64,000 bases of DNA from Dictyostelium discoideum (Eukaryota). Location of the stretch: positions 3,328,001 through 3,392,000 of the forward strand of contig CM000152.2 in NCBI GenBank assembly GCA_000004695.1, given 5' to 3'. Numbering within the stretch: position 1 is the first letter of the stretch; the number at the start of each line of letters is the position of its first letter. A program made the translations under genes and the position numbers. Positions 1 to 64,000 of the stretch are shown piece by piece. The notes under the pieces were generated by a model. It worked only from the letters and a program-made list of their open reading frames with translations. It was not told the DNA's origin and did not search any database.

Positions 1-56
1 TAATGGTAGCAATATATCAATATCAATAAATGGTAATACTTTAAACCAAAGTACAA

Positions 57-101
<45 letters not shown>

Positions 102-1126
102 TAGGTGGTGGTGGTGGTGGTACAATTAATACTAGTACTAGAGTTTTAGCAAGTCATATTGATGAATTTCCATATTTAGGGTTAAAAGAATTTTTAATTA
201 CAAATAATTTTATACAAAGTTTATCATTAAGATTTACAGGTATTGCATCACCAACTTTATTAAATTCACAAAATGAATTTACATTATCATCAAGTTCATT
301 AGAGAAATTATCATTATTTAAATTAAATGATAAAGATAAATTAAATATTTCAATTAATATACCAACTTTAAAAGAATTGGTATTACTTCCATATAGAAAT
401 AGAGGTTTGATAAAGTTTATTAAATCTTCTAAAAAGATATCAAGATTATCATTATATAGACAACCTTTTTCAAATAATAGTACCAATTCTACAACAACAA
501 CAACAACATGTCTACCAAGTAAACAATGTTTTGAAATGGATGAACTTTTAAGAGCGATAAATAGGAATTACAATTTACAAGCATTTTACAATCATAATTA
601 TATACCACAAATTAATGCAATTGATTTCATAAAATCAAATCATCCATCAGTTACAAGTTTTATTCATTTTAATGAGAATATTAAACATTTGGAAAATGAT
701 TTAATTGAATCGATTTGTATAAATTCTAGAATAGAATCACTGACTTTAATGTTTAACAGTTCAACATCTATCATGTTTGGTGTTGATGATGGTGAGCCTA
801 TATCAGAACTATGTGTAATAATGATCATTTTCAAATTGATCACTTCTGTGCTTGCTAGAAATCATACTTTAAAATCTTTGAAAATCATTGATTGTTCAAA
901 TGATGTTCAAGAGAATTTAAATTCTTGTTCAACTGGTTTCGGTTGTCCACATTTTGGTTACTGTAAACTTTACCAAAATCAATTATCTCAATTATTTAAA
1001 TCAACTAGTATCCTTCAATTTTATTTCCCATTTTATATGAAAAAATATTTTGAAAAATATTTAATTCATTCTTCAAAATTATATTCTTTCATTTTAAAAG
1101 ATAATGAATTATTACCATTTTCTTAA
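1..1126 (+). CDS. 3' part of a protein-coding gene whose start lies upstream of the window (open in frame 2 from nt 2; stop TAA 1124-1126); Asn/Ser/Thr-rich hypothetical protein with weak leucine-rich periodicity, no confident family
   Basis: Uninterrupted reading frame from window start to 1126; track ORF 377..1126 is only its tail; the low-complexity poly-N and GGGGGG tract at 50-120 is in frame. Confidence 0.5.
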
Positions 1127-1288
1127 AATATATATTTTTATTCTTTTTTTTTCTTCTCTTTCTCTTTTATTTAAAATAAATATGTATAATTGTATAATAA
1201 ATAATAAATAATAAATAATAAATAATAAATAATAAATAAAAAATTGTAAACAAAAATATTTTTTTTTTTTTTTTTTTTATTTGTTTAA

Positions 1289-2048
1289 TTAAATGAATAT
1301 TGGATTCGAAGAATCTAATGATTTTGGAATAATATCAATTGAATCTTTTGTATATAAAAATATTTTTAAAGAATTATCATCATTGATATGTTGCCATCTT
1401 TCAAATGGATAAACTATAGTTGCAATTCTAATTGATTTATGATTTGTTGATTCACTATCATTGTCTCTAATTAATTTCTTTACTTTTGATTCAATTACTT
1501 TTAATGCTCTTGGTATTAAATAACATGTTAAAATGGTTGGATAAATTAATTTATTATTATTATCATTATTATTATTATTATTATATAATCCAATTGAACT
1601 TAATTTAAAATCAAATGATTCATTTGCAAAATCTTGTACTTTAAATAAAACTAAATGGTCAACACCTTCTTTTTTTGCATTTTCATTTGCAGATTTAATT
1701 AATTCTGGGTTAATATCTAATCCAATACCTCTGATTCCATAGTGTTTTGCTGCGTATATTACAATTCTACCGTCTCCACAACCTAAATCTAATACAACGT
1801 CATCACTATCTATTGATGATATTTCTAACATACTTTTAATTGATATTTCTGATGATGTTGCATATGGGCACTATTAAAAATAAAATAAAAAAAATAAAAA
1901 AAGTATTAGTATGTGATTTTAATTAAAGAAAAAAAAAAATAAAATAAAAATAATTTATAAAAAAAAAGATAATTACAATTTGGTTTGGGAGTGGATCTTC
2001 TTCATCTAAAAATGGTTGAGTCCATTCTTCATCGGAATCACATTGCAT
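1289..2048 (-). CDS. Class I SAM-dependent methyltransferase, FAM173/ATPSCKMT-like; model join(2048..1977,1870..1289), 217 aa
   Basis: Motif I VLDLGCGDGRIVIYAA plus GIRGIGLDINPELI; exon 1 ATG at 2048 (MQCDSDEEWTQPFLDEEDPLPNQI), GTAATT donor at 1976, ...TTTTAATAG acceptor, exon 2 begins 1870 in phase 0 and joins the track ORF 1289..1831 in frame; long poly(A/T) promoter tract upstream. Confidence 0.7.
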
Positions 2049-2092
2049 TATATATATTTATATAAAACACGACAATGTTTTTTCGTCAGTCG

Positions 2093-2095
<3 letters not shown>

Positions 2096-2145
<50 letters not shown>

Positions 2146-2154
2146 AAAAATAAA
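2096..2154. repeat. poly(A) homopolymer (about 59 nt) in the divergent promoter between the methyltransferase and UBX genes
   Basis: seen directly. Confidence 0.9.
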
Positions 2155-2747
2155 AATGAAAAAAAAATAAAAAAATATGTTTGGAAAAAAAAAAAAAAAA
2201 AAAAAAAAAAGAAAATAAAAAAAATTAAAAAAAAAAATATTGTTTAAATAAGTAATATTTAGAAAATTATGTTTTGATCTATTTTTGTTATTTTTTGTTT
2301 TTAAATTTATCCATAATAAGTTATTTTTTTTTTAAAACTATTATTTAATAAAGTTCCAAAAAAAGTCATCATAACTTTAATTAAAAACAATTTCAAAAAA
2401 AAAAAATAAAAAATATAAAAAAAAAAAATTTAATTTGGTTTTTACATTTCAAAAAATTAATAAAAATTTTTTTTTTTTTTTTTTTTTTCTTTTTACACAC
2501 TTACACAAACATAAATAAAAAAAAAAAAATACCTGTACAATTAGTTTAACAATAAATAAAAAGTTAAACTTTTTGAATCAGTGTATTAATAATAAAATAA
2601 AAAACGACACGTCCAAACAATCATTTTTCACACCTCTTCATTATCTCAAAGAGTCTTTTTAAGGGTCATAGGCCATCATTAATTGTTGCGAACACCTTTG
2701 GGATTGGTTTTGTTTTATTTTGTTACTACAAATTAAGATTATTAAAA

Positions 2748-2943
2748 ATGAATTCTCCATCTTCATCATCATCATCTACATCAACTACTACAACTACTAC
2801 AACAACACCAAATTCAAATTTATCAATATGGAGTTTAAGTTATTATATTAATTTATGGAGTAAGAATTTTATTTTATTTATTTATTTTTAAATGATGATG
2901 AAAAGAAGATAGATATTAATATTTTAAAAATAATATTAATATT

Positions 2944-3025
<82 letters not shown>

Positions 3026-4198
3026 TAAACTATCAACAACAATAAATAAACAATAGATAAACAATTTACAGAACCAGATTCAAGCGAAGAAACTAGAAAA
3101 ACGGTGTTACGTTTAACAGAAAGATTCGGAGAGACTCATCCAGCATTTAGGATGGCTTCTTATAATGAAGCCGTTTCATTTGCAAAGAGTAAATTCAAAT
3201 TTTTAATAGTTTATATACATTCATCACAACATCCTTCTTCGAATAGTTTTTGCAAGTATGTTTTATCTTTATTTATTATTATCATTTGTTTTTGATTTTA
3301 TACTTACCAAAAATAAAATAATAAAGAGAGGTGTTATTTACAAAAGAAATTAAAGAATTTATTGAAGCAAATTATATATTTTGGGTATGTGATGTTTCAA
3401 CATCGATTGGTTTGAGAATGTGTAATTTATTAGAAGTTACAACTTTTCCAGCATTATCATTAATTTGTTGTAACAATGTACCAGGTTTAACAACATCATC
3501 ACAACCAGTGAGATTGGAATTATTCCAAGGTAATCAACTATCAACAAAGCAATCTGCAATGACAATTATTAGAACTTCAGCTTCACATTATGAACCTTCT
3601 TTAATTGCTGCTAAAGCTGATCAGTAAGTAAAATAAATAAATTAATAAATAAATATTAATAAATAAATATTTATAAAAATTCTAATAATCATTATGTGTA
3701 TACATATATATATATAGCGATTTAAGAGAACAAGATAGATTTATTAGACAAGAACAAGATGAAGCATTTTATCAATCACTTAAAGAGGATCAAGAAAAAG
3801 AAAGAATTAGATTAGAAAAAGAGGAACTAGAAAGATTAGAGAAAGAAAGAGAAGAAAAAGAAGAACAAGATAGAATAGATTTCCAAAGAGAATTGGAAGA
3901 AAGAAAACAAAGAAAACAAAAATTATTTATTAATGAGCCAAAACAAAAACAACAAAATGGTGTGGATGTCACTAAATTAGTCATTAGATTACATGATGGT
4001 TCAAAATTACAAAGAAACTTTTTAATCACTGATACAATCGAATTTGTAATGGATTTCATAGATACTCATATCCAAGAACCAATTGAAAACTATGTACTAT
4101 CAACTCATTATCCAAAGAAACAACTCTCAAATTTAAAATCCACCTTAAAAGATGAAGGTTTATATCCAGACTCTGTTTTATTTTTATCAGAATTATAA
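2748..4198 (+). CDS. UAS/thioredoxin-like plus UBX domain protein, FAF2/UBXD8-like; model join(2748..2859,3072..3255,3327..3623,3718..4198)
   Basis: N-terminal Ser/Thr-rich exon; exons 2-3 encode the FAF2-type UAS fold (KFKFLIVYIHSSQHPSSNSFCK|EVLFTKEIKEFIEANYIFWVCDVSTSIGL); exon 4 is a Glu/Lys/Arg coiled coil followed by a UBX domain (VTKLVIRLHDGSKLQRNFLITDTIEFVMDFI...YVLSTHYPKKQL); donors GTAAGA/GTATGT/GTAAGT, acceptors TTACAG/AAAG/TATAG, phases 1/2/2 consistent with track ORFs 3104..3295, 3331..3627, 3893..4198. Confidence 0.75.
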
Positions 4199-4318
4199 AA
4201 AAAAAAAAAAAATATAGCTTTTTTAAAAGAGAATTTTAAATAAATAAATTGGAGAGTTTATTACTATTTTAAAATAACTTCTTTTTTTTTAAAAAAAAAA
4301 ATAAAAAAAAAGTATGTT

Positions 4319-4349
<31 letters not shown>

Positions 4350-4450
4350 ATAAAAGAAAAAAAAAAAGAATTAAGAAAAAAAAAAAAAAAAAAAAGATAT
4401 ATACATTGTCTTAATACAAACTTTTTTTTTTTTCTTTTTTTTAGGTAATT

Positions 4451-4493
<43 letters not shown>

Positions 4494-4499
<6 letters not shown>

Positions 4500-5027
4500 A
4501 ATACATTTTGGAAGAATAAATTGAGTTTGAGGTTGTTGTGTTATTGATTTTCTTCTTGTAGATGTTACCATACTTGGAGAATTATTATCATTAATTGGAT
4601 TTATTATTTTTGAAATATTTGATCTTGAATCTCTTTGTGGTGATTGAATTTGTTGATATTGTTGTTGTTGGGCATGTTGTTGATATTGTTGTTGTTGCAT
4701 TTGTTGTTGCATTTGTTGTTGTTGCTGCATTTGCATTTGTTGTTGTTGTTGATATTGTTGATTTACAGAATGGTGATGAATTTTAATGACAGAGTCTTTT
4801 TTATTTTGTCTTCTTAATTTACTAACAAATGAATCCAATTTTGAGAAATAATCCAAGTAATCCGGTAATGGACATGAAAGATCGAATTGTAGTAAATTTA
4901 AAAATGAAATTTCTAATCTATTTAATTCATCTCTGGTAACACCACCAATATGACTATAGTATTCATTATTATAAAAGATATCTATATTAAAAAAAATAAT
5001 ATATATAAGTATATGTTTTTATTAATT

Positions 5028-5075
<48 letters not shown>

Positions 5076-5365
5076 TTACCATCTATATATTTAGAAGCAA
5101 CCATAATTGCAGTTATTAATAATCTATGAATATTAAAACTATTTATAATAAAATTTGTTTTTGAAATAATTCTATCAATATAAACTATAATCATAATGAA
5201 ACATTCTTTGGAACATGGTGAGAATTTTACAAGTCTAGTTAAATATTCAGTTATTGATATTTTTGGTACTTCGCTTGTAGGAGAAACGAATAGATTTGAA
5301 TGATATTGTGTACCAGCTTTTAATAATATCTATTAATTTTAAAAAATATAAGAAAAAATTGATTA

Positions 5366-5397
<32 letters not shown>

Positions 5398-5718
5398 TTT
5401 ATATTAAAATTTTTTAATTTAATAATAAAATTTAAAATATTAATTAAATCTTACATTATCACCGATTATTGGTAACTCTGTCAAAACATGACATAAACTG
5501 TAAAACAATGGTGTTTGATCTTCCTTTAATTCAACATTTTTGACATTCTCCAAACTATCTTGTATTATATCTAAAACTGTTGGTAATTTATATGGTAATA
5601 CTATATGATGAAAAGGGTGATTATTTAAACTACTATCTGGATACTTTTGTGAATAGTATGGGTCAGATTTCATCAATAAATATTTAGCATTTAATCTTTT
5701 TTGGAATTGGCTTGTCAT
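4494..5718 (-). CDS. PHO80-like (cyclin-U/P-type) cyclin; model join(5718..5455,5329..5080,4981..4494)
   Basis: Exon 2 encodes the cyclin box (ITEYLTRLVKFSPCSKECFIMIIVYIDRI...NIHRLLITAIMVASKYIDD), exon 3 continues IFYNNEYYSHIGGVTRDELNRLEISFLNLLQFDL and ends in a poly-Q tail; GTAAGA and GTAATT donors, TTAATAG/ATATAG acceptors, phases 0 and 1 verified. Confidence 0.7.
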
Positions 5719-7351
5719 TTTTTTTTTTTTTTTATTATTTTATTTTATTTTATTTTATTATTTTATTTTTTTATTTTATTTTATTTTATTTTATTTTATT
5801 TTGTTTATTTATTTAATTTATTTAAATTACTTTATATTTAAAAAAAATTTAAAAATAATTTTTTTAAAAAATAATAAAAAAAAATAAAAATAATTAAAAA
5901 ATTATATGGTATTTTATTACTTGTATTTTTTTTAAACTTATTATTATTATTATTATTATTTCTAATATAAATTTTTATTATAATTATAAAAAATTATAAA
6001 GAAAAATAAAAAAGAAATTATTTAAATAAAAAAAAACTATCTAATGTCGAAAAGTTAATTAATATATTATTTATATTTATATAATTTTTTTATTATTTTT
6101 ATTTTTTTTTTTATTTTTTTTTATTTTTTTTTATTTTTTTTTATTTTTTTTTATTTTTTTTTTATTCTATATTATTAAATTATTTTGTTGTTATATTATA
6201 TTATTTTTTTTTTTTTTTTTTTTTTTTAAATGTTATATCTTATAAAAAACAATTGAAATCGATATTTTAATTTTCTTTTTTTTTATTTTTATTTTTTATT
6301 TTTTATTTTTTATTTTTTATTTTTTATTTTACTTTATTATTTTATTATTTTTTTTAAAATTTTAGATTTGAAATTAAATTGTTAAAATATTAAAAATATT
6401 AATTAAAATTATTTTATTATTTAAATATTAAAAAAAAAAAAAATAAAAAAAAAAAAAAAAATGAAATTTAATAATGTTTTTTGTTTGTTGGTGTGTGTCA
6501 GGGTGTGTTTGTGTGTGTGAAAAATTTTGAGTGTTTTGTTTGGGTATTTGGGAAATTATTATAAAATCATATGAGATAGTTGGTAGTAGAAAAACAACCA
6601 TTAAAATGTACAAATTTAGTAATTTTATCAAGGAGCCCTAAATTTATAAATAATAATTATAATGGAAAAATAATAGGTGGGAATTTTAAAATGTGGTCAT
6701 AGTTTCACTATCACTATCAGTGTTTATTAATTTAAAGTTTATTTAAATTTTTTTTTTTTTTTTTTTTCTGGTTCTTAAAAAATTAAAAAAAATTAATTTT
6801 ATTTTATTTTTAGGTCTATAATTTTAGTGGGTGGGGGTAGTGTTTGGAAATAAAATTAAATTGTTTTTTTTTTTGTTTTTTTTTTTTTGAGATATTATTA
6901 ATTTTTTCAAATTTATTTAATTAATAAAAAAGTAACCCAATCTTTATATAGAAAAAAAAAAAAAAACCAAAAAATTAAATAATTCGTTTTTTTTACAATT
7001 TTTTTAAAAAAAAGGTGCATTATATCTAAAATTTTGTTGGTTTCTAGAATTTTATTTAGATTTAACAAACGAGAACTTTTTTTTTGAATTTTATTTTTTT
7101 TAATTTTTTTTTTAAAATAAACAAGACCAAATTTGGAATAAAATATTAATGGGGATAAAAAAAAGTTATATCGTGTTATATTGTGTTTGTGTTTGTGTGC
7201 ACAATTTTAAATATTAATACATATTTATATTGTGGGTGGTGTAAATAGTTTGAAAAAAAAAAAAAAAAAAAAAAAAAAAACCAATTTATTAATTTTTTTT
7301 CTTTGTCTGGATTTTTTTTTTTTTTTCAAAATTATTCTTTTAATTATTCTT

Positions 7352-7516
7352 TTAATTTTTATTTAATTCTTCAAGATCGTCTCCTAGTAAATTACCATTT
7401 ATATTTTTTGTAGTGTTTTCATCTAAATTTAAATTTATTAACTCAGAATTACCACTACTACAACTACTATTTTTAACTTCTTTTTGTTCATCTCCTTCGA
7501 CATCAACCAATAATAA

Positions 7517-7594
<78 letters not shown>

Positions 7595-7900
7595 GTTACT
7601 ATTATTGGTAATATTAATATTTGAAATTAGATTTGGTGATAAATCTATTAATTCTTCTAAATATGATTCCTTCTTATTATTATTAATATTATTTTCGTTA
7701 TTTGATTTTTTATTTTGTAATTTTGATGTAATTCCAACATTATTTTGGTTATTATCAGTATTATTACTATTTTCATTTCTATTATTATTTTCTGAGAATC
7801 CACCAAATAATTGTTTGGCCAATTTCTCCTTTTCTGGATCTATATTATTATGAGTTTGTTGATGTTTTTGAATTTGTTGTTGTGATAAAGTATTTTGAGT

Positions 7901-7931
<31 letters not shown>

Positions 7932-8397
7932 GGTGTGGCATTTTGTGGTGGAGTTTGTTTATTTCCAACAAATCCTTTTTTAGTCCATAATACCTTTGAT
8001 GGTTTTGGTAAACTAATTTTAGAAAATAAAAAAAAAAATAAAATAATTTTAGTAAATGTCTTTAATGATATTTTTAGATATTTAAAAGTAAAATAAAAAT
8101 AGTAGCAAAATAAAAAATTATAGATTCTAAAAATAAATACCCTATTGGTTTTGGAGCATTTTGATCAGGAACTGTTACTAATTGATTATTTGGATATTGT
8201 GGGTTTTGCTGTTGTTGTTGTTGTTGATTTTGTTGTTGTTGTTGTTGATTTTGTTGTTGTTGTTGATGTTGATGTGGTTGTAATTGTTGATCATTATTGA
8301 CAGGAACTAATGAATTGTTATTTAAATTAATTGTATCATCTTCACCCAAAAGTAATAGTTGTTGTGGTTGTTGAGGTTGTTGAGGGAATAATTGAAG

Positions 8398-8438
<41 letters not shown>

Positions 8439-8693
8439 GATGATTTGATGGAGGTTGATGTTGATGAACTGGGTATAATTGTTGTTGGTTATGATGAGGA
8501 TTAAATGGATCAGGTGGTGGAGGATATTGAAAGTTCAAACCCTTTTCATTTGAATGTGATGAACTACCATCAGATATATCAACCAATGGTGTATTCTTTC
8601 TTTTTTCATATGGAATATATTGTTTTCCTCCAACCTTATTTGAGTAATCATTAAATTTATTAAATATTTTATTAAACTAAAAAAATATAAAAA

Positions 8694-8776
<83 letters not shown>

Positions 8777-10884
8777 TTAGTAGGTATATATTAATACTTA
8801 TAAATAAATAAATAAATAATATAAATATTAATATTTACATCAATATCTTCACAATAAGCATCTAATGGTAAAATTAAAGACATTGATTTTGGATTTTTTA
8901 AGATTTCATTTAATTCAGAAGAACGTTGTTGACAAATTAAAGATTTTGAAGATTTAAATTTCTTTGTCATTAATTCTAACATTGGTAATGATTTACCTAA
9001 TTGAGCAACCAATTTACCAATACCAATGATGATCCAAGATTTAGTCTCACCTTGATAATCTTTCTCTAAAAGGTCACATAGATAACTAATGATATCACTT
9101 TCAATAACACCATTATTTGATACTATTAAATTTGAATATTCTGAAATTACCCAACTCATAATCTTTATATAAATATCTGAAAATTGTTGTAAATTATTTT
9201 GATTCTCTTGTTGTTGTTGTTGTTGTTGTTCATTTGAAATCATAATATTATTTAAATAAATTTCTGAAATATGTTGTTTAACTTTAATATCGTCTTCTTC
9301 TGAAACTAATCTAATTAAATTATATGCAAATTGATAATTATTATTATTATTATTATTATTATTGTTATTGTTATTATTATCTTTATTATTTTCATTTGGT
9401 AATATTGATAAAACAGTTGAAATTGTATCAATATACCAAATATCATTTGGTGAATATTTTTCAGCGATATTTGTAATTTGAGAGATTAATTCTGATTTAA
9501 AGTTTTGATCTTTTGAGAGTACTAATTGTTCAATTAATTTTGAACAAACTGGTACTACATTAGTTTGATTTGTCATTTTATAGAGTAAATCAAAACTTTT
9601 ACGTTTTAAAGTTTCATCTGGTGATTCTAATGATTCAATGACTTCAACTTGATAAGGTAATACTAGTTTTGGTGAAACTTTAACAATTGATGCCAATGCT
9701 TTGATACCGAAATAACGAAGATTATGATGTTTACCTTTTAAAAATATTGCAATATTCTTTGAACATTGTTCAATCAATTGTAAATTTGGGTGAATTAAAG
9801 TTAGAGTTTTAATAGTTTCATAGAGTATAGCGAAACCAACATTATTTTTAAACTTTTGAGATTGTTGCATTGTAAACAATAATACTGTATACATATGATT
9901 GGAGGAATCTTTATCTTGGTATCCTAAATTTGATAATAATTTCAATAGATTAATTTGTAACCATGGATGATGAATACCATGATAAATATAACTATTTGGT
10001 AATCTACCTTCTGCAACTTGTTTTAAAATTCCAACAAAACTTGGTACTAATTCTTTCAACATTGAAATTAAATTTTTTGATCTATTAATTTCTTCATTAT
10101 TTTTTTTTTTAATTTGATTACTATTATTGTTGTTGTTGTTGTTATTAATTTGATTGTTATTATCTTTTAAAGTTGAATGTTTTTCAGAAATATCTAAAAA
10201 GATACAAATTGAAGCAGACATTACTGAAGGGTCACGATCACATAATGATTGTCTGAGTTTATCAATGATTTGATCGTCATCCAAGAAAGAGTCGCCAACT
10301 AATCTATAGAATCTGTGTAAGACAGTAACGGATTTCTTTCTGACTATTGGTTTTTGATGATTTAATAATTGCAATACCTTTTGAAGGAAAGCCGGTATTG
10401 TATCGTTATCAATTAATTTACACATTGCTGTTAGTGCTGAGCAGACTTCTAAATAATTTGAAGAATTTAAACCTTTTAATATTGAATTAACTGCCATAAT
10501 TAATAGTTCATGTCTCTCTGGTAAACATAATGATAGTGTAAGATAACCAGTTCTCTTATTTAATATCTCTGAATCTTGTGTCATATTCAATGCTTGAATA
10601 TGTCCAAATGGTACATCGTAACCTAACATATGGCAATAGATCATTCTAATTAGGCATTCCCTTTTCTTATCTTTGCTTTGTTCTTTTGAGAAGCAACTTT
10701 TCAATTTAATGATTTCATTTTGAATTATATGAACTTCCTCTTCTCTTGATGTTGATTCACCAATATTCTTTACTAAATCATAAAAATCAAAATCTAAAAT
10801 ACCTTTAACTGATTTAAGTCCACCAGGTACTTGAATCTTTGAACTCTCTAAAAATTGAATTAAATTTAATGCTGAAGAGTTCAT
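7352..10884 (-). CDS. AP-4 adaptor complex epsilon subunit (adaptin N-terminal trunk plus long Gln/Asn-rich C-terminal region); model join(10884..8839,8676..8141,8012..7352), about 1080 aa
   Basis: N-terminus closely matches the AP4E1 adaptin core (CLIRMIYCHMLGYDVPFGHIQALNMTQDSEILNKRTGYLTLSLCLPERHELLIMAVNSILKGLNSSNYLEVCSALTAM); the 697-aa track ORF tail (DVNINIYIIY...) is read-through into an intron with GTAAAT donor at 8838; intron 1 contains a (TAA)n repeat and ends TTTTTTAG at 8677; a second intron 8140..8013 (GTATTT...AATTAG) joins the Q/N-rich exons; frames of track ORFs 8074..8586 and 7352..7822 are reproduced. Confidence 0.65.
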
Positions 10885-11276
10885 TTATTTGTATAGGTGC
10901 TTTGAAAAGTTTTTTTTTTTTTTTTTTTTTTTTTTATGAAAAAGTTTTTTTTTTTTTATGAAAAAGTTTTTTTTTTTTTTTTTTTTTTTTTACAAAATTG
11001 TATACAAATAAATGTACATGTACAGTTGATGTTAACTTTTTCGGGTTAAAAGTAAAATAATATTAAAAAAAAAAAAAAAATAAAGATGATGTATTATGTA
11101 AAAAAAAAAAAAAAAATAAAAAAAAAAAAAAAAAAAAAAATTTTTTAAAAAAAAAAAAATAATTTAAGATATTTTTTTTGCGAGGTACCTCGCTGTTTGC
11201 TTTCGATTTTTTTTTTTTTTATTATTTATTTCATAAACCACAGATGGATTATTTGGAAAAAAAAAAAATAAAAAAA

Positions 11277-11325
11277 TAAAATAAAATAAAATAAAATAAA
11301 ATAAAATAAAATAAAAGTGGTCTGT
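11277..11325. repeat. (AAAAT)n pentanucleotide repeat, about 9 units, intergenic
   Basis: seen directly. Confidence 0.9.
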
Positions 11326-11590
11326 TCACCAATTCAATAAAAGTCTATTTAAGTTACTTTACACAAATTAGTTTCTAATTCCAACCCTAAAAATCTCATA
11401 CCTTTTTAAAAATTAATTAAAAATAAAAAAAAAATAAAAAACCCAAATAATTTCATTTTTTAAGAAACCAGATTTTTTATAATTTATTAATAAAAATCTG
11501 GTTTCTTAAAAATAATTAATTAATTTTTTATATATCTAAATTAAAAACTTGGAAATTGTTAATTTTTATTTTATTTTATTTTTCATTTTT

Positions 11591-15659
<4,069 letters not shown>

Positions 15660-15733
15660 TTTTTCATATGATTATTTATTTTTTTTTTTTATTATTATTC
15701 CAAAAAAAAAAAAAAAAATGTGCTCGGCTAAAT

Positions 15734-15776
<43 letters not shown>

Positions 15777-15919
15777 GAAAATTTCAAGGTCTTGTATAAA
15801 AAAAAATTCTGTGAAAATAATAATATTTTTTTCACTCGATTTTTTGAGTCTCAAGTAAATTTTGGACTAGCCACCACAATAAGATTAAAAATTAAAAAAA
15901 TTAGAAAATAAGCAAATGT

Positions 15920-15951
<32 letters not shown>

Positions 15952-16180
15952 TTTTAATGTTAAATTAAATAAATAATAAGAGTTTAAAAAAAAAAAAATA
16001 TAAAAAAAATAAAAAAAATGAGTTTTTGTTAAATAAATAGACCTTGGAAAAGAAAATTAAAAAACTAGGGTGAGACTAATCAATTATTGATTTTAAGTTT
16101 TGAAATTTTTGTTGAAATTTATCTAAAATTTTAGATTTGTTAATTTAATACTATTTTTTAAAATTTTTTTATTTTATATT

Positions 16181-16306
16181 TTATTTCTTTTTACCAAATT
16201 TCTCTGCTTTTCTCTTTTTAGTTAATTTTTTAATATGTTTTGGTATTTTTGTTTTTCTTCTTTCTTTATTCATTTCTTTTACAAATTTCTTACGATCCTA
16301 TGAAAG

Positions 16307-16338
<32 letters not shown>

Positions 16339-17900
16339 ATAAACATTTTAAAATACTAAATATTTTAATGATAATAATACTTTTTTAGGCATATCTTCTA
16401 ATCTAATTTCCATTTTAGTAATTGGATCAATTACAACTAATTTACGAATTTTTTCATCATCTTCATTTAATTGATCAGAATCGGAATCATCATCAGAATC
16501 TTCAGAAGAATCAGAAGAAGAATCATCAGAATCCTTATTTTCATTTGAATCATTAATTAAATCATTTTTTGATTTAATATTTTGTAAATCTTTACTTAAA
16601 CCTGTTAAATTTTGATAGAAAATATCACGACCTTCACCTCTTTCAATTTTTTCCATATCTCTATCTAAATCTATAATTTGATCTAAAGTACGTGGAATAT
16701 AAGCATTTCTAAAGACTTCCTCTTGAATTTTTTGTTCATCTGTTGTTTCACCACGTGATTGAATTTTCTCTAACATTTTCTCTAAATATTGATCGATATT
16801 ATCCTCGGTAATTGTTAAATCTGTGATGAATTCGAATAACTCTTGAATGAACATTGTGTTCACTTCTTTCTTTCTAAAGAAATCTGTAACGTTTGAACAA
16901 TCCATACGAAGGAAATCCAATGAATGAGGGTGATCATGTTCAACCGATTGAGAAACATCGATGATGTAGAGTTGATTCTTGTAGTATAACATATTGTATT
17001 CAGAGAGATCGGCATGTACTAAACGACATTTATGAAACAATGTTCTCATCATTTTTATACAATCCAAATAGATTACACCAAACTTCTCTTGTGATACAGT
17101 GGCATCTTTTAAACGTGGTGCGGCATAGCCGTCCTTGCCGATGAATGTCATCACTAGAATATGGTTACGTAGAATCAATGGTGTTGGACACGGTATGCCA
17201 GCATTCTTTAAACGTGTGAGATTTCTAAACTCCTTCTCTGCCCACACTTTCACCATCTTTCTTGGATTATGTTTACTATAACCACGACGAAAACGAAATT
17301 CACCAGTTACATAACGATCACGATCTTTGAATACCAGAATACTGGTTTTATACACTTTTACAGCACGTTCTTCCTCATTGGGTGTGAATGCATGGTACAC
17401 ATTGGCTTCTTTACCCGTTGAGATACAACCATTAATCTCTGAGAATGCACCCTTATTAATCATTTTAAATAACATTAAACGTGTACGTGGATCCAACACT
17501 TGCTCAGTGGTTGCTCTATCCTCTTTATCTACAATACGTACACCTTGTTTATCATCTTTCTTTTTAATCTCTTTAATTGAATTTTGTACAGAATTTGGTA
17601 ATGCTCTATGTGAATCATCATCAATCACCCTCTTACTCGAAATACTATTAGCAATTGAATTTACATTAATTTTATTTTGATATTTTTGTTCCAATGCTTG
17701 TGCTTTTGGTTGTAAAGTTTTATTTAATGGTATTGATGATCTAATTCCTAAAATTCTATCTTCATTCTCTTCATCTGATAAATCTGAATCATATTCAATT
17801 TCTTCATAATCATCATCATAATAATATTCTTCATCTGAATCTGAAAATTCTATAAGATCACCATTTCTTCTTAATGGTACTTCTAAAGTTTGAATTTTTT

Positions 17901-17935
<35 letters not shown>

Positions 17936-17988
17936 ACTGTTTGTTGTTCTTTATTTTCAATGGTTAAATTTTTGAATGAATCTTCCAT
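16181..17988 (-). CDS. rio1: RIO1 atypical serine/threonine protein kinase; model join(17988..16381,16297..16181)
   Basis: RIO domain (LDPRTRLMLFKMINKGAFSEINGCISTGKEANVYHA ... LVHADLSEYNMLYYKNQLYIIDVSQSVEHDHPHSLDFLRMD); acidic N- and C-terminal stretches; the track ORF tail VLLSLKYLVF is intron read-through (GTATTA donor at 16380); the 117-nt terminal exon encodes a Lys-rich tail DRKKFVKEMNKERRKTKIPKHIKKLTKKRKAEKFGKKK typical of RIO1. Confidence 0.8.
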
Positions 17989-18304
17989 TTTTTTTTTTTT
18001 TTTATTTTTATGTACTTTTTTTTTTTTCTTTTTATTCTTGTTCTCTATTGTCTCACAGAAAATATTATATTTTCAAAAAAATAAATTAAATGGGAAAAAA
18101 AAAAATAAAAAATAAAAAAAACGAAAAAATAATTTTTTCGTTTTTTTTGAGAAATTTAAAATAAAAAAAATAGATTTATTTAAAAATTTTATACCAATCT
18201 ATAATTAAATTTTTTTTATTTTTTTCCATATTAAGATTTTTTTTAATTCTTTTTTATTATTTTATATTTTTTTTTTATTTTTTTTTATTTTAAATTTATT
18301 TTAT

Positions 18305-18335
<31 letters not shown>

Positions 18336-19311
18336 TTCATTTTTTTTATTGTAAAACAATTTAGTAACTATTGATTCTTTAGAATTAGCTTTATTTACAG
18401 TATACAAAAAATGAAATTAAATTCTTAAATGCAATAACTTTTTTTTTATTTTTTTTATTTAATTACTTGAAAATTTTAGCCTCAATAATGAATTATAAAT
18501 AAATGATCATTAAAAATACACTAAAATAATATGGGAAGGAAATTTCCTTAATTAAGAAATTCCCTGTTATTTTCTCCATTTTTTTTTTTTCCAATTTTTA
18601 AATCAAAAAAAATTAAAAAAAAAAAAAAAAAAAAAAACATATTGGTAATTCCCAACAGTAAACTTATTTATTTTCTCAGTCCCTAAAATTAGACTGTATT
18701 GAATAGTAATTTAAATAGGTCTTTTTTTTATTAATTTCAAATACATCAAATTATTATTAAAAAAAATTAAATTGGATTGTCAAATTTTAAAAAATGAATT
18801 ATTATACTATTTTAAATTTTTTAAATTTTTTTTTTTCTTAAAAAAAGTCAAATATCAGATCGAATGAATGGTTTGAGATTATTTTAATAATATATTTTAA
18901 TCTATTGGAAAGAGATTCTTTTTAAAATATTGATAATAATTTTCATATATTACATTGGTTTCTTTTGTTTTATCAATTTTAATATGCTGAATTGTAAAGT
19001 CAACAATATTTAATAATTGACAGGTCATACAGGAAAGATATAAAAGGAAATTTCATTTTTAGTAAATTTAATTTTTTTAAAAAAAAAAGATTAAAAACCA
19101 CTGTTTTTTATTTTTTTTAATTTTTTTATTTTTTTATTTTTTTATTTTTTTGTTTGTGGTTAACGTGAAAAATGTAAAATGGAATTTAAAATACAAAATA
19201 ATTGTAATATTTTTCAATTGTTTAAATTGGTTTTAAAAATACAAGAAATGTTAATACTAATACTAAATAATTCTAGATGATCTTAAAAATATTTATTTTT
19301 TTTAGAAAACA

Positions 19312-19355
<44 letters not shown>

Positions 19356-19453
19356 AAAAAAAGAAAACTATAAATAAGTCATTTAATTTTTTTTTTTTTA
19401 ATCAATTCAAATCAAATCAATTAGACTTATTAATACTTTTTGTACCTTTAAAA

Positions 19454-19745
19454 ATGTTATTCAGTAAGTTTCAAATTTAAAAAAAGAATATCTTTTTATT
19501 ACACAAAAAAAAAAAAAAAAAAAAAAAAAATAATAATAATAATAATTCTAATATTTTTAATTATTATTTTTATATATTATTTAGAATCATTACAATCAAT
19601 TGTCTCAAGTTCATCATCAACAAACTCAAAAGTCCAAATTGAAAATCAAACTTCATTGGGAATGAAAAGTTTTAATAAAGTTTCATTATTGGATCACCTT
19701 AGTATATTTAATGGAAACAAAAATAACTCCCTTGATCTTTTATAA
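19454..19745 (+). CDS. Small two-exon ORF (about 56 aa, Ser-rich, no recognisable domain); model join(19454..19463,19585..19745)
   Basis: AAAATG start, 10-nt first exon, perfect GTAAGT donor at 19464, TATTTAG acceptor at 19584, phase 1 maintained, stop 19743-19745; no similarity I can recognise; could equally be a UTR intron of a neighbouring transcript. Confidence 0.3.
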
Positions 19746-19834
19746 AATTTAGTTGAAAACTAATAATAAATATCCAATTATCATTAATAGATATTTAATT
19801 TTCCAAAAAAAATCATATTAAAATAATTCCAATT

Positions 19835-19875
<41 letters not shown>

Positions 19876-19901
19876 ATACTATTTTTTTATTTTATTTTAA
19901 T

Positions 19902-22900
19902 TTATTTTACAAAAACTTGATGAATTTCTTTAAATGTTTGAGGGTTTGTAAATAATTGAATTGATAAAGTTTTTGAATTTAAAGCTTCTTGAATATCTTT
20001 ATCCAACATTAAGGAATTTGTATTGTTATTATTATTATTGATATTATTAATATTTAAATTTGGAATTGTAATATTTGCAATTTTTAAAGGTATTGATTCT
20101 TTTAACATTCTGGATTGATTTGCATCAGCATAATTATTTAAACCAAATTGACAAGTTGAACTTGAGATGAAATTTGTCATCTTTGATTGAAGTTGTTTAA
20201 CTTTTCTTTCTTGTTGTTTAATTAATAATTTTTGTTTTTCAATTTCATTTGCACTAGTTCTATCATTTGAGGAAGATGATGATGATGAGGAGGATGAAAT
20301 TGATTTATTACTTAAATCTAAAACCTTTGGAGTTGCAGTACTTTCTAAAATTGAACTCATCATATGATTAACTTGTTTTGAATATTCAACAATTTCATTA
20401 AATTTAATTTGTTGTTTCTTTGCTTGTTGTTCTAATAAAGTTGGAGTAGATGATGAAGTTGAAGATGTTGATGAATTATTTGATTGTTGTTGTTGTTGTT
20501 GTTTTATTTGTTGTTGATGTCTATAATTTTGAATTAAATTTAATTCACATAATTCTTTAATAGATTTTTGAGATTTTAATTTCAAATTTTCATTTCTTAA
20601 GAATCTAATAGCTTTTTTAAGGGATAATACATTGATATCATCAACAGAACGAAGTAACTCTTGATTGGCAATCATTGGAGATAATGGAGTATTTAATTTC
20701 TTTTGTAATTCTTGTTGAAGAGCAAGTATTTTATTTTGCATATTCTTTGAATCATGCTCTAGTGAGTTCTTTTCATTACGTAATAGATTGAGGGCTTGAC
20801 GGAAATTCTTTTCATTATCTTCACGTGATTTAATTTCTTTTGCCAATTTTTCAGTGACTTCATTCTCTGATTTTTGAAGTATACGAATTCTTTTATCAAA
20901 TGATTCCTCTTTACGCTTCTCTTCGATTAATTCAGCTTCTTTTGCTTTGATAGTTTTAAGATTCTCTAATAGTTCAGCATCTTTTGATTGAATGATATCA
21001 CGTAATTGACCCACTTCACCAAGGGATTGTTTTAATTGATTAGCTCTTTCAGCCCATGGACTTTGTTTGGTTAATGCTTGTTTATCCTTTTCAGAGAGAT
21101 TCAAATCACCAGCGATAATAGTTTCAACTACATCACTCAATTGTACATTCATACGATAGAATACTTTCTCCAATGAAGATGAAAGTTTAGATTCCTCTTG
21201 ATCTTGATAATCATCATTTGAGAATTCATCATTATTCTTATTTAAAGAATTTGAATTACTAATGATAAGATCTGATCTTGCTTGAATCTTTATTAATAAA
21301 TCATTTAAATTATTATTTAAATTACCACTACCACTACCACTACCACCACCACCACTATTAATTGATTCATCTTGAATTTTTGGTAAAGATTGTACCAACT
21401 CTAAAAGTATTGATTTACAAGTATGTTCAGAGGTTTTAAGTAAATCACGTACAATTGATGATTGTGAAAGGTATGGTTTAGTTAAAAGATTCTTTACAAC
21501 TTTACGACAAACTGATAAAACTTTTGACATTTCTTTATGTGGGAAAATAAATTGGTCATTATGAGTTATTGTAGTTGTAATATTAATATCATTTAACATA
21601 ATTTGTTTAATATTATATTGAATACCTAAAATATAATTTAAAAGTATTGACCATTCTGGTTTAAATATTTGATCAACATTATTATTATTATTATTATTAC
21701 TGGATGTATTATTTGAACCACTGTCATTTGTTGAATTTGTAATATTACCAAAAATATTTGTTAAAATTGAATCAATACGTTGACAAAGTTTTTCTAAATC
21801 AGTACTTGAATAAGATGAACCAAATTGTTCCAATTTAATTAATTGTAATAAATTATCTAAAATTCTTTCTTGATTTAACATATCCTTAATTGATCTACCA
21901 GATCTTAACCATTGATCAGAAGATGATCTTTCTAAAGTTTCAGTTAACCAAGTTGTAGAGATTGCTAAATGCTCTAAAATATGAATGATAGATAGGGAAT
22001 GAGCAACTTGACCACTTGTTAACAACATTTGATCACTATCTCCACCAGCAACTTTATTACCAATCTCTTCAACTTTATAAGTACGATTTAAATATTTTTG
22101 AGCTAATTCCGATTTCAATATGATTCTCTTTAAGAGTAATAACATTTTAATAGCATCATTATCCAATTGGAAGGTTTGTTCTGGTAAATATTCATAAACA
22201 AATGCTAAATGAACTTGAGATTCAACAGATTTAGATTGTTCCAATTGGTGATCGATTTCCAATGCGGTTGCTTTAATCATTTGATTTTGTAATTGAATGT
22301 TTTTACTTAACAATTGTTGTTGAATTGCTGACCATGAATGTTGATGTTCCGATTGTTCCTCTTCTTTTCTTCTCATCTCTTCCAATTTATGTTGAAGTCT
22401 ACCAACGAGATCACGGAATTGTAATATGGTTTTTTCATTCTCTTGGTTTTTAATTTGAAGATTGGTCATTTGGCTTTGAATATTCAAAATTTCAATATCC
22501 TTTGAATTGACCTCCAATCTTAATGATTTCTCCAGTGCAACTTGATTTTCACTCAACTCTTCACTAAGATCTCTAAATGATTCTAAATCTGCAATTGATA
22601 CTTTTAATTCCTCCAATTCTTCATTCAATGAAAGATTCTTATCTGTAAGATCGGTGATTAACGATTCACTGACTTCGGCATCCTCCAATGCTAACTTCAA
22701 TTCCAAGGTCTCTTCTATCTTTATTGATAACTCCATCTCCAATTTATTTGATTTCTCTGTTAGTGATTGAACTTGTTTTGAGAGAGTTTCCAATTCTTTG
22801 GTTTTCTTTGAGAGTTCATGTTTATCATTCATTGTGATATCACGTAGTTTAACCAATGCCTCTTTTAATTTATCGTTTTGTTCTTGTAATACCAATACAT

Positions 22901-24629
22901 CGGTTGGTAAACTTTCATCGATTGAACGAGTTGGTTTCTCATCCAATTGGATTTTCAAACTATCGTATTCGATACGCATCATCTCTAATTCCTCTTTGAC
23001 TTGTTCAAATTCCAATTCGGTCATTTCTAATTTCTCTTCGGTAACTTCTTTATCGAGTGTTAAAAGTTCGAGATTTTCATTGAGATTTGAAATTTGCTCC
23101 AATAGGGATTGTTTCTCCTTTTCAAACTCTGATTTCTCTTTATCCTCATTACGATGTTGAGTTTTCAAAAGATTTTCATTTTCTTTCTCTTTGATCGCTA
23201 TGGTTTTCTCTAATTGTTGAATTTGTTTTTCATTTTCTTTGATTTGTTTTTCATTCTCTTTGATTTGTTTATCCTTACTGGCTACTGCTTCCTTTAATCT
23301 ATCCTTTAAACTATTGATCTCCTCTTGTGATCTGTTTTTATCCTCTTTTAAGTCATTGATAGTTGTCATCATCTTATCAATATTCTCTTGAACTGCTTGA
23401 TTCATTCTTTCAGTTGCTAATGATTTATTTAATAAATCATTAATTTCTTCTTCTTCTTCTTCATCTTCACCTTGAATAATTTTTGATTGTTTCTTTTGTG
23501 TTGATGGTGGTGTTAATGTTATAGAATTTGATGTTGATGGTGGTAATGGTGTTGATGGTGTTGGTATTGGAGTTGTTGTTGTAGTTATAGTTGGATTTGG
23601 TGTTATTATTGGTGTTGGTGTTGGTGTTGGTGTTGGTGTTGGTGTTGGTGTTGGTGTTGGTGTTGGTGTTGGTGTTGGTGTTGGTGTTGGTGTTGGAGTT
23701 GGAGTTGGTTCTTTTAAACCTGATGGTTTTGGAATACCAGTTGGTCTTGAAGAAGCTGATGATGGTGGTCTTGAAATTTTAGATGGTGTTGGTTGTGGTT
23801 GTTCTATTGGTGTTGGTTCAACTACAGTTGGTGGTGGTGGTGAAATTGTAGTTGTAGTTGGTGGTGAGGGTTCAGATTTCTTTTCTGGTGGTGGTGATGT
23901 AAGTGGTGAGGTAGAAGTTGGTGAAGTTGAAGTAGTACTAGTTGTAGTTGTAGTTGATGATGGAATAGTGCTTGGTCTTCTAATACCAGATTCACTTGGT
24001 TTTTTAATTGATGAAGTTGGTGTTGTTGTTGTTGTTGTTGTTGATGATGATGATGATGATGATGAGGTTGTTGAAGAAGAACCAGTTAGTGATGGCCTAC
24101 CTTTACCCAATGATGATGGTGGTCTAATACCAGTTGATGATGGTGGTCTAATACCAGATGTTGCAGCTATTTTTGATGGTGTAGTGATTGGTGCTGGCAT
24201 AAGTTTAGAATCATCAATACCATCATCAATATTTGATGTTTGTTGTGGTTGTGGTTGTGTTTGTGTTTGTGGTTGTTCTTCTACAATTACTGCCATATTT
24301 GGTTTAACGAATAAACCATGTGCTGGTTTACAATCAAAATATCTTTCACCTTGAACTGTACCATCATTTTTACCAGCTATTTTTTTAAAAAAAAAAAATT
24401 TATTTAATATATTTTAAATTAATAATTATAAATGGGAGGGGGTATGATTGTGTGATTATTTTATAATAATAAATAATAACATACCAGCACTATCTAATTC
24501 AATACCAACCCAACGACCAGGACTGAATTTTGTCATACCACAATATTTAACAGTACCTAAACCTAATTCAGGTTTACCATTGATAGAAACACGTGTTCCT
24601 GGTGGAAGTGATTTTCCTTCTTCTGACAT
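19902..24629 (-). CDS. Dynactin subunit 1 (p150Glued): CAP-Gly domain, long coiled coils, Thr/Pro/Ser-rich linker; model join(24629..24485,24376..19902), 1539 aa
   Basis: Exon 1 MSEEGKSLPPGTRVSINGKPELGLGTVKYCGMTKFSPGRWVGIELDSA, GTATGT donor at 24484, AAAAAATAG acceptor at 24377, exon 2 continues GKNDGTVQGERYFDCKPAHGLFVKPN (CAP-Gly GKNDG motif) and the rest of the 1464-aa track ORF; heptad-rich central region. Confidence 0.8.
23621..23694 (-). repeat. (GGTGTT)n hexanucleotide tandem repeat, about 12 units, in-frame inside the dynactin gene (encodes (TP)n on the coding strand)
   Basis: seen directly; protein shows PTPTPTPT... run. Confidence 0.9.
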
Positions 24630-25123
24630 TGTGTCTCTTGTAATGTTATTGTATTTCTTTTTTTTTTTTTTTTTTTTTTTTCTTATTTTTTTTTTTTTTC
24701 CTAAAAAATTTTATTTTATTTTATTTTAATATTTGCTTGTTTATTATTTCGATGTGTTGAATGTTATTTTTATTATTTATTATTATATTTTATGTAATAA
24801 AAAAAACAACCGATAATAATATGCATACAACACACCCATATGCTATTTTCAAATTAATTTAAAAAAAAAAAAAAAAAAAATCACAAGTTCAAAAAAAAAA
24901 AAAATAAAAAAAAAAAAATAAAAAAAAAAAAATAAAAAAAATAAAAAAAAAATTAAAAAAAAAAAAAAAAGAAAATGAGTGGACAAAATAATATGACAAT
25001 TGTCTCACCAAACAGTTAAATATTCTAACAGGATTTAATCCCCCCAATAATTTAAATAATTTAAAATAAAATAAATGAAACAATAATTATTTACAATTTT
25101 TTTTTTTTTTTTTATTATTATTT

Positions 25124-25929
25124 TTAACTATTTGTTCCACCATGTATACATGAAAAACTAGTAAAAATTTTTTGTTTAAAACTTTTTTTAGGTCCACATG
25201 CTTTTGAATTATTAATTTCTGATTTTTTCTTATCATTTCCACCTTTATTATTATTATTTTCATTATAGTCATCTTTATTATTATTATTATTATTTAAATC
25301 AAATTTTACTTTATTTTTTCTACCAATACTATTAAAACTATTTGTTCTATTTGAGTTATTATTATTATTATTGTTGTTGTTGTTGTTATTATTATTATTA
25401 TTTAAATTTTTTAATTTCTTTTTTTCTCTTTCAAGTTGTTTTTCTTTTTCAAATTGTTCAAAACGTTGAATTTCTCTAACTAATTGAAAAAATGAAGATT
25501 CAACATTTAATGTTGTTTTAGCAGAAGTTTCAAAGAATGGACAACCATAGAATTTTGAAAGATCATTACCTTCAGTTAATGAAACTTTTCTTTGACCTTC
25601 TGAATCTAAATCACATTTATTACCAATTAATACCATTGGAAATGATTCAACATCTTTAACCATTTTAATTTGATCAACTAACTCACTTGTTTTTTCAAAA
25701 CTAACTCTATCACTTATATCATAAACTATTAAAAATCCATCAGAGTTTTTTAAATATTGATCACGTATTGCAGTATAATCTTCATTTCCAGCTGAATCTA
25801 ATATATTCAATGAATAATTATCATTATCAATTCTACAATTCTTTGTATAAGAATCTTCAATTGTTGGATCATATTCATGAATAAAATATTGTTGATGAAA
25901 TTGAACTGTTAATGCTGTTTTTCTATATA

Positions 25930-25963
<34 letters not shown>

Positions 25964-26151
25964 ATAAAAAAAAAAAAAAATAATAAAAAAAAATAAATAA
26001 TAATTAGTTTGAGTAATTTATAAAAAAAATTAATTATTTAATTTATAAATTACCCAACAGCACCACTACCAAGAACAACCATATCAATTTTTATTATTTG
26101 ATTATTTGTATTTGCAAAATTACTTAATTTATTTTTTGTGAATGAACTCAT
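25124..26151 (-). CDS. Ras-family small GTPase with Asn-rich C-terminal extension; model join(26151..26054,25922..25124)
   Basis: Exon 1 MSSFTKNKLSNFANTNNQIIKIDMVVLGSGAV ends in phase 2 at GTAATT donor (26053); exon 2 after ATATATAG completes the P-loop GSGAVGKTALT, then switch I YDPTIEDSY, DSAGNEDY, NKCDL, ETSAK; matches Ras/Rap core over about 165 aa. Confidence 0.75.
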
Positions 26152-27001
26152 TTTTATTTCTATCTGTTTTAAAATTTATGAAAATTAATTTATATTTTTT
26201 TTTTTTTTGGTTTTGTTTTGTATTTTGAACAAAAGTATTCAATTAAATTAAAATAAAAATAACAACAATAATAAAAACAAAATAAACAAAAAATAAAATA
26301 ATTAAATAAATAATAATATTAATAAATTAAAAAAAAAAATAAAAAAAAAAAAAAAAAAAAACTAACAATATAAATAAAGATAAAATAATTTTTTTCAGAT
26401 TATAACAGTGAGATTGAGTTGTGGGTTGTGTGTTTGTGTTTGGGGTTATGTAATTATTTGAAAAAAAAAACACATATTTGAGCACACAGATATTAATCAA
26501 CCTTTTTTTTTTTCTCTTCACCACACCTTTTTGATTTTTATTATTGAATTTTTTTTTCATTTAATTTACATATTCCAAAATAAAAGTAATAATAATAATA
26601 ATAATTATAAAAATAAAAATAATAATAAAAAAATGAGATTTTTTTATTTGAATATTCAATAAAAATAATCTTTTGGTAATAATATTTTTTTTTAACTGAA
26701 TTTTCCATTTTTGAATTTGATTAAATATTATATATTTAAATCACTATCATCAAATTCAAACTTTTTTTTTTAAAATTAATCAATTTAATAATATATTAAT
26801 TTATTATTTTGATATTTGACATTTGATATTTTGATATTTTATATTTTATATTTTATATTATTACTCTTTATTGCAAAAAAAAAAAAAAAATAAAAAAATA
26901 AAAAGTATCCTTTGCAAATGTAATTATTAAAAAAATAAATTATACTATACCTTTTTTTTTTAAATCCAATAAATAAAAAATACATAATTTGTTGTGTGTA
27001 C

Positions 27002-27040
<39 letters not shown>

Positions 27041-27161
27041 TTTTTTTTAAGGAGAAATTTTATTATATACATATACTTTTATTTATTTATTTTTTTATTT
27101 ATTTATTTGTTTTCTTTTTTTTTGTATATTTTTTTATTACAATAAAATTGAATAAAAGTGA

Positions 27162-27449
27162 TTAAAAATAAGTAATTTCATCATCTTTTGCTTTACCATC
27201 TTGAACTGAAACTAAAGAAGCAGCACCAGAAAATGGTTTATAAATTCTAAGATGAGCATAACCATTTTCAGTTCTTACTTTAACAAAATAATTTGTACCA
27301 TTTACAAGTTGAGTTTTGTAGCTAATAACCTTTAGATTAGAAATATTGGTTCCAAGTTTACTTTGAATTGAAGGTTTAACAGCATTTACAATATCTTCAA
27401 CTGTTTTATCAGCTTGATGAGTAGCACCTAATCCTCCAACTTTTGTCAT
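27162..27449 (-). CDS. Cystatin A / stefin-type cysteine protease inhibitor (95 aa, single exon)
   Basis: N-terminal MTKVGGLGATHQAD (conserved Gly), QLVNGTNYFVKV (QxVxG motif), stefin length, no signal peptide. Confidence 0.8.
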   Translation of the reverse strand: MTKVGGLGATHQADKTVEDIVNAVKPSIQSKLGTNISNLKVISYKTQLVNGTNYFVKVRTENGYAHLRIYKPFSGAASLVSVQDGKAKDDEITYF

Positions 27450-28049
27450 TTTTTTTTGTTGCTTTTTTTGTTTATTTTTTTTAAAAAAAAAGAAATTATT
27501 TATATGTTAAAAATTGAATTAAATATTTTTTTATTAACAAAAAAAAAAAGAAATTAATAAAAAAAAAAAAAAAAAAATTAAAAAATTTAAAAATTTAAAA
27601 ATTAAAAAAAAAAAAAAAAAATAAAAAAAAAAAAATAAAATAAAATAAAATAAAATAAAAATTAATAATTGTTTTGAAACAACAAAAATTAAAAATAGAA
27701 TTTTTTTTTATTGGTACACACAACCCTAGTGTGTTTTAGTTTTCAAATTTTTAAAAAATTTTTTTTTTTTTTTTTTTTTTTTATGTCCCAAAAATTCAAT
27801 TTTAATAAATATCTTTTTTTTTGACCTTTTCTCTTCATTTTTTTTACCAGGGTCTATTCACCAAAATCTTTTTTTTAGTTTTATCATTTTTTCATTTTTT
27901 TTTTTTTTTTTTTTATTATAAATATTCAAAATGTAAGTTTTTTATTTTATTTTAAAAATAAATAACATTCACACACACACACACACACACTCACACACAC
28001 ATACATATCAAATAATCATATATCTCTCTATACATATATTCATATAACA

Positions 28050-28886
28050 ATGCCACACATTAGTGTTGCATCATCAGTTTTTCTTTTCACAATAATTTTT
28101 ATTTATTCAATTTCATTAATTTTTACAATACTAATACCTAATACTACTGCATCATATACAAAATTAAAATTATCAAATAGTTTATACGAAAATGATGAAG
28201 ATACAAAATATAGTTATTTTGCACAATTTTATAAAAATCAAATTAAAATTACAAAAGATGGTATAATACCAAAATATAATGAAGGTGTAGAATATATAAT
28301 AGATACATGTACATATGAAGAAATTGAAATTAGTGAATTTAAAAATTGTGGAAATTTAACAGGAATTAATAATACACAATTAATAATCAACAATATTAAT
28401 AAAATTAATAAAATTTCAAATTTAATTTATATTTTAACAGCAAGTTTAATTTTAATAAATATTTTAATATCTTTATCAGTTTATAAATTAATATTACCCT
28501 CAACTTCAAAACAAATAAATATAAATCAATTAAAATTTAGTTACCAAAAAAGGATATTTCTATTCAAATATTTTAGATTATCATTCTTACCATTACTAAT
28601 ACCAGCTGGTATTCTAATAAATTATTATACACAATTTGATAATTATTTTACAAATATTCCATTAAATGATGCAACAATATCTGATGGTAATTCATTTGGT
28701 TTTGCTGTAGTATCAATTGTTTTCAATTGTATGGGAGTTGTTTCAATTATAGGTTCAACTATTTTTTATTTAACTGAAATTTTAAATTCATCATCATCAT
28801 CATCATCGTCAAATATCCCATATGTAACTCCAAATGGTGGTGGTGAAAATATACCACTTAAAAATAATAATAATAATAAAGTATAA
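28050..28886 (+). CDS. Hypothetical multi-pass membrane protein (278 aa), single exon
   Basis: Track ORF with N-terminal hydrophobic segment and 2-3 further hydrophobic helices, poly-Ser/Asn tail; (CA)n-rich tract just upstream; no family recognised. Confidence 0.5.
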   Translation: MPHISVASSVFLFTIIFIYSISLIFTILIPNTTASYTKLKLSNSLYENDEDTKYSYFAQFYKNQIKITKDGIIPKYNEGVEYIIDTCTYEEIEISEFKNCGNLTGINNTQLIINNINKINKISNLIYILTASLILINILISLSVYKLILPSTSKQININQLKFSYQKRIFLFKYFRLSFLPLLIPAGILINYYTQFDNYFTNIPLNDATISDGNSFGFAVVSIVFNCMGVVSIIGSTIFYLTEILNSSSSSSSSNIPYVTPNGGGENIPLKNNNNNKV

Positions 28887-28913
28887 AAATTTATTTATTT
28901 ATTTATTTTCTAA

Positions 28914-30497
28914 TTAATTATTAATTATAATTGTTTTTGGTGATTTATTATTTGAATATGTTACTTTTAAACCATTTGGTAATTGAGTGAAATCAATTGG
29001 ATTTTCATCTTGAGAATAAAAGTATTCTAAATGATTTAGTGTTGTTGAGATTGGTTGTAATAGTGAAGTATATTTATTGATTGTAGATGGTAAATAGGAT
29101 AGTATTAAATAAGTTACACTTGAAGGAATTGCTTTTATCATTGATTCATTTAATTTTACACTTGAGATTATTAATGTTTTAATTGATGATGGTAAATCAC
29201 CAGCTTTTAATTGTTGAGCAAAGTATTTACTTAATTTTAAAAAAGTTAGATTTGGTGGTAACACACCCTTTGCTAATGGTTTATTAAATTCATCACCAAA
29301 TTCTAAATGTTCTAAACTTGTTGGAAGGTCACCTACTTTAAGTGGTAAATTAAAATTAATTGACAAAATTAAGGTTTTCAATGTAGCTGATGTTGATGGT
29401 AGAATGAAATCTCTATTGAAATAGTGGCCTAAATTCAAAGATATTAAATTATCTGGTAAATGACCTTGTTTAATATCTTGGCTGAATGAACTACCAAATT
29501 GGATTTCAGTACAGGTTGATGGGAAACTACCAACTTCAAGTGGACAATTAAAATTCGAACCTTTGTTAAACAATACTTTAGTTACACCTGATGGAATGAT
29601 CCCACGTTTTAAAGGCTGATCAAAACCATTATTAAATCTAATCACTCTAACACAATTTGGTATATCACCAGCCTGTAGCCATTGATTATTCATACAATTA
29701 CCAATTTTAATATCAGTCAATGATGTAGAATCACGTGGTAAATAACCTTTGTCAAACACTCTTGCATGGCCACTTAAACCAATGTCAAGTGTGGTAAGTG
29801 ATTTTGGAATTTCGCCAAGTCTCGTACCGAAATAGGTGCTATTGATAACCAATGTTTTCACAGTCGATGGTATGAATGGTATAGTACTAACATATTTAGT
29901 TTTTGAATAAGTTCTTTGATTTTCAAAACCTTCTTCCAATACTAATTTTTTAATATGTTTTGGTATATCGGTTGGTTCAAGTATCACTTGTTTTGGATAT
30001 TTACCAATCTTTAGTGTTGATATTGATTTTGGTAATATTAATCCAAGATTTATATCTTTAAATGATTGTTTATCAAAACCAAATGATATTATTTCAATGG
30101 TTTTTGGAATTTTAATTTCATTTATTAAATCATTGAATCCTAAAAATGGATCAACTTTTTTAAAATTTAATTCCTTAATATAACAATTGATTTCTTTAAT
30201 TTCACTAAATTCTTTATAATCTTGTACTAAATATTTTTCATTTGAATATTGTTTATAAAGTTTACATTGTTTAAATATTTCATTCTTTATATATTGATTT
30301 TTTAATAATTTAAAAAATAATTCACTATTATCATTAATTTCTTGTTGTTGTTTATTATTATTAACTTTTTTTATAATTTTAAAAATAATACTATATTCTT
30401 CTTCTTCTTCTTCTTGCTCTTCAATTTCTTCGACTTTATCTTCTTTTAAGTTATTTGATGATTCTTTTGTTTTTTTTCCTTTTAAAAACGAAAACAT
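28914..30497 (-). CDS. FNIP repeat-containing protein (Dictyostelium-expanded family), 527 aa single exon
   Basis: Multiple about 22-residue FNIP repeats (FNNGFDQPLKRGIIPSGVTKVLF, FGSSFSQDIKQGHLPDNLISLNLGHYFN, FGDEFNKPLAKGVLPPNLTFLKL); acidic N-terminal region. Confidence 0.7.
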   Translation of the reverse strand: MFSFLKGKKTKESSNNLKEDKVEEIEEQEEEEEEYSIIFKIIKKVNNNKQQQEINDNSELFFKLLKNQYIKNEIFKQCKLYKQYSNEKYLVQDYKEFSEIKEINCYIKELNFKKVDPFLGFNDLINEIKIPKTIEIISFGFDKQSFKDINLGLILPKSISTLKIGKYPKQVILEPTDIPKHIKKLVLEEGFENQRTYSKTKYVSTIPFIPSTVKTLVINSTYFGTRLGEIPKSLTTLDIGLSGHARVFDKGYLPRDSTSLTDIKIGNCMNNQWLQAGDIPNCVRVIRFNNGFDQPLKRGIIPSGVTKVLFNKGSNFNCPLEVGSFPSTCTEIQFGSSFSQDIKQGHLPDNLISLNLGHYFNRDFILPSTSATLKTLILSINFNLPLKVGDLPTSLEHLEFGDEFNKPLAKGVLPPNLTFLKLSKYFAQQLKAGDLPSSIKTLIISSVKLNESMIKAIPSSVTYLILSYLPSTINKYTSLLQPISTTLNHLEYFYSQDENPIDFTQLPNGLKVTYSNNKSPKTIIINN

Positions 30498-30920
30498 TGT
30501 TTAAAAATTATTACAAAGATATGTTGATTTGTTGTGTAAAAAAAAAAAAAAAAATAAAAAAAAAAATTTAAAAATAAAAATAAAAAATGAAAAAAAAAAA
30601 AAAAAAGATATTTTCAAATATCCAATCAATCATTATTATAATAATAAAAAAGATATTTTTTAAATGGCTTATAGATTTGACTATGTGATGTTATGGGAAT
30701 ATAATTATTTTGAATTTTATACTTAAAATTAAATTTGATGATCTGGAATCAATTCATTGAAAAATATTTCCCCAAAAGTTTATGCCCAATTAAATTCAAA
30801 CTAATCCCTTTTTATTTAATTATGAAAAAAAATTGGTTTTTTGTGATAGTTGTAATCTATTCAAAAATATTAACAGTTATTCCTCAAAATGGTAGTTTTT
30901 TCTAGTATTCAAACTTTGAA

Positions 30921-31188
30921 TGTAATAAAGTTACTCTATAAAATTAATAGATATTAAATATGCATATTACATTACTAATTATAGTTGACACACATTTAAA
31001 TAATATAATAATAATAATAATAATAATACTGTCAACTCATTATGAATAATATAAATACTAAAGAATAATTGTATAAACAATATTGAATATTATAAATATA
31101 AACTAATATTAAATAAAGATAACAAAGTATTATTCAATTATATAATTATTAATTATATATATTTATAAAGCTAACAAGCTTTATTACA
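30921..31188 (+). repeat. 5' LTR (268 bp, TGTAATAAAG...CTTTATTACA)
   Basis: Direct repeat of 35623..35871 plus 38114..38132; no mismatches found by eye. Confidence 0.8.
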
Positions 31189-31190
31189 TT

Positions 31191-31203
31191 TGGCGACATC
31201 GTC
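31191..31203 (+). other. Candidate primer-binding site TGGCGACATCGTC, 2 nt downstream of the 5' LTR
   Basis: Begins with TGG as expected for complementarity to a tRNA 3' CCA end; position diagnostic. Confidence 0.45.
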
Positions 31204-31304
31204 TTTAAAAAAAAAAAAAAAAAAAAAAAAATATATTATAAATATAAAGTTATCAAATTATTCAATCAATTAAAATTTTACATTAGATTAAATTTAATTT
31301 AATA

Positions 31305-31341
<37 letters not shown>

Positions 31342-31344
<3 letters not shown>

Positions 31345-34300
31345 AGTAATAATGAAAACGTAATTTTTTCGGGTGATGGAAAAGGTTTATCATTTCGTAA
31401 ATTCAAACACTTACTCTTATTAATTCATGGCGAGGAAATATCGAAAGCTGATATTATTAGAAAACTAAGAAACAATGCATTGGAATATGCCGCAACATTG
31501 GATACAGACTTAACAGCAATGGAGATAATTGAAGATCTTAAAGATGCTTTTGATATTGGTGATAGTGATGATTTATCAGATTTAACAAAGTTGGGAGAAT
31601 ATAAATACAATACATTAGATATATTAGTTGGTAAATTTCTTTCAAAATGTTCAGCAGTTGATATTTCAGAAAAGTTTAAAATACAATTGTTTTATTCAGC
31701 TGTTGGTATTGAATTGGGTATTGAAATTACAAAATGTGCACCAAAATCATTAAAAAGAGCAATAGACATTGCAAAGTCTTGTGAAGATGGTTCAATTCGT
31801 ATGAGAGGTAGATCAATGTATACTGGTCAATTGGTTGCAAAAACATTACAAGAATTTGGAACTCAAAAGTATCTTGGTTCTGGATCTGGTTATACAACAT
31901 CACCACAGTACGTTACATCTCAAACTGAACAATCTACTGAAACTGAAGTATTAGCAACTCCAATTTATAAAAATCAAACATATTCACCACCACCATCACC
32001 TTATAAAGCACCACAAAATCAAGTAAATTCAATCACAAAATTTTGTAAATATTGCAAAAAGAAAGGTCATGTAATTCAAGAGTGTTGGTCTAAAGATAAA
32101 AAGAATAATTATAATGAGAATAAACAATCATATAATAATCATAGCACTAATGCAATTACAATGGTTAATGATAAAACGATTAATTCTATTGGAACTGATA
32201 GTATGAATGCAGCATTATTAATAAATGATAAGAATGTTAGAAGGTTAGTTGATACTGGTTCTTCTCTTACCATCATTTGGGAAAGTATTGCTAAAAAATT
32301 AAATTTAAAAGTTGAAGGTAAATCATTTTCAGTTAATTCAGCATCAAATAATGAAATTAAGATAGTTGGTAGTTGTGATACCATAATTAAATTAGGTAAA
32401 GCATCCGCAAAAGGTAATGTTAATATTGTTAAAGATAATGATACTTCAATCGATTGCATTTTTGGTGTAGATACACTTATTGGATTGAAATTAATAATTG
32501 ATTGCAAGGAAATGATCATTAAGAATCTTGAATTTAATGTTGGTACAAGATTAATCACCAGAGAAACCAAACCAATTGTTTGCAAAATTGATCTAAATAT
32601 ATTAGAAAAAGTATCAAAACCAATGGCTGAGTTATTAATCAAAAATGAAGAGATTTTTGAAACCAAATTGTCAAAACCAGGATCATTAATAGATGTTGAA
32701 CATTCAATTAAATTAACTGATGAAAATGTTTCTGTTTATACTCCACCATACAAAACTAGTCCAGCTGATAAAGAATTCATTGAAGAATACATTAAAGATG
32801 CATTAGATAAAGGTATAATCGAGAAATCAGATTCATCACAATACGGTTCTCCAATAGTCTTATCCAGAAAGAATGATAAAATTAGATTTTGTGTTAATTA
32901 TAAAAAACTAAATGACCTCACAATTAAAGATAGATATCCACTTCCATTAATTTCTGATTGTTGGTATTATCTCAAAGATGCAAAAGTTTTCTCAAAAATT
33001 GATCTTACTTCTGGTTATTATCAAATCAAAATGAAAGAAGAGGACAAGGATAAAACAACCTTTGTCTCTCATATGGGTCAATTTAGATATGTTGTAATGC
33101 CATTTGGATTATGTAATGCACCAGCAACTTTTCAAAGATACATGAATGAATTATTAAAAGATGAATTAAGAAAAAGTAATATTGGGTTTATTGACGATTG
33201 TATAATTTATAGCAAGAATAATGAATATCATATTGAACATGTCAAACTATTATTCGAAAAATTCAAAGAAAAAGGTGCAAAGTTACAAATAACTAAATGT
33301 GAGTTTGAAAAAGAAGAGATCAAGTTTTTGGGATATATCGTTTCAAAGAATGGTATTACTTATGATAGTTCAAAGTTTAATGAATTATTAAAAACACCAC
33401 CTCCATCAAATCAAAAAGAATTAATGAAATTACTCGGTACTGTCAATTACTTTAGAACATTCATTAAAAATTTCACTCATTTAACTTCATCATTTTATCC
33501 ACTATTAAAGAAGGGTGTTAATTTCAAATGGACTGATGAATTGGAAAATGATCGTGTAAAATTATTTACTACATTAGCACAAACTAATCTTTTAAGTTTT
33601 CCACAAGATACAGATGATAATGTTATTGAAACTGATGCTTCAATTATTGGTATTGGTGGTGTAATGATTCAAAATGGTAAACCAGTTTCTTATTATTCAA
33701 GAACATTAAACAACGCTGAAAAGAATTATTCTGTTACTGAAAGAGAATGTTTGGCAATCATTGAATCAATTAAATATTTTAAATCCTATATCAATGGTAG
33801 AAAAGTAAAAATCATCACTGATCATCAACCTTTGAAATATCTCTTAACTGGTAAATTTACTGATCGTATTACAAGATGGACTGTATTACTTCAAGAGTAT
33901 AATTACGAAATTATATATAGACCTGGTAAAGAAAACTTTTTAGCTGATGCATTATCAAGATGTCCAGATAGAGATCAACAGCCAATTGATTGTGATATTC
34001 CAGAAAAGATATTTACAATTACTCACTATCCAGTAGCTTCACCATCAACTACAATTTTACCAAGAGTCTTACCATCAAGATCAAATCAAACATCTAATGT
34101 TTCACCAGCTACAACAATTCAACCACCAAATTCATCAAGTTCAAATCAATCATCAAATATCCCACCAACAACAAACCAATCATCAAATATTACAAATCAA
34201 CCAATAAATACTTCATCAATGAATTTAAATCAATCATTATCAAATCCACCATCTCTTATTACAAATCAAGCAACAACCGCTAGATTATTGAATAGTGTAC

Positions 34301-35610
34301 CTATCTCAATCAACAATGATAATATTAATACAACAATTCCACAATTTACACAAGAGTCAATAAGAAAAGAGTTGGAAAAAGAAAATTATTATAGAGCAAT
34401 GTATAAATATCTTGAAGAAACAAGACTTCCAGACAATGCACAAGCAGCAAGAAGAATTTTGTTGGAGTCTGAATTTTATTCAATGATTAATGGATTTCTT
34501 TGTCACGGTTTAAAACATACTTTATCAAGTAAGAAATCTCATTTTAAACATCTTCAAATTGTAGTTCCAAAAACTATGACTAAATGGATAATGGAAATAT
34601 TTCATGATTCGCCACTTACTGGAGGACATTTTGGATTATTAAAAACTGTTGCAAAAATCAAAGAAAGATTCTATTGGATTGGTATGATTAAGGATATAAA
34701 AGAATTTATCGATAAATGTACAACTTGTTTACAAATTAAAAGAAAGTATGGTCCAAAAGAAGGTTTACTCATTCCAATTGAGATTGAACCTGAACCATTT
34801 AATACAATTGGTATTGATTTTATTGGTCCAATTACAAAAGATAATGCTCAAGTTTATTTGTTGGTTGTTATGGATTATTTTACTAAATGGCCAGAAGTTT
34901 TCTTTACCCTTGATATGGAAGGGGAGACTGTAGCTCAATTATTGTTGTATGAAATCTATACTAGATATGGGGTTCCAAAGAAGTTGGTTTCTGATCGTGG
35001 TAAGAATTTTTTAAGTAATGTAGTCTCTGGTGTTAATAAATTATTCGGTGTTCACAAATTAACAACTACTGCTTATCACCCACAATGTGATGGTCAAACT
35101 GAAAATTTCAATAATACATTAATTAAGATGCTCAAAGCTTTTATTGGTAATGAATTGTATGGCAATTGGGGTGAATTATTAAGATGTGTTTTATACTCAT
35201 ACAGAATTACACCACATGTTTCAACTGGTTTTTCACCCTTTTTCTTAATTTTTAATCGTCAACCAACTTTACCATTAGATACAACTTTAAATGTAAATTT
35301 TTATTCAAATTCACTAAGATTAGATTTCGCTGATAATTATGCACAATCCGTAAATAATAATCTTAAACGTGCCTTTTGGTTTACAAAGAATAATCATAAT
35401 CGTCCAACAAATATTCAAACAGGTGATTTTGTTTATTTACATACACCATATTCACAAACTTCTATTGGTCCAAAGAAATTCTATAAACCTTGGAGAGGTC
35501 CTTTTAAAATTCAAGAAAAAGTTAGCGATGTTACATTCAAATTAGATATGGGTAATCTTAGAGATCATAAAGTAGTCAATATTGAAAGATTGAAAAAAAT
35601 TTTCAACTAA
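31342..35610 (+). CDS. Retrotransposon Gag-Pol polyprotein (1422 aa, uninterrupted): CCHC zinc knuckle, aspartic protease, reverse transcriptase, RNase H, integrase
   Basis: CKYCKKKGHVIQECWSK (CCHC); LVDTGSSLT (protease DTG); RT motifs KIDLTSGYYQIKM, VMPFGLCNAPATFQRYMN, FIDDCIIYSKN (YxDD variant); RNase H IETDASIIGIGGVMIQ, TDHQPLKYL; integrase HHCC HDSPLTGGHFG...CTTCLQIK, catalytic GIDFIGPI, VVMDYFTKWPEVF, VSDRGKNF, YHPQCDGQTENFN. Confidence 0.9.
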
Positions 35611-35622
35611 AAGGGGGGGATA
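35606..35622 (+). other. Polypurine tract (CTAAAAGGGGGGGATA) immediately 5' of the 3' LTR
   Basis: seen directly; LTR starts TG at 35623. Confidence 0.7.
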
Positions 35623-35871
35623 TGTAATAAAGTTACTCTATAAAATTAATAGATATTAAATATGCATATTACATTACTAATTATAGTTGACACACATTTA
35701 AATAATATAATAATAATAATAATAATAATACTGTCAACTCATTATGAATAATATAAATACTAAAGAATAATTGTATAAACAATATTGAATATTATAAATA
35801 TAAACTAATATTAAATAAAGATAACAAAGTATTATTCAATTATATAATTATTAATTATATATATTTATAAA
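35623..35871 (+). repeat. 3' LTR, first 249 bp (interrupted after ...TATATATTTATAAA by the TRE5-like insertion; remainder GCTAACAAGCTTTATTACA at 38114..38132)
   Basis: Identical to 30921..31169; continuation found after the inserted element and its target-site duplication. Confidence 0.8.
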
Positions 35872-36196
35872 TTTTTTTTTTTTGAATTGGATAACGCAAT
35901 TATTATTTGCTTCTCCTTGAGATGCTAGATCTCATTTTATTTTTTTTTTTTTTTTTACAGGGTCTTTTTGATTAAAACATCTTTTTTGTCCAAACTTTTT
36001 TCTAAATCTTTTTTTATTTTATCGTCTGGTTCGTGATTGATGTTTATGACGTATTTGAATTGTTTTTTTTTTAATTGAGTTTTATCCACAATTTCGCTTA
36101 TTTTTTGTAGGCATTTGTGTTGCTTAATATTTGTGGTGTTGTTTGTGATTTTCATTTTATTTTCTTTCTATCTTTTTTATTTTTCTGATTAACTTG

Positions 36197-36257
<61 letters not shown>

Positions 36258-36553
36258 TTATAGAAAGTACTGAGTGAATTATTGTATTTTTTGAGATGTT
36301 TAGGAAGTTCTATTGCGGGTGTTGATGATGATTTGTGACACCCCTTGTCCTGTTTTATCAATTGGTGCGTGGTGTGTTATTTTGTTTTTATATTGTTGAT
36401 TTATTGAGTAAATTTTATTTGTTTTTATATTTGTTTCAGTTAGAAGTGCTGCGTCCAGCTTGTTGTTGTCTAAAACGGTGTTTATTATGCTGGCAGATTG
36501 GATGGTGTTGGATCCTTGGACGTTCCAAACACCTATTCTTATTGTGTTTTTCT

Positions 36554-37882
36554 TTATAGTTTTATTTGGGGTAGATTTTTATCTACCTTTTGAAGTTTCT
36601 GGTTTATTTTGTCTTCTAACTGATCTTTACTTTGTTCGTTGTGTTGTTGGTCTTGTGTGTTTGTGGGGTTTTTTGATTTATTGATTTGTTTTAGAATTTC
36701 CTTGTTGAAGTTGTCTATATCTTCATCCATTTTTGTTTTTATGCTTTTTTGTCCATATTCACCCAATTTTGGTTTGACTGGTGTTTTGTTGTTTGTTTTG
36801 TCTTGTTGTTTCTTTTTTGGTGTGTTTAACAATTTACTTGGTGAATCGATAATTTTCGATGGTGTACCATAGGTTGGGCTGAAACTCATGATATGTTTTA
36901 TTGGAGAGGAGAAGAACCATTGATTTGAAGGGATTGAAAGTGGGAATTCTATTTTTCTTATTGCATCAGTGTTTGGGCTGGTGAAGTCGAAGATATCATT
37001 TGCCTCTCTAAGTTTTTCTTCCGTTGTTAGTCCCTTTGTTTCGCCGTGTTGTTTTATTGGTGTATTGTATGGAGATGGTGGTTCGATAGGTTTTTCTGAT
37101 TTTGTTTTAATTTCTTGATTGTTTATCGATTGTGTATTGATCTCATTCTCTATTCTTGTTAGTTCATCTACGTTTTCTAGTGATGCTTCTATTACCTTTT
37201 GAGCTGTATCATCTAGGGCCATAAATGTTTTATCATTAGATGAGGATGTGATTGGTGGGATAATGATTGTTCTTTTTCCTTGTTTTGGTATTTGTTCTGA
37301 TGTAGATTGTGGTTGTTGTTCATCTGATTGTTTTTTATTTTTGTTTTCTTCTTGATTTTCTGGTAATGAGGTTTGCTCTCTCCCTCCTTTGTTGGAGTCT
37401 CCAATTAATGTTAGATTGTCTAGTTCAATGATAGTGTCAAATTCTTCTACGACTCTTTTCACTGTTTTGATAATTAGAGTTTCGCCTTTAATTTCTAATT
37501 TAATTAGTTTACATCCTTCATTTTCTATTACCCATTCTATTTCTGTGAGTGATTTATACCAATCAAAATCTGTATACATATTTTTTGGTCTTATAGTGGT
37601 TATAAATTGTCCTTTTAATTCTGCATCAAACATATTTACAAAATAGATTACTGTACTAATACTGTCTGTGAGAATTTTGAATGTATTATTACTTTTGATT
37701 AAAACATCTTTTTTGTCCAAACTTTTTTCTAAATCTTTTTTTATTTTATCGTCTGGTTCGTGATTGATGTTTATGACGTATTTGAATTGTTTTTTTTTTA
37801 ATTGAGTTTTATCCACAATTTCGCTTATTTTTTGTAGGCATTTGTGTTGCTTAATATTTGTGGTGTTGTTTGTGATTTTCAT
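36554..37882 (-). CDS. ORF1 of the TRE5-like element (442 aa, basic/Lys-rich, Gag-like nucleic-acid-binding protein); no ORF2 (RT/endonuclease) present
   Basis: Track ORF; its first 63 codons lie inside the direct repeat and are duplicated at 35955..36155; composition typical of LINE ORF1. Confidence 0.6.
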   Translation of the reverse strand: MKITNNTTNIKQHKCLQKISEIVDKTQLKKKQFKYVININHEPDDKIKKDLEKSLDKKDVLIKSNNTFKILTDSISTVIYFVNMFDAELKGQFITTIRPKNMYTDFDWYKSLTEIEWVIENEGCKLIKLEIKGETLIIKTVKRVVEEFDTIIELDNLTLIGDSNKGGREQTSLPENQEENKNKKQSDEQQPQSTSEQIPKQGKRTIIIPPITSSSNDKTFMALDDTAQKVIEASLENVDELTRIENEINTQSINNQEIKTKSEKPIEPPSPYNTPIKQHGETKGLTTEEKLREANDIFDFTSPNTDAIRKIEFPLSIPSNQWFFSSPIKHIMSFSPTYGTPSKIIDSPSKLLNTPKKKQQDKTNNKTPVKPKLGEYGQKSIKTKMDEDIDNFNKEILKQINKSKNPTNTQDQQHNEQSKDQLEDKINQKLQKVDKNLPQIKL

Positions 37883-37957
37883 TTTATTTTCTTTCTATCT
37901 TTTTTATTTTTCTTTAAAAAGTTAAAAATCTGGAAATTTTCTAATTAACTTGGTTCC

Positions 37958-37962
<5 letters not shown>

Positions 37963-38026
<64 letters not shown>
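37963..38026. repeat. 64-nt poly(T) run (poly(A) on the element strand) embedded about 70 nt from the 5' end of the TRE5-like element
   Basis: seen directly. Confidence 0.9.
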
Positions 38027-38029
<3 letters not shown>

Positions 38030-38145
38030 TCTTTTTTATATGAAAAATGAAATAATCAAAAAAAGAGATTGTTGTTGTTGTTTGTTTTTTTCGATCTCAT
38101 ATATATTTATAAAGCTAACAAGCTTTATTACATGAAAAACATCAA

Positions 38146-38218
38146 GGTTTTATAGTGTAATTGGTTAGCACCCAGGACTTTGAATCCTGTAATCTGAGTT
38201 CGAGTCTCAGTAGAACCA
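38146..38218 (+). tRNA. tRNA-Gln(UUG): tRNA-Gln, anticodon UUG (73 nt, discriminator A, CCA not encoded)
   Basis: Cloverleaf: acceptor GGTTTTA/TAGAACC, D-arm GTGT-AATTGGTTA-GCAC, anticodon stem CAGGA/TCCTG with loop CTTTGAA, T-arm CTGAG-TTCGAGT-CTCAG (B box GGTTCGAGTC); A box TAGTGTAATTGG; T5 terminator follows. Confidence 0.85.
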
Positions 38219-38219
38219 C

Positions 38220-38224
38220 TTTTT
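38220..38224 (+). terminator. RNA polymerase III terminator (T5 run) 2 nt after the tRNA
   Basis: TTTTT directly downstream of discriminator base. Confidence 0.6.
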
Positions 38225-38254
38225 ATTATTTCAAATTTCAAATTTCAAATCGCT

Positions 38255-38265
38255 GGTTCGATTCC
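38255..38265 (+). promoter_or_regulatory. External B box (exB) GGTTCGATTCC 37 bp downstream of the tRNA gene
   Basis: Near-consensus TFIIIC B-box (GGTTCGAATCC) with no associated A box or acceptor stem; extra downstream B boxes are a known feature of Dictyostelium tRNA loci. Confidence 0.5.
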
Positions 38266-39338
38266 ATATGGTGGAGAAATAAGCAATTAATGACTTGTGG
38301 TTCATGAACAAAAAAGTGGAAACTCAGATCAAAATTATAAAAATCCATTATAAATCTTCCTGGTACTAATCCTTTATTATTGAAAGATTATGCTAGAATT
38401 GGTTCTAACTTCAAATATAAGAGGTCTTGTCCAAAAAACAAAGAAATCCACAAAATTACACCTATAAATACACTAAGTATGCAGATGGATCATGAGGTAA
38501 AATAGACAACCCAAATCTTAGATTCTACAAAGAATACTTTAAATGGGGATATAAATGTGTAAATTGTGACCTATCCCTCATATAGAAACATAATTGCATT
38601 AATAATTCATAACATCTGTGTGGGATGTGCACTCAATTTTATAGTAATGAAAAGCTATCATACTAGATTCTATTTAATGTTACAAACCAGTAACTATAGA
38701 ATATAAAAGAAAAAAAATTGAAATTAACTCTTCCAAAGGATCTTATCAATTTTAAAGTCTCAAACAATTTCTTAAAAATGAATTATTAAATTAAGAAAAT
38801 TAACTTGCAAAGTATATTCCCTAATCAGTGCTTCCAACTAGGTTGGAACAAAAAATAATAAAATGGGTCAGTAGAAATGGATTAATCTCCTTTGACCAAA
38901 TCATTATTTGATAAAAAAAATATTTTAATTTTAATAATAACTAATCATGCTCGAAATGTACCATTGAAAATAGCTAGCTCACTATCTTGTTTGAAAATCA
39001 TGAAACTGCTGGTTTAATTGGTATGGAATGTTGCTCAACTATCTACAATGAATCAGAATGCCTGCAAAGACATCAGTATTGATCGATTTCAAGATTTATA
39101 TTAACTTTCATAATTTCAAAATAAATTGGGGACTCAAACACCACATCCGCCCAATTCATTGGTTTATGCGGTTCCAAACACTACACATCCAATAATATTT
39201 AAATGAAAAAAAAAATCTTAATTAAAGGTTTATAATTGAATCAAAAATTATTTAAAACAACTATTTTATATTTTTATTAATTTTTAAATTCTAATTTAAA
39301 AAAAAAAAAAGACACAAATTTAGGTAACCATCAATATT

Positions 39339-39898
39339 TTAAATATGATTATGATATATTGGTTCATTTTGCCAATTATCAGTTGCACCATCTAAAAATG
39401 TAACCTTTAATTTTGAAAGTTGTTCATGAGTAATGCCTTCGATTGTATTAACGTTAACAGCATAAAATGGAGCATTTGGAACACCTTCCATTTTGACAAG
39501 AGTATATGTATTAACACCACAGGCTTTGCAAAAATAGTTATCATTTATCTTTGAACCATATAGGTAATTTTCTTGATCATTTTCACCTTTTAATACTTTG
39601 AAATCTTTAGGGCAAACAATAATTTCCCAAAATCTAGTTTTTAAACAATATGCTTTTTTTTTTTTTTTTTTAAAAAAATTTATTTTATGTTTTATTAATA
39701 TTTAATTTTGTTTTATTTGATTTCTTTTATTTTTTTTTTTTTTTTTTATTTAATTTTAAAATAAAAATTGGTATACTTACAACAATTACATCTTAAAGTT
39801 TCTGATTTTAATAATTCAGTTTCAAGTTTACATTGAAATCTAACATTACCACAATGGCATGATCCAAAAAATTCTTTACTATTTTCATTAATATCCAT
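39339..39898 (-). CDS. GFA-family (glutathione-dependent formaldehyde-activating enzyme / CENP-V-like) zinc-binding protein, 143 aa; model join(39898..39781,39652..39339)
   Basis: MDINENSKEFFGSCHCGNVRF ... RCNC|SYCLKTRFW ... CKACG: the CxC...CxC-[ST]-xC zinc ligands of the GFA fold; GTAAGT donor at 39780, poly(A)-rich intron, AAAAAG acceptor at 39653, phase 1 verified; not in the supplied ORF track because neither exon has a long ORF. Confidence 0.6.
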
Positions 39899-40288
39899 TT
39901 TTATGTATTTTTTTTTATTTTTGTGAGAGTGAATAATAAGATGAAATTATTGACGTGTGGTGAAATGGTGAAATGAAAATCTTTTGAACAAAAAAATAAA
40001 AAAAAAAATTTTTTTTGTTGTTTTTATACCTTTCACAACCTTCAGTTTGAAATATCTTTTTTTTTTTTTTAATTTTTTTTTTATTATTTTTAAATAATGA
40101 AAGGTCACTATTTAATTACAAGAAAATCAATTTTTATTCGAAATTTAATTAATTTTTGCAGGCCAGTCCCAATCTGATGGTGCTATTTCAAAAATATCTC
40201 AAATCAAATTATTTTAATTTTATTTTTAGTTCAAATAATTAACCTAAACTTTTTTTTTTTTTTTTGATTGGAAATAATGATTTGAATA

Positions 40289-40324
<36 letters not shown>

Positions 40325-40361
40325 TTGTTATTCTATTACAAATTTTAATTTATTTATTTAT

Positions 40362-41166
40362 TTATCTATTTGAAGAAAAAGATTCGTAATCTTCATCCTC
40401 AAAATTACCTTTATTATCATTATCGTCACTATCGTCATTATCTCTACTAGTTCTTGTACTTCTATTTTTATAACCGCTATAATCGTCGTCATCATTATTA
40501 TTATTGTTGTTATCATCATCATCCCCATTTTCACTCTCATCTGGATGATACTCCTCTTCTTCATCTTCTAATTCCAATGGATATCTTAAAATTGCTGCAA
40601 CACCTGATAATTTTGAAAGTTCTATATTGATAATAATAATATTATTATTAATAATAAATTAATAAATTAAATGAGTATATATAAATATATAAATATATAA
40701 ATATAAATATTAAATTTTTAAATATATATATACATACGTTCACCAGTTACATGTAAACCAGAAAATAATTTAACATCACCTTTATTATCTTTAACGGATT
40801 GAACCAAGTCAACATACTTTTTTCTAGTTTTTACATCTTTACCACGAAATAATTCATCAGTGACCAAGAGGGTTTCAATTGCTAATCTTTCATTTGCCTT
40901 TTTAACATGTTCGTAACCATAGAAAGCTCTATTTGGATCTTTTTTCAACATATCATAAAAATCATTAAGAATCTTAACTTCACTAGCTGCTTTTGTATTT
41001 GAGAATTGTTGAACGATTGCTTGATCTGATAAAACCTCTTTCAATGAATATCTATGTCCTGATGATGAATGTGTTAAAATAAATTTTGATTTATTTTGTC
41101 TAAATACTTTATACAAATCATTCTTTGATGATTGATCCATCATATATTGAAAGAATTTATCCTTTT

Positions 41167-41201
<35 letters not shown>

Positions 41202-41212
41202 TAAATAAATAA

Positions 41213-41246
<34 letters not shown>

Positions 41247-41914
41247 TATTAATTATAAATTATTATATTTACTTTAACAAAAGCTGGTGAAGCAATTATA
41301 AAACATTTTACAACATCAAAATTAATATTTCTAGTCATTGATTGTAAGATTGTATTGAAAAAGTTTTCTAAACCTTTTTGATGATTATCAGATGTTGATC
41401 TACCTTTACGTGGTACAGGTACTTCGATTCTACTTTTAACAACGGTCATTGCTGATGTGATTAAACAAAGATTTGCTAAACCCTCATTCATGATTAATGC
41501 AGCAACATCGGCACGTTGACCTATATCAGTTGCATTTTTGACCAACTCCAATGAGATCATATCCCATTCTTGTTTTTGTAACTGAAACTCTCTATTCATC
41601 TCTAAATCGATAGTATGAAATGATCCAAGTTTAACAAATCTATTCTCTACACATGTTGCTCCACTAACACGAAGTAATGATGATTCATTATCGTGATCGA
41701 TTTTGGTGACTTGAATGGTTATCTTTAATTTCTGTCTCTCACTTGTTACACTACCAGTTGCTGTCTCTTTTTGAATCTTTCTTACTGTTGAACTTGTTAA
41801 TAGATCACCTACACTTATTAAATTATAACAATGCCATAAATCTTCTTCTTCTTCTAATTGTAATTTTACATATCCTGATAAATCTTTTTCAATATATTTT
41901 TTAATTAATTTCAT
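40362..41914 (-). CDS. Pelota / Dom34 (ribosome rescue, eRF1-like); model join(41914..41273,41161..40738,40621..40362), 441 aa
   Basis: MKLIKKYIEKDLSGYVKLQLEEEEDLWHCYNLISVGDLL (Pelota N-domain); central and eRF1-like C-domain; exon 3 GEQLSKLSGVAAILRYPLELEDEEEE plus acidic tail; donors GTAAAT/GTATGT, acceptors TTAAAAG/ATATAG; phases 0 and 1 verified. Confidence 0.8.
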
Positions 41915-42545
41915 TTTTCTAAATTATTTCTTTTTTTTTAATTATTTTTTTTTTTTTATAATAAAATTATTTGCATATTATTTTTTTTTTTTTTAAAATC
42001 TTTTCTACTTTTTGTTGTATAAATTCATATATAAAAATAAAATTGTTGTTGTTGAATTTCTTTTTTAAAAAAAAAAATATTTTTTTGTTTGATATTTTGT
42101 GGAAGCGAGAAAAAAGAAAAAAAGAAAAAAAAATAAAAAAAAAAAATTGAAAAAAAAAAAATGAAAATTAAAAAAAATTAATAAAAAAAATAAAAAAAAA
42201 AATAAAAATAAAAAATAAATTAAAAAAATAAAATAATTTTTTATTTATTTAATTATTTAATTATTTTTGGTGGGGATGTAGTTCAAAAAAAAAAAAATAT
42301 TGCAAAAAAAAAAAAATAACAATAATAATAATAAATGGATATAAAAAGAAAAAAAAAAATAAAATAAAATAAAAAAGATAATTAGATAATATATTTAATA
42401 GTTGTTAAATTGATAATTTTGTTTTGTTTTGTTTTTTTTTTTTGGAAAAAATGGAAATTAAATTTTGTTTTGTTTTTTTTTTTTTTTTTTTTTTGGAAAA
42501 ATTATTTTTAGATTTTTTTTTTTAGATTTTTTATTTTAAAATTTT

Positions 42546-43762
42546 TTATTTGTTACCATCTGTACTTCTACTAAAAAAGGAAGATCTTTGAGGTTGCGTA
42601 TTATTATTATTATTATTATTACTATTATTACTATTATTATTATTATTATTATGAAATTGAGCCTTCATCTCTTCATTTGTTTTCTTTTCAAATTCTCTTA
42701 AACTTTCCATATCCATATCAAACCATTGATCAATCCAACAGAATATCTGTCTATGACCCATAAAAAAAGTATCTCTAAGTGCAACTCTTTGAATAAAATT
42801 CTCTACTTTATTTTGAACACCCCAACATCTAAATTCTACTTTACAAACTTTATAACAACACATAATTGGTTTTGTCGATTTCTAATTTTTTATTTATTAT
42901 TGTTGTTAATATAAATTATTATATTAATAAATTGATTTGTTGTTTTGGTTTTTTTTATAAATATAAAAAAGATTAACAAACTTACCATCCAATCATTTTG
43001 TAATTTTCCTCTACCAGTTTTTACAGATTGAAATATTTTTGGATCTTCTTCTGGTTTATAATGTGCTTCGTCGATTGGATCATTTACAATATCAATATGT
43101 TCTACCTCTCTAATACTTAATTCTTCACTATTTAAATTTAAACACTATTGGATTAAAAAATTAAAAAAAAAAAAAAAATGAAAAAGAAGAAATAAAATCA
43201 TTAGAATTTATAACTCCTCAATCAAATAGAGGTGTGAGTGTGATATGACATATCTAGGTATTTACATTGTCTTGTGTACCTGAATCTGGTTCATATCTAG
43301 TTTCGATTGATACTGAAAATCTATCACCCAATAAAGGACACTATATAATTATATTTTTAAAAATGATGTACGTTAATATAAATTTATTTATTGATAAAAT
43401 ATCATCTCTATCACTCTCTTTCTCTTTCTTTCTCTCTCTCTCCTATTGTAATGAATAATGATACAAACAGCATAACTTGTTTTACAATATGGATATGCAT
43501 TCCAAGCTTTCTCTTCAATTTGTAATGAAGTTGGAGCGAATGATCTTAACCAGGTTGGTAATCTACCACCTAAATGAAAAATTTTACGTGTAAAGAAACC
43601 AGTTGTTGCACCGTCTGCGTATGGTTTATTCTCTATGACTTCAATACCTTCACCCAAAGATGTATTCTTTTTACTTATTGTTGCAACCATAAAAAGTTGT
43701 GCTACTTTATATTCTTCAACTGTAAGTGGTAATGGAATTCTAAATTCTTTAATTAAAACCAT
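42546..43762 (-). CDS. Phosphatidylinositol transfer protein, class I (PITP alpha/beta type) with Asn-rich C-terminal tail; model join(43762..43469,43341..43267,43144..42986,42881..42546)
   Basis: MVLIKEFRIPLPLTVEEYKVAQLFMVA...EKAWNAYPYCKT; SVSIETRYEPDSGTQDN; EDPKIFQSVKTGRGKLQNDWM; MCCYKVCKVEFRCWGVQNKVENFI...QIFCWIDQW all align to PITP; introns 125/122/102 nt; first donor is non-canonical GTTTGT (flagged). Confidence 0.7.
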
Positions 43763-44243
43763 TTTTTTTTTTTTTTTTTTTTGTTGCTTTGAAAATAAAA
43801 AGTTTTTGATTTTCGTTTATTTCTTTTTTTTTTTTTTTTTTTTTTTTTTTGCTTCGAAAATTTTTATTATCTTAAAATTTCCGTGAGGCGACTGGTTTCT
43901 TCTTAAATATTTAAGATGGGAAAAAAAAAAAGTTACTTTATTTTTTTGAGAAATAAAATTAAAAAAAATATATTTTTACAGTTATTATTATTATTATTAC
44001 TATATTATTATTATTATTATTATTACTATTTATCTGTGTGGTAATCAGGTGAAAAAAAAAAAAAAAAAAAAATAAAAAAAATAAAAAAATAAAGAAAATT
44101 TTTTTTTTTGAAAATAATAAAAAAATAAAAAAATAAAAAATAAAAGAAAAAAAAAAAAAAAAATTGAGGGTGTGGGGGGAGATTGAGACTATTGGCTAAA
44201 AAATCCAATGTATGTTGATGATATCACACTTAATACGATTATT

Positions 44244-44302
<59 letters not shown>

Positions 44303-44357
44303 TTGGTTTTACAAAAAAAAAAAAAAATAATAATATGTTATAATGTTTAGAAAAAAA

Positions 44358-44389
<32 letters not shown>

Positions 44390-44580
44390 AAAATATAAAA
44401 AAAAAAAAAAATAAAAATAAAAAAAAAAAAATAATAAAAAAAAATATTACAATCGTTTACAGTAAAAATTTTAAAAAAAAAAAAATTTTGAAAAAAAAAA
44501 AAAAATAATTTTTAAAAAATAAAAAAAAAATCAAAGTTTTGTGTTGACATTTTAAAAAAAAATAAAAAAAAAAAAAAATA

Positions 44581-44726
44581 ATGCAATCTTTACTCGTTGG
44601 CGATTACAAATGCAGGTAAATAAATATTATATTTATTTCTTACAAAAAATTGAAAATTTTTAATTTTTTTTTTTTTATGATATTAATATCTTTTTTTTTT
44701 TTGTTATTATTATTATTATCTAAATA

Positions 44727-44759
<33 letters not shown>

Positions 44760-45165
44760 TAGAGTTAGTTCAGTATTAAATAAACAAACTAAAGAATATG
44801 GTAAAGAGAATTTATTTGATAAAAGTGAAGAAACATGTTGGAATTCACATCAAGGTACACCACAATTTATAGTGATTCAATTTCCTCAAGAAAATGGTGT
44901 AACATTGTCAAGTGTGAATATTATGTTTCAAGGTGGATTCGTTGGTAAAGATTGTGAAATTTTAACAATGTCAACAAATTCAGATTCAAAAGAATTTATT
45001 CACTCTTGTTATTTCTATCCAAAAGATATTAATACAACTCAACAATTCCCAATTGATTCAATTAAAAATACAAATATTAAACAAATTAAAATTTTATTTC
45101 CTCAAAGTACTGATTTCTTTGGTAGAATTACAATTTATCAATTAGATATTTTAGGTGAACCAACT

Positions 45166-45171
<6 letters not shown>
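44581..45171 (+). CDS. NR2C2AP/TRA16-like protein (galactose-binding-like domain), 147 aa; model join(44581..44615,44763..45171)
   Basis: MQSLLVGDYKCR|VSSVLNKQTKEYGKENLFDKSEETCWNSHQGTPQFIVIQFPQ...FQGGFVGKDCEI closely parallels NR2C2AP (VSSVLNRNTRQFGKKHLFD.DEETCWNSDQG...); GTAAAT donor at 44616, A-rich intron, ATAG acceptor at 44762, phase 2 verified. Confidence 0.75.
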
Positions 45172-45200
<29 letters not shown>

Positions 45201-45360
45201 AAAAAACAAAAAACAAAAAACAAAAATTAATTCTGTAAAAACATTAAATTTTAATTTTATCCTTTTTTTTTTTTTTTTTTTTTTTACACTTTTTATTTTT
45301 CAGTTTAAAAAAAAAATAAAATAAATAATAAATAAATTTAAATGATTTTATTTAATTTTA

Positions 45361-45422
<62 letters not shown>

Positions 45423-45443
45423 TGTTTTTTTTTTTTTTTTTTT

Positions 45444-46060
45444 TTAATAAAGATTTGAAACGATTTTCTTTTCCCAAATTGTTAATTTTTCGAAATTTGT
45501 GTTGATTTGAGGAAGTTTTTGAAAAATTCTTTCACCTTGGTATTCAAATTTATTATATGGGATTGATGATTTTGGAGTAAATCCAATATGTTCACAAAGT
45601 TTTTGACCAGATACAGTTGCAGTTTCTGCACACATATATTGAAAGTTATGAGCTCTACCTATATCTGTACTATGATACCACATATCATATGCAACACCCT
45701 TAAAAAGGAAATTTAATTAATAATCTATATATATTTCAAAGTGATGATAATTCTGTTTGTTGTTGTTGTTTTTTTTTATTTTTTTTACATACTTGACCTC
45801 TAGAACTTGGAACAACGCATGTAAAATATAAAGAATGAATAATCTCACCAAATCTAATTGTATTTGGATGTTCTTTTTTATATTTATGATGTAAATTTGA
45901 AAACATTGATTTTACTGGTTCCTAATTGTTTTTCATTTTGAAAAAAAAAAAAAAAAAAAAAAATTATTAGTATTTTTTTATTAAATTATTATTATTTTTA
46001 TTTTTTTATTTTTTTATTTTTTTTTATTTTTTTTTTATAATAATAATAATAATAATAATG

Positions 46061-46114
<54 letters not shown>

Positions 46115-46418
46115 TTTTTACCCATTTTTTATCTAAACTTGTATGAAATTCTTCAGGTTCTCTAGTTTTCCAATCTTCATTAATAATACAACCAACGATT
46201 TGATCTGTTTCATTATCAATTGCAACTAAGCTTAAATCTTTTTTTGCAGCTCTGTCAACGAATAATGTTGCCATTTCAGTCCAATTATTTTTATTTAAAT
46301 TTAACGCAATTGAAAATGGATCTGTTGCAAAACTTTTAGTAATTGAATCTACAACTTTTGGTACCATATTTGGTGTTAACATTTTATATGTTATTTTTGA
46401 TAAATGTTGATGACTCAT
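45444..46418 (-). CDS. GNAT-family N-acetyltransferase; model join(46418..46122,45921..45793,45698..45444), 226 aa
   Basis: Motif A region VVPSSRGQ|GVAYDMWYH (R-G-x-G); three exons with GTAAAA/GTATGT donors, AATTAG/TTTTTAAG acceptors, all phase 0; intron 1 is an (ATT)n run. Confidence 0.6.
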
Positions 46419-47529
46419 TTTATTTTATTTTTGATTTTTTTTATTTATTTATTTAAAATATTTGAAATCCTGTTTTAAAATTACTATTTTTATTTTTATT
46501 TTTTTTTATTTTTTTATTTTTATTTTTATTTTTTTATTATTACAACTTCCAAATTTAACACAGACTTGAATGAAAATGAAAATGAAATTTTTTTTTTTTT
46601 ACTTTTTTTTTTTTTTAATTTAAAAATAAATTTTAATTATTAAAAAAAAAAAAAATAAAAAAATAAAAAAATAAAAAAATTTTTAATTTAATAAAAATTT
46701 TTAAAAAGTAATCAAAAAAAAAAAAGATATTTTTAATTTTTTTATAAGCAGTATTTTTATTATTATAATTTTTTTTATTAAAAGTATTTTTAAAAATAAA
46801 AATTTATTTTAAAACAATGGTTGTTTATTTTTTATATGAAAAAAAGTTTTTTTTTTTTTTTTGGAAATATCAAATAAACTAAAATTAGTATAAAAATATA
46901 AAAAATCATATATCTTTTTTATTTTAATTTATATTTTTTTATTCTTCCAATCATCTATCTTTTTTATTTTATAAAAAAAAAACAAATAAATAAAAAAAGG
47001 AAAATAAAAAATTTATAAAATAATTAACCAATTCAATCAATCAATTATTATTATAATTATTTTTTTTTATAAATCTATTTTTTATATAAAATTTTTTCCC
47101 TACTCATTGTTTTTCAAAATAAAAAAACAAATACAAAAAAAAGGATGATAAATAATTAAATTTAAAAATAAAATTTTATTTTGATTAAAAAAAAAAAGAA
47201 TTGTTAATTCATTTTTTAATATTTTTAAAATCACCTTGTGTAATTTGAGTGCTCTATTTTTCTATTATAAATTCAATTTAAAAATAAATAAAATTAAATA
47301 ATTGTTTGTAAAAAAAGAATATTTCTATCAATATTTCTTCACAATTTCCCATAAAAATTTTTTTTTTCACTTTTTCATTTTTTTCATTTTTCATTTTTTT
47401 TTTTTTTTTTTTTTTTTCATTTTTTTTTTACAAGCTTTCTAAACAAATAACCATAATAAAAAAGAATCAATATAAGTAATAATTTATAACCAAATAAAAA
47501 ATAATAATAATACATATATTTTTAAAAGG

Positions 47530-50381
47530 ATGCAACAACAACAACAACCAAAAGTTAAATTAAGTAAAAAAGATTATATTGAAAAGAAAGAAAAAGAACA
47601 ACAATTACTTAACAATAATAATAAAGTTAATAGAGAAAAAGATGGTAAAATAATGATTGAAAAGAATTTACAAGAGAAACAAGATGATATATTAATGAAT
47701 GAAAAAAAAAAGCAACAATCAGGTTTAGGTATTGATAAAACCTTTACATTAGTAATCAATACATTGGGACATTTAGAAAAGAAGAATGATTTAGATCAAT
47801 ATTGGGTACTAAATAATAAAGAATATCATCTATCATTCATAACATTCTTACCAGCAGATAACAATGAACAAGGCTCATCCGAAGAATCAATACTATTCAT
47901 GAATTCCGATTTATCAAGTTTATTAAAATTTCAATATAATATATTTTGGTCACATTGTATTTTCAATAAATCATTAAACGAATTCATTGATTCATTTTTA
48001 AAATTTTTTAAAAGAGATAATCAACCAATAATTTCATTAGTAAATAATAATAGTGTTAATAATAATAATAATAATAATAATAGTATAATTAAAAAAGGAT
48101 CAAAAGATTTTAATGAATCAAAGAAATTATTATTTAAACGTGTATTTTTGGTTTTGGTTAGAATGTCGTTACAACAAGAGAAATCAGGTTTTATAACTAG
48201 AGAATTCTATTCTGATTTAATTTATAAAAATAAATTATTTACAATTCCAAAATTATTCGATATAGTTTCATTATATTCATCTCATGCAAGAGATGCTGTA
48301 ACAACAATGATTCAAAGTATTTTCGATACTCAACCAAATTATTATAAAGATTTACTTCAACATTTTCAATTAATTTCAAAAACATTATTTGAATTAAATC
48401 AAAGTTTATTAAATAGAGTATATATATATATAAATATATAGTAAATTTATTTTATTGATAATAATAATAATAAATAATAATACTAATAATTTAAATTATT
48501 TTAGAATTTATTAGATTTATTAAGATTAGAAGATAATTATTTAATGGATATTGTTTATAATTTAGAACAATTTATTAGAATATTTCCAATGGGTAGTCAT
48601 CAATTATTTGATGAATATTTGATGAATTTAGAAAAGGGTGGTGGTGATGGTAATGGTGGTGTATTGGGTTGGTTAACTTATTTCTATGAATATATAATAC
48701 CAATTTTTAATAAGGAGAATCAAAAAGCATCAAATAAACAAGTCAATTTGACGCCATCGATTTACGTACCACTAAAACAACATATTCTTTCTATTTTCCA
48801 TACGATTTTCAGACACCATTTCATGATAAAGCTTGAGCAATTACAATTGTTAATTCAAGATCCATGTCAGTTATGTAAAAAGTTACCATTGGATGAAATC
48901 TCTCATAGATTCTTCTCTTTGTTGGGTAATATCACTTCATTTAGTCAACAAATCATTGGTTCAACTAAATCTAATAGATCAAAACTTTTCAATGAATATT
49001 TCGATAATATTACAAGTGCTTCAATCTTATATGATTATGAACAAACTTACAAGTTATCAAATTTCTTGGATAAATTGGTTACCTTGGATTCATCAATTGA
49101 TTTCACATCTTATACTTATTTTATGCAATTAATTGGTAAACCTGTATCACAAGATCAAAAACAAATTCAAAAACCAAAATTCAAAAAATCAACAACAATT
49201 ATTGATTCAAATATATCATCATCATCATCATCATCATCATCATCGTCACCATCAAATGCTACTACAACAGTTAAACCAATCCTTTCAAATAATCCTGTAA
49301 TTATGAATACTGTTAAAATTGATCAAGTTAAATCTTTATTCCCTGATCTTGGTGATTGGTTCGTTCATTGTTGTTTAAAGTATTATAATCAAGATGTTGA
49401 ACAAGTTATTAATGCACTTTGTGATGATTCTTCCCTTCCACCACATTTGAAATCAATGGATAGATCTTTATCTTCTGATCCTTCTCAACCTTCTAAAAAT
49501 ATACCAACACCAACAACTACAACAACTACAACTACTACAACTGATAAACCAAATAATACTACTACTGCTACTACTACTACAACTACTACCACTTCAAGTA
49601 GCAAATCACTTGAAAAATCTATGAATGAATTGAATATTAGCATAGGGTAATATACATATATATATTTATGTATATTTATATATATTTTTTTTAGAATTTT
49701 ATTTTTTATTTATACTTACTTTTTTTTTTTTTATATTATTAATATAAAGACAAAAACCAAAGAATGATATTAGTATGGAAAAGGTTAAGGCATATATAAA
49801 AGCTATGAAAAAATTTATGATGAAAAATATGATGATTCACTTGAAGAGTTTTCAGGTTTCTCTGTTCAAGATGGTGAAAAATATAATGATGAAGATGAAG
49901 ATGAAAAGAAGGATAGTGAAAATAATACAAATACTGAAGACCAAAAACATCCAACCACCAGTGCATCAGGTAGAACTCCAAATGAATCAAATAATCTTGG
50001 ACGTCCAAGACAAAATAACCCAAACAAGGGTAGAAAAGAGGATAATCGTAATAATAAGCAACAAACTCATTCATCTCATCATTCTCAGCCACAACAACAA
50101 CAACAACAGCAACCACCACAACATCAACCACAACCACATCAACAACCACAACAACAACCACAACCACATCAACATCAACAACCACAACAACAGCAACCAC
50201 AACAACCACAACATAAACAGCAACCAAAACCACAACAATCAAAACAACATCCACAACAACAACCAAAACAACAACCAAAACAACAACCACAACAACCAAA
50301 ACAACAATCACAACAACAACCAAAACAACATCCACAACCACAACAACCGCAACAACCACAACCACAACCACAACCACAACC

Positions 50382-50430
<49 letters not shown>

Positions 50431-50598
50431 AGACAACCACAACAACCACAACAACCACAACCACAACAACAAAACCAACAACAAAATCAACAACAAAATC
50501 AACAACCTAAGAAATCACAAAATGATGATAAACCCAAACCAGATAAAAAACCAAAAGGAAGTTACTCAAAAGGGGGTTCAGTTGGAGGTGGCAGATAA
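47530..50598 (+). CDS. CUE domain-containing protein with long Pro/Gln-rich C-terminal tail (possibly ASCC2-like); model join(47530..48417,48505..49646,49803..50598), about 941 aa
   Basis: CUE motif [36 protein letters not shown] in exon 2; intron 1 GTATAT...TTTTAG (phase 0); exon 2 ends at GTAATA donor 49647 (phase 2); third exon chosen as the only stop-free acidic/PQ-rich frame (acceptor AAAAG at 49802, weaker) ending GGSVGGGR*; the exon-3 boundary is the least certain part. Confidence 0.5.
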
Positions 50599-50635
50599 AA
50601 ATAATAAAAACCTTTATCTTTACACTTATTTTATC

Positions 50636-50683
<48 letters not shown>

Positions 50684-50781
50684 ACTTAATATACAAGGGT
50701 TTTATTTATTTATTTATATTTGAAAGGTAGATTTATTGTCTACAAATAATGTACATTGATTTTTTATGAATATATATTAAA

Positions 50782-50833
50782 TCATTTCCAAAAAGAGATT
50801 AATCTTTTGAAAGGATTTGAATTTTTGTTATTA

Positions 50834-50891
<58 letters not shown>

Positions 50892-52059
50892 TACTACTAG
50901 GGTCATTATTTTCATCTTTATTTTCAGAGTCACCATCATCGTCAGAGTCGGCTTTACGTTCTAAACTTTTATCTTGTGATATCTTTACACTTGTTTTGTT
51001 TTTTTTCGAGGATTTTGAAAGTTTTTGGAATGAATTTTTATCGGTATCTTTTTGTTCTTTGAATCTTTTATTATCATTTGAATTATTGGAATCATCTTTA
51101 CGTTTTTTACTTGATGATTTATTGGTTGATGATGATGATGATGCTGATGCTGATGATGTAGTTGTGGTGGTAGTTGTGGTATTACTATTTAATTCGTTAT
51201 CAACTTTAATTGATTCCTCTTCTTTTGGTTTTTCCTCTAAATCATTAATATATTCAACTTTATAAATATCTTTTGTACAAAACTCAGCACGACAACATGG
51301 ACATGTTGAGTAAGATTTTAAACCATTACTTGATGAACTCCAATAATGTTTGATAACGCATTCCATACAGGTAACTGGACCACAGTTACATGAGGCTTTT
51401 TCACAAAATGTATTTCTTGGTGGTGGTGGTGGTGAGGTTGGACCACTAGTGGAAGATTGTGAAGATGAGTTGTTTCTACCAATGAGTGATGGTGGAGGTT
51501 CACAAGTTGGTATACCATTGCTTGGTGGTTTACAAGTTCTTTTAATTATAACATCGGAATCATTGTCGAGACAAATAGTGCATCTTAATTTTTTACTAAT
51601 TGGAACTTGTTGATTTTTATTTTTCTCAAGTCTTTCGAGAACCTTTTTTCTAAAGAGTTCCTCTGTTGGTGGGAAAATATGATCAGAAAGTTTTTTAATT
51701 GTATTGATTTGTGATGTAACTGTTGGTTCAATCTTTGTGAGTGCATTATGCATTTCCTTTTGATTTGTATTTAACTCTTCTTTTAATTGCGCTACTAATA
51801 CGGGATCATCATCAACAAACTTATCCAATTCCTTTGATAACTCTGCTAAACTCTCTTTTGATTTTCTAATAAACTTTGCAAGATCTCTACTGAATGCTTC
51901 ATTTCTATCTTTAAATGATTTTACCTTTTGAACGATTGGTGGAAAGTTTGAATCATCACTTGTAAGATTTGATATTAATCTAAGTAAAAGTTGTGAATTT
52001 GGTATTGATAATGCATTGTTTTGTAAATTTGATACAAAAAGATTAAAATGTACATCCAT
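50782..52059 (-). CDS. Hypothetical protein with C-terminal RING-like Cys-rich zinc finger and acidic/Asn-rich tail (425 aa, single exon)
   Basis: CTICLD...CNCGPVTCMECVIKHYW...CPCCRAEFC arrangement (C3HC4-like spacing) preceded by coiled-coil-like region. Confidence 0.55.
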
Positions 52060-52346
52060 TTTTATTTAAATTGATATAAAAAAATATAAAAAGTGTGTAT
52101 GTATTGAATTTATTTCTTTATTTCTTTTTTTATGTTTGATTTTAATTGATTTTTTTTATTATATTGTTTTTTTTTTTTTATGTTTGATTTTAGTTGATAC
52201 TTTTGTTTTGTTTTTTTTTTTTATTTTTTTTTTTTATTTTTTTTTTTTTGTTTGGGTATACACTATTTAAATTATCTTGTTTGAAAAATTGAAAATAAGA
52301 AAAAAAAAAAAAAATAAAATAAATTTATATTTTTTTTTTTTTTTTA

Positions 52347-52386
<40 letters not shown>

Positions 52387-52724
52387 AAAATCAATTAAAA
52401 TTTTTTTTTTTTTTTAATTTATTGAGATTTACTTAAAAACAAGACTTACTAAATTCTTGGAATGATAAAGAAGAATTGAACAACATTCCAAATTAGGAAA
52501 AAAAAATAGCGTCAACGATCGTCAAAAATAAAAATAAAAAATAAAAAAAAAATTAAAATAAAATAAAAAAAAAAAAACTAAAAAAAAATCAAAAAAAAAA
52601 AAATTAAAAAAATTAAAAAAATTAAAAAAAAAAAAGATTTCAAAAAAAAACTCTAAAAAAAAAAACATTTTTTATAAAGCATAAAAACCATACAAATACA
52701 CCGTGTGTATTATTTGTAGTTTTT

Positions 52725-52758
<34 letters not shown>

Positions 52759-53126
52759 AACCCCGATATTATTAATATATTAAAATAGATTAAAAAAATA
52801 AAAATAAAAATAAAAATAAAAAAAAAAATAAAAAATAAAAAAAAGAAAAAAAATTTTGGAAAAGAAAAAAAATTTTAAAAAAAAAATTTAAAAATAATTT
52901 AAAAATTTTTTTTTTCTAATTTTTTTTTTTTTTAATACACACCACAAAAACAAATAATAGTTTTAAATAATATTAAATAATATATAATAACAATAATAGT
53001 AATAATAGTAAAATAATACTAATAATAATAATAATAATAATATAAAATTTATAAAATTAAATAATAATAATAATAATAATAATAAAACCATTGGACACGG
53101 TAAAAAAAAAAAAAAAAAAAAAAAAA

Positions 53127-53435
53127 ATGAAGTGTATTCAGAGTACACCTTTTCGAAAATGGTGTTCATTGATAGGTTTCAATTTAATAACATTAATATT
53201 ATTGACGATATCAGTTCAGAATATATTTATTGATATTGACCCTAATACTTGCACTATGACATATATGGTACCAAATTACTTTTTAGTACCAACAAACCAT
53301 TCAATGTATAGTTTATATTATTATAAAGAAGGAAGGGATTTAGGTTCTGCAAATTCAAAATTATTAATAAATGATGTAAGTTCATACTATATATTTTAAC
53401 CACAACCACTTTAAAAAAATAAATAATTTTAGGTG

Positions 53436-53470
<35 letters not shown>

Positions 53471-54340
53471 AAGATAATAGAAATTTTAGGGAAATTATAA
53501 ATAAAATATCCAAAAAATAATAAAAACCTTATTTATATTTTTTATTTATTATTAATTTATTTTTATTAATTTATTATATATATATATATATATTTTTTTG
53601 TTTTTTTTTTAATTTAGTTAAATCAACCATTAAAAGGTATGCCAGTATTATTTATTCCAGGTAATAGTGGAAGTTATAAACAAATTAGATCGATTGGAGC
53701 AGAGGCATTTCATCATATAAATAAAGGTAGATCATCAAATCGTTTTGATATAGAGAATCCAAATAAAACAAAGAAAAAGAGATCAATTGATTATCAAAAT
53801 GAGTTGGATATATTTACATTGAACTTTGAAGAGGAGTTATCTGCATTTGGTGGTGATGTTATGTACTCTGAAACTGAATTTGTTAATGATTGTATCAATA
53901 CAATTTTAAAACTTTATGAAAATAATAATAATATACATAAAAAACCAACTGTAATTATCAATTTTTTTATTATCTTTTTTTTTTAATTTTCTTCTTCTTT
54001 CTTTACAACTTTAGGATAATAATGGTGTATTAAAATTAAACTAATTCTTAAATATATTTTTTAAAAGAGTGTAATATTAATTGGACATAGCATGGGTGGG
54101 GTTGTAGCAAGAATGTCGATATTGTTACCAAATCATGTTTATGGAACTGTAACAACCATTATAACATTAAATTCATCTCATAGAAATGCACCAGTTTATT
54201 CACATATATCAACAGCTAATTTCTATTTAGAATTAAATAAACATTGGAGTAAATCAATTCAACCAAAACATTTTAAATATAATGAAAAAGGTGATTTAAC
54301 ACATTTACCAAGTGGTATGTAATTGATAATATCAATTCTA

Positions 54341-54408
<68 letters not shown>

Positions 54409-55941
54409 TATTAATTTTAATTTTTTTTAAATACTATAGTTTATGATGATATTGTTGTAGTTTCAATTGCAGGTGGACATAGAGATACATTGATTAGATC
54501 AGAATTAACATCATTAGATGGATTGGTTAGACAGGATAGATCATTTTCAGTAGTAACAACCAGTGTACCAGATGTATTGATAGAGACCGATCATCAATGT
54601 ATTTTATGGTGTAATGAAGTTGTATTATCTTTGGTATCTGGTTTATTGTTATTAGGTAATCCAGAGACCAAACAAAACACATTTGGACCAACAGAAAGAT
54701 TATCATTATTAAAGAGTGTATTACATAGTCATGTACCAGAGATTTTAGGTATCACTACATTTTCAGATCAACCACAATTCACAAAAGAAAACAGAAAGAA
54801 TACTCGTTACGATATCGATACTCTATCTGATATTGCAAAGAAGAAACCATTCGAATCTTACTCAATGATCTCTTTAATTCATAAACCAATAGTATCATAT
54901 AAATCAAATCCAAGAGTTAGGATCACTTCTTCAGCTTCTTCTTTAACTTCATTTTATTTTCATTTTAAAATTTCTGATTGGTAATATTATTATTTAATTT
55001 AATTTAAATTTATTATTTATAAAATTTAATATTAATAATAATATTTTTTTTTTTTTTATTTTTTTATTTTTTTTTATTTTTTTAATTTTAGGATTGGTGA
55101 AGAAAATTATTTTTCATTAACAACAAGTTTAGCACAAGGCGATTTTACAGCAATTTTATATAAAGATAAAGATTTTACAGATGCAGTTGATGTTTCATTT
55201 AATTCATATTCATATCCACCATTACCACCATTAACAAATTCAGTGATAGAGTCACCATCAACTCAATTGATATTGACACATGAAGAGATGAAAGGACATC
55301 ATTCATTATTGATTGCATTCCCAAAATCAATTAGAAAGGATAGATTTGTAGCGGTGGCACAATTTTATAATTCGACATCAAGTAAAGTTGTAATTCCATC
55401 AGTATCATTTTTTGATGAATATAGATTCGTTTTACCAATTGGTCATCCAATCATTATGAACTTTACACTTCCAAAGTATACCAATAAATTCCCAATTAAA
55501 GCAGTGTTGCAAACTAAATATTTGGATATTGATAATGTTAATTCATTAAGAGATGAAGATGTTGAAGCTTCAAAATATTCAAGATCATTGGTTGTTAATA
55601 ATTTAAAACATCCAGAACCATATACAACATCAATATCAACAGGAATATCACAACAACAACAACAGCAACAGCATCAATCAGATCCTGATTCTAATAATGA
55701 AGGATTTGAAGATTTTGATATACGTTTAGCATTCTCTATGAAATTTATTGATAAAGAAGCTGTAATTCCAAATAATTATCCAATATTTTTACCAATATCT
55801 TATCATTTCATACCACAATTAATGGAGGAAGGTAAATTTGTTACAAATTGTACAGTCACAAAAATTAAATTTCATCAATCTTCAAAAGCTCAATTAGCCT
55901 ATAGAGAAAATAATAACAATAACAATAACAATAATAATAAC

Positions 55942-55974
<33 letters not shown>

Positions 55975-56711
55975 TCTTTCAAAGCTATTAATGGTAAATT
56001 AAAATATTTAGATCAAAAAGTTGATTCAGTTGATAATGTTGAATATAGCAATAACAATAATAATAATAATAATGATAACAGTAATGAAGAAGAAGAAGAA
56101 GTTGTAGTTTTGGTAGTTGATCGTTTTGATGAACAAAATGAACAACAAATTCAACAACAAAGAGCAGCATCAGATTTAATTAAATTTAATCAAAAATTAT
56201 TATATGTACAAGAGGATCCAGAATTGATTGATACAATTCCAACAAATTCAGCAGAGAATACAATTAATGAAAATGGTCAAATGGAAATCGATATTAATAA
56301 TCCACATTTATTAATGATATTGGATCCATTCTTTTCATATGAGATCGTCATTACATATGATTGGATTGGATCAATTGGATCATTGGTATTCTCTTATGCA
56401 CTTTCACTCATTTCATGTACATTTGCTTTATTCCTATGGGTATTCTCTGCGCAATTGAATAGCTTCATAAGGAATGATAAATTCCCATCTCTACTTATCA
56501 CCCTTAGAGATCAATCAGTTCAATTGGTTCCATATTTAATTTATTTCCCTTCTTTGGTTTGTATTGTTTTCACTATCTTTGGTTTACCAATTCCTTCATT
56601 CTATGGAGAATTCTTACCTGATCCATTCATTGATAGTTTTATGTTGGAAAGAATTCCACCATTTTGGTCAATTCCATTTTTATTTATTGTTTCAATTTGT
56701 ATTGTAAGTAT

Positions 56712-56762
<51 letters not shown>

Positions 56763-56995
56763 AAAATTAATACTAATGGTTTTTTTTAAAAATATTTAAG
56801 TTAACAATTTTAATTTTAGTTACAAATATCTTATTTACAATTGGATCAATTTGTAGCAGTGTTTGTTTATCAATTTTAAATCTAATCAATAGTCATCCAT
56901 CAAAAAATACACCAATTCATCCAAGAAGACCAAATGCTCAAAATGTCTCCTTTAATATGGATAGATTGGATCTTTCGAATGATGATGGATTATTA

Positions 56996-57032
<37 letters not shown>

Positions 57033-57160
57033 TTAATAACAATAATAATAATAATAACAATAATAATAATAATAATAATAACGGTGGTAATAATACCAAC
57101 AATATAAATAGTAACAATAATAATAGTAACAGTAATAATATAAATTCAACCGACTATATA

Positions 57161-57218
<58 letters not shown>

Positions 57219-58525
57219 TAAATAATAGCAATAGTTTCGTCAATAATCAAAATTTAGATGGAACTAATTTTAATATCAATATAGAAAATGGAGCCAATAA
57301 TATGGACTCCAATAATCTAAATATTGAAAGAGTAGAAAATACCAATTCTTTTGGTGTTAATAATAATAATAATATTAATAATAATAATAATATAAATAAT
57401 AATATAAATAATAATATAAATAATAATATAAATAATAATATTAATAATAATATAAATAGTAATATAAATAATAGTAATATAAATAATAGTAATATAAATA
57501 ATAATAATATAAATAATAGTGTGAATAATATAAATAATATTATCCTTAATAATATGAATAATATAAATAGTGGCAATAGTGATTATAATAATATTAATAA
57601 TAATAATAATAATAATAATAATGGTAATAGTGAATATAATAATATTTATTTAAATAATAATAATATCAATAATAATAATAACAATATATTGAATAAAGAT
57701 AATAGTAATGATTTATTATATAATAATGAACCAATTGTAATTAGTAATAGATGTACAACAAGTACTACTAGTAGTCCTGTAACTGGTAGTTTTTGTTTAG
57801 GGTCAACAGTAAACTCAAGATTAAATGGAAATCCACAATTTTCTTCATCAAAGTGGGTTATTATTGGTTGTATTATGGTAATTATAATTCACTCTGCTTT
57901 AGGTTTAGCTGCATTCCTATTGTTCTTAATGTTTTCATCGAGTAAACAATTCAATGGTACCAGCAATGGAAATAGTGCAAGTGTAAATTCGCCATCCTCT
58001 TCAATATCATCAGTGTCACCTTTATTAATTTCAAGCATATCTGCAAGTGTAAAAAAGAAATCATTAAAGATTCAAAATGCAATCAGAAAGGAATTGTATT
58101 ATCGACAAAGTATCTTTTTAATGTATATTTTTTCTGCTTTCATCATGGCTCCTAACTTGGTCATTTGGATTAAACATTTATCATTTGAATGGCAAGTCTT
58201 TGACTCTTTTGAATTGTTTATCTTATTGGCCATAACTCATATCTTTTTATCAACAATCGAATTAAATCAAAGTAATCTTTTTATTTTAAGGTATGTTTTT
58301 TTTTTTATTTTATTTTTTCCCCAACTAAATTTTTCCTAACTTTTTTTTTTTTTTAAAAAAAAAATAATAATTAATAATAATAGAATTGCCCTCATGATTG
58401 CCTCAGTTTTAGTATCAATTTATTGTATTTTATTTTTATATAGAATGCTTTACTTTAATTTGGTACTTTCACTTTTGTTTGTAATTTGTCATGCTTGGTC
58501 GAGATTAAAAGAAAAAATAGTTTAA
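53127..58525 (+). CDS. GPI inositol-deacylase (PGAP1/Bst1 homologue), 7 exons: join(53127..53375,53618..53950,54068..54314,54440..54980,55092..56703,56801..58290,58384..58525), about 1537 aa
   Basis: CTMTYMVPNY, MPVLFIPGNSGSYKQIRSIG, lipase serine motif SVILIGHSMGGVVARM, SIAGGHRDTLIRSELTSL, TDHQCILWCNEV all match PGAP1; C-terminal exons encode multiple TM helices; all donors GTAAGT/GTAATT/GTATGT/GTAATA; phases 0,0,1,2,0,2 verified against every track ORF fragment; exon 6 carries a large poly-Asn insert. Confidence 0.7.
57385..57535 (+). repeat. 12-bp tandem repeat (AATAATATAAAT)n about 12 units within a 0.7-kb AAT-rich tract, in frame in PGAP1 exon 6 (encodes NNIN/NINN repeats)
   Basis: seen directly. 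Confidence 0.85.
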
Positions 58526-58880
58526 AAATAAAGGTTCCTTGTGGTCATTTTAATTTTTTGTTTTTGTTTTTTTTTTTGATTTGTTCAAAACTTTTTTTTA
58601 GATTTTTTTTTTTTTTTTTTTTGTGTCTCAACGAAAAACAATTCCCAGACAACTATTTTCTATTTTTTTTTGAAAAAAATTTAGGACCCTGGTATTTTTT
58701 TTTTATTTATTTTTTTTTTTTTATTTTAAGTTATTACTGCCTTTTTTTTTTTTTTTTAAAAAAAAAAAAAACAAAATGATTTAAAAGTAATCATTTTAAA
58801 TTAAATAACATTGTTTAAATTCTTTTTTTTTTTTTTTTTTTTTTTTTTCCAGTTTTTATTTTTATTTTTTTATTTTAAAT

Positions 58881-61364
58881 ATGATCAAAAAAATTAAAAA
58901 TATAATAAATAAAATAATAAACTTTTTTTCTACAATATATATATTATGTAAAATATATTTATATTATAATATTAAAAATAGATATGAAGCATATAATATT
59001 TTATCAGTATATGGAGATGATGATTTTTTCAATAAACCATGTCCTGAAGATTCATCAAATTGGAAAGATAAGTTAACATTTAAATGGGTTGAAAGGATAA
59101 TATTTGTTGGATTTTTTAGAGCACCTTTAAATTTAAATGATATTTCAGATTTACCAAGTAGTTTAAAAGTTGAAAATACAGCACCACTTTTAAAAGATAT
59201 AATATTCAATGATTCAACTATACCTTTAATTAAACACATATATTCAAAATTTTTACCAAGAAATTATATTGCAACTGGTTTATTTGTTTTTGTTTCTGTA
59301 TTTTCTTTTATAACACCTTTAATTTTAAAAAAGTAGTGTACCCCTTTTTCTTTTAATTAATTAAATAAATAAAGAAAAAAAAAAAAAAAAAAAGGATTTA
59401 AATATTAATATTATTATTATTATTATTATTTATTAGTTTTTTAAGTTATGTTGAAAAAATTGATGAACAAAAACATATTTATATTGGTATAATTCAATGT
59501 TTTTTATTATTTTTAAGTTCATTTATAAATATGGCATCTCAACAATATAGTTATTGGTTTGGATTTAAAACATCATTAGAAGTTAAAGGAGCATTAGAAA
59601 CTATAATATTTGAAAAGATGACAAAACTTTCAAATTTATCAAAAAAGAATTATAATATTGGTTCAATGTTAAATTTAATGTCAGTGGATACAGATTTTTT
59701 TCAATATTTCTTTTGTCATTATTATATAGAGATATTTTTATTTCCAATTCAAATTTTATCATTATTAGGTTTTTTAATTTATGTAATTGGTATAGCTGGT
59801 TTTGTAGGATTTTTAGTGATGTTAATTACAATTCCACTTTCATCATTTTTAGGTACACAAATAAGTAAAAATTTAAGTACATCAATGGGATATGCAGATA
59901 CAAGAATAAGTTTAACTGGTGAACTTATTAATGGAATTAAATTTTTAAAACAATATGCATGGGAGAAAATGTTTTGTGAAAGAATTGAAGAACAAAGAAA
60001 ATTACAATTAAAATATCTTTATATTAGAATTATTTATTGGGTATTGGTTCAAATTGTAACTCAAGCATCATCAGGTTTAGTATTGGTTTCAACTTTTACA
60101 ACCTACACTTTATTGGGTTATGAAGTATCTTTGGAGATTGCATTCACATCGATTACAATCCTACAAAATCTTAGACGTCCAATTGAATCACTTCCAGATT
60201 GTCTTCATAAATTCATTAGTTTAATTGCATCTGCTAAAAGAATTGAAACATTTTTACAATCTTCAGAATTACAAAACCAACCATTCATACATAATCAAAG
60301 TGGTTTAAATGATATTTTAATTAGAAATATTAATTTTAATTGGAATGAACATAATTTAAAATTAAAAAATAATAAAAATAATCAAAATAATAATCAAAAT
60401 AAAAGATCAATTATATTAAGTAGTGGTGAACAATTCGAAATTACAAATGATTTTACATTTGATGGTATTGATATTCAAGATGATAATTATGATTATGAAA
60501 AAGAATATAAAATTAATTATAATAATAATGAAGAGGAAGAAAATTTTATGACAGATTGTTTATTAAAAATTAAACCATTAATAAAAGATAGAAGGTTACA
60601 ACAACAACAAGCAGATTATCAAGATTTATTATCAATTAATTTACCTCCACCACCATCTGAGAATGTTGATTTTAAAGCACCAAAAGGTTTATTAACAATT
60701 ATCTCTGGTGGTGTTAGAAGTGGAAAAACAAGTTTAGCAAGTGGTTTATTAGGTGAAATTTGTAAAGCTGTTGATAAATCATCACCTGATTCTGTTAATA
60801 GTATTTTATCAACAATTCAACAACCATTCCTTCAAAGTACATCATTTCGTGAGAATATTTTATTTGGTAAACCAATGAATATGGAACGTTATATAAAGGT
60901 AATTGAAGCTTGTTGTTTAGCACCAGATCTATTAGCAATGGGTGAAGGGAAAGATTTAACTGAAATTGGAGAACGTGGTATAAATTTAAGTAATGGTCTA
61001 AAACATCGTATTCAATTGGCAAGAGCATTATACGCTGATTCCGATTGTTATATATTGGATGAAATTTTATCATCTGTTGATCCAGAGATTGCAAATTATA
61101 TCTTTCAACATTGTATTAAAGGTATGATGAAAGGTAAAACAGTAATATTAGTAACACATCAAATTCAATTCATTTCATCAGCGGATCATGTAGTTGTAGT
61201 TGATAATGGTGTATTAATTCAAGGAACTTATTTGGAATTATTAAGAATGGGTATTGATTTTGAAATGATTTTAAAAGAAAAAGAAAATAGAATTGAAAAA
61301 CAAATAGTTCAACTTCAAGAAGATGAGGATTATTATGAAGAGGTTGAAATTTTAGATTTTACAA

Positions 61365-61409
<45 letters not shown>

Positions 61410-63295
61410 GCAATTTTAATGGTAATAATAAATTAAAAAGATCATCAATTTCTTTACCAAAAGGTATTTCAATTGAATCAATAATTAGTAAAGATTTTGA
61501 TCAAACGACAATTGAAAAAGCAAAATTATTTGTACAAGAAGATAGAAATAAAGGTGATCCTGGTTGGATAATTTATAAAAAATATATTCGTATGGGTTCA
61601 TCAATTTCTTTTTTCATTTTTACATGTATTATCTATTTAACAAGTCAAATTATATTATTACTTTCAGATTATTGGCTTCAATCATGGGCAAGTCATGATA
61701 GATTAAACGTTTCAGAACCAACTGATGTACATTACCTATTGATTTATTTAGCCTATATTGGTGGATTTGTATTTACATTGGGTGTTAGGTATTTATTAAT
61801 CGCAAAGATTACATTTGGTTCAGCGGAAACTCTTCATAGATCTCTTTTAAAATCAATAATTAGAGCACCATTAACTTTTTTTGAACAAAATCCAGTTGGT
61901 CGTATTTTAAATAGATTTGGAAAAGATATCAGTGATATTGATATTTTATTATTGGATTGTTTCTCTGATGTTTTATATTGTGGTGCATGTCTAGTCACAT
62001 CAATTGGTATCATAATTTATATTTCACCCTATATTGCAATACCATTTGTTATTTTAATAGCTATAAATTATATTTTTCAATTGTTTTATAATTATTCAGT
62101 ACTAGAATTAAAACGTATTCAATCAATTTCTAGAAGTCCTGTTTATTCATTATTATCAGAGGTTTATAATGGATTAACAACTATTAGATCATTTGGTCAA
62201 CAAGAAAGGTTCTTTAATATGATGAAAGATAATATCAATATTAATTTAAGAGTATTTTTTTATAATTTTGCTGTTAGTAGATGGATTGGTATTAGAGTTG
62301 AATTTTTATCGGCTATTGTAGTGTTAATGTCTGCTTTATTTTCAATTTTTAATGATAATCCTGGTTTATCAGCATTAGGTGTAACAACAGCATTGGGTAT
62401 AACATTTAATTTAAATTGGTTTATGCGTCAATTTGGTGAATTAGAATCAAGAATTAACTCTGTTGAACGTGTACAAAGTTATATATCAATTCCAAAGGAA
62501 AAAGAAACCAATGAAGATGAATTCATTCAAACAGGTTTCATTTGGCCATCAAGAGGTGAAATTGAATTTAAAAATGTTGAAATTAGATATCGTCCAAATT
62601 CAATAGCAACACTAAGAAACTTTTCTATGAAAATTAATGCACAAGAAAGAATTGGAATTATTGGTCGTTCAGGATCGGGTAAATCAACAATTGGTATGTC
62701 ATTATTCCGTATGATAGAATGTTCATCTGGTTCAATTTTAATTGACGGTGATGATATTTCACAAATTGATTTAAAAAGATTAAGAAGTTCAATTGGTATA
62801 GTACCACAAGACCCGTTTATTTTCTCTGGTAGTATTCGTTTAAATCTTGATCCATTCGATCAATTCACTGATAATGAAATTTGGGAAGCATTAAGTAAAG
62901 TTAAATTAAAGAAAATGGTTTCAACAATGCCAATGAAATTAGAGAGTTTAGTTCAAGGTGGAGATGGTTTAACCATTGGTAATAAACAATTACTTTGTCT
63001 TTGTAGAGCAATATTAAGAAATTCTAAAATCGTATTATTCGATGAAGCAACCAATAGTATAGATTTTCAAACTACTCGATTAATAAAACAAACGATTGAA
63101 GAAAACTTTAAAGATTGTACCATTTTAACCATTGCTCATAATATTGATACCATTTTAGATAGTGATAAAATCGCTATCATTGATGAGGGCGAACTTATTG
63201 AATTTGATACTCCATTAAATTTAATTAAAGATTCAACTTCTAGATTTTCAAAATTAATTAAATTAAATAATAATCAAAAAAATAAATTAAATTAA
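58881..63295 (+). CDS. ABC transporter, C (MRP/CFTR-like) subfamily, short form (TMD1-NBD1-TMD2-NBD2); model join(58881..59332,59437..63295), about 1436 aa
   Basis: N-terminal PCPEDSSNWKDKLTFKWVERI then TM1; exon 2 NLMSVD TM region; NBD1 Walker A GGVRSGKTS, NBD2 Walker A GRSGSGKST, signature LTIGNKQLLCLCRAIL, Walker B IVLFDEATNSID, H-loop TILTIAHN; exon 1 donor is a weak GTAGTG (phase 2) and acceptor TATTAG at 59436 (alternative TTTTTTAAG at 59445, same phase); upstream frame is open, so the real exon 2 start is not at the track ORF Met. Confidence 0.7.
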
Positions 63296-63534
63296 ATTAT
63301 TTAAAATTTTCAATAAATAAAATTATTATTATTTTATAATATTTTTTATAAAAAGTTTTAAATAAATTATAATAGATTTTTTTTTTATTTTTTATAATTA
63401 TTTATTAAAAAAAATGTTATTTATATATGGTATTAGTTTTAAACTATACCAAAAAAAAAAAAAAGTTATATTGTTTTTAAAAAATAAAATGTTTTGGTAT
63501 ATATATAAAATAAAAATTTTTAAAATAGGAAGAT

Positions 63535-63708
63535 TTAATTAATTAAACATTTCCATGATTTTCTTTTTTGTGATCTTTTTTTCCCTCCACTACTTGTACT
63601 TGTTCCACTACTATTGCTACCATTACTTCCTAAACTACTATTACTAAATGAACTATTTACACTACTTGTACTTTGTGGAGATGCACAATTTTCACAAATA
63701 ACTTTACA

Positions 63709-63768
<60 letters not shown>

Positions 63769-63772
63769 ATTA

Positions 63773-63813
<41 letters not shown>

Positions 63814-64000
63814 TATATTATTTTCAATTTCAGCAAATTCATTTAAATTCTCTAAACAATCATCTGGTATTAATGATAACATGCACCAATCATTTATTGA
63901 TTGATCATCAAAATGAGGATTTGAAACTACAATTGGAGTAGAAGGATATGGACCGTCAGGAGTTTCTTTTACTAATTTTATTGCCAATTGATCTAATGTC
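63535..64000 (-). CDS. 3' portion of a minus-strand gene whose 5' end lies beyond the window (Asn-rich hypothetical protein ending ...GGKKRSQKRKSWKCLIN*)
   Basis: Frame stays open to the window edge (…TLDQLAIKLVKETPDGPYPST); polybasic stretch followed by C-terminal Cys-aliphatic-aliphatic-X tetrapeptide. Confidence 0.4.

What the first reader, a model, noticed from the sequence alone, without database searches (positions are those of the whole stretch)
25124..26151. Ras-family GTPase carrying Gln61 to Asn and Gly13 to Ala equivalents and no CaaX box
Aligned to Ras, the P-loop is GSGAVGKT (Ras GAGGVGKS) and the switch II DTAGQE is DSAGNE. The catalytic glutamine that positions the hydrolytic water is replaced by Asn, a change that strongly reduces intrinsic and GAP-stimulated GTP hydrolysis in Ras. 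The protein ends ...SCIHGGTNS with no C-terminal Cys-a-a-X. An Asn-rich roughly 50-residue insert follows the G5 SAK motif. This looks like a constitutively GTP-biased, non-prenylated Ras-like protein or pseudo-GTPase rather than a canonical Ras.
Basis: partly seen in the sequence, partly recalled or inferred. Interest (0 to 1): 0.5.

Follow-up and report, generated by a model that had tools for sequence, protein, structure and literature searches.

The report
Atypical Ras GTPase gene in Dictyostelium
This is a real, selectively maintained Dictyostelium discoideum Ras-type switch gene (DDB_G0280437) in which the glutamine needed to turn the switch off has become asparagine and the usual lipid-anchor signal is missing, so it probably stays "on" longer than normal Ras. 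It is an uncharacterised member of a known class of atypical GTPases rather than a new kind of protein.

Summary
Window 25124-26151 (minus strand) holds a two-exon gene with a 131-nt intron. It encodes a 298-aa Ras-subfamily GTPase with P-loop GSGAVGKT and switch II DSAGNE, ending ...FSCIHGGTNS.

The window is D. discoideum AX4 chromosome 3. The gene is the unnamed, unstudied DDB_G0280437, listed next to rasB in a published dictyostelid GTPase survey.

- **Asn61 is real.** The AAT codon is present in three independently sequenced genomes. The syntenic D. purpureum ortholog still has Gln (CAA).
- **The gene is maintained.** G-domain dN/dS is 0.13-0.19.
- **No hidden CaaX exon.** None lies before the next gene, and eight orthologs all lack CaaX. 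They share a polybasic-hydrophobic-Cys motif near the C-terminus.
- **Ala13 and Thr17 are uninformative.** Rac1 has the same P-loop residues.
- **Nucleotide binding looks intact.** All binding motifs and the Ras effector loop are present, so "pseudo-GTPase" in the strict sense is not supported.

Best reading: a lineage-specific, hydrolysis-impaired, non-prenylated Ras paralog. This matches a known class of atypical GTPases (RhoH/Rnd-like logic). Hydrolysis rate, GTP loading and membrane anchoring are inferred, not shown. Interest is modest.

The parts
25124..26151 (-). Complete coding span of the Ras-like gene DDB_G0280437 (298 aa, including the stop codon)
   Evidence: Spliced model. Pfam Ras E=1e-52. 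Gene identity from the neighbours and Forbes et al. Table S1.
26054..26151 (-). Exon 1 (98 nt): 22-residue N-terminal extension, strand beta1 and the first part of the P-loop
   Evidence: Exon length and intron position are identical in D. cf. discoideum and D. dimigraforme. The same intron position occurs in D. purpureum.
25923..26053 (-). Intron, 131 nt, GT..AG, 4% GC; it splits the Gly15 codon of the P-loop
25124..25922 (-). Exon 2 (799 nt including stop TAA at 25124-25126)
25916..26070 (-). P-loop GSGAVGKT (residues 28-35, spanning the intron). The Ala31 codon (Ras position 13) is GCT at 26059-26061.
   Evidence: Rac1 has GDGAVGKT.
25847..25873 (-). Switch I / effector loop YDPTIEDSY (residues 50-58), identical to Ras residues 32-40
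   Evidence: KRas alignment. Invariant columns.
25739..25798 (-). Switch II / helix alpha2 DSAGNEDYTAIRDQYLKNSD (residues 75-94). It carries lineage-specific changes T58S, Q61N, M67I and G75S.
25784..25786 (-). AAT codon for Asn79, at the position of the catalytic Gln61 of Ras
   Evidence: AAT in three genomes. The D. purpureum ortholog has CAA.
25610..25621 (-). G4 motif NKCD (residues 134-137)
25517..25525 (-). G5 motif SAK (residues 166-168)
25406..25462 (-). Charged helical extension of alpha5, FEQFEKEKQLEREKKKLKN (residues 187-205)
   Evidence: The AlphaFold2 model has a continuous helix over residues 173-211. Conserved in the three close orthologs.
25349..25408 (-). Poly-Asn tract (residues 205-224), variable in length between species
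   Evidence: Predicted disordered.
25295..25348 (-). Conserved island RTNSFNSIGRKNKVKFDL (residues 225-242) inside the otherwise fast-evolving tail; a candidate linear or phosphorylation motif
   Evidence: Nearly identical in three species while the tail as a whole has dN/dS 0.2-0.85.
25202..25294 (-). Second Asn/Lys-rich low-complexity stretch (residues 243-273)
25127..25192 (-). C-terminal motif PKKSFKQKIFTSFSCIHGGTNS (residues 277-298): a polybasic stretch, then hydrophobic residues, then Cys291 (TGT, 25148-25150), followed by 7 more residues. There is no CaaX.
   Evidence: The Cys and its polybasic/hydrophobic context are shared by 8 orthologs.
24630..25123 (-). 3' intergenic region up to the ATG of the dynactin p150 gene; it contains no possible CaaX-encoding mini-exon
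   Evidence: No C-x-x-x-stop in any of the three frames. The same holds for L002, L003 and L004.

Best explanation
DDB_G0280437 is a functional, lineage-modified Ras-subfamily GTPase from a dictyostelid orthogroup that resembles RasB and has no CaaX box.

**Shown**
- The G domain has a canonical Ras fold.
- All nucleotide- and Mg-binding motifs are intact, and the effector loop is identical to that of Ras.
- The gene is under purifying selection.
- After the split from D. purpureum, the D. discoideum / cf. discoideum / dimigraforme lineage fixed Gln61->Asn. This needed two nucleotide changes, CAA->AAT.
- The same lineage fixed a cluster of further changes on the switch II / alpha3 face that Ras uses for GAPs and GEFs: T58S, M67I, G75S and R102M. 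Switch I was left untouched.

**Inferred**
- The protein binds GTP normally, hydrolyses it slowly and is poorly switched off by arginine-finger RasGAPs.
- It therefore sits mostly in the GTP form and can still engage Ras-binding-domain effectors.
- Its output would then be set by expression level, by the conserved tail island (RTNSFNSIGRKN-VKFDL, possibly phosphorylated) and by localisation.
- Membrane attachment would come from the polybasic/hydrophobic C-terminus and S-acylation of the conserved near-terminal Cys291, not from prenylation. That cysteine looks like a remnant of an ancestral CaaX cysteine.
For: **Gene model and family**
- Gene model.
- Pfam Ras E=1e-52; KRas E~1e-52 with a residue-by-residue alignment.
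- The AlphaFold2 G domain has pLDDT >90. It superposes on Ras/KRas at TM ~0.95 (normalised to the target) and rmsd 1.2-1.4 A.

**Orthology**
- D. cf. discoideum (93% identity) and D. dimigraforme (72%) share the intron position, GSGAVGKT, DSAGNE and the tail motifs. Both lie next to the dynactin gene.
- The D. purpureum ortholog is syntenic and shares intron 1 but has GAGGIGKT/DTAGQD.
- Forbes et al. 2021 list DDB_G0280437 with Dpur, Dlac and Dfas orthologs. It carries no pseudogene flag, and developmental regulation is scored as conserved.

**Selection**
- dN/dS is 0.13-0.19 in the G domain.

**Rarity of Asn61**
- 2 of 226 homologs, both close orthologs.
- None among 146 further representatives.

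**Divergence at conserved sites**
- The protein departs from the consensus at 7 of 60 positions that are >=90% conserved, against a median of 1. These include G13A, T58S, M67I, G75S and R102M.
- Arg102 lies in the GEF footprint of Ras (PMC5538825).

**Effect of the substitution in Ras**
- HRas Q61N has about 1/8 of wild-type GTPase and is transforming (PMC6813200).
- All substitutions at Gln61 are gain-of-function when only a GAP is present (PMC5538825).

**Precedent**
- RhoH and Rnd lack Gly12 and Gln61 and are GTPase-deficient. Their output is controlled by expression and phosphorylation (PMC8305018; PMC13236570).

**No CaaX**
-. The conserved Cys is seen.
Against: - No biochemistry exists for this protein. 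The Q61N effect is extrapolated from HRas, where the intrinsic rate falls only about 8-fold.
- Gly12 is retained, unlike in RhoH and Rnd.
- Rap proteins also lack Gln61 yet cycle normally, because their GAPs supply a catalytic Asn (own knowledge). D. discoideum has 11 RapGAP-type genes (PMC8923023 Table 1), so this protein could still be switched off efficiently.
- S-acylation of Cys291 is a guess from sequence context only.
- I obtained no transcript-level evidence for the 3' end or for expression. The only support is a scored "conserved regulation" entry in a supplementary table.
- The deep relationship to RasB is not robust in my own NJ trees.
Confidence: 0.55

Rival explanations
1. It is still a normally cycling switch. 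Asn61 changes which GAP can act on it rather than abolishing inactivation. A GAP that supplies the catalytic residue in trans (an Asn-thumb RapGAP/TSC2-type or dual-specificity GAP) hydrolyses its GTP, so it is not constitutively GTP-bound.
For: - Rap-type proteins with Thr61 make up 41 of 226 retrieved homologs, so Ras-subfamily GTPases without Gln61 are common and functional.
- D. discoideum has 11 RapGAP-family genes (PMC8923023 Table 1).
- Gly12, Tyr32 and Thr35 are retained.
- The lineage-specific changes cluster on the regulator-facing switch II/alpha3 surface, as expected if the regulatory partners were swapped.
- Purifying selection acts on that surface.
Against: - No GAP partner is known.
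- Asn at position 61 is not the Rap solution (Thr61), and I found it in no other cluster.
- In HRas every position-61 substitution tested lowered hydrolysis.
Confidence: 0.25
2. It is a nucleotide-independent pseudo-GTPase or scaffold. The G domain no longer works as a switch, and the protein acts through its long tail.
For: - There are seven departures from otherwise >=90% conserved Ras positions.
- The tail is long (~110 residues) and carries conserved islands.
Against: - All G1-G5 motifs, the Mg-coordinating Thr35 and Thr17, Asp57/Gly60, NKxD and SAK are intact and invariant in the orthologs.
- G-domain dN/dS of 0.13-0.19 is lower than in the tail.
- The Ras-fold model is confident.
Confidence: 0.08
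3. It is a decaying or neutral duplicate of rasB with little function. Asn61 and loss of CaaX would then be steps toward pseudogenisation.
For: - The group-4 orthologs sit on a long branch.
- The tail is largely low-complexity, with dN/dS up to 0.85.
- No phenotype or study is reported.
Against: - The reading frame, intron and start are intact in four species.
- G-domain dN/dS is 0.13-0.19.
- Asn61 and the tail motifs are fixed across three species.
- The orthogroup is retained in dictyostelid groups 1, 3 and 4, and the survey does not flag it as a pseudogene.
Confidence: 0.05
4. It is an artefact of sequence or gene model. The Asn codon would be a sequencing error, or a small 3' exon would supply a CaaX box.
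For: - My exact 298-aa model was not found in the protein collection, so I could not compare it with the curated AX4 model.
Against: - AAT is present in three independent assemblies, and reaching a Gln codon needs two changes.
- No C-x-x-x-stop occurs in any frame before the next gene in AX4, L002, L003 or L004.
- The independent NCBI model for D. cf. discoideum is collinear with mine (298 aa, same intron).
- Eight orthologs end in the same non-CaaX motif.
Confidence: 0.03

Closest known systems
Dictyostelium RasB (DDB_G0292998; P0150) and classical H/K/N-Ras
   Same: - Ras fold; 54% identity to RasB over the G domain and about 50% to KRas.
- The effector loop YDPTIEDSY is identical, and G1-G5 are intact.
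- The non-group-4 orthologs are almost identical to RasB in the N-terminal half.
- It is listed next to the rasB clade in Forbes et al..
   Different: - Asn instead of Gln61; Ser58, Ala13, Thr17, Ile67, Ser75 and Met102.
- An 18-22 residue N-terminal extension and a ~110-residue tail.
- No CaaX, whereas RasB ends in CLIL.
- Not orthologous: rasB has its own orthologs in every species.
The DDB_G0280437 orthogroup in other dictyostelids (D. purpureum DICPUDRAFT_168758, Cavenderia DFA_01850, T. lacteum P0193, P. violaceum CYY_000884, EukProt P0008)
   Same: - No CaaX. The C-terminus follows a conserved pattern of S-phi-K-K-K-phi..phi-x-C-(G/I) plus 4-10 residues.
- D. purpureum shows dynactin synteny and the same first intron.
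   Different: - All of them keep Gln61 (DTAGQD), Thr58, Met67, Gly75 and Arg102.
- They are only 209-222 aa long, with no poly-Asn tail or RTNSFNSIGRK island.
RhoH and Rnd1-3 (atypical, GTPase-deficient Rho proteins)
   Same: - Natural loss of the catalytic Gln with nucleotide binding retained. RhoH has Asn at that position (own recollection of the sequence, not tool-verified).
- They are constitutively GTP-bound, GAP-insensitive, and controlled by expression, phosphorylation and turnover (PMC8305018; PMC13236570).
   Different: - They belong to the Rho family, not Ras.
- They also lack Gly12, which this protein keeps.
- They retain a CaaX box.
- There is no shared ancestry for the substitution.
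Rap1/RapA (Thr61) with Asn-thumb RapGAPs
   Same: - A Ras-subfamily GTPase without Gln61 that is nevertheless a regulated switch.
- Same effector-loop core.
   Different: - Rap has Thr61, Glu30/Lys31 and a CaaX box.
- This protein has Asn61 and a Ras-like Glu31.
- It is not RapC, which is 278 aa with Gly13/Ser18 numbering (PMC8370755).
Ras-family and Rho-family GTPases without CaaX (Rit/Rin, RGK, kappaB-Ras; S-acylated RhoU/RhoV, plant type-II ROPs). Named from my own knowledge; not tested here.
   Same: - Membrane or partner targeting works without prenylation, through polybasic stretches and/or S-acylated cysteines.
- Some of them (kappaB-Ras, RGK) also have non-canonical catalytic residues.
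   Different: - No specific sequence relationship: the nearest relatives here are classical Ras and RasB.
- The loss of CaaX is an independent event within Dictyostelia.

Membership tests
Ras superfamily small GTPase, Ras subfamily (Pfam PF00071) | G domain with G1 (GxxxxGK[ST]), switch I Thr, G3 (DxxG), G4 (NKxD) and G5 (SAK) | tested here: met
   PF00071 E=1e-52 over residues 24-185. Motifs found: GSGAVGKT, T53, DSAG, NKCD, SAK.
Ras superfamily small GTPase, Ras subfamily (Pfam PF00071) | Ras/Rap-type effector loop YDPTIEDSY (Ras residues 32-40) | tested here: met
   Identical nine residues at positions 50-58.
Ras superfamily small GTPase, Ras subfamily (Pfam PF00071) | Ras fold (six-stranded sheet, five helices) | tested here: met
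   The AlphaFold2 model has pLDDT >90 over the G domain. Foldseek versus PDB: Ras/KRas at target-normalised TM ~0.95 and rmsd 1.2-1.4 A.
Canonical Ras switch (H/K/N-Ras, RasB/G/D type) | Catalytic Gln61 | tested here: not met
   Asn79 (AAT) aligns with Gln61.
Canonical Ras switch (H/K/N-Ras, RasB/G/D type) | Gly12 | tested here: met
   Gly30 aligns with Gly12.
Canonical Ras switch (H/K/N-Ras, RasB/G/D type) | C-terminal CaaX prenylation box | tested here: not met
   The protein ends CIHGGTNS. No downstream CaaX mini-exon exists. 210 of 226 homologs do have CaaX.
Rap (RapA/B/C) | Thr61 and a Rap-type switch I flank (Glu30-Lys31); for RapC, 278 aa with Gly13/Ser18 numbering | tested here: not met
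   Asn61 and His-Glu at positions 30-31. The P-loop starts at residue 28, not 11. RapC details from PMC8370755. RapC is a different locus, DDB_G0270340.
DDB_G0280437 orthogroup (dictyostelid non-CaaX, RasB-like Ras) | Synteny or orthology with DPU/DLA/DFA members | tested here: met
   - Dynactin synteny and a shared intron with D. purpureum.
- Published orthogroup.
- NJ support is 75-93% for the group-4 clade; the deeper grouping is unstable.
DDB_G0280437 orthogroup (dictyostelid non-CaaX, RasB-like Ras) | Polybasic-hydrophobic-Cys C-terminus that is not at the CaaX position | tested here: met
   Present in 8 of 8 orthologs.
Atypical GTPase-deficient small GTPases (functional class: RhoH, Rnd and similar) | Substitution of the catalytic Gln and/or Gly12 with nucleotide binding retained | tested here: met
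   Gln61->Asn with intact binding motifs. Gly12 is retained, so only one of the two hallmark changes is present.
Atypical GTPase-deficient small GTPases (functional class: RhoH, Rnd and similar) | Measured lack of intrinsic and GAP-stimulated hydrolysis; predominantly GTP-bound in cells | not testable with these tools
   Only an extrapolation from HRas Q61N is available (1/8 of wild-type rate; PMC6813200).
Pseudo-GTPase (nucleotide-binding-deficient) | Loss of G1/G4/G5 residues needed to bind nucleotide | tested here: not met
   All are present and invariant across orthologs. G-domain dN/dS is 0.13-0.19.
S-acylated non-CaaX GTPases | Demonstrated palmitoylation of a C-terminal Cys | not testable with these tools
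   The only evidence is conservation of Cys291 next to polybasic and hydrophobic residues.

The most novel reading that the evidence does not exclude
In the D. discoideum species complex, a RasB-derived paralog has been converted by natural selection into a permanently GTP-loaded "oncogene-like" Ras (Q61N). It is anchored by S-acylation of a remnant of the old CaaX cysteine. It is controlled through a newly evolved phosphorylatable tail and transcription, not by GAPs. It would act as a tunable competitor or activator for Ras-binding-domain effectors such as PI3K or TORC2 during development. That would make it a natural experiment showing how a cell tolerates and uses a constitutively active Ras.
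Probability: 0.25. Interest if true: 0.5.

Novelty: new member of a known kind. Interest (0 to 1): 0.3.

Why it matters
Dictyostelium is a main model for Ras/Rap control of chemotaxis and macropinocytosis. Work there concentrates on RasB/C/D/G/S and RapA, while about 20 further Ras-like genes are unstudied.

If DDB_G0280437 is GTP-locked and keeps an intact effector loop, it could influence read-outs that use Ras-binding-domain reporters. It would also show how a cell tolerates a natural "Q61 mutant" Ras.

The Q->N change is recent and datable: it is absent in D. purpureum and fixed in three close species. It comes with a cluster of changes on the regulator-facing surface. Together these give a clean evolutionary pair for testing how GAP and GEF dependence is lost or rewired.

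The cysteine that all eight orthologs retrieved (from dictyostelid groups 1, 3 and 4) keep near, but not at, the CaaX position is a testable case of an anchoring signal being repurposed.

None of this changes current understanding of GTPases. It is a useful lead for specialists rather than a surprise.

Tried and rejected
1. **RapC.** Considered because of the long tail. Rejected: RapC is 278 aa with the P-loop at residue 11 and sits at a different locus.

2. **Look-up of the curated AX4 protein.** Neither the 298-aa model nor a Met24-start variant is in the collection. The curated AX4 model and any transcript contigs could therefore not be compared.
   - No D. discoideum copy of this protein appeared in either homology search, although RasB of D. 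discoideum did. I treat this as a property of the database, not biology.

3. **The only contig found for the neighbouring cystatin gene (L001).** It is collinear with the window for just 449 nt and says nothing about the Ras gene.

4. **Literature search for DDB_G0280437 and neighbouring gene IDs.** Zero papers in main text. The gene is mentioned only in a supplementary table.

5. **Phylogeny.**
   - BLOSUM-distance NJ recovers the eight-member orthogroup, but the support values in that run are unreliable because of rooting.
   - Kimura-distance NJ with split-based bootstraps pulls the long group-4 branch toward Rap (67%) and gives only 16% for the full orthogroup.
   - I regard the deep placement as unresolved by my trees. 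I rely instead on synteny, the shared C-terminal motif and the published Bayesian grouping.

6. **G13A as evidence of GTPase loss.** Rejected after verifying the Rac1 P-loop.

7. **Hidden CaaX exon.** Rejected. One CIYI-stop string lies 66 nt downstream in the Cavenderia locus (L005). It sits in an Ile/Phe-rich AT-rich frame and looks like chance.

8. **A blastn comparison of flanks with L002.** It produced mostly low-complexity noise. Only the main 82%-identical, 2.6-kb collinear block is meaningful.
Full report
**1. What is in the sequence**

On the minus strand an ATG at 26151 opens a 98-nt exon. A GT..AG intron follows (26053-25923, 131 nt, 4% GC). A 799-nt exon then ends at TAA 25126-25124, and the spliced product is 298 aa. 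An in-frame stop lies 27 nt upstream of the ATG.

Pfam Ras (PF00071) matches residues 24-185 at E=1e-52. The best solved-structure relatives are KRas and HRas at E~1e-52. The printed alignment sets query residue n equal to Ras residue n-18. This gives:
- GSGAVGKT = G10, S11, G12, A13, V14, G15, K16, T17
- YDPTIEDSY = Ras 32-40, identical
- DSAGNE = D57, S58, A59, G60, N61, E62
- NKCD and SAK intact

An AlphaFold2 model built on 103 homologs has pLDDT >90 across the G domain. Helix alpha5 is prolonged to residue 211 and the tail is disordered. Foldseek places the model on Ras/KRas structures at target-normalised TM ~0.95 and rmsd 1.2-1.4 A. The protein ends FSCIHGGTNS.

The Asn-rich material lies in a ~110-residue C-terminal extension beyond alpha5. 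It is not an insert directly after SAK.

**2. Where it comes from and what it is called**

Exact look-ups of neighbouring ORFs identify D. discoideum AX4 chromosome 3:
- cystatin A2 (XP_641175)
- DDB_G0280441
- DDB_G0280523

Downstream on the same strand is the dynactin p150 gene, followed by RIO1.

In Supplementary Table S1 of Forbes et al. 2021 (PMC8923023), the first entry of the Ras_Rap block, next to the rasB clade, is the unnamed DDB_G0280437. Its listed orthologs are DPU_G0052626, DLA_06975 and DFA_01850, with none in P. pallidum. It carries no pseudogene flag. Domain architecture and developmental regulation are scored as conserved. DFA_01850 is my hit P0010, which ties the window gene to that entry.

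No paper in the searchable library mentions the gene ID in its main text. It is not RapC.

**3. Is Asn61 real, and how unusual is it?**

The codon is AAT in AX4, in D. cf. discoideum (93% identical protein) and in D. dimigraforme (72%). All three also share GSGAVGKT. Their gene models have the same 98-nt first exon and the same intron position. Both orthologs lie upstream of the dynactin gene.

The D. purpureum ortholog is also next to dynactin and shares the first intron position. It has GAGGIGKT and DTAGQD, with Gln encoded by CAA. Gln->Asn therefore arose after the D. purpureum split and needed two nucleotide changes.

Rarity:
- Among 226 Ras/Rap homologs from two searches, position 61 is Q in 182, T in 41 and N only in the two orthologs.
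- A phmmer scan of 1.84 billion representatives with the 54-residue switch-II segment found only the P0001 cluster at 100% identity. All other hits are <=55% identical. None of the 146 further hits has Asn (133 Q).

**4. Is the gene functional?**

Nei-Gojobori dN/dS values:

| Comparison | G domain | Tail |
|---|---|---|
| AX4 vs cf. discoideum | 0.13 | 0.21 |
| AX4 vs dimigraforme | 0.19 | 0.60 |
| cf. discoideum vs dimigraforme | 0.17 | 0.85 |

Two tail islands are almost invariant: RTNSFNSIGRKN(K/R)VKFDL and PKKS-K-KI--SFSCI. This is purifying selection on the G domain, not decay.

At 60 alignment columns that are >=90% conserved in other Ras/Rap proteins, the AX4 protein departs at 7, against a median of 1. 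In Ras numbering these are K5D, G13A, S17T, T58S, M67I, G75S and R102M. All but S17T are specific to the Asn61 trio.

Together with Q61N, four of these (T58S, M67I, G75S, R102M) lie on switch II/alpha2 and alpha3. Ras uses this face for GAP and GEF contacts, and Arg102 is in the GEF footprint (PMC5538825). Switch I is unchanged.

**5. What the substitutions mean**

- **Gln61.** It positions the attacking water. In saturation mutagenesis, all substitutions at positions 12, 13 and 61 are gain-of-function when only a GAP is present (PMC5538825). HRas Q61N specifically has about one-eighth of the wild-type GTPase rate and intermediate transforming activity (Der et al. 1986, as summarised in PMC6813200).
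- **Ala13 and Thr17.** These are the normal residues of Rac1 (GDGAVGKT, PDB 1i4d). Ala13 also occurs in Gln61-bearing orthologs (Cavenderia GGGAVGKS, P. violaceum GAGAVGKS). The "G13A" part of the finding therefore carries no weight.
- **Precedent.** RhoH and Rnd1-3 lack Gly12 and Gln61 and are GTPase-deficient. They are regulated by expression, phosphorylation and turnover (PMC8305018; PMC13236570).
- **Counter-precedent.** Rap (Thr61) cycles with GAPs that supply the catalytic residue. D. discoideum has 11 RapGAP-type genes.

**6. The C-terminus**

No C-x-x-x-stop exists in any frame in the 494 nt between the stop codon and the dynactin ATG. None exists in the corresponding intervals of the three group-4 orthologous loci.

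Eight orthologs all lack CaaX:

| Ortholog | C-terminal residues |
|---|---|
| AX4 | ...KIFTSFSCIHGGTNS |
| D. cf. discoideum | ...FSCIHGGNK |
| D. dimigraforme | ...FSCISRSNN |
| D. purpureum | ...KKKLFYSIFCGSNPTD |
| EukProt P0008 | ...KKKFKFSCFGGSEVM |
| Cavenderia | ...KKRFTSLIICGSSS |
| P. violaceum | ...KIFNRLICGAKECSNDRY |
| T. lacteum | ...KKKLYTKFICIREEELNEN |

They share a polybasic run, then hydrophobic residues, then a Cys followed by 4-10 residues. RasB orthologs end in C-[TLI]-I-L.

The pattern looks like an ancestral CaaX cysteine that was kept after the box was extended. S-acylation plus electrostatic binding is the natural hypothesis, but it is only an inference.

**7. Phylogeny**

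- The Asn61 trio is supported at 100%.
- The trio plus D. purpureum is supported at 75-93%.
- The full orthogroup and its sister relation to RasB appear in a BLOSUM-distance NJ tree. They are unstable with Kimura distances because of long-branch attraction to Rap.
- Identity is 54% to D. discoideum RasB and 57% to the D. purpureum ortholog.

**8. Verdict**

- A hydrolysis-impaired, non-prenylated Ras paralog is the best reading (confidence about 0.55).
- A rewired but still cycling switch is the main rival (about 0.25).
- The strict pseudo-GTPase, decaying-duplicate and artefact readings are disfavoured.

The gene is catalogued but uncharacterised. Its features place it in the known class of atypical GTPases. 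Interest is modest (0.3).

Noticed in passing
window 31342-35607 (+): A 1422-aa uninterrupted ORF with aspartyl protease, reverse transcriptase, RNase H and integrase domains. It looks like an intact Ty3/gypsy-type LTR retrotransposon pol gene, about 5 kb from the Ras gene.
   Followed up: no
window 19902-24629 (-): Dynactin p150 gene directly downstream of the Ras gene. The CAP-Gly domain is in a short first exon (24456-24629). The main exon has a long Thr-Pro (TPTPTP...) and Ser/Thr-rich low-complexity region with a strong GC-skew signature. The Ras-dynactin adjacency is conserved in D. cf. discoideum, D. dimigraforme and D. purpureum.
   Followed up: partly
window 26152-28050 versus L002 1-6000: Between the Ras gene and the DDB_G0280441 homolog, AX4 has cystatin A2 (27165-27449). 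D. cf. discoideum instead has called genes for a terpene synthase (355 aa) and a 251-aa protein. This may be a local gene-content difference between very close species.
   Followed up: no
L001 (Logan SRR24091726 contig 610): The only contig on record for cystatin A2 matches the window for just 449 nt (27078-27525). It then continues into an unrelated 555-aa ORF. It is probably a chimeric or construct-derived contig.
   Followed up: partly
window 25295-25348 (-), residues 225-242: The island RTNSFNSIGRKNKVKFDL is nearly invariant in three species, although it is embedded in poly-Asn sequence that changes length freely. It contains R/K-x-x-S contexts that could be basophilic-kinase sites.
   Followed up: partly
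window 25184-25198 (-), residue Cys275: A second tail cysteine, (A/E)-C-(G/N), is conserved in the three Asn61 species. The multiple alignment placed the CaaX cysteines of other Ras proteins on it.
   Followed up: no
L004 8001-8977 (D. purpureum ortholog): The D. purpureum gene model has four introns, including one that isolates a roughly 9-nt exon encoding K-T-A. The D. discoideum-lineage genes keep only the first intron, which suggests intron loss in that lineage, or else an imperfect D. purpureum model.
   Followed up: partly
protein collection: No D. discoideum copy of this protein is retrievable: not AX4, and not the three newer D. discoideum assemblies whose neighbouring genes are present. 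RasB of D. discoideum and the D. cf. discoideum ortholog are both present. The reason is unexplained. I assumed it is a property of the database.
   Followed up: partly
L005 about 8880 (Cavenderia fasciculata, 66 nt past the stop of DFA_01850): A short open frame reading ...SFFCIYI-stop has a CaaX-like ending. It lies in AT-rich sequence and is judged a chance occurrence, but it was not checked against transcripts.
   Followed up: no

Follow-up and report, generated by a model that had tools for sequence, protein, structure and literature searches.

The question raised by this locus is how two mobile elements came to lie one inside the other upstream of a single tRNA gene, and in which order they arrived. 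The window analyzed here, a stretch of 64,000 nucleotides from Dictyostelium discoideum AX4 chromosome 3 (GCA_000004695.1 CM000152.2:3328001-3392000), contains at 30921-38132 a DGLT-A (Ty3/gypsy) LTR retrotransposon; an insert of 2228 bp on the minus strand (35872-38099) interrupts its 3' LTR after base 249. We hold with high confidence that two tRNA-targeting retrotransposons, DGLT-A and then the non-autonomous TRE5-A.2, inserted serially and independently upstream of one tRNA-Gln(UUG). What is observed directly at the locus is the anatomy, the families of the elements, their distances from the tRNA gene, the orientation, the two duplications and the order of arrival, and there is no evidence contrary to this nested reading. 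All coordinates given in a preliminary description of the same DNA have been reproduced to the base.

The DGLT-A element and its tRNA target

The outer element and its target comprise the following features.

30917..30920, no strand: left copy of the DGLT-A duplication (TSD), 4 bp TGAA, abutting the 5' LTR; the right copy lies directly 3' of the 3' LTR
30921..31188, plus strand: DGLT-A 5' LTR, 268 bp, with TG...CA ends and 10-bp terminal inverted repeats TGTAATAAAG / CTTTATTACA
31191..31207, plus strand: primer binding site TGGCGACATCGTCTTTA, 2 bp past the 5' LTR (read from sequence)
31342..35610, plus strand: single intact DGLT-A Gag-Pol ORF, 1422 aa, corresponding to DDB_G0280521 (Pfam, protein comparison)
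35609..35622, plus strand: polypurine tract AAAAGGGGGGGA(TA), G7, abutting the 3' LTR (read from sequence)
35623..35871, plus strand: DGLT-A 3' LTR, bases 1-249, ending in the left copy of the TRE5-A duplication (14 bases, 35858-35871)
38114..38132, plus strand: DGLT-A 3' LTR, bases 250-268
38133..38145, no strand: 13-nt spacer TGAAAAACATCAA between LTR and tRNA gene, starting with the right copy (4 nt) of the DGLT-A duplication
38146..38218, plus strand: tRNA-Gln, anticodon UUG (ARAGORN 38146-38219; Rfam RF00005 38146-38218, 67.4 bits, E = 1.6e-12)
38221-38225: T5 terminator, 3' of tRNA-Gln
38255..38265, plus strand: external B-box-like motif GGTTCGATTCC, 36 nt 3' of tRNA-Gln, matching GGTTCGANTCC

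When the two pieces of the interrupted 3' LTR (35623-35871 and 38114-38132) are rejoined, they are identical to the 5' LTR at 268/268 bases, with 0 mismatches; the 19-bp tail at 38114..38132, on which the claim of a split LTR hinged, matches the 5' LTR end perfectly. The TGAA duplication at 30917-30920 and 38133-38136, which brackets the whole composite, was absent from the preliminary description. Duplications of 4 bp are also found at three other DGLT-A copies (TTTT, TTTG and ACCT), and DGLT-A lies exactly 13 bp from tRNA-Met at one further locus (L005) and from tRNA-Ser at another (L008), each time with a 4-bp duplication.

The polyprotein is 100% identical to XP_641178.1 (P0122), the product of DDB_G0280521, and 96% identical to the DGLT-A reference AAG37039.1/Q9GQ51, covering 100% of the latter. 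This identity, together with a primer binding site that agrees at 16/17 bases, and at the stated offset, with the published TGGCGACATCGTCTTTC located 2 bp after the left LTR (PMC5006619), establishes the assignment to DGLT-A. Without the insert the element is 4970 bp long with LTRs of 268 bp, the published values being 5054 and 265 bp (PMC5006619). One frame encodes the protease, RT, RNase H and integrase in succession and closes with a short SH3-like C-terminus; Pfam matches are to Asp_protease_2, RVT_1, RT_RNaseH, Integrase_H2C2 and rve, and the alignment shows CKYCKKKGHVIQEC, a zinc knuckle of the CX2CX4HX4C type in Gag. Pfam gives no Chromo match in this ORF; past the integrase core the only match is to Integrase_p58_C / SH3_Tf2-1, at aa 1361-1419 of an ORF whose last residue is aa 1422. 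The lack of a chromodomain and the short C-terminal extension distinguish this element from Skipper; Skipper-1 has been reported to share only 34% identity with DGLT-A (PMC5006619). The window copy is unique in having lost 14 aa, in frame, near aa 1351, within a conserved segment immediately N-terminal to the integrase SH3-like domain; 10/10 other family members compared are free of this deletion. An uninterrupted full-length DGLT-A is present in a newer assembly.

The DGLT-A 3' LTR ends 13 nt before tRNA-Gln (38133-38145), and the insert lies 46 nt from the same gene (38100-38145), with its 5' end facing the tRNA, i.e. head-to-head. DGLT-A has been reported to integrate 13-33 bp from tRNA genes in either orientation (PMC5006619), and TRE5-A inserts 47 +/- 3 bp upstream with its 5' end toward the tRNA, a distance seen in 80% of insertions (PMC5391098, PMC5911963); the proposed fit of both distances to these rules thus holds, as does the head-to-head orientation. 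The pattern GGTTCGANTCC has 1 match in the window, at the external B-box-like motif, against a chance expectation of 0.01, and an ex-B box is known in about 80% of D. discoideum tRNA genes (PMC5911963).

The TRE5-A.2 insert

The inserted element reads on the minus strand and is composed, in the order of the window coordinates, as follows.

35872..35884, minus strand: oligo(A) tail of TRE5-A.2, 13 A (read from sequence)
35885..35965, minus strand: C-module remnant, 81 nt, 3'-terminal part kept (alignment to full-length TRE5-A.1 in L009)
35966..36317, minus strand: 3' B-module copy (35966-36259, including an A tract) and the last ~60 nt of ORF2 (36260-36317); aligns with L009 8276-8646
36318..36548, minus strand: ORF2 N-terminal remnant, ~76 codons, upstream of a 3133-bp ORF2 deletion (tblastn; L009 comparison)
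36554..37882, minus strand: intact TRE5-A ORF1, 442 aa, corresponding to DDB_G0280523
37693..38022, minus strand: 5' B-module copy, holding the ORF1 start codon and an A tract (repeat analysis, L009 alignment)
38023..38099, minus strand: partial A-module of 77 nt at the 5' end of the insert; from the third base on it can be aligned to the 5' regions of other TRE5-A copies
38100..38113, no strand: right copy of the TRE5-A duplication (TSD), 14 bp, equal to LTR bases 236-249

A B-module repeat that is perfect over 221 nt and extends to 330 nt at 88% links 35966-36259 with 37693-38022; such a duplication, 5' to 3', is a TRE5-A-specific trait that TRE5-B and TRE5-C do not share. TRE ORF2 proteins match the window only over their first ~76 residues (tblastn), and relative to TRE5-A.1 the ORF2 deletion amounts to 3133 bp, corresponding to L009 5143-8275. 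At the B/C junction, 67 nt are missing and 81 nt of C-module are left, as measured against one full-length TRE5-A.1 copy (L009). In its published definition, TRE5-A.2 has the layout AB-ORF1-BC, has undergone a large ORF2 deletion and lacks 72 bp at the B/C junction, with the terminal 87 bp of the C-module retained (PMC3159450); variation in A-tract length may be the source of the difference between 67 nt and 72 bp. ORF1 is 100% identical to XP_641179.1 (P0001) and 97-98% identical to the multi-copy cluster of 444-aa ORF1 proteins of AX4, and no Pfam domain was found in it.

Judged by the AB-ORF1-BC layout, the TRE5-A-specific B-module duplication and the two subtype-defining deletions in ORF2 and at the B/C junction (PMC3159450), the insert is assigned to the non-autonomous TRE5-A.2. 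The "TRE5-like" element of the preliminary description was therefore placed in the right family and is here refined to this subtype. The copy is an imperfect match at its 5' end, where the A-module, the plus-strand promoter of TRE5-A, measures 77 nt against the published ~200 bp and one L009 copy is longer by about 190 nt; either a 5'-truncated element or a start-site variant would account for this.

The insert is flanked by the 14-bp duplication TATATATTTATAAA (35858-35871 and 38100-38113), which was present on re-inspection and is within the 10-16 bp published for TRE5-A (PMC9012585). On both strands of the 64-kb window this sequence occurs elsewhere only at the homologous site of the 5' LTR (31156), so the duplication represents copied LTR bases 236-249 rather than a chance match of AT-rich sequence.

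Order of events and alternative readings

The order of the two events follows directly from the nesting and is unambiguous: DGLT-A came first and TRE5-A.2 second, as the preliminary description had proposed for two integrations targeted by Pol III. The reverse order, or a composite moved as a whole by recombination or gene conversion, has a probability close to nil. Nothing specific speaks for it beyond the fact that TRE5-A copies do recombine, as seen in L009, where a shared B-module joins two TRE5-A.1 copies; on the other hand, the TRE5-A.2 duplication equals LTR bases 236-249 and the LTR pieces rejoin perfectly, so the LTR was the target of TRE5-A.2, and the 4-bp duplication of DGLT-A lies beyond the composite, in host DNA. 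A split LTR cannot arise when an LTR element inserts around a pre-existing TRE5-A, and insertion of TRE5-A.2 before DGLT-A is refuted by the structure. Among the strain assemblies reached by exact protein look-ups (L007, L008), which carry DGLT-A at non-orthologous sites, neither an empty nor a DGLT-A-only allele was found.

In another reading, the nested picture is a chimera that arose when the Sanger reference assembly joined reads from different repeat copies of high identity. When the window is compared with a second assembly, 7/7 mismatches lie within DGLT-A or TRE5-A.2 and about 14 kb of unique DNA contains none, which means that at least one of the two assemblies has base-level errors in repeats; repeat collapse could have exaggerated the match between the LTRs and between the B-modules, each at 100% identity. 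The second assembly, GCA_054883475.1, is nevertheless colinear with the window over 21.6 kb at 99.66% identity, through every junction, and in it the LTR is split in the same way, the 14-bp and 4-bp duplications are present and the two ORFs are intact. It differs in homopolymer length at 8/8 gap sites and in chromosome length, and thus represents independent data. The junctions also bear the signatures of real insertion, namely a poly(A) tail and duplications of 14 bp and 4 bp, and given the second assembly an artefact is very unlikely.

It is similarly improbable that TRE5-A.2 was drawn by the LTR itself, through an AT-rich preference or an LTR-borne signal, and that its distance from the tRNA gene is coincidental. 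The target TATATATTTATAAA is AT-rich, as is usual for sites of L1-type endonucleases, and TRE5-A elements also lie inside a DGLT-A LTR in L009, where a 14-nt LTR-derived duplication was used twice, which could be read as LTR preference. However, the positions hit differ (bases 236-249 in the window, 19-32 in L009), and the 5' LTR of the window contains the same 14-mer and no insertion. The window hit is at the tRNA-proximal end of DGLT-A, about 46 nt off and head-to-head with the tRNA; in L009 the TRE5-A 5' ends point away from the LTR end that was hit, and it is at this end that a tRNA is expected under the orientation rule, although that tRNA lies beyond the fetched DNA. Experimentally, TRE5-A targeting needs the tRNA B box and TFIIIC, with 80% of insertions at 47 +/- 3 bp (PMC5391098, PMC5911963).

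Under serial targeting to the tRNA gene, both retrotransposition events would have been directed by the RNA polymerase III complex upstream of tRNA-Gln(UUG). DGLT-A integrated first, presumably by Ty3-like target recognition, and made the 4-bp TGAA duplication. Target-primed reverse transcription then placed TRE5-A.2 46 bp upstream of the same gene, where position -46 already fell within the DGLT-A 3' LTR, between LTR bases 249 and 250. TRE5-A ORF1p binds subunits of TFIIIB and recognises this factor on the tRNA gene, and ORF2p (APE-RT) acts in trans (PMC5911963, PMC3159450); the roles of TFIIIB, ORF1p and ORF2p at this locus are inferred from this literature. TRE5-A.2, encoding only ORF1p, would have borrowed ORF2p (endonuclease/reverse transcriptase) from full-length TRE5-A.1 copies; it landed in the obligatory head-to-head orientation and left the 13-A tail and the 14-bp LTR duplication. 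This implies that tRNA-Gln probably still assembled TFIIIC/TFIIIB after DGLT-A had replaced all sequence upstream of -13.

Comparison with known systems

The outer element resembles the reference DGLT-A in its single PR-RT-RNase H-IN ORF, zinc knuckle, lack of a chromodomain, ~5 kb body, 268-bp LTR, primer binding site, polypurine tract and location 13 bp upstream of a tRNA gene, and differs in that it is 15 aa shorter, carries the 14-aa deletion and has an interrupted 3' LTR. The insert shares with TRE5-A.2 (derived from TRE5-A.1, formerly DRE) the layout, the B duplication, the loss of most of ORF2, a terminal C-module of ~81-87 nt, the oligo(A) tail, the 14-bp duplication and the head-to-head position 46 bp upstream of a tRNA; it differs in the A-module (77 nt, published ~200 bp), in ORF1 (442 aa, usually 444) and in the B/C deletion (67 nt, published 72 bp).

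With Ty3 of Saccharomyces cerevisiae, DGLT-A shares the ability to use either orientation, and for targeting the likeness seen here is one of position. The host is different, the sequence relationship is distant, and Ty3 has two ORFs joined by a frameshift whereas DGLT-A has one; Ty3 integrase is known to bind TFIIIB (PMC5006619).

Both families, their distances and orientation, and serial insertion at one target are already published, and the locus belongs to the annotated AX4 reference (DDB_G0280521 and DDB_G0280523). The closest parallel is the serial integration of TRE5-A at occupied Pol III targets mapped by nanopore sequencing (PMC9012585), in which the new copy likewise takes the canonical distance from the A/B box and lands inside or next to an older element, pushing the latter away from the tRNA gene; the resident there is a TRE5-A.2 inside a DDT-B fragment, and here it is a DGLT-A LTR. 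The arrangement is a known, recurrent outcome, and the nested site is a clean yet ordinary case of known biology in the reference genome.

Junctions of the split LTR and their reproduction in a second assembly

The 5' LTR of the DGLT-A element (30921-31188, 268 bp) aligns with 0 mismatches to 35623-35871 joined to 38114-38132, which confirms the proposal of the preliminary description, made from the sequence alone, that the 3' LTR of a gypsy-type element is cut in two by a later insert. The 14-bp sequence TATATATTTATAAA flanks this insert on both sides (35858-35871 and 38100-38113), as had been noted, and its sole further copy in the 64 kb, on either strand, occupies the homologous place in the 5' LTR; the duplication thus represents LTR bases 236-249 and not an AT-rich coincidence (G+C content of the window, 22.7%). 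The adjacent tRNA-Gln(UUG) gene was called at 38146-38219 by ARAGORN and at 38146-38218 by Rfam (67.4 bits). It is separated from the LTR by a spacer of 13 nt and from the 5' end of the insert (38099) by 46 nt, so that all the coordinates and distances of the preliminary description were reproduced. In addition, DGLT-A is flanked by a 4-bp duplication of its own, TGAA (30917-30920 and 38133-38136), which that description lacked. A minus-strand gene encoding FNIP repeats (28914-30497) has its start codon 423 bp from the cluster, which lies on its upstream side.

An assembly chimera is ruled out by locus L003 of an independent assembly (GCA_054883475.1), which is colinear with window positions 18884-40534 at 99.66% identity and shares the split LTR, the two duplications, the tRNA-Gln gene and both ORFs in intact form. 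Over these 21.6 kb, the two sequences differ at 15 positions, 8 of which are homopolymer lengths and 7 are substitutions (31593, 32242, 32244, 32414, 37376, 37384 and 37399). All 7 substitutions fall inside the two retrotransposons, so the base-level detail of the repeats is uncertain in one of the two assemblies; at 32242/32244 and 32414 it is the second assembly that matches the DGLT-A consensus protein, and the pattern suggests that the reference contains base errors or has mixed repeat copies. The perfect identity of the LTRs should not, then, be over-read as a measure of age. Chromosome 3 of GCA_054883475.1 equals AX4 across the unique DNA compared, and a look-up of two single-exon flanking genes for alternative alleles matched one assembly, of the same lineage. 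This single assembly contains neither an empty nor a DGLT-A-only allele, and the DGLT-A copies found in assemblies of other strains (L007 and L008) occupy sites non-orthologous to the window.

Downstream of tRNA-Gln, at 36 nt, there is a B-box-like sequence, GGTTCGATTCC, the sole match in the window (0.01 expected by chance), which probably represents the external B box that most D. discoideum tRNA genes are known to carry. Directly past this motif, positions 38266-39313 comprise about 1 kb of non-coding DNA ending in A13, with a G+C content of 27-31% versus about 16-18% in neighboring intergenic DNA. The position of this segment suggests a degraded or 5'-truncated element of the downstream-targeting type (TRE3 or Skipper-2). 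It contains no ORF, Rfam family or flanking duplication, and has no similarity in blastn, tblastn or tblastx comparisons with TRE ORF2 proteins and the TRE3-like element of locus L005 (second assembly).

Family assignment of the two elements

The assignment of the LTR element to DGLT-A is borne out by several features. Its 1422-aa ORF (31342-35610), 100% identical to DDB_G0280521 of AX4, shares 96% identity, from end to end, with the published DGLT-A polyprotein (AAG37039.1/Q9GQ51), and comprises, in a single frame, a Gag with a CX2CX4HX4C knuckle, a protease, reverse transcriptase, RNase H, the zinc-binding and core domains of integrase, and a short SH3-like tail. [quoted passage not shown] Without the insert, the element measures 4970 bp with LTRs of 268 bp, compared to 5054 bp and 265 bp in the published consensus. 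Skipper was considered and rejected as the identity of this element, given the single ORF, the lack of a chromodomain in the 1422-aa product and the 96% identity to DGLT-A.

The insert at 35872-38099, described previously as TRE5-like, is TRE5-A.2, the non-autonomous derivative of TRE5-A.1. It consists of the following parts.

Features of the TRE5-A.2 insert, read on the minus strand
38099-38023, minus strand: A-module segment, 77 nt
38022-37693, minus strand: B-module, including the start codon of ORF1
36554-37882, minus strand: intact ORF1, 442 aa
36548-36318, minus strand: N-terminus of ORF2, about 76 codons, detected by tblastn with TRE ORF2 proteins
36317-35966, minus strand: last ~60 nt of ORF2 and the second B-module
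35965-35885, minus strand: C-module remnant, 81 nt
After the C-module remnant, minus strand: tail of 13 A

The ORF1 product is 100% identical to DDB_G0280523 of AX4, which, like the match of the DGLT-A ORF, identifies the window as AX4 reference sequence from chromosome 3; exact-protein look-ups with two AX4 TRE5-A ORF1 proteins matched no contigs. The two B-modules, 88% identical over 330 nt, have a perfect repeat of 221 nt in common, a duplicated B-module being the structural trait that distinguishes TRE5-A from the other TREs (PMC5006619, PMC3159450). In an alignment with the full-length TRE5-A.1 of locus L009 (second assembly), 3133 bp of ORF2 and, at the B/C junction, a further 67 nt are missing from the window element; by definition, TRE5-A.2 carries a large ORF2 deletion and a 72-bp deletion at the B/C junction, with the terminal 87 bp of the C-module remaining (PMC3159450). 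TRE5-B and TRE5-C were both rejected on the 3' B-module, and TRE5-B on the C-module as well. The A-module is shorter, at 77 nt, than the ~200 bp published, and that of another copy, in L009, is ~190 nt longer; the window copy is thus either a start-site variant or a copy whose 5' truncation lies inside the A-module.

Order of integration and targeting to the tRNA gene

Because the duplication flanking TRE5-A.2 is itself LTR sequence, and the LTR pieces rejoin perfectly once the insert is removed, DGLT-A was resident before TRE5-A.2 arrived, in agreement with the order originally proposed. Like Ty3, which integrates at Pol III start sites, DGLT-A inserted 13 bp from the tRNA gene via its own integrase. 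TRE5-A.2 followed by target-primed reverse transcription at its canonical distance, which by that time fell within the LTR. [quoted passage not shown] The molecular steps are derived from the literature: the TRE5-A ORF1 protein binds TFIIIB subunits, targeting requires TFIIIC together with a B box that is intact, and the ORF2 protein of TRE5-A.1 mobilizes TRE5-A.2 in trans (PMC5911963, PMC3159450). As TRE5-A.2 arrived after DGLT-A, the tRNA-Gln gene stayed a competent TRE5-A target when DGLT-A had taken the place of all the DNA upstream of -13, and presumably continued to assemble its Pol III factors, TFIIIC and TFIIIB.

DGLT-A copies elsewhere show the same spacing. In L005 (GCA_054883475.1, JBTAPE010000033.1), the spacer between DGLT-A and tRNA-Met(CAT) is 13 nt, the 5' LTR faces the tRNA and the duplication is TTTT; in L008, the spacer to tRNA-Ser(TGA) is likewise 13 nt and the duplication is TTTG. 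The copy in L007 (GCA_054859355.1) has an ACCT duplication and adjoins a tRNA-like sequence. This sequence, on the minus strand at 7455-7542, stops 13 nt short of the 5' LTR and is not called by ARAGORN, and could represent an unusual or degenerate tRNA gene. The two loci from D. cf. discoideum, L001 and L002, contain no tRNA detectable by ARAGORN or Rfam, so neither can be used to replicate the distance rule. L001 (GCA_054859235.1, 3406-3606 and 8660-8745) carries DGLT-A with identical 273-bp LTRs, where an inverted partial LTR adjoins a truncated 5' LTR, and, from 14 nt past the 3' LTR, a degenerate tRNA-like stretch with the B-box-like sequence GGATCGAATCC that neither ARAGORN nor Rfam calls.

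The nesting also recurs. In L009 (GCA_054883475.1, CM142510.1, 3300-9600), the 5' LTR of a DGLT-A element is interrupted by TRE5-A at base 18/19, and the 14-nt duplication TAAAATTAATAGAT, corresponding to LTR bases 19-32, is present in two copies (8812-8825 and 9574-9587), each after a TRE5-A poly(A) tail. This target, at what would be the tRNA-proximal end of the LTR, appears to have been re-used by successive TRE5-A insertions; the corresponding tRNA lies beyond the L009 DNA examined. Two TRE5-A.1 copies in this locus appear to be fused via one common B-module (3386-3760). Altogether, TRE5-A resides in an LTR of two of the three long-ORF DGLT-A copies of the second assembly, those at the nested locus and in L009; in the window, the LTR that was hit is the one adjoining the tRNA gene.

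Completeness of DGLT-A and relation to published work

Reviews hold that full-length DGLT-A is absent from D. discoideum and that the family is possibly inactive (PMC5006619, PMC5633606, PMC5911963). In the window, the DGLT-A copy retains its two LTRs, a primer binding site and a polypurine tract as well as the uninterrupted 1422-aa ORF. This ORF bears a 14-aa in-frame deletion (LDKAQELQKTNYDKGR to HN, at ~35392, aa ~1351), before the SH3-like domain of integrase, which is exclusive to the window locus among 12 DGLT-A-family proteins; the segment is kept in 10 other members, down to 50% overall identity. The deletion would probably impair the integrase and, together with the interrupted 3' LTR, makes the copy fit the description 'incomplete'. 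Only 19 bp of the 3' LTR lie beyond TRE5-A.2, which may sit in U5 and hence past the polyadenylation site; if it does, this copy could still give rise to a complete genomic RNA. L005, from a lab-strain-like assembly, contains an uninterrupted DGLT-A (5551-10594, 5044 bp, LTRs of 271 and 268 bp) with an ORF of 1437 aa, 99.8% identical to AAG37039.1. A TRE3-like ORF (APE and reverse transcriptase, 1529 aa) is found in the same locus, downstream of tRNA-Met. That DGLT-A is not extinct in D. discoideum, with the window copy, the L005 copy or both able to supply functional proteins or to retrotranspose, seems unlikely. The long intact ORFs and the uninterrupted copy in newer assemblies nevertheless qualify the 'no full-length DGLT-A' statement, an observation that may merit a short specialist note.

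The nested arrangement is confirmed and its earlier interpretation supported. The underlying biology has been described before: published work covers both families and how far from tRNA genes they insert, the orientation rule, the sizes of the duplications, and the way in which successive insertions stack up at one Pol III target. DDB_G0280521 and DDB_G0280523 are existing gene models in the AX4 reference. The value of the locus is modest, as a clean illustration that dates DGLT-A relative to TRE5-A at one site and as a natural record of TRE5-A competence after DGLT-A insertion. Table 1 of PMC5006619 carries a footnote that explicitly mentions other tRNA-specific elements integrating at a tRNA gene that had already received an insertion, and a new TRE5-A copy has been found experimentally to land above a resident TRE5-A.2 (PMC9012585). 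Since TRE5-A is present at ~24% of D. discoideum tRNA genes (PMC5391098), its occurrence at a tRNA gene already occupied by DGLT-A is expected rather than surprising.

Follow-up and report, generated by a model that had tools for sequence, protein, structure and literature searches.

In Dictyostelium discoideum, the LTR retrotransposon DGLT-A is set apart from Skipper by an integrase (IN) whose C-terminal extension is only short and by the absence of a chromodomain. DGLT-A was reportedly described by Glockner et al. in 2001. Its consensus polyprotein (AAG37039.1) is encoded by a single ORF that carries a CX2CX4HX4C motif, continues through PR, RT, RNase H and IN, and has no chromodomain; the LTRs measure ~265-268 bp, the primer-binding site (PBS) lies 2 bp after the LTR, a PPT precedes the 3′ LTR, and insertion takes place 13 bp upstream of a tRNA gene. 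The copy studied here shares all of these features. Ty3 of S. cerevisiae uses initiator tRNA-Met as its primer. It has the same Ty3/gypsy architecture as our copy (solved Ty3 structures 7Q5B and 4OL8; alignable at E = 1e-66 for RT-RNase H and E = 2e-41 for IN) and integrates about 15 bp upstream of tRNA genes, compared with 13 bp for this DGLT-A, but Ty3 has a +1 frameshift between GAG3 and POL3 and the motif YLDD, whereas our copy has a single frame and FIDD. Ty3 finds its target via IN-TFIIIB; by contrast, the RNase H and IN N-terminal domains of DGLT-A bind the TFIIIC subunit Tfc4 in two-hybrid and pull-down assays, a contact proposed by the authors of that work to guide DGLT-A integration (PMC6101501). 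DGLT-A of D. discoideum is also treated in Spaller et al. 2016 and Kling et al. 2018. A second relevant element, TRE5-A.2, is a non-autonomous, ORF2-less derivative of the non-LTR retrotransposon TRE5-A.1 that integrates 47 ± 3 bp upstream of tRNA genes (PMC5391098).

We analyzed a 64,000-nucleotide window of D. discoideum contig CM000152.2 (GCA_000004695.1, positions 3,328,001 to 3,392,000). The element it contains is a copy of the catalogued Ty3/gypsy LTR retrotransposon DGLT-A, present in the reference genome as gene model DDB_G0280521. The literature already covers the family, its targeting of tRNA genes, its one-ORF layout and its orphan PBS. Taken together, we conclude with high confidence that this is a known DGLT-A copy beside tRNA-Gln(UUG), with an LTR later split by TRE5-A.2 and a deletion in the IN linker, and that it is probably impaired. 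The features of the copy and its target are as follows, in window coordinates.

30917..30920, + strand: left DGLT-A target-site duplication, TGAA
30921..31188, + strand: DGLT-A 5′ LTR, 268 bp, TG...CA, TGTAATAAAG...CTTTATTACA, with a 10-bp terminal inverted repeat
31191..31207, + strand: putative PBS, TGGCGACATCGTCTTTA, 2 bp past the 5′ LTR, with TGGCGACATCGTC at 31191-31203
31342..35610, + strand: gag-pol ORF, 1422 aa, free of stops and frameshifts in translation
35396..35399, + strand: private, in-frame deletion junction, 46 nt of family sequence replaced by ATAA, net −42 nt
35609..35622, + strand: PPT, AAAAGGGGGGGATA, abutting the 3′ LTR upstream, same sequence in a complete copy (L002)
35623..35871, + strand: DGLT-A 3′ LTR, first 249 of 268 bp, 100% identical to 30921-31169
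38114..38132, + strand: DGLT-A 3′ LTR, last 19 bp, GCTAACAAGCTTTATTACA, moved by the TRE5-A.2 insertion
38133..38136, + strand: right DGLT-A target-site duplication, TGAA
38146..38219, + strand: tRNA-Gln(UUG) gene, Pol III target of both insertions (ARAGORN; Rfam tRNA, 67.4 bits)

The ORF matches XP_641178.1 (gene model DDB_G0280521, D. discoideum AX4 chromosome 3) exactly and shares 98% aa identity with AAG37039.1, both falling in one 90% cluster. With the family PBS and PPT also present, a first description of the locus from its letters alone (hereafter the sequence-only reading) as a DGLT-A-like gypsy element was correct. A Pfam scan, in which every hit but two C-terminal IN models scored above cut-off, placed the domains in the order PR, RT, RNase H, IN zinc finger, IN core and IN C-terminal.

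aa 235-248: CCHC (CKYCKKKGHVIQEC at aa 235), motif CX2CX4HX4C
aa 293-379: PR, Pfam
aa 510-667: RT, with FIDD at 616, Pfam and motif
aa 730-853: RNase H, Pfam
aa 1075-1134: IN zinc finger, Pfam
aa 1152-1247: IN core, Pfam
aa 1361-1419: SH3-like CTD, Pfam

All catalytic and zinc motifs were found (CCHC, DTG, FIDD, the RNase H acidic residues, HHCC and D,D,E), and gag, with its CX2CX4HX4C motif, and pol form one continuous reading frame, as in DGLT-A. ORF, Pfam and motifs thus agree with the sequence-only reading of a single uninterrupted 1422-aa frame through CCHC-PR-RT-RH-IN, and the hidden frameshift it had allowed for does not exist, since the 1422-aa ORF is recovered unchanged in length from an independent assembly. 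Its description of FIDD as unusual did not hold up: F occupies this RT active-site position in 20 of the 120 closest Ty3/gypsy RT homologues (about 17%). No chromodomain was detected by Pfam at E ≤ 0.01, and the ORF stops 3 aa past the SH3-like/Integrase_p58_C match, leaving a short IN C-terminal extension. Relative to the DGLT-A consensus, gag has no NRSPQM and shows two 1-aa gaps, and the copy contains a 7-aa insertion, NPPSLIT, common to some other copies. In the AX4 reference, residue 301, immediately ahead of the protease DTG, is R; all other copies and the independent assembly have G here.

The LTRs first appear as a direct repeat (30920-31169 and 35622-35871, 100% identity) made up of 249 bp of LTR plus a single A from the flank; an (ATA)8 run lies within it at 31005. 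From this repeat the sequence-only reading had taken identical LTRs of 249 bp and an element ending at 35871. The identity stands, and an exact pairwise alignment of the kind it proposed shows no mismatch, with the rejoined 3′ LTR identical to the 5′ LTR at 268/268 positions; the length and the boundary do not, as 35871 is the TRE5-A.2 insertion point and the rest of the LTR follows the nested element. The only two sites of the displaced 19-mer, GCTAACAAGCTTTATTACA, are 31170 and 38114, each a perfect match, with none expected by chance. The whole DGLT-A element therefore occupies 30921-38132, nested TRE5-A.2 included, with 268-bp LTRs (published, ~265 bp), a PBS 2 bp past the left LTR and a PPT abutting the right one; these last two had already been noted in the sequence-only reading and lie at 31191 and 35609-35622. 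An AATAAA is found at LTR position 192.

The sequence that splits the 3′ LTR has the following features.

35872..38098, − strand: nested TRE5-A.2-type non-LTR retrotransposon, 2227 bp, without ORF2
35872-35883: A12 tail of the nested element
36554-37882, − strand: ORF1 of the nested element, DDB_G0280523, 442 aa
35966-36186 and 37693-37913: putative duplicated B-module, a perfect 221-bp internal duplication
35857..35871: target-site duplication, copy 1, 15 bp, ATATATATTTATAAA, LTR positions 235-249
38099..38113: target-site duplication, copy 2, 15 bp

Its 5′ junction lies 47 bp upstream of tRNA-Gln, inside the DGLT-A 3′ LTR at position 249/250. This 47-bp spacing, the A12 tail, the 15-bp duplication and ORF1 without ORF2 are those of TRE5-A.2, with which the element shares an ORF1-only organization, putative duplicated B-modules, a poly(A) tail and a target-site duplication of variable length. 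TRE5-A.2 has modular UTRs, with a duplicated B-module and a C-module at the 3′ end, and the 221-bp duplication fits a B-module as set against the published description. Published primers for TRE5-A ORF1 match the element (Rep-109 at 29/29, and Rep-108 exactly over its first 16 nt, 16/16), no site for the ORF2 primer Rep-75 turned up at ≤3 mismatches, and the 2227 bp contain no APE or RT ORF. A homology search with ORF1 returned six hits, all unnamed or "hypothetical" D. discoideum proteins, and no Pfam match. The 3′ terminal 93 nt recur beside TRE5-A sequence in a frameshifted DGLT-A copy (L003). By its primer matches and architecture, then, the nested element is named as TRE5-A.2; it differs from the described element in nothing notable, its target here being a DGLT-A LTR, not unique upstream sequence. 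No further DGLT-A or TRE5-A fragments were found in the window. Because the DGLT-A 3′ LTR is interrupted, the DGLT-A insertion is older than that of TRE5-A.2.

The tRNA was all that an Rfam scan of the whole window found, and the DGLT-A end (38132) lies 13 bp upstream of it, within the published range of 13-33 bp upstream. Two diverged D. discoideum assemblies retain the empty site: the order is GFA, tRNA-Gln, FNIP, with neither element and one TGAA, and the sequence (L004) reads ...aaaacttTGAAaaacatcaaGGTTTT, with the single TGAA 9 bp from the tRNA. These empty sites directly show the 4-bp TGAA duplication, and the insertion is specific to the AX4 lineage. They also bear on whether this 4.3-kb frame, which is open and listed among the host gene models, might be a domesticated gag-pol gene preserved by selection for a host function. 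An insertion missing from two closely related lineages is too young and polymorphic for this, LTRs, PBS and PPT are all kept, and the very low substitution rate explains the intactness of the frame; we rejected domestication on the empty sites and regard it as extremely improbable.

The locus arrangement is the same in the independent assembly GCA_054883475.1, which is 99.6% identical over 12 kb. All seven substitutions between AX4 and this assembly (7/7) fall inside the two retroelements and 0 in the unique flanks, suggesting some base-level uncertainty in the repeats, and one could suppose that the intact ORF and identical LTRs are products of collapsed reads from several copies in the Sanger-era AX4 assembly. 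However, GCA_054883475.1 repeats the architecture, the 1422-aa ORF, the 42-nt deletion, the identical 250-nt repeats and TRE5-A.2, and a private deletion is copy-specific sequence, not consensus. Given the agreement of an independent assembly, an assembly artefact was rejected and has almost no probability in our estimation.

At this single tRNA gene, two Pol III-targeted retrotranspositions can be read off in known order. DGLT-A inserted 13 bp upstream of tRNA-Gln(UUG), duplicating TGAA; its integration would have been guided by Tfc4, a mechanism that we borrow from the literature on DGLT-A. A TRE5-A.2 later landed upstream of this tRNA gene at the 47-bp distance canonical for it, generating the 15-bp duplication and leaving the final 19 bp of the LTR beside the tRNA. 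The ORF lost 42 nt in frame, either after insertion or in a master copy without other known progeny.

This loss, along with the interrupted 3′ LTR, distinguishes the copy from the DGLT-A consensus, which has 1437 aa against 1422 aa here; the deletion in the IN linker is private to this copy and amounts to 14 aa net. In protein and DNA alignments, LDKAQELQKTNYDKGR is replaced by HN between the IN CCD and CTD, with 14 residues lost net, and the same 42-nt deletion is present in the independent assembly (L001). The deletion lies outside every Pfam-defined domain. In the alignment to Ty3 the deleted segment pairs with LEHAQIEMETNNNQRR, immediately ahead of the SH3-like CTD, and it is invariant in the seven other copies examined, some of them only 92% identical. 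Within the protein cluster the deletion is confined to this copy and its ortholog. Whereas an autonomous element is expected to have no deletion in conserved segments, this copy has lost LDKAQELQKTNYDKGR, and, judged from the conservation of these 14 residues, IN is probably impaired.

The sequence-only reading had called the copy apparently transposition-competent and, from its identical LTRs, a very recent insertion. The second claim does not follow. D. discoideum accumulates 2.47e-11 substitutions per site in each generation (PMC7466956), and zero differences in 2x268 bp give an age bound only, roughly 2e8 generations. Further, frameshifted copy L003 likewise has LTRs that are 100% identical, over 253 nt. 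In view of this copy and this rate, LTR identity is not diagnostic of recency, and the DGLT-A insertion also predates the TRE5-A.2 within it. The open ORF and identical LTRs are explained by an evolutionarily young, AX4-lineage-specific insertion and a very low substitution rate, not necessarily by activity.

As to competence, a very recent, fully autonomous and currently active DGLT-A master copy would account for an uninterrupted 1422-aa ORF with every catalytic motif (of the same length in the independent assembly), for LTRs identical at 268/268 with PBS and PPT, and for absence from two related lineages; DGLT-A ORF domains are reported to be transcribed (PMC5006619). The LTRs of such a copy should be contiguous, but here the 3′ LTR is split at 249/250 by 2227 bp and a 15-bp duplication. 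The position of TRE5-A.2 softens this objection, as it lies downstream of the LTR AATAAA, likely in U5 of the 3′ LTR, and so is probably outside the genomic RNA and not copied into it. The private deletion of 14 invariant IN linker residues, with no known progeny, and the age of the insertion relative to TRE5-A.2 both count against an active master copy, as do the identical LTRs of a frameshifted copy and, for AX4, the R301 before DTG where G stands elsewhere, though the independent assembly reads G. The published count also opposes it, with 0/20 AX4 DGLT-A insertions full length (PMC5006619), a figure that agrees with the sequence-only remark that intact members are rare; in 2016 the family was inferred to have lost its ability to amplify in D. 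discoideum. We consider an active master copy distinctly unlikely. The copy is probably still transcribable and translatable, but its autonomous competence is unlikely on these structural grounds, and mobilization in trans by a complete 1437-aa copy is something that at best could occur. It is an ordinary copy, probably crippled rather than clearly active.

The putative PBS matches the published DGLT-A PBS, TGGCGACATCGTCTTTC, at 16/17 positions (PMC5006619). Set against three tRNAs (Gln-UUG, Met-CAU and Phe-GAA), it matches at CCA only, and Spaller et al. [quoted passage not shown] Self-priming of the Tf1 type was rejected, because a search of the window for the PBS complement at ≤3 mismatches found the PBS itself alone. 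The sequence-only reading had named the lack of a Dictyostelium tRNA match as evidence against its claim; such a lack is what Spaller et al. 2016 report, but as it is family-wide it marks a gap in knowledge and is not proof that this copy is dead. It is conceivable, if doubtful, that, against the 2016 inference, DGLT-A still lives, with this copy making RNA and protein and moving by itself or via a 1437-aa copy, from a primer other than a canonical tRNA 3′ end.

Comparison of the ORF with other DGLT-A copies, proposed at the outset as a check for degeneracy, gave a divided answer: L003 is frameshifted, but L002, in GCA_054883475.1, is complete. L002 lies at tRNA-Met(CAT), 13 bp from the tRNA and with a 4-bp duplication, as here, but faces the other way with respect to its tRNA. 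Its LTRs are 99.3% identical to those of our copy, and PBS and PPT are alike, whereas the interiors are 96.7% identical, with many small indels in UTR and gag. L002 has a 1437-aa ORF, uninterrupted LTRs that differ by one ATA unit, and no nested element. The significance of the locus is small beyond annotation hygiene, but it cautions that LTR identity is no guide to recency or activity at ~2.5e-11 substitutions per site per generation. A by-product for Dictyostelium transposon specialists is L002 itself, which, with its 1437-aa ORF and uninterrupted LTRs, is the better candidate for a test of activity.

The element at 30921-38132 is a member of the Ty3/gypsy-like DGLT-A family by every family feature tested. 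Its coding frame lies as follows:

31342-35610, plus strand: gag-pol open reading frame, 1422 aa, stop-free

The frame is single and uninterrupted, as the sequence-only reading had it, and Pfam places in it, in order, an aspartyl protease, RVT_1, RNase H, an integrase zinc finger, the rve core and an integrase C-terminal/SH3 domain. The frame preserves all of the CX2CX4HX4C, LVDTGS, FIDD, TDAS/TDH/ADALSR, HHCC and D,D,E residues. The product matches exactly XP_641178.1 (DDB_G0280521) of D. discoideum AX4, chromosome 3, and the adjacent ORFs are DDB_G0280443 (an FNIP-repeat protein) and DDB_G0280523. It falls into the same 90%-identity cluster as AAG37039.1, the 1437-aa consensus polyprotein that has been published, and the two are 98% identical; hence the family assignment made from sequence was correct, and the copy was already catalogued. 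The continuous gag-pol frame remarked on earlier is likewise a published DGLT-A trait (PMC5006619, PMC6101501). The finding is real, correctly named and already known; it is the activity that was over-read. Judged from its sequence, the frame is open but shorter than full length. An antisense ORF of 175 aa with a TTG start (32139-32666, minus strand) lies within the protease region, is also present in another DGLT-A copy (L003), and is probably a chance product of AT-rich sequence.

The direct repeat at 30920-31169 and 35622-35871 is 100% identical, as claimed, but the LTR measures 268 bp rather than 249 bp, and the element does not end at 35871. The left LTR runs past 31169 as GCTAACAAGCTTTATTACA to end at 31188, carries a perfect 10-bp terminal inverted repeat (TGTAATAAAG...CTTTATTACA), and is followed by TT and then the primer-binding site. 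The right LTR is interrupted at 35871, where a T12 run begins. Its missing 19-mer has one further match in the window, at 38114-38132 (0 mismatches, 0 expected by chance), and the 15 bp ATATATATTTATAAA that close the truncated right LTR appear a second time immediately before that match. Joined together, 35623-35871 and 38114-38132 equal the 5' LTR at 268/268 positions. The LTR has TATAAATA at 130 and at 171, and an AATAAA at position 192. The flanking signals and the intervening element are:

TGGCGACATCGTC: putative primer-binding site (PBS), 2 bp beyond the left LTR
AAAAGGGGGGGATA: polypurine tract (PPT), directly upstream of the right repeat
35872-38098, minus strand: nested poly(A) retroelement, 2227 bp, separating the two LTR pieces

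The nested element has an A12 tail, a perfect internal duplication of 221 bp, and an ORF (36554-37882, 442 aa) with no Pfam domains, whose homologues are exclusively multicopy unnamed D. discoideum proteins. To name it, we used TRE5-A ORF1 qPCR primers from PMC4559204: Rep-109 matches exactly at 37410-37438 (29/29); Rep-108 has exact matches for its first 16 nt at 37762-37777 and a second time within the duplicated module. The TRE5-A ORF2 primer found no match in this search. TRE5-A.2 is an ORF2-less, non-autonomous derivative mobilised in trans by TRE5-A.1, and the family integrates 47 ± 3 bp upstream of tRNA genes (PMC5391098); here, exactly 47 bp separate the 5' junction from the downstream tRNA-Gln(UUG) gene (38146-38219). 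On sequence features, the nested element fits TRE5-A.2. The 15-bp duplication consists of LTR sequence, and the LTR continues on both sides of the nested element, so the DGLT-A insertion came before that of TRE5-A.2. The 3' end of DGLT-A, at 38132, leaves 13 bp to the tRNA gene, the canonical distance of a family in which 18/20 insertions lie at 13-18 bp (PMC5006619, PMC6101501), and TGAA stands at both DGLT-A ends. The anatomy is thus that of a Ty3/gypsy element at -13 and TRE5-A.2 at -47 of the same Pol III gene. In published work, both the RNase H and the N-terminal domain of the DGLT-A integrase bind Tfc4, a TFIIIC subunit, and the authors propose that the intasome reaches DNA immediately upstream of tRNA genes through this contact (PMC6101501). 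In L003, a locus of assembly GCA_054883475.1, the DGLT-A 5' LTR abuts a TRE5-A C-module and B-module, a second DGLT-A/TRE5-A stack at a single site. The FNIP-repeat gene DDB_G0280443 (28914-30497, minus strand) starts 423 bp from the DGLT-A 5' LTR with transcription pointing away, and the composite 7.2-kb insertion widened the gap between this gene and GFA from ~1.5 kb to ~8.8 kb. The tRNA B-box consensus GGTTCGATTCC occurs at 38255-38265, 36 bp downstream of tRNA-Gln, where there is no tRNA; it is conserved in a diverged assembly with the empty site (L004, GCA_054859385.1) and resembles the 'external B box' that many tRNA genes of D. discoideum have downstream.

The ortholog of this copy in GCA_054883475.1 (L001) is 99.6% identical across 12 kb and has the same arrangement, FNIP - DGLT-A (1422 aa) - TRE5-A ORF1 - tRNA-Gln. 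Its matching structure rules out an assembly artefact, and its ORF of the same 1422-aa length excludes the hidden frameshift that had been flagged for checking. Over these 12 kb there are zero differences in the unique flanks; L001 and the AX4 reference differ by four substitutions in DGLT-A, three in TRE5-A.2 and two poly(T) length changes:

31593, 32242, 32244, 32414, 37376, 37384, 37399: substitutions
36199-36216 and 37962-37980: the only indels, 18-19-nt changes in TRE5-A.2 poly(T) tracts of ~61-66 nt

R301 (next to the protease DTG) and G358 of the AX4 reference are G and V in L001 and in all other copies; R301G and G358V are residue changes beside the protease active site. That 7/7 substitutions fall within the two retroelements, with indels confined to poly(T) tracts, points to slippage or to base-level errors that one of the assemblies has in its repeats.

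Compared with seven other DGLT-A copies, two of them only 92% identical, this copy and its ortholog alone lack LDKAQELQKTNYDKGR and have HN instead, a net loss of 14 aa; at the DNA level, ATAA at 35396-35399 stands in place of 46 nt. The segment is invariant in all other copies and aligns with Ty3 LEHAQIEMETNNNQRR, immediately preceding the SH3-like C-terminal domain of integrase (Ty3 intasome entry 7Q5B). The Pfam SH3_Tf2-1 match follows shortly after it, which places the segment in the linker between catalytic core and C-terminal domain. Because none of the other copies carries the deletion, it is a variant without detectable progeny. In D. discoideum mutation accumulation, indels, often multiples of three, far exceed substitutions (PMC7466956), which fits loss of the segment after insertion while the two LTRs stayed identical. 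Some other copies share what else separates this frame in length from the 1437-aa consensus: gag has one gap of 6 aa and two of 1 aa, and 7 aa are inserted between RNase H and integrase.

With its split 3' LTR and private linker deletion, the copy had been over-interpreted as a transposition-competent, active element: it has neither contiguous LTRs nor a full-length conserved protein, and it is quite improbable that it is autonomously competent. This structure agrees with the published count for AX4 of 20 DGLT-A insertions, none full length (Spaller et al., 2016; PMC5006619). Polyadenylation soon after the AATAAA at position 192 would put TRE5-A.2, inserted at 249/250, in U5 of the 3' LTR, which would lie outside the genomic RNA. 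The nested element alone would then leave the copy usable as an RNA template whose progeny would again carry complete LTRs; the integrase linker deletion would be the graver defect.

Where Ty3 has YLDD, FIDD is found in 8/8 DGLT-A copies. Outside DGLT-A, 20/120 of the closest RT-RNase H homologues from Ty3/gypsy elements have F at that position (FIDD in 15, including many plant elements), making it a common minority variant and not the oddity it had been taken for. The primer 3' end expected from the PBS is:

...GACGATGTCGCCA-3': sequence complementary to the DGLT-A PBS

Spaller et al. (2016; PMC5006619) found no complement in tRNAs or other genomic sequence; here, matches to the three tRNAs compared were limited to CCA, and the window held no self-priming partner. 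Because DGLT-A has clearly transposed with this PBS, the orphan PBS, a trait of the whole family, is no evidence that this copy is dead.

LTR identity adds little on age in this genome. At 2.47e-11 substitutions per site per generation (PMC7466956), two 268-bp LTRs would by our arithmetic gain ~1.3e-8 differences per generation, so that zero differences allows up to ~2e8 generations. L003 serves as an internal control, with LTRs 100% identical over 253 nt and yet a frameshifted ORF (1225 + 234 aa):

3573-8594 of L003 (CM142510.1): DGLT-A, frameshifted ORF annotated as 1428 aa via an artificial intron

The copies at L002 (same assembly) and L006 likewise have identical LTRs save one 3-nt slippage, and the earlier argument from identical LTRs to a very recent insertion carries little weight. 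Two genomes labelled D. discoideum (L004, and L005 in GCA_054859355.1) contain the syntenic GFA - tRNA-Gln - FNIP interval without either element. The L004 empty site reads ...aaaacttTGAAaaacatcaaGGTTTTATAG, and its single TGAA proves a 4-bp duplication and a lineage-specific insertion. Because FNIP coding sequence in L004/L005 differs from AX4 by 2.7-4.2%, the empty site gives a loose age bound only. Their intergenic DNA diverges more than this coding sequence, and the DGLT-A polyproteins they encode share only ~92% identity with this copy; such divergence looks high for one species, and L004 (8540-10000) and L005 may represent cryptic lineages.

A structurally complete element is found elsewhere in GCA_054883475.1:

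3551-8594 of L002 (JBTAPE010000033.1:1293104-1305417): DGLT-A, structurally complete

Its ORF of 1437 aa has 3 differences from the published consensus; its LTRs are uninterrupted (268/271 bp, differing by one ATA unit); its PBS and PPT are those of the family, its duplication is TTTT, and it sits 13 bp upstream of tRNA-Met(CAU), in opposite orientation. Since the literature counted no full-length copy in AX4, L002 would, on its structure, be a better candidate for an active master copy than the element studied here.

What the first reader, a model, noticed from the sequence alone, without database searches (positions are those of the whole stretch)
38280..39230. About 950-bp ORF-free block of atypically balanced base composition immediately downstream of the tRNA and its external B box
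Almost every non-coding stretch in this window is over 85% A+T with long homopolymers. This segment instead has roughly 35% G+C, no homopolymer runs, and no ORF over 60 codons on either strand. Its 5' end abuts the tRNA-Gln exB box (38255..38265) and its other end abuts the GFA-family gene's 3' flank. The region downstream of tRNA genes, beyond an exB box, is the described target of TRE3-type non-LTR elements. A 5'-truncated or UTR-only retroelement remnant, another fossil repeat, or a structured non-coding RNA are the candidates. Nothing in my annotation explains it.
Basis: seen in the sequence. Interest (0 to 1): 0.5.

Follow-up and report, generated by a model that had tools for sequence, protein, structure and literature searches.

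The report
Dead TRE3 retrotransposon fragments behind tRNA
The odd non-coding block behind the tRNA-Gln gene is the decayed wreck of tRNA-targeting TRE3-type retrotransposon copies, an ordinary and well-described feature of the Dictyostelium discoideum genome.

Summary
The window is D. discoideum AX4 chromosome 3. The block (about 38267-39215) has no ORF over 48 codons and 27.9% G+C, against 9.6-18.3% in the window's 15 other long ORF-free stretches. The stated 35% G+C and 'no homopolymers' are wrong.

The core, 38394-38920 on the + strand, is the 3' end of a TRE3-type non-LTR retrotransposon: the last ~170 codons of ORF2, a very short 3' UTR and an A8 tail remnant. It aligns to a copy in D. 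cf. discoideum (71% over 429 bp, E 3e-62). It also aligns to a full-length D. discoideum TRE3 that sits behind a tRNA-Glu gene (E 1.5e-21). At least eight frame-breaking indels and many stops show it is dead.

Segment 38301-38393, on the - strand, is an older reverse-transcriptase-motif relic shared with other strains. Segment 38921-39205 is unassigned and is probably also old relic.

Orthologous loci in eight other strains and species hold different mosaics at this spot. One D. citrinum strain has no block at all.

There is no Rfam hit, no excess RNA structure and no protein homologue. The find is ordinary.

The parts
38146..38219 (+). tRNA-Gln(UUG) gene, the RNA polymerase III target that attracted the insertions
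   Evidence: ARAGORN. Rfam tRNA model, 67.4 bits. Conserved in all nine orthologous loci.
38255..38265 (+). External B box (GGTTCGATTCC)
   Evidence: Read directly from the sequence. An identical or near-identical motif sits at the same place in loci L001-L009. Its role as an alternative TRE3 target comes from PMC5911963.
38267..38300 (.). Junction sequence between the external B box and the first relic. It is shared with strains L001 and L002, so it predates the AX4-specific piece.
   Evidence: Sensitive blastn of AX4 against L001 and L002. Sequences compared by eye.
38301..38393 (-). Older fragment of a TRE3-type reverse-transcriptase domain. It reads NNKGLVPGRFIMD..FYNFDLSFHFFVHE and is inverted relative to the tRNA.
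   Evidence: tblastn against P0049 residues 909-957, E 0.002, and against P0034 residues 535-547, E 8e-4. DNA is 86-87% identical to the RT region of the L012 copy, E 4e-8, and 85% identical to L013 5378-5346. Window 38322-38393 is 88% identical to L002; the matching L001 stretch (38337-38394, 82%) lies inside the segment that is inverted in L001.
38394..38920 (+). 5'-truncated, decayed TRE3-type retrotransposon 3' end. It holds the last ~170 codons of ORF2 (ending ..ISFDQIII**), a very short 3' UTR and an A8 remnant of the poly(A) tail at 38913-38920.
   Evidence: blastn against L012 3851-4277: 70.9% over 429 bp, E 3e-62. Against L011: E 5e-33. Against the full-length D. discoideum TRE3 in L013: 61% over 439 bp, E 1.5e-21. 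Colinear tblastn hits in three frames: P0020 E 1.6e-6, P0023 E 4.4e-6, plus P0021, P0022 and P0035. The MAFFT alignment gives 74-78% identity and 11-13 indels, 8 of them not multiples of three, and the tail aligns with the A33 tail of L012.
38921..39205 (.). Unassigned, non-AT-rich remainder, probably older relic. Window 39028-39185 is orthologous to sequence directly behind the external B box in D. cf. discoideum (L007). A 32-bp patch (39138-39169) recurs in L001 and L002 next to their NLNPHKSPG reverse-transcriptase relic.
   Evidence: blastn: 81% to L007, E 2e-36; 91% over 32 bp to L001. RT relics in L001 and L002. No significant match to TRE3 proteins or TRE3 DNA.
39206..39215 (+). A10 run at the distal edge of the block, conserved in all D. 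discoideum-clade strains. It may be the shrunken tail of the oldest insertion (inference only).
   Evidence: Sequences. Homology to L001 and L002 resumes at 39183-39219.

Best explanation
The block is transposon debris with no function of its own. TRE3-type non-LTR retrotransposons recognise RNA polymerase III transcription complexes on tRNA genes. They integrate by target-primed reverse transcription some tens to about 150 bp downstream of the gene, in the same orientation as the tRNA. Copies are often heavily 5'-truncated.

At this tRNA-Gln gene at least two such events left fragments.
- **Older fragment.** A piece of the reverse-transcriptase region, now inverted, lies at 38301-38393. Segment 38921-39205 probably belongs to it.
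- **Later fragment.** A 5'-truncated copy lies at 38394-38920 on the + strand and appears to split the older fragment. It consists of the last ~170 codons of ORF2, a short 3' UTR and an oligo(A) tail.

Both fragments have since decayed through stops, frameshifts, deletions and a 42-bp insertion. They still keep the roughly 28% G+C of former coding sequence. That is why the block stands out from the 10-18% G+C of ordinary intergenic DNA.

**Shown here:** homology to TRE3-type ORF2 and its 3' end, the orientation, the tail remnant, the decay, and the turnover between strains.

**Inferred:** the order of events, that 38921-39205 belongs to the older fragment, and that the sequence is now functionless.
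For: 1. **DNA homology.** The core aligns to dispersed copies at other loci. L012: E 3e-62. L011, behind a tRNA-Asp gene: E 5e-33. L013: E 1.5e-21.
2. **L013 is a bona fide TRE3.** It is a full-length element of about 5.3 kb encoding P0049 (1574 aa, with an RVT_1 hit). It starts about 80 bp behind a tRNA-Glu gene, lies in the same orientation and ends in poly(A). Relative P0034 carries the endonuclease and RVT_1 domains.
3. **Protein homology.** Colinear matches in three frames cover the ORF2 C-terminus. They include 'KLRKLTCKVY' and the terminal 'ISFDQ.I*'.
4. **The 3' end.** The relic's 3' end and A8 run align with the 3' end and A33 tail of L012.
5. **RT-motif fragment on the - strand**.
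6. **Recurrent insertion at the same site in relatives.**
   - L002 has a 125-bp poly(A)-tailed insert with the target-site duplication CCAGGTGG right behind the external B box.
   - L005 and L010 (D. firmibasis) have 5'-truncated copies with poly(A); L010's copy has the duplication CCGCCAAA.
   - L004 and L008 hold ORF2 C-terminal relics.
   - L006 has only 364 AT-rich bp and no block.
[quoted passage not shown] 61% of D. discoideum tRNA genes carry a TRE and 13% carry both TRE5 and TRE3 (PMC5006619).
Against: - Two searches of the large protein database found nothing: the six-frame translation at E<=0.1 and a frame-stitched translation at E<=0.01. The protein-level evidence therefore rests on small local searches. 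The DNA E-values are strong regardless.
- About 285 bp (38921-39205) has no detectable TRE3 similarity.
- No convincing target-site duplication flanks 38394-38920. The best candidate is gattatgc versus aatcatgc, 6 of 8 matches, and it does not abut the tail.
- The 5' junction lies 174 bp behind the tRNA, slightly outside the quoted 40-150 bp window. It is 129 bp behind the external B box.
- The literature says TREs usually form tandems and do not insert into each other (PMC5391098). Here the younger piece appears to split the older one.
- I had no named TRE3-A to TRE3-D consensus sequences, so the subfamily is unassigned.
Confidence: 0.9

Rival explanations
1. The block is a remnant of a different tRNA-downstream element, the LTR retrotransposon Skipper-2 (formerly DGLT-P). 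That element has a degenerate ORF and is found 8-23 bp downstream of tRNA genes.
For: The literature describes such degenerate copies behind tRNA genes (PMC5006619). The unassigned 38921-39205 could in principle come from any element.
Against: - The core matches non-LTR ORF2 sequences that end in poly(A), not an LTR element.
- tblastx of the block against the whole window found nothing. The window includes a complete Ty3/gypsy-type polyprotein at 31342-35610.
- No direct or inverted terminal repeats were found.
- No Skipper-2 reference sequence was available, so the 285 unassigned bp remain untested.
Confidence: 0.04
2. The block, or its unassigned part, encodes a non-coding RNA, such as a long ncRNA or a structured RNA transcribed next to the tRNA gene.
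For: The composition is coding-like but there is no ORF. D. discoideum is known to make ORF-free polyadenylated RNAs such as dutA (my own knowledge, not tested here).
Against: - The only Rfam hit in 37900-39500 that reaches its family's gathering score is the tRNA; the other two matches up to E 10 are chance-level.
- The predicted folding energy is no better than shuffled sequence: z +0.57, with 12 of 20 shuffles folding at least as well.
- The sequence is not conserved even among D. discoideum isolates and is absent from one D. citrinum strain.
- The composition is fully explained by descent from transposon coding sequence.
Confidence: 0.03
3. The block is a decayed pseudogene or a mis-annotated split gene of a host protein, not a transposon.
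For: The composition is coding-like and there are short ORFs of up to 48 aa.
Against: - The six-frame search of 5.8 billion proteins gave no hit.
- The only homologues are C-termini of endonuclease/reverse-transcriptase ORF2 proteins and their fragments in Dictyostelium species.
- There are eight frame-breaking indels relative to the nearest copy.
Confidence: 0.01

Closest known systems
TRE3 family (TRE3-A to TRE3-D) of tRNA-gene-targeted non-LTR retrotransposons of Dictyostelium discoideum
   Same: - ORF2 C-terminal homology to a full-length element that has endonuclease and reverse-transcriptase domains.
- Location behind a tRNA gene and its external B box.
- The main fragment has the same orientation as the tRNA.
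- 5' truncation and an oligo(A) tail remnant.
   Different: - It is dead and fragmentary, at about 0.5 kb out of about 5.3 kb.
- It is only 61% identical at the DNA level to the one full-length D. discoideum copy I could fetch. It is closer (71-78%) to copies in D. cf. discoideum whose ORF2 ends ..ISFDQFI.
- The subfamily is not assigned.
- It is accompanied by an inverted RT fragment, and no clean target-site duplication is visible.
TRE3-like 5'-truncated copies at the orthologous tRNA-Gln locus and at other tRNA genes in sister species (D. firmibasis L005 and L010, D. citrinum L004, D. cf. discoideum L008, L011 and L012)
   Same: - Same element family and the same kind of site. For L005, L004 and L008 it is the same tRNA gene.
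- Same orientation, and a poly(A) end where the copy is young.
   Different: - They are independent insertions with different truncation points and different ages.
- The young copies keep an open ORF2 tail, A29-A38 tails and 8-bp target-site duplications. The AX4 copy has lost all of these.
Skipper-2 (DGLT-P) degenerate LTR retrotransposon
   Same: Degenerate, low in copy number and found just downstream of tRNA genes.
   Different: It is an LTR/chromovirus-type element. The block instead matches non-LTR ORF2 and ends in an A run.

Membership tests
TRE3 non-LTR retrotransposons | Sequence homology to the ORF2 (endonuclease, reverse transcriptase, zinc finger) of TRE3 elements | tested here: met
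   - Window 38394-38920 aligns to L013, which encodes P0049 with an RVT_1 hit (E 1.5e-21), and to L012 (E 3e-62).
- tblastn hits reach E 1.6e-6.
- The RT motif at 38301-38393 is on the - strand.
- Only the RT-motif and C-terminal parts are present.
TRE3 non-LTR retrotransposons | Position 40-150 bp downstream of a tRNA gene, relative to the internal or the external B box | tested here: met
   - The composite block starts 48 bp behind the tRNA 3' end (38219 to 38267).
- The main fragment's 5' junction is 174 bp behind the tRNA and 129 bp behind the external B box.
- The window is quoted from PMC5911963.
TRE3 non-LTR retrotransposons | Same transcriptional orientation as the tRNA gene | tested here: met
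   - The main fragment 38394-38920 is on the + strand, like the tRNA.
- The small older fragment 38301-38393 is inverted.
- The corresponding segment is inverted between strains L001 and L002, so inversions do occur at this locus.
TRE3 non-LTR retrotransposons | 3' oligo(A) tail | tested here: met
   The A8 run at 38913-38920 aligns with the A33 tail of the L012 copy, directly after the conserved ORF2 end. The tail has shrunk.
TRE3 non-LTR retrotransposons | Target-site duplication flanking the insertion | tested here: inconclusive
   - The only candidate is gattatgc (38386-38393) versus aatcatgc (38941-38948), 6 of 8 matches, separated from the tail by an A/T-only stretch.
- Young relatives show clear 8-bp duplications.
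TRE3 non-LTR retrotransposons | Assignment to a named subfamily (TRE3-A, B, C or D) by match to the curated consensus | not testable with these tools
   No Dictyostelium repeat library or named TRE3 sequences were available. The relatives I found carry only 'hypothetical protein' names.
Skipper-2 / DGLT-P LTR retrotransposon | Similarity to Ty3/gypsy-type gag-pol, or presence of LTRs | tested here: not met
   - tblastx and blastn of the block against the whole window, which holds a complete gypsy-type polyprotein, gave no hit.
- No terminal repeats were found.
- This is a weak test because no Skipper-2 reference was available.
Structured non-coding RNA (any Rfam family) | Covariance-model match, or thermodynamic stability and conservation beyond background | tested here: not met
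   - The only Rfam hit that reaches its family's gathering score is the tRNA; the other two matches up to E 10 are chance-level.
- The fold z-score is +0.57.
- The sequence is not conserved among strains.

The most novel reading that the evidence does not exclude
The unassigned 285 bp (38921-39205), which is 81% conserved with D. cf. discoideum over 39028-39185, might not be TRE3 debris. It could be a fragment of an undescribed repeat, or a small functional element such as a transcribed RNA or a boundary element kept next to the tRNA gene. Separately, the locus shows unusually fast structural turnover between close strains: a 384-bp inversion, presence or absence of the block, and independent insertions. 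That turnover could make it a useful natural record of TRE3 integration and decay.
Probability: 0.06. Interest if true: 0.35.

Novelty: already known. Interest (0 to 1): 0.12.

Why it matters
It matters little beyond annotation. The result explains an unannotated, compositionally odd intergenic block as ordinary TRE3 debris at a tRNA gene. The same tRNA gene also carries what look like TRE5-type and DGLT-A-type elements upstream.

The result has two modest uses.
- Decayed relics, about 70% identical to the closest copies fetched here and with no protein-database hit, can be recognised by comparing the same locus in sister strains. They can also be recognised by seeding a search from a younger copy at the orthologous site.
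- The set of orthologous tRNA-Gln loci gives a small natural series of independent TRE3 insertions, deletions and an inversion at one target.

Tried and rejected
**Searches that found nothing**
1. Self-comparison of the block against the 64-kb window by blastn and tblastx gave only AT-rich noise.
2. An Rfam scan at E up to 10 found only the tRNA above its family's gathering score; the two other matches were chance-level.
3. The six-frame translation, joined into one 1949-aa query, gave no hit at E<=0.1 in the 5.8-billion-protein database.
4. The D. firmibasis RT fragment plus the 96-aa ORF as a query gave only one hit, P0018. A first attempt failed because the query was under 40 aa.
5. A frame-stitched conceptual translation of the AX4 relic gave no hit at E<=0.01.
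6. A scan for inverted repeats found no terminal inverted repeats, so the block is not a DNA transposon.

**Attempts to assign 38921-39205**
- I ran tblastn with permissive settings, stitched minus-strand peptides, and blastn and tblastx against all 13 fetched loci.
- Only the orthologous matches to L007, L001 and L002 appeared.
- 'HKPMNWADV' matched P0049 residues 788-796 at the expected position, but with E 3.4, which is not significant.

**Readings I revised**
- I first took the minus-strand 'LVPGRFIMD' to mean the whole block was a minus-strand RT relic. I then thought it was chance. DNA matches to the RT region of L012 and L013 showed it is a real but separate small fragment.
- The first DNA match to the D. 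firmibasis element was only marginal against shuffled sequence: 1 of 200 shuffles scored as high. I did not rely on it.

Full report
**Where the window comes from**

Exact look-ups of three proteins encoded near the finding place the window on D. discoideum AX4 chromosome 3.
- The 1422-aa polyprotein at 31342-35610 is DDB_G0280521.
- The 442-aa ORF at 36554-37882 on the - strand is DDB_G0280523.
- The two-exon GFA-family protein (39898..39339, - strand) is EAL67201.

**Checking the observation**

The tRNA-Gln(UUG) gene is at 38146-38219. The external B box GGTTCGATTCC is at 38255-38265.

G+C of 38280-39230 is 27.9%, not about 35%. The window mean is 22.7%. The block contains two A8 runs and one A10 run. 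No ORF over 48 aa overlaps it, which is what chance gives at this composition.

After masking all stop-free stretches of at least 80 codons, the window has 16 ORF-free segments of at least 300 bp. Fifteen have 9.6-18.3% G+C. The one with this block has 25.4%.

**First negative tests**
- The block has no repeat elsewhere in the window.
- The only Rfam hit that reaches its family's gathering score is the tRNA.
- It folds no better than shuffled sequence, z +0.57.
- It has no terminal inverted repeats.
- Its six-frame translation finds nothing among 5.8 billion proteins.

**Comparative genomics of the locus**

I fetched the orthologous locus through the GFA protein and its orthologues. The loci are:

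| Locus | Source |
|---|---|
| L001, L002, L003 | three further D. discoideum assemblies (L003 is AX4-like) |
| L004, L006 | two D. citrinum strains |
| L005 | D. firmibasis |
| L007, L008 | two D. cf. discoideum strains |
| L009 | D. dimigraforme |

All keep the pelota, GFA and tRNA-Gln arrangement.

L001 and L002 align to the window by megablast only at 38133-38266 and at 39219-39985. The block is therefore exactly the part that does not align.

The tRNA-to-GFA interval varies from 364 bp to 2567 bp. At 364 bp it is AT-rich with no block at all (L006).

Where a block exists it is a different mosaic in each lineage, with only patches of homology to AX4:
- 38322-38393 matches L002 at 88%; the L001 match (38337-38394, 82%) is inverted.
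- 39028-39185 matches L007 at 81%.
- 39138-39169 matches L001 (91%), and nearly the same patch (39139-39167) matches L002.

Such turnover argues against a constrained function.

**Young insertions in the relatives gave the lead**
- L002 carries a 125-bp insert with an A29 tail and the duplication CCAGGTGG directly behind the external B box.
- D. firmibasis L005 carries a 5'-truncated element with a 96-aa ORF, a 3' UTR and an A35 tail. It is inserted into an older fragment that reads VPGRFILDNIF...FYDFEKAF, a reverse-transcriptase motif.
- The 96-aa ORF has a paralogue, P0018. Its locus L010 shows the same 3' end about 85 bp behind a tRNA-Asn gene, in the same orientation, with poly(A) and the duplication CCGCCAAA.

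**Linking the lead to TRE3-type ORF2**

A full HMMER search with P0018 found 17 proteins. Nearly all that I looked up are short fragments predicted in Dictyostelium species.
- P0034 (1189 aa) carries endonuclease and RVT_1 domains and matches P0018 at its C-terminus.
- A cluster member, P0049 (1574 aa, D. discoideum), is encoded by L013. That locus holds a full-length element of about 5.3 kb. It starts about 80 bp behind a tRNA-Glu gene, lies in the same orientation and ends in poly(A).
- This is the published TRE3 behaviour: 40-150 bp downstream, same orientation, using the internal or the external B box (PMC5911963; PMC5006619).

**The AX4 block against these sequences: the core, 38394-38920**

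Local tblastn gives a colinear series of matches on the + strand in three frames, from 38377 to 38853, to the last ~170-200 residues of these ORF2 proteins.
- P0020 residues 53-138, E 1.6e-6.
- P0023 residues 218-267, E 4.4e-6.
- P0021, P0022 and P0028 also match.
- P0035 'ITKLRKLTCKVYCITES' aligns with 'IIKLRKLTCKVYSLISA'.
- The ORF end '..ISFDQIII**' at 38911 corresponds to '..IISFDQFI*'.

At the DNA level the matches are strong:

| AX4 segment | Subject | Identity | Length | E-value |
|---|---|---|---|---|
| 38452-38840 | L012 3851-4277 | 70.9% | 429 bp | 3e-62 |
| 38579-38823 | L011, behind tRNA-Asp | 69.7% | 271 bp | 5e-33 |
| 38406-38802 | L013 6849-7282 | 61% | 439 bp | 1.5e-21 |

The multiple alignment shows several things.
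- Identity in aligned columns is 74-78%.
- There are 11-13 indels, eight of them not multiples of three.
- AX4 has a 42-bp insertion.
- The A8 run at 38913-38920 aligns with the A33 tail of L012, about 12 nt after the stop codon.

So 38394-38920 is a dead, 5'-truncated TRE3-type 3' end in the orientation of the tRNA.

**The smaller piece, 38301-38393**

On the - strand this segment reads NNKGLVPGRFIMD..FYNFDLSFHFFVHE. It matches P0049 residues 909-957, NQKGFVPGRFILEN...FYDFEKAFDSISHE, with a 22-residue deletion (E 0.002).

Its DNA is 86-87% identical to the RT region of L012 (E 4e-8) and 85% identical to L013 5378-5346.

It is shared with L001 and L002. Their blocks also carry an 'IISNLNPHKSPG' relic of the RT N-terminal region, colinear with this one. 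The 384-bp segment that carries these relics is inverted between L001 and L002.

In AX4 the younger 3'-end fragment sits between this piece and the remainder of the block. This suggests it inserted into the older relic. That order of events is an inference.

**The remainder, 38921-39205**

No TRE3 protein or DNA match was found. It is orthologous to sequence directly behind the external B box in L007 (81%, E 2e-36). A 32-bp patch lies next to the RT N-terminal relic in L001 and L002.

I consider it probably older relic on the - strand, but this is not shown.

The A10 run at 39206-39215 is conserved in all D. discoideum-clade strains.

**Weak points**
- The protein-level evidence is local. The big-database searches were negative, including one with a frame-stitched translation.
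- No clean target-site duplication is visible.
- The 5' junction is 174 bp behind the tRNA.
- The subfamily (TRE3-A to D) cannot be named without the repeat library.
- The first marginal match to the D. firmibasis copy was equalled by 1 of 200 shuffles, so I did not rely on it.

**Verdict**

The block is ordinary TRE3-type retrotransposon debris at a tRNA gene that, from the ORFs and their positions, also appears to carry a TRE5-type element and a DGLT-A-type element upstream. I did not test those two identities further. This is a well-described situation in D. discoideum, where 61% of tRNA genes carry a TRE (PMC5006619). Interest is low.

Noticed in passing
window 35700-38100 (- strand): A probable TRE5-A-type non-LTR element sits head-to-head with the tRNA. 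It has a 442-aa ORF (DDB_G0280523, 36554-37882), about the size of the published 51-kD TRE5-A ORF1 (PMC5911963). It also has a perfectly duplicated 221-bp module (35966-36186 = 37693-37913) and a ~60-nt T run on the + strand (37966-38027). Its 5' end lies about 50 bp upstream of the tRNA. The element is present in the AX4-like strain L003. In the other eight loci fetched (L001, L002, L004-L009) a different gene is called in its place, in most of them an FNIP-repeat gene.
   Followed up: partly
window 31342-35610 (+ strand): A complete 1422-aa Ty3/gypsy-type polyprotein ORF (DDB_G0280521). It clusters at 90% identity with GenBank AAG37039 'polyprotein', so it is probably DGLT-A. It lies beyond the TRE5-like element, which makes this tRNA gene a triple retrotransposon target.
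   Followed up: partly
L001 6960-7330 versus L002 6900-7290 (orthologous blocks of two D. discoideum isolates): A segment of about 384 bp is inverted between the two isolates at 90% identity. It carries the 'NLNPHKSPG' and 'KGLVPGRF' reverse-transcriptase relics. The flanks are colinear, and no flanking inverted repeats were found.
   Followed up: partly
L002 about 7345-7470: A very short (about 125 bp) poly(A)-tailed (A29) insert with a perfect 8-bp target-site duplication, CCAGGTGG, lies immediately behind the external B box. It is absent from L001 and from AX4. It is a clean example of an extremely 5'-truncated TRE3-like insertion.
   Followed up: no
L006 versus L004 (two D. citrinum strains): There is a presence/absence polymorphism within one species. 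L006 has only 364 AT-rich bp between tRNA-Gln and GFA. L004 has 1175 bp, including a decayed TRE3 ORF2 C-terminal relic.
   Followed up: partly
L011 4001-4937: The gene model for the 'hypothetical protein' P0022 spans a tRNA-Asp gene (4381-4453) as if it were an intron. It joins sequence upstream of the tRNA to TRE3 relic sequence downstream, so the model is almost certainly spurious.
   Followed up: no
L009 6001-9303: In D. dimigraforme the GFA gene model is 303 aa over 3.3 kb, apparently a fusion. The GFA-to-tRNA interval is 2.5 kb and includes long runs that translate as poly-Y, poly-L and (IT)n, i.e. microsatellites.
   Followed up: no
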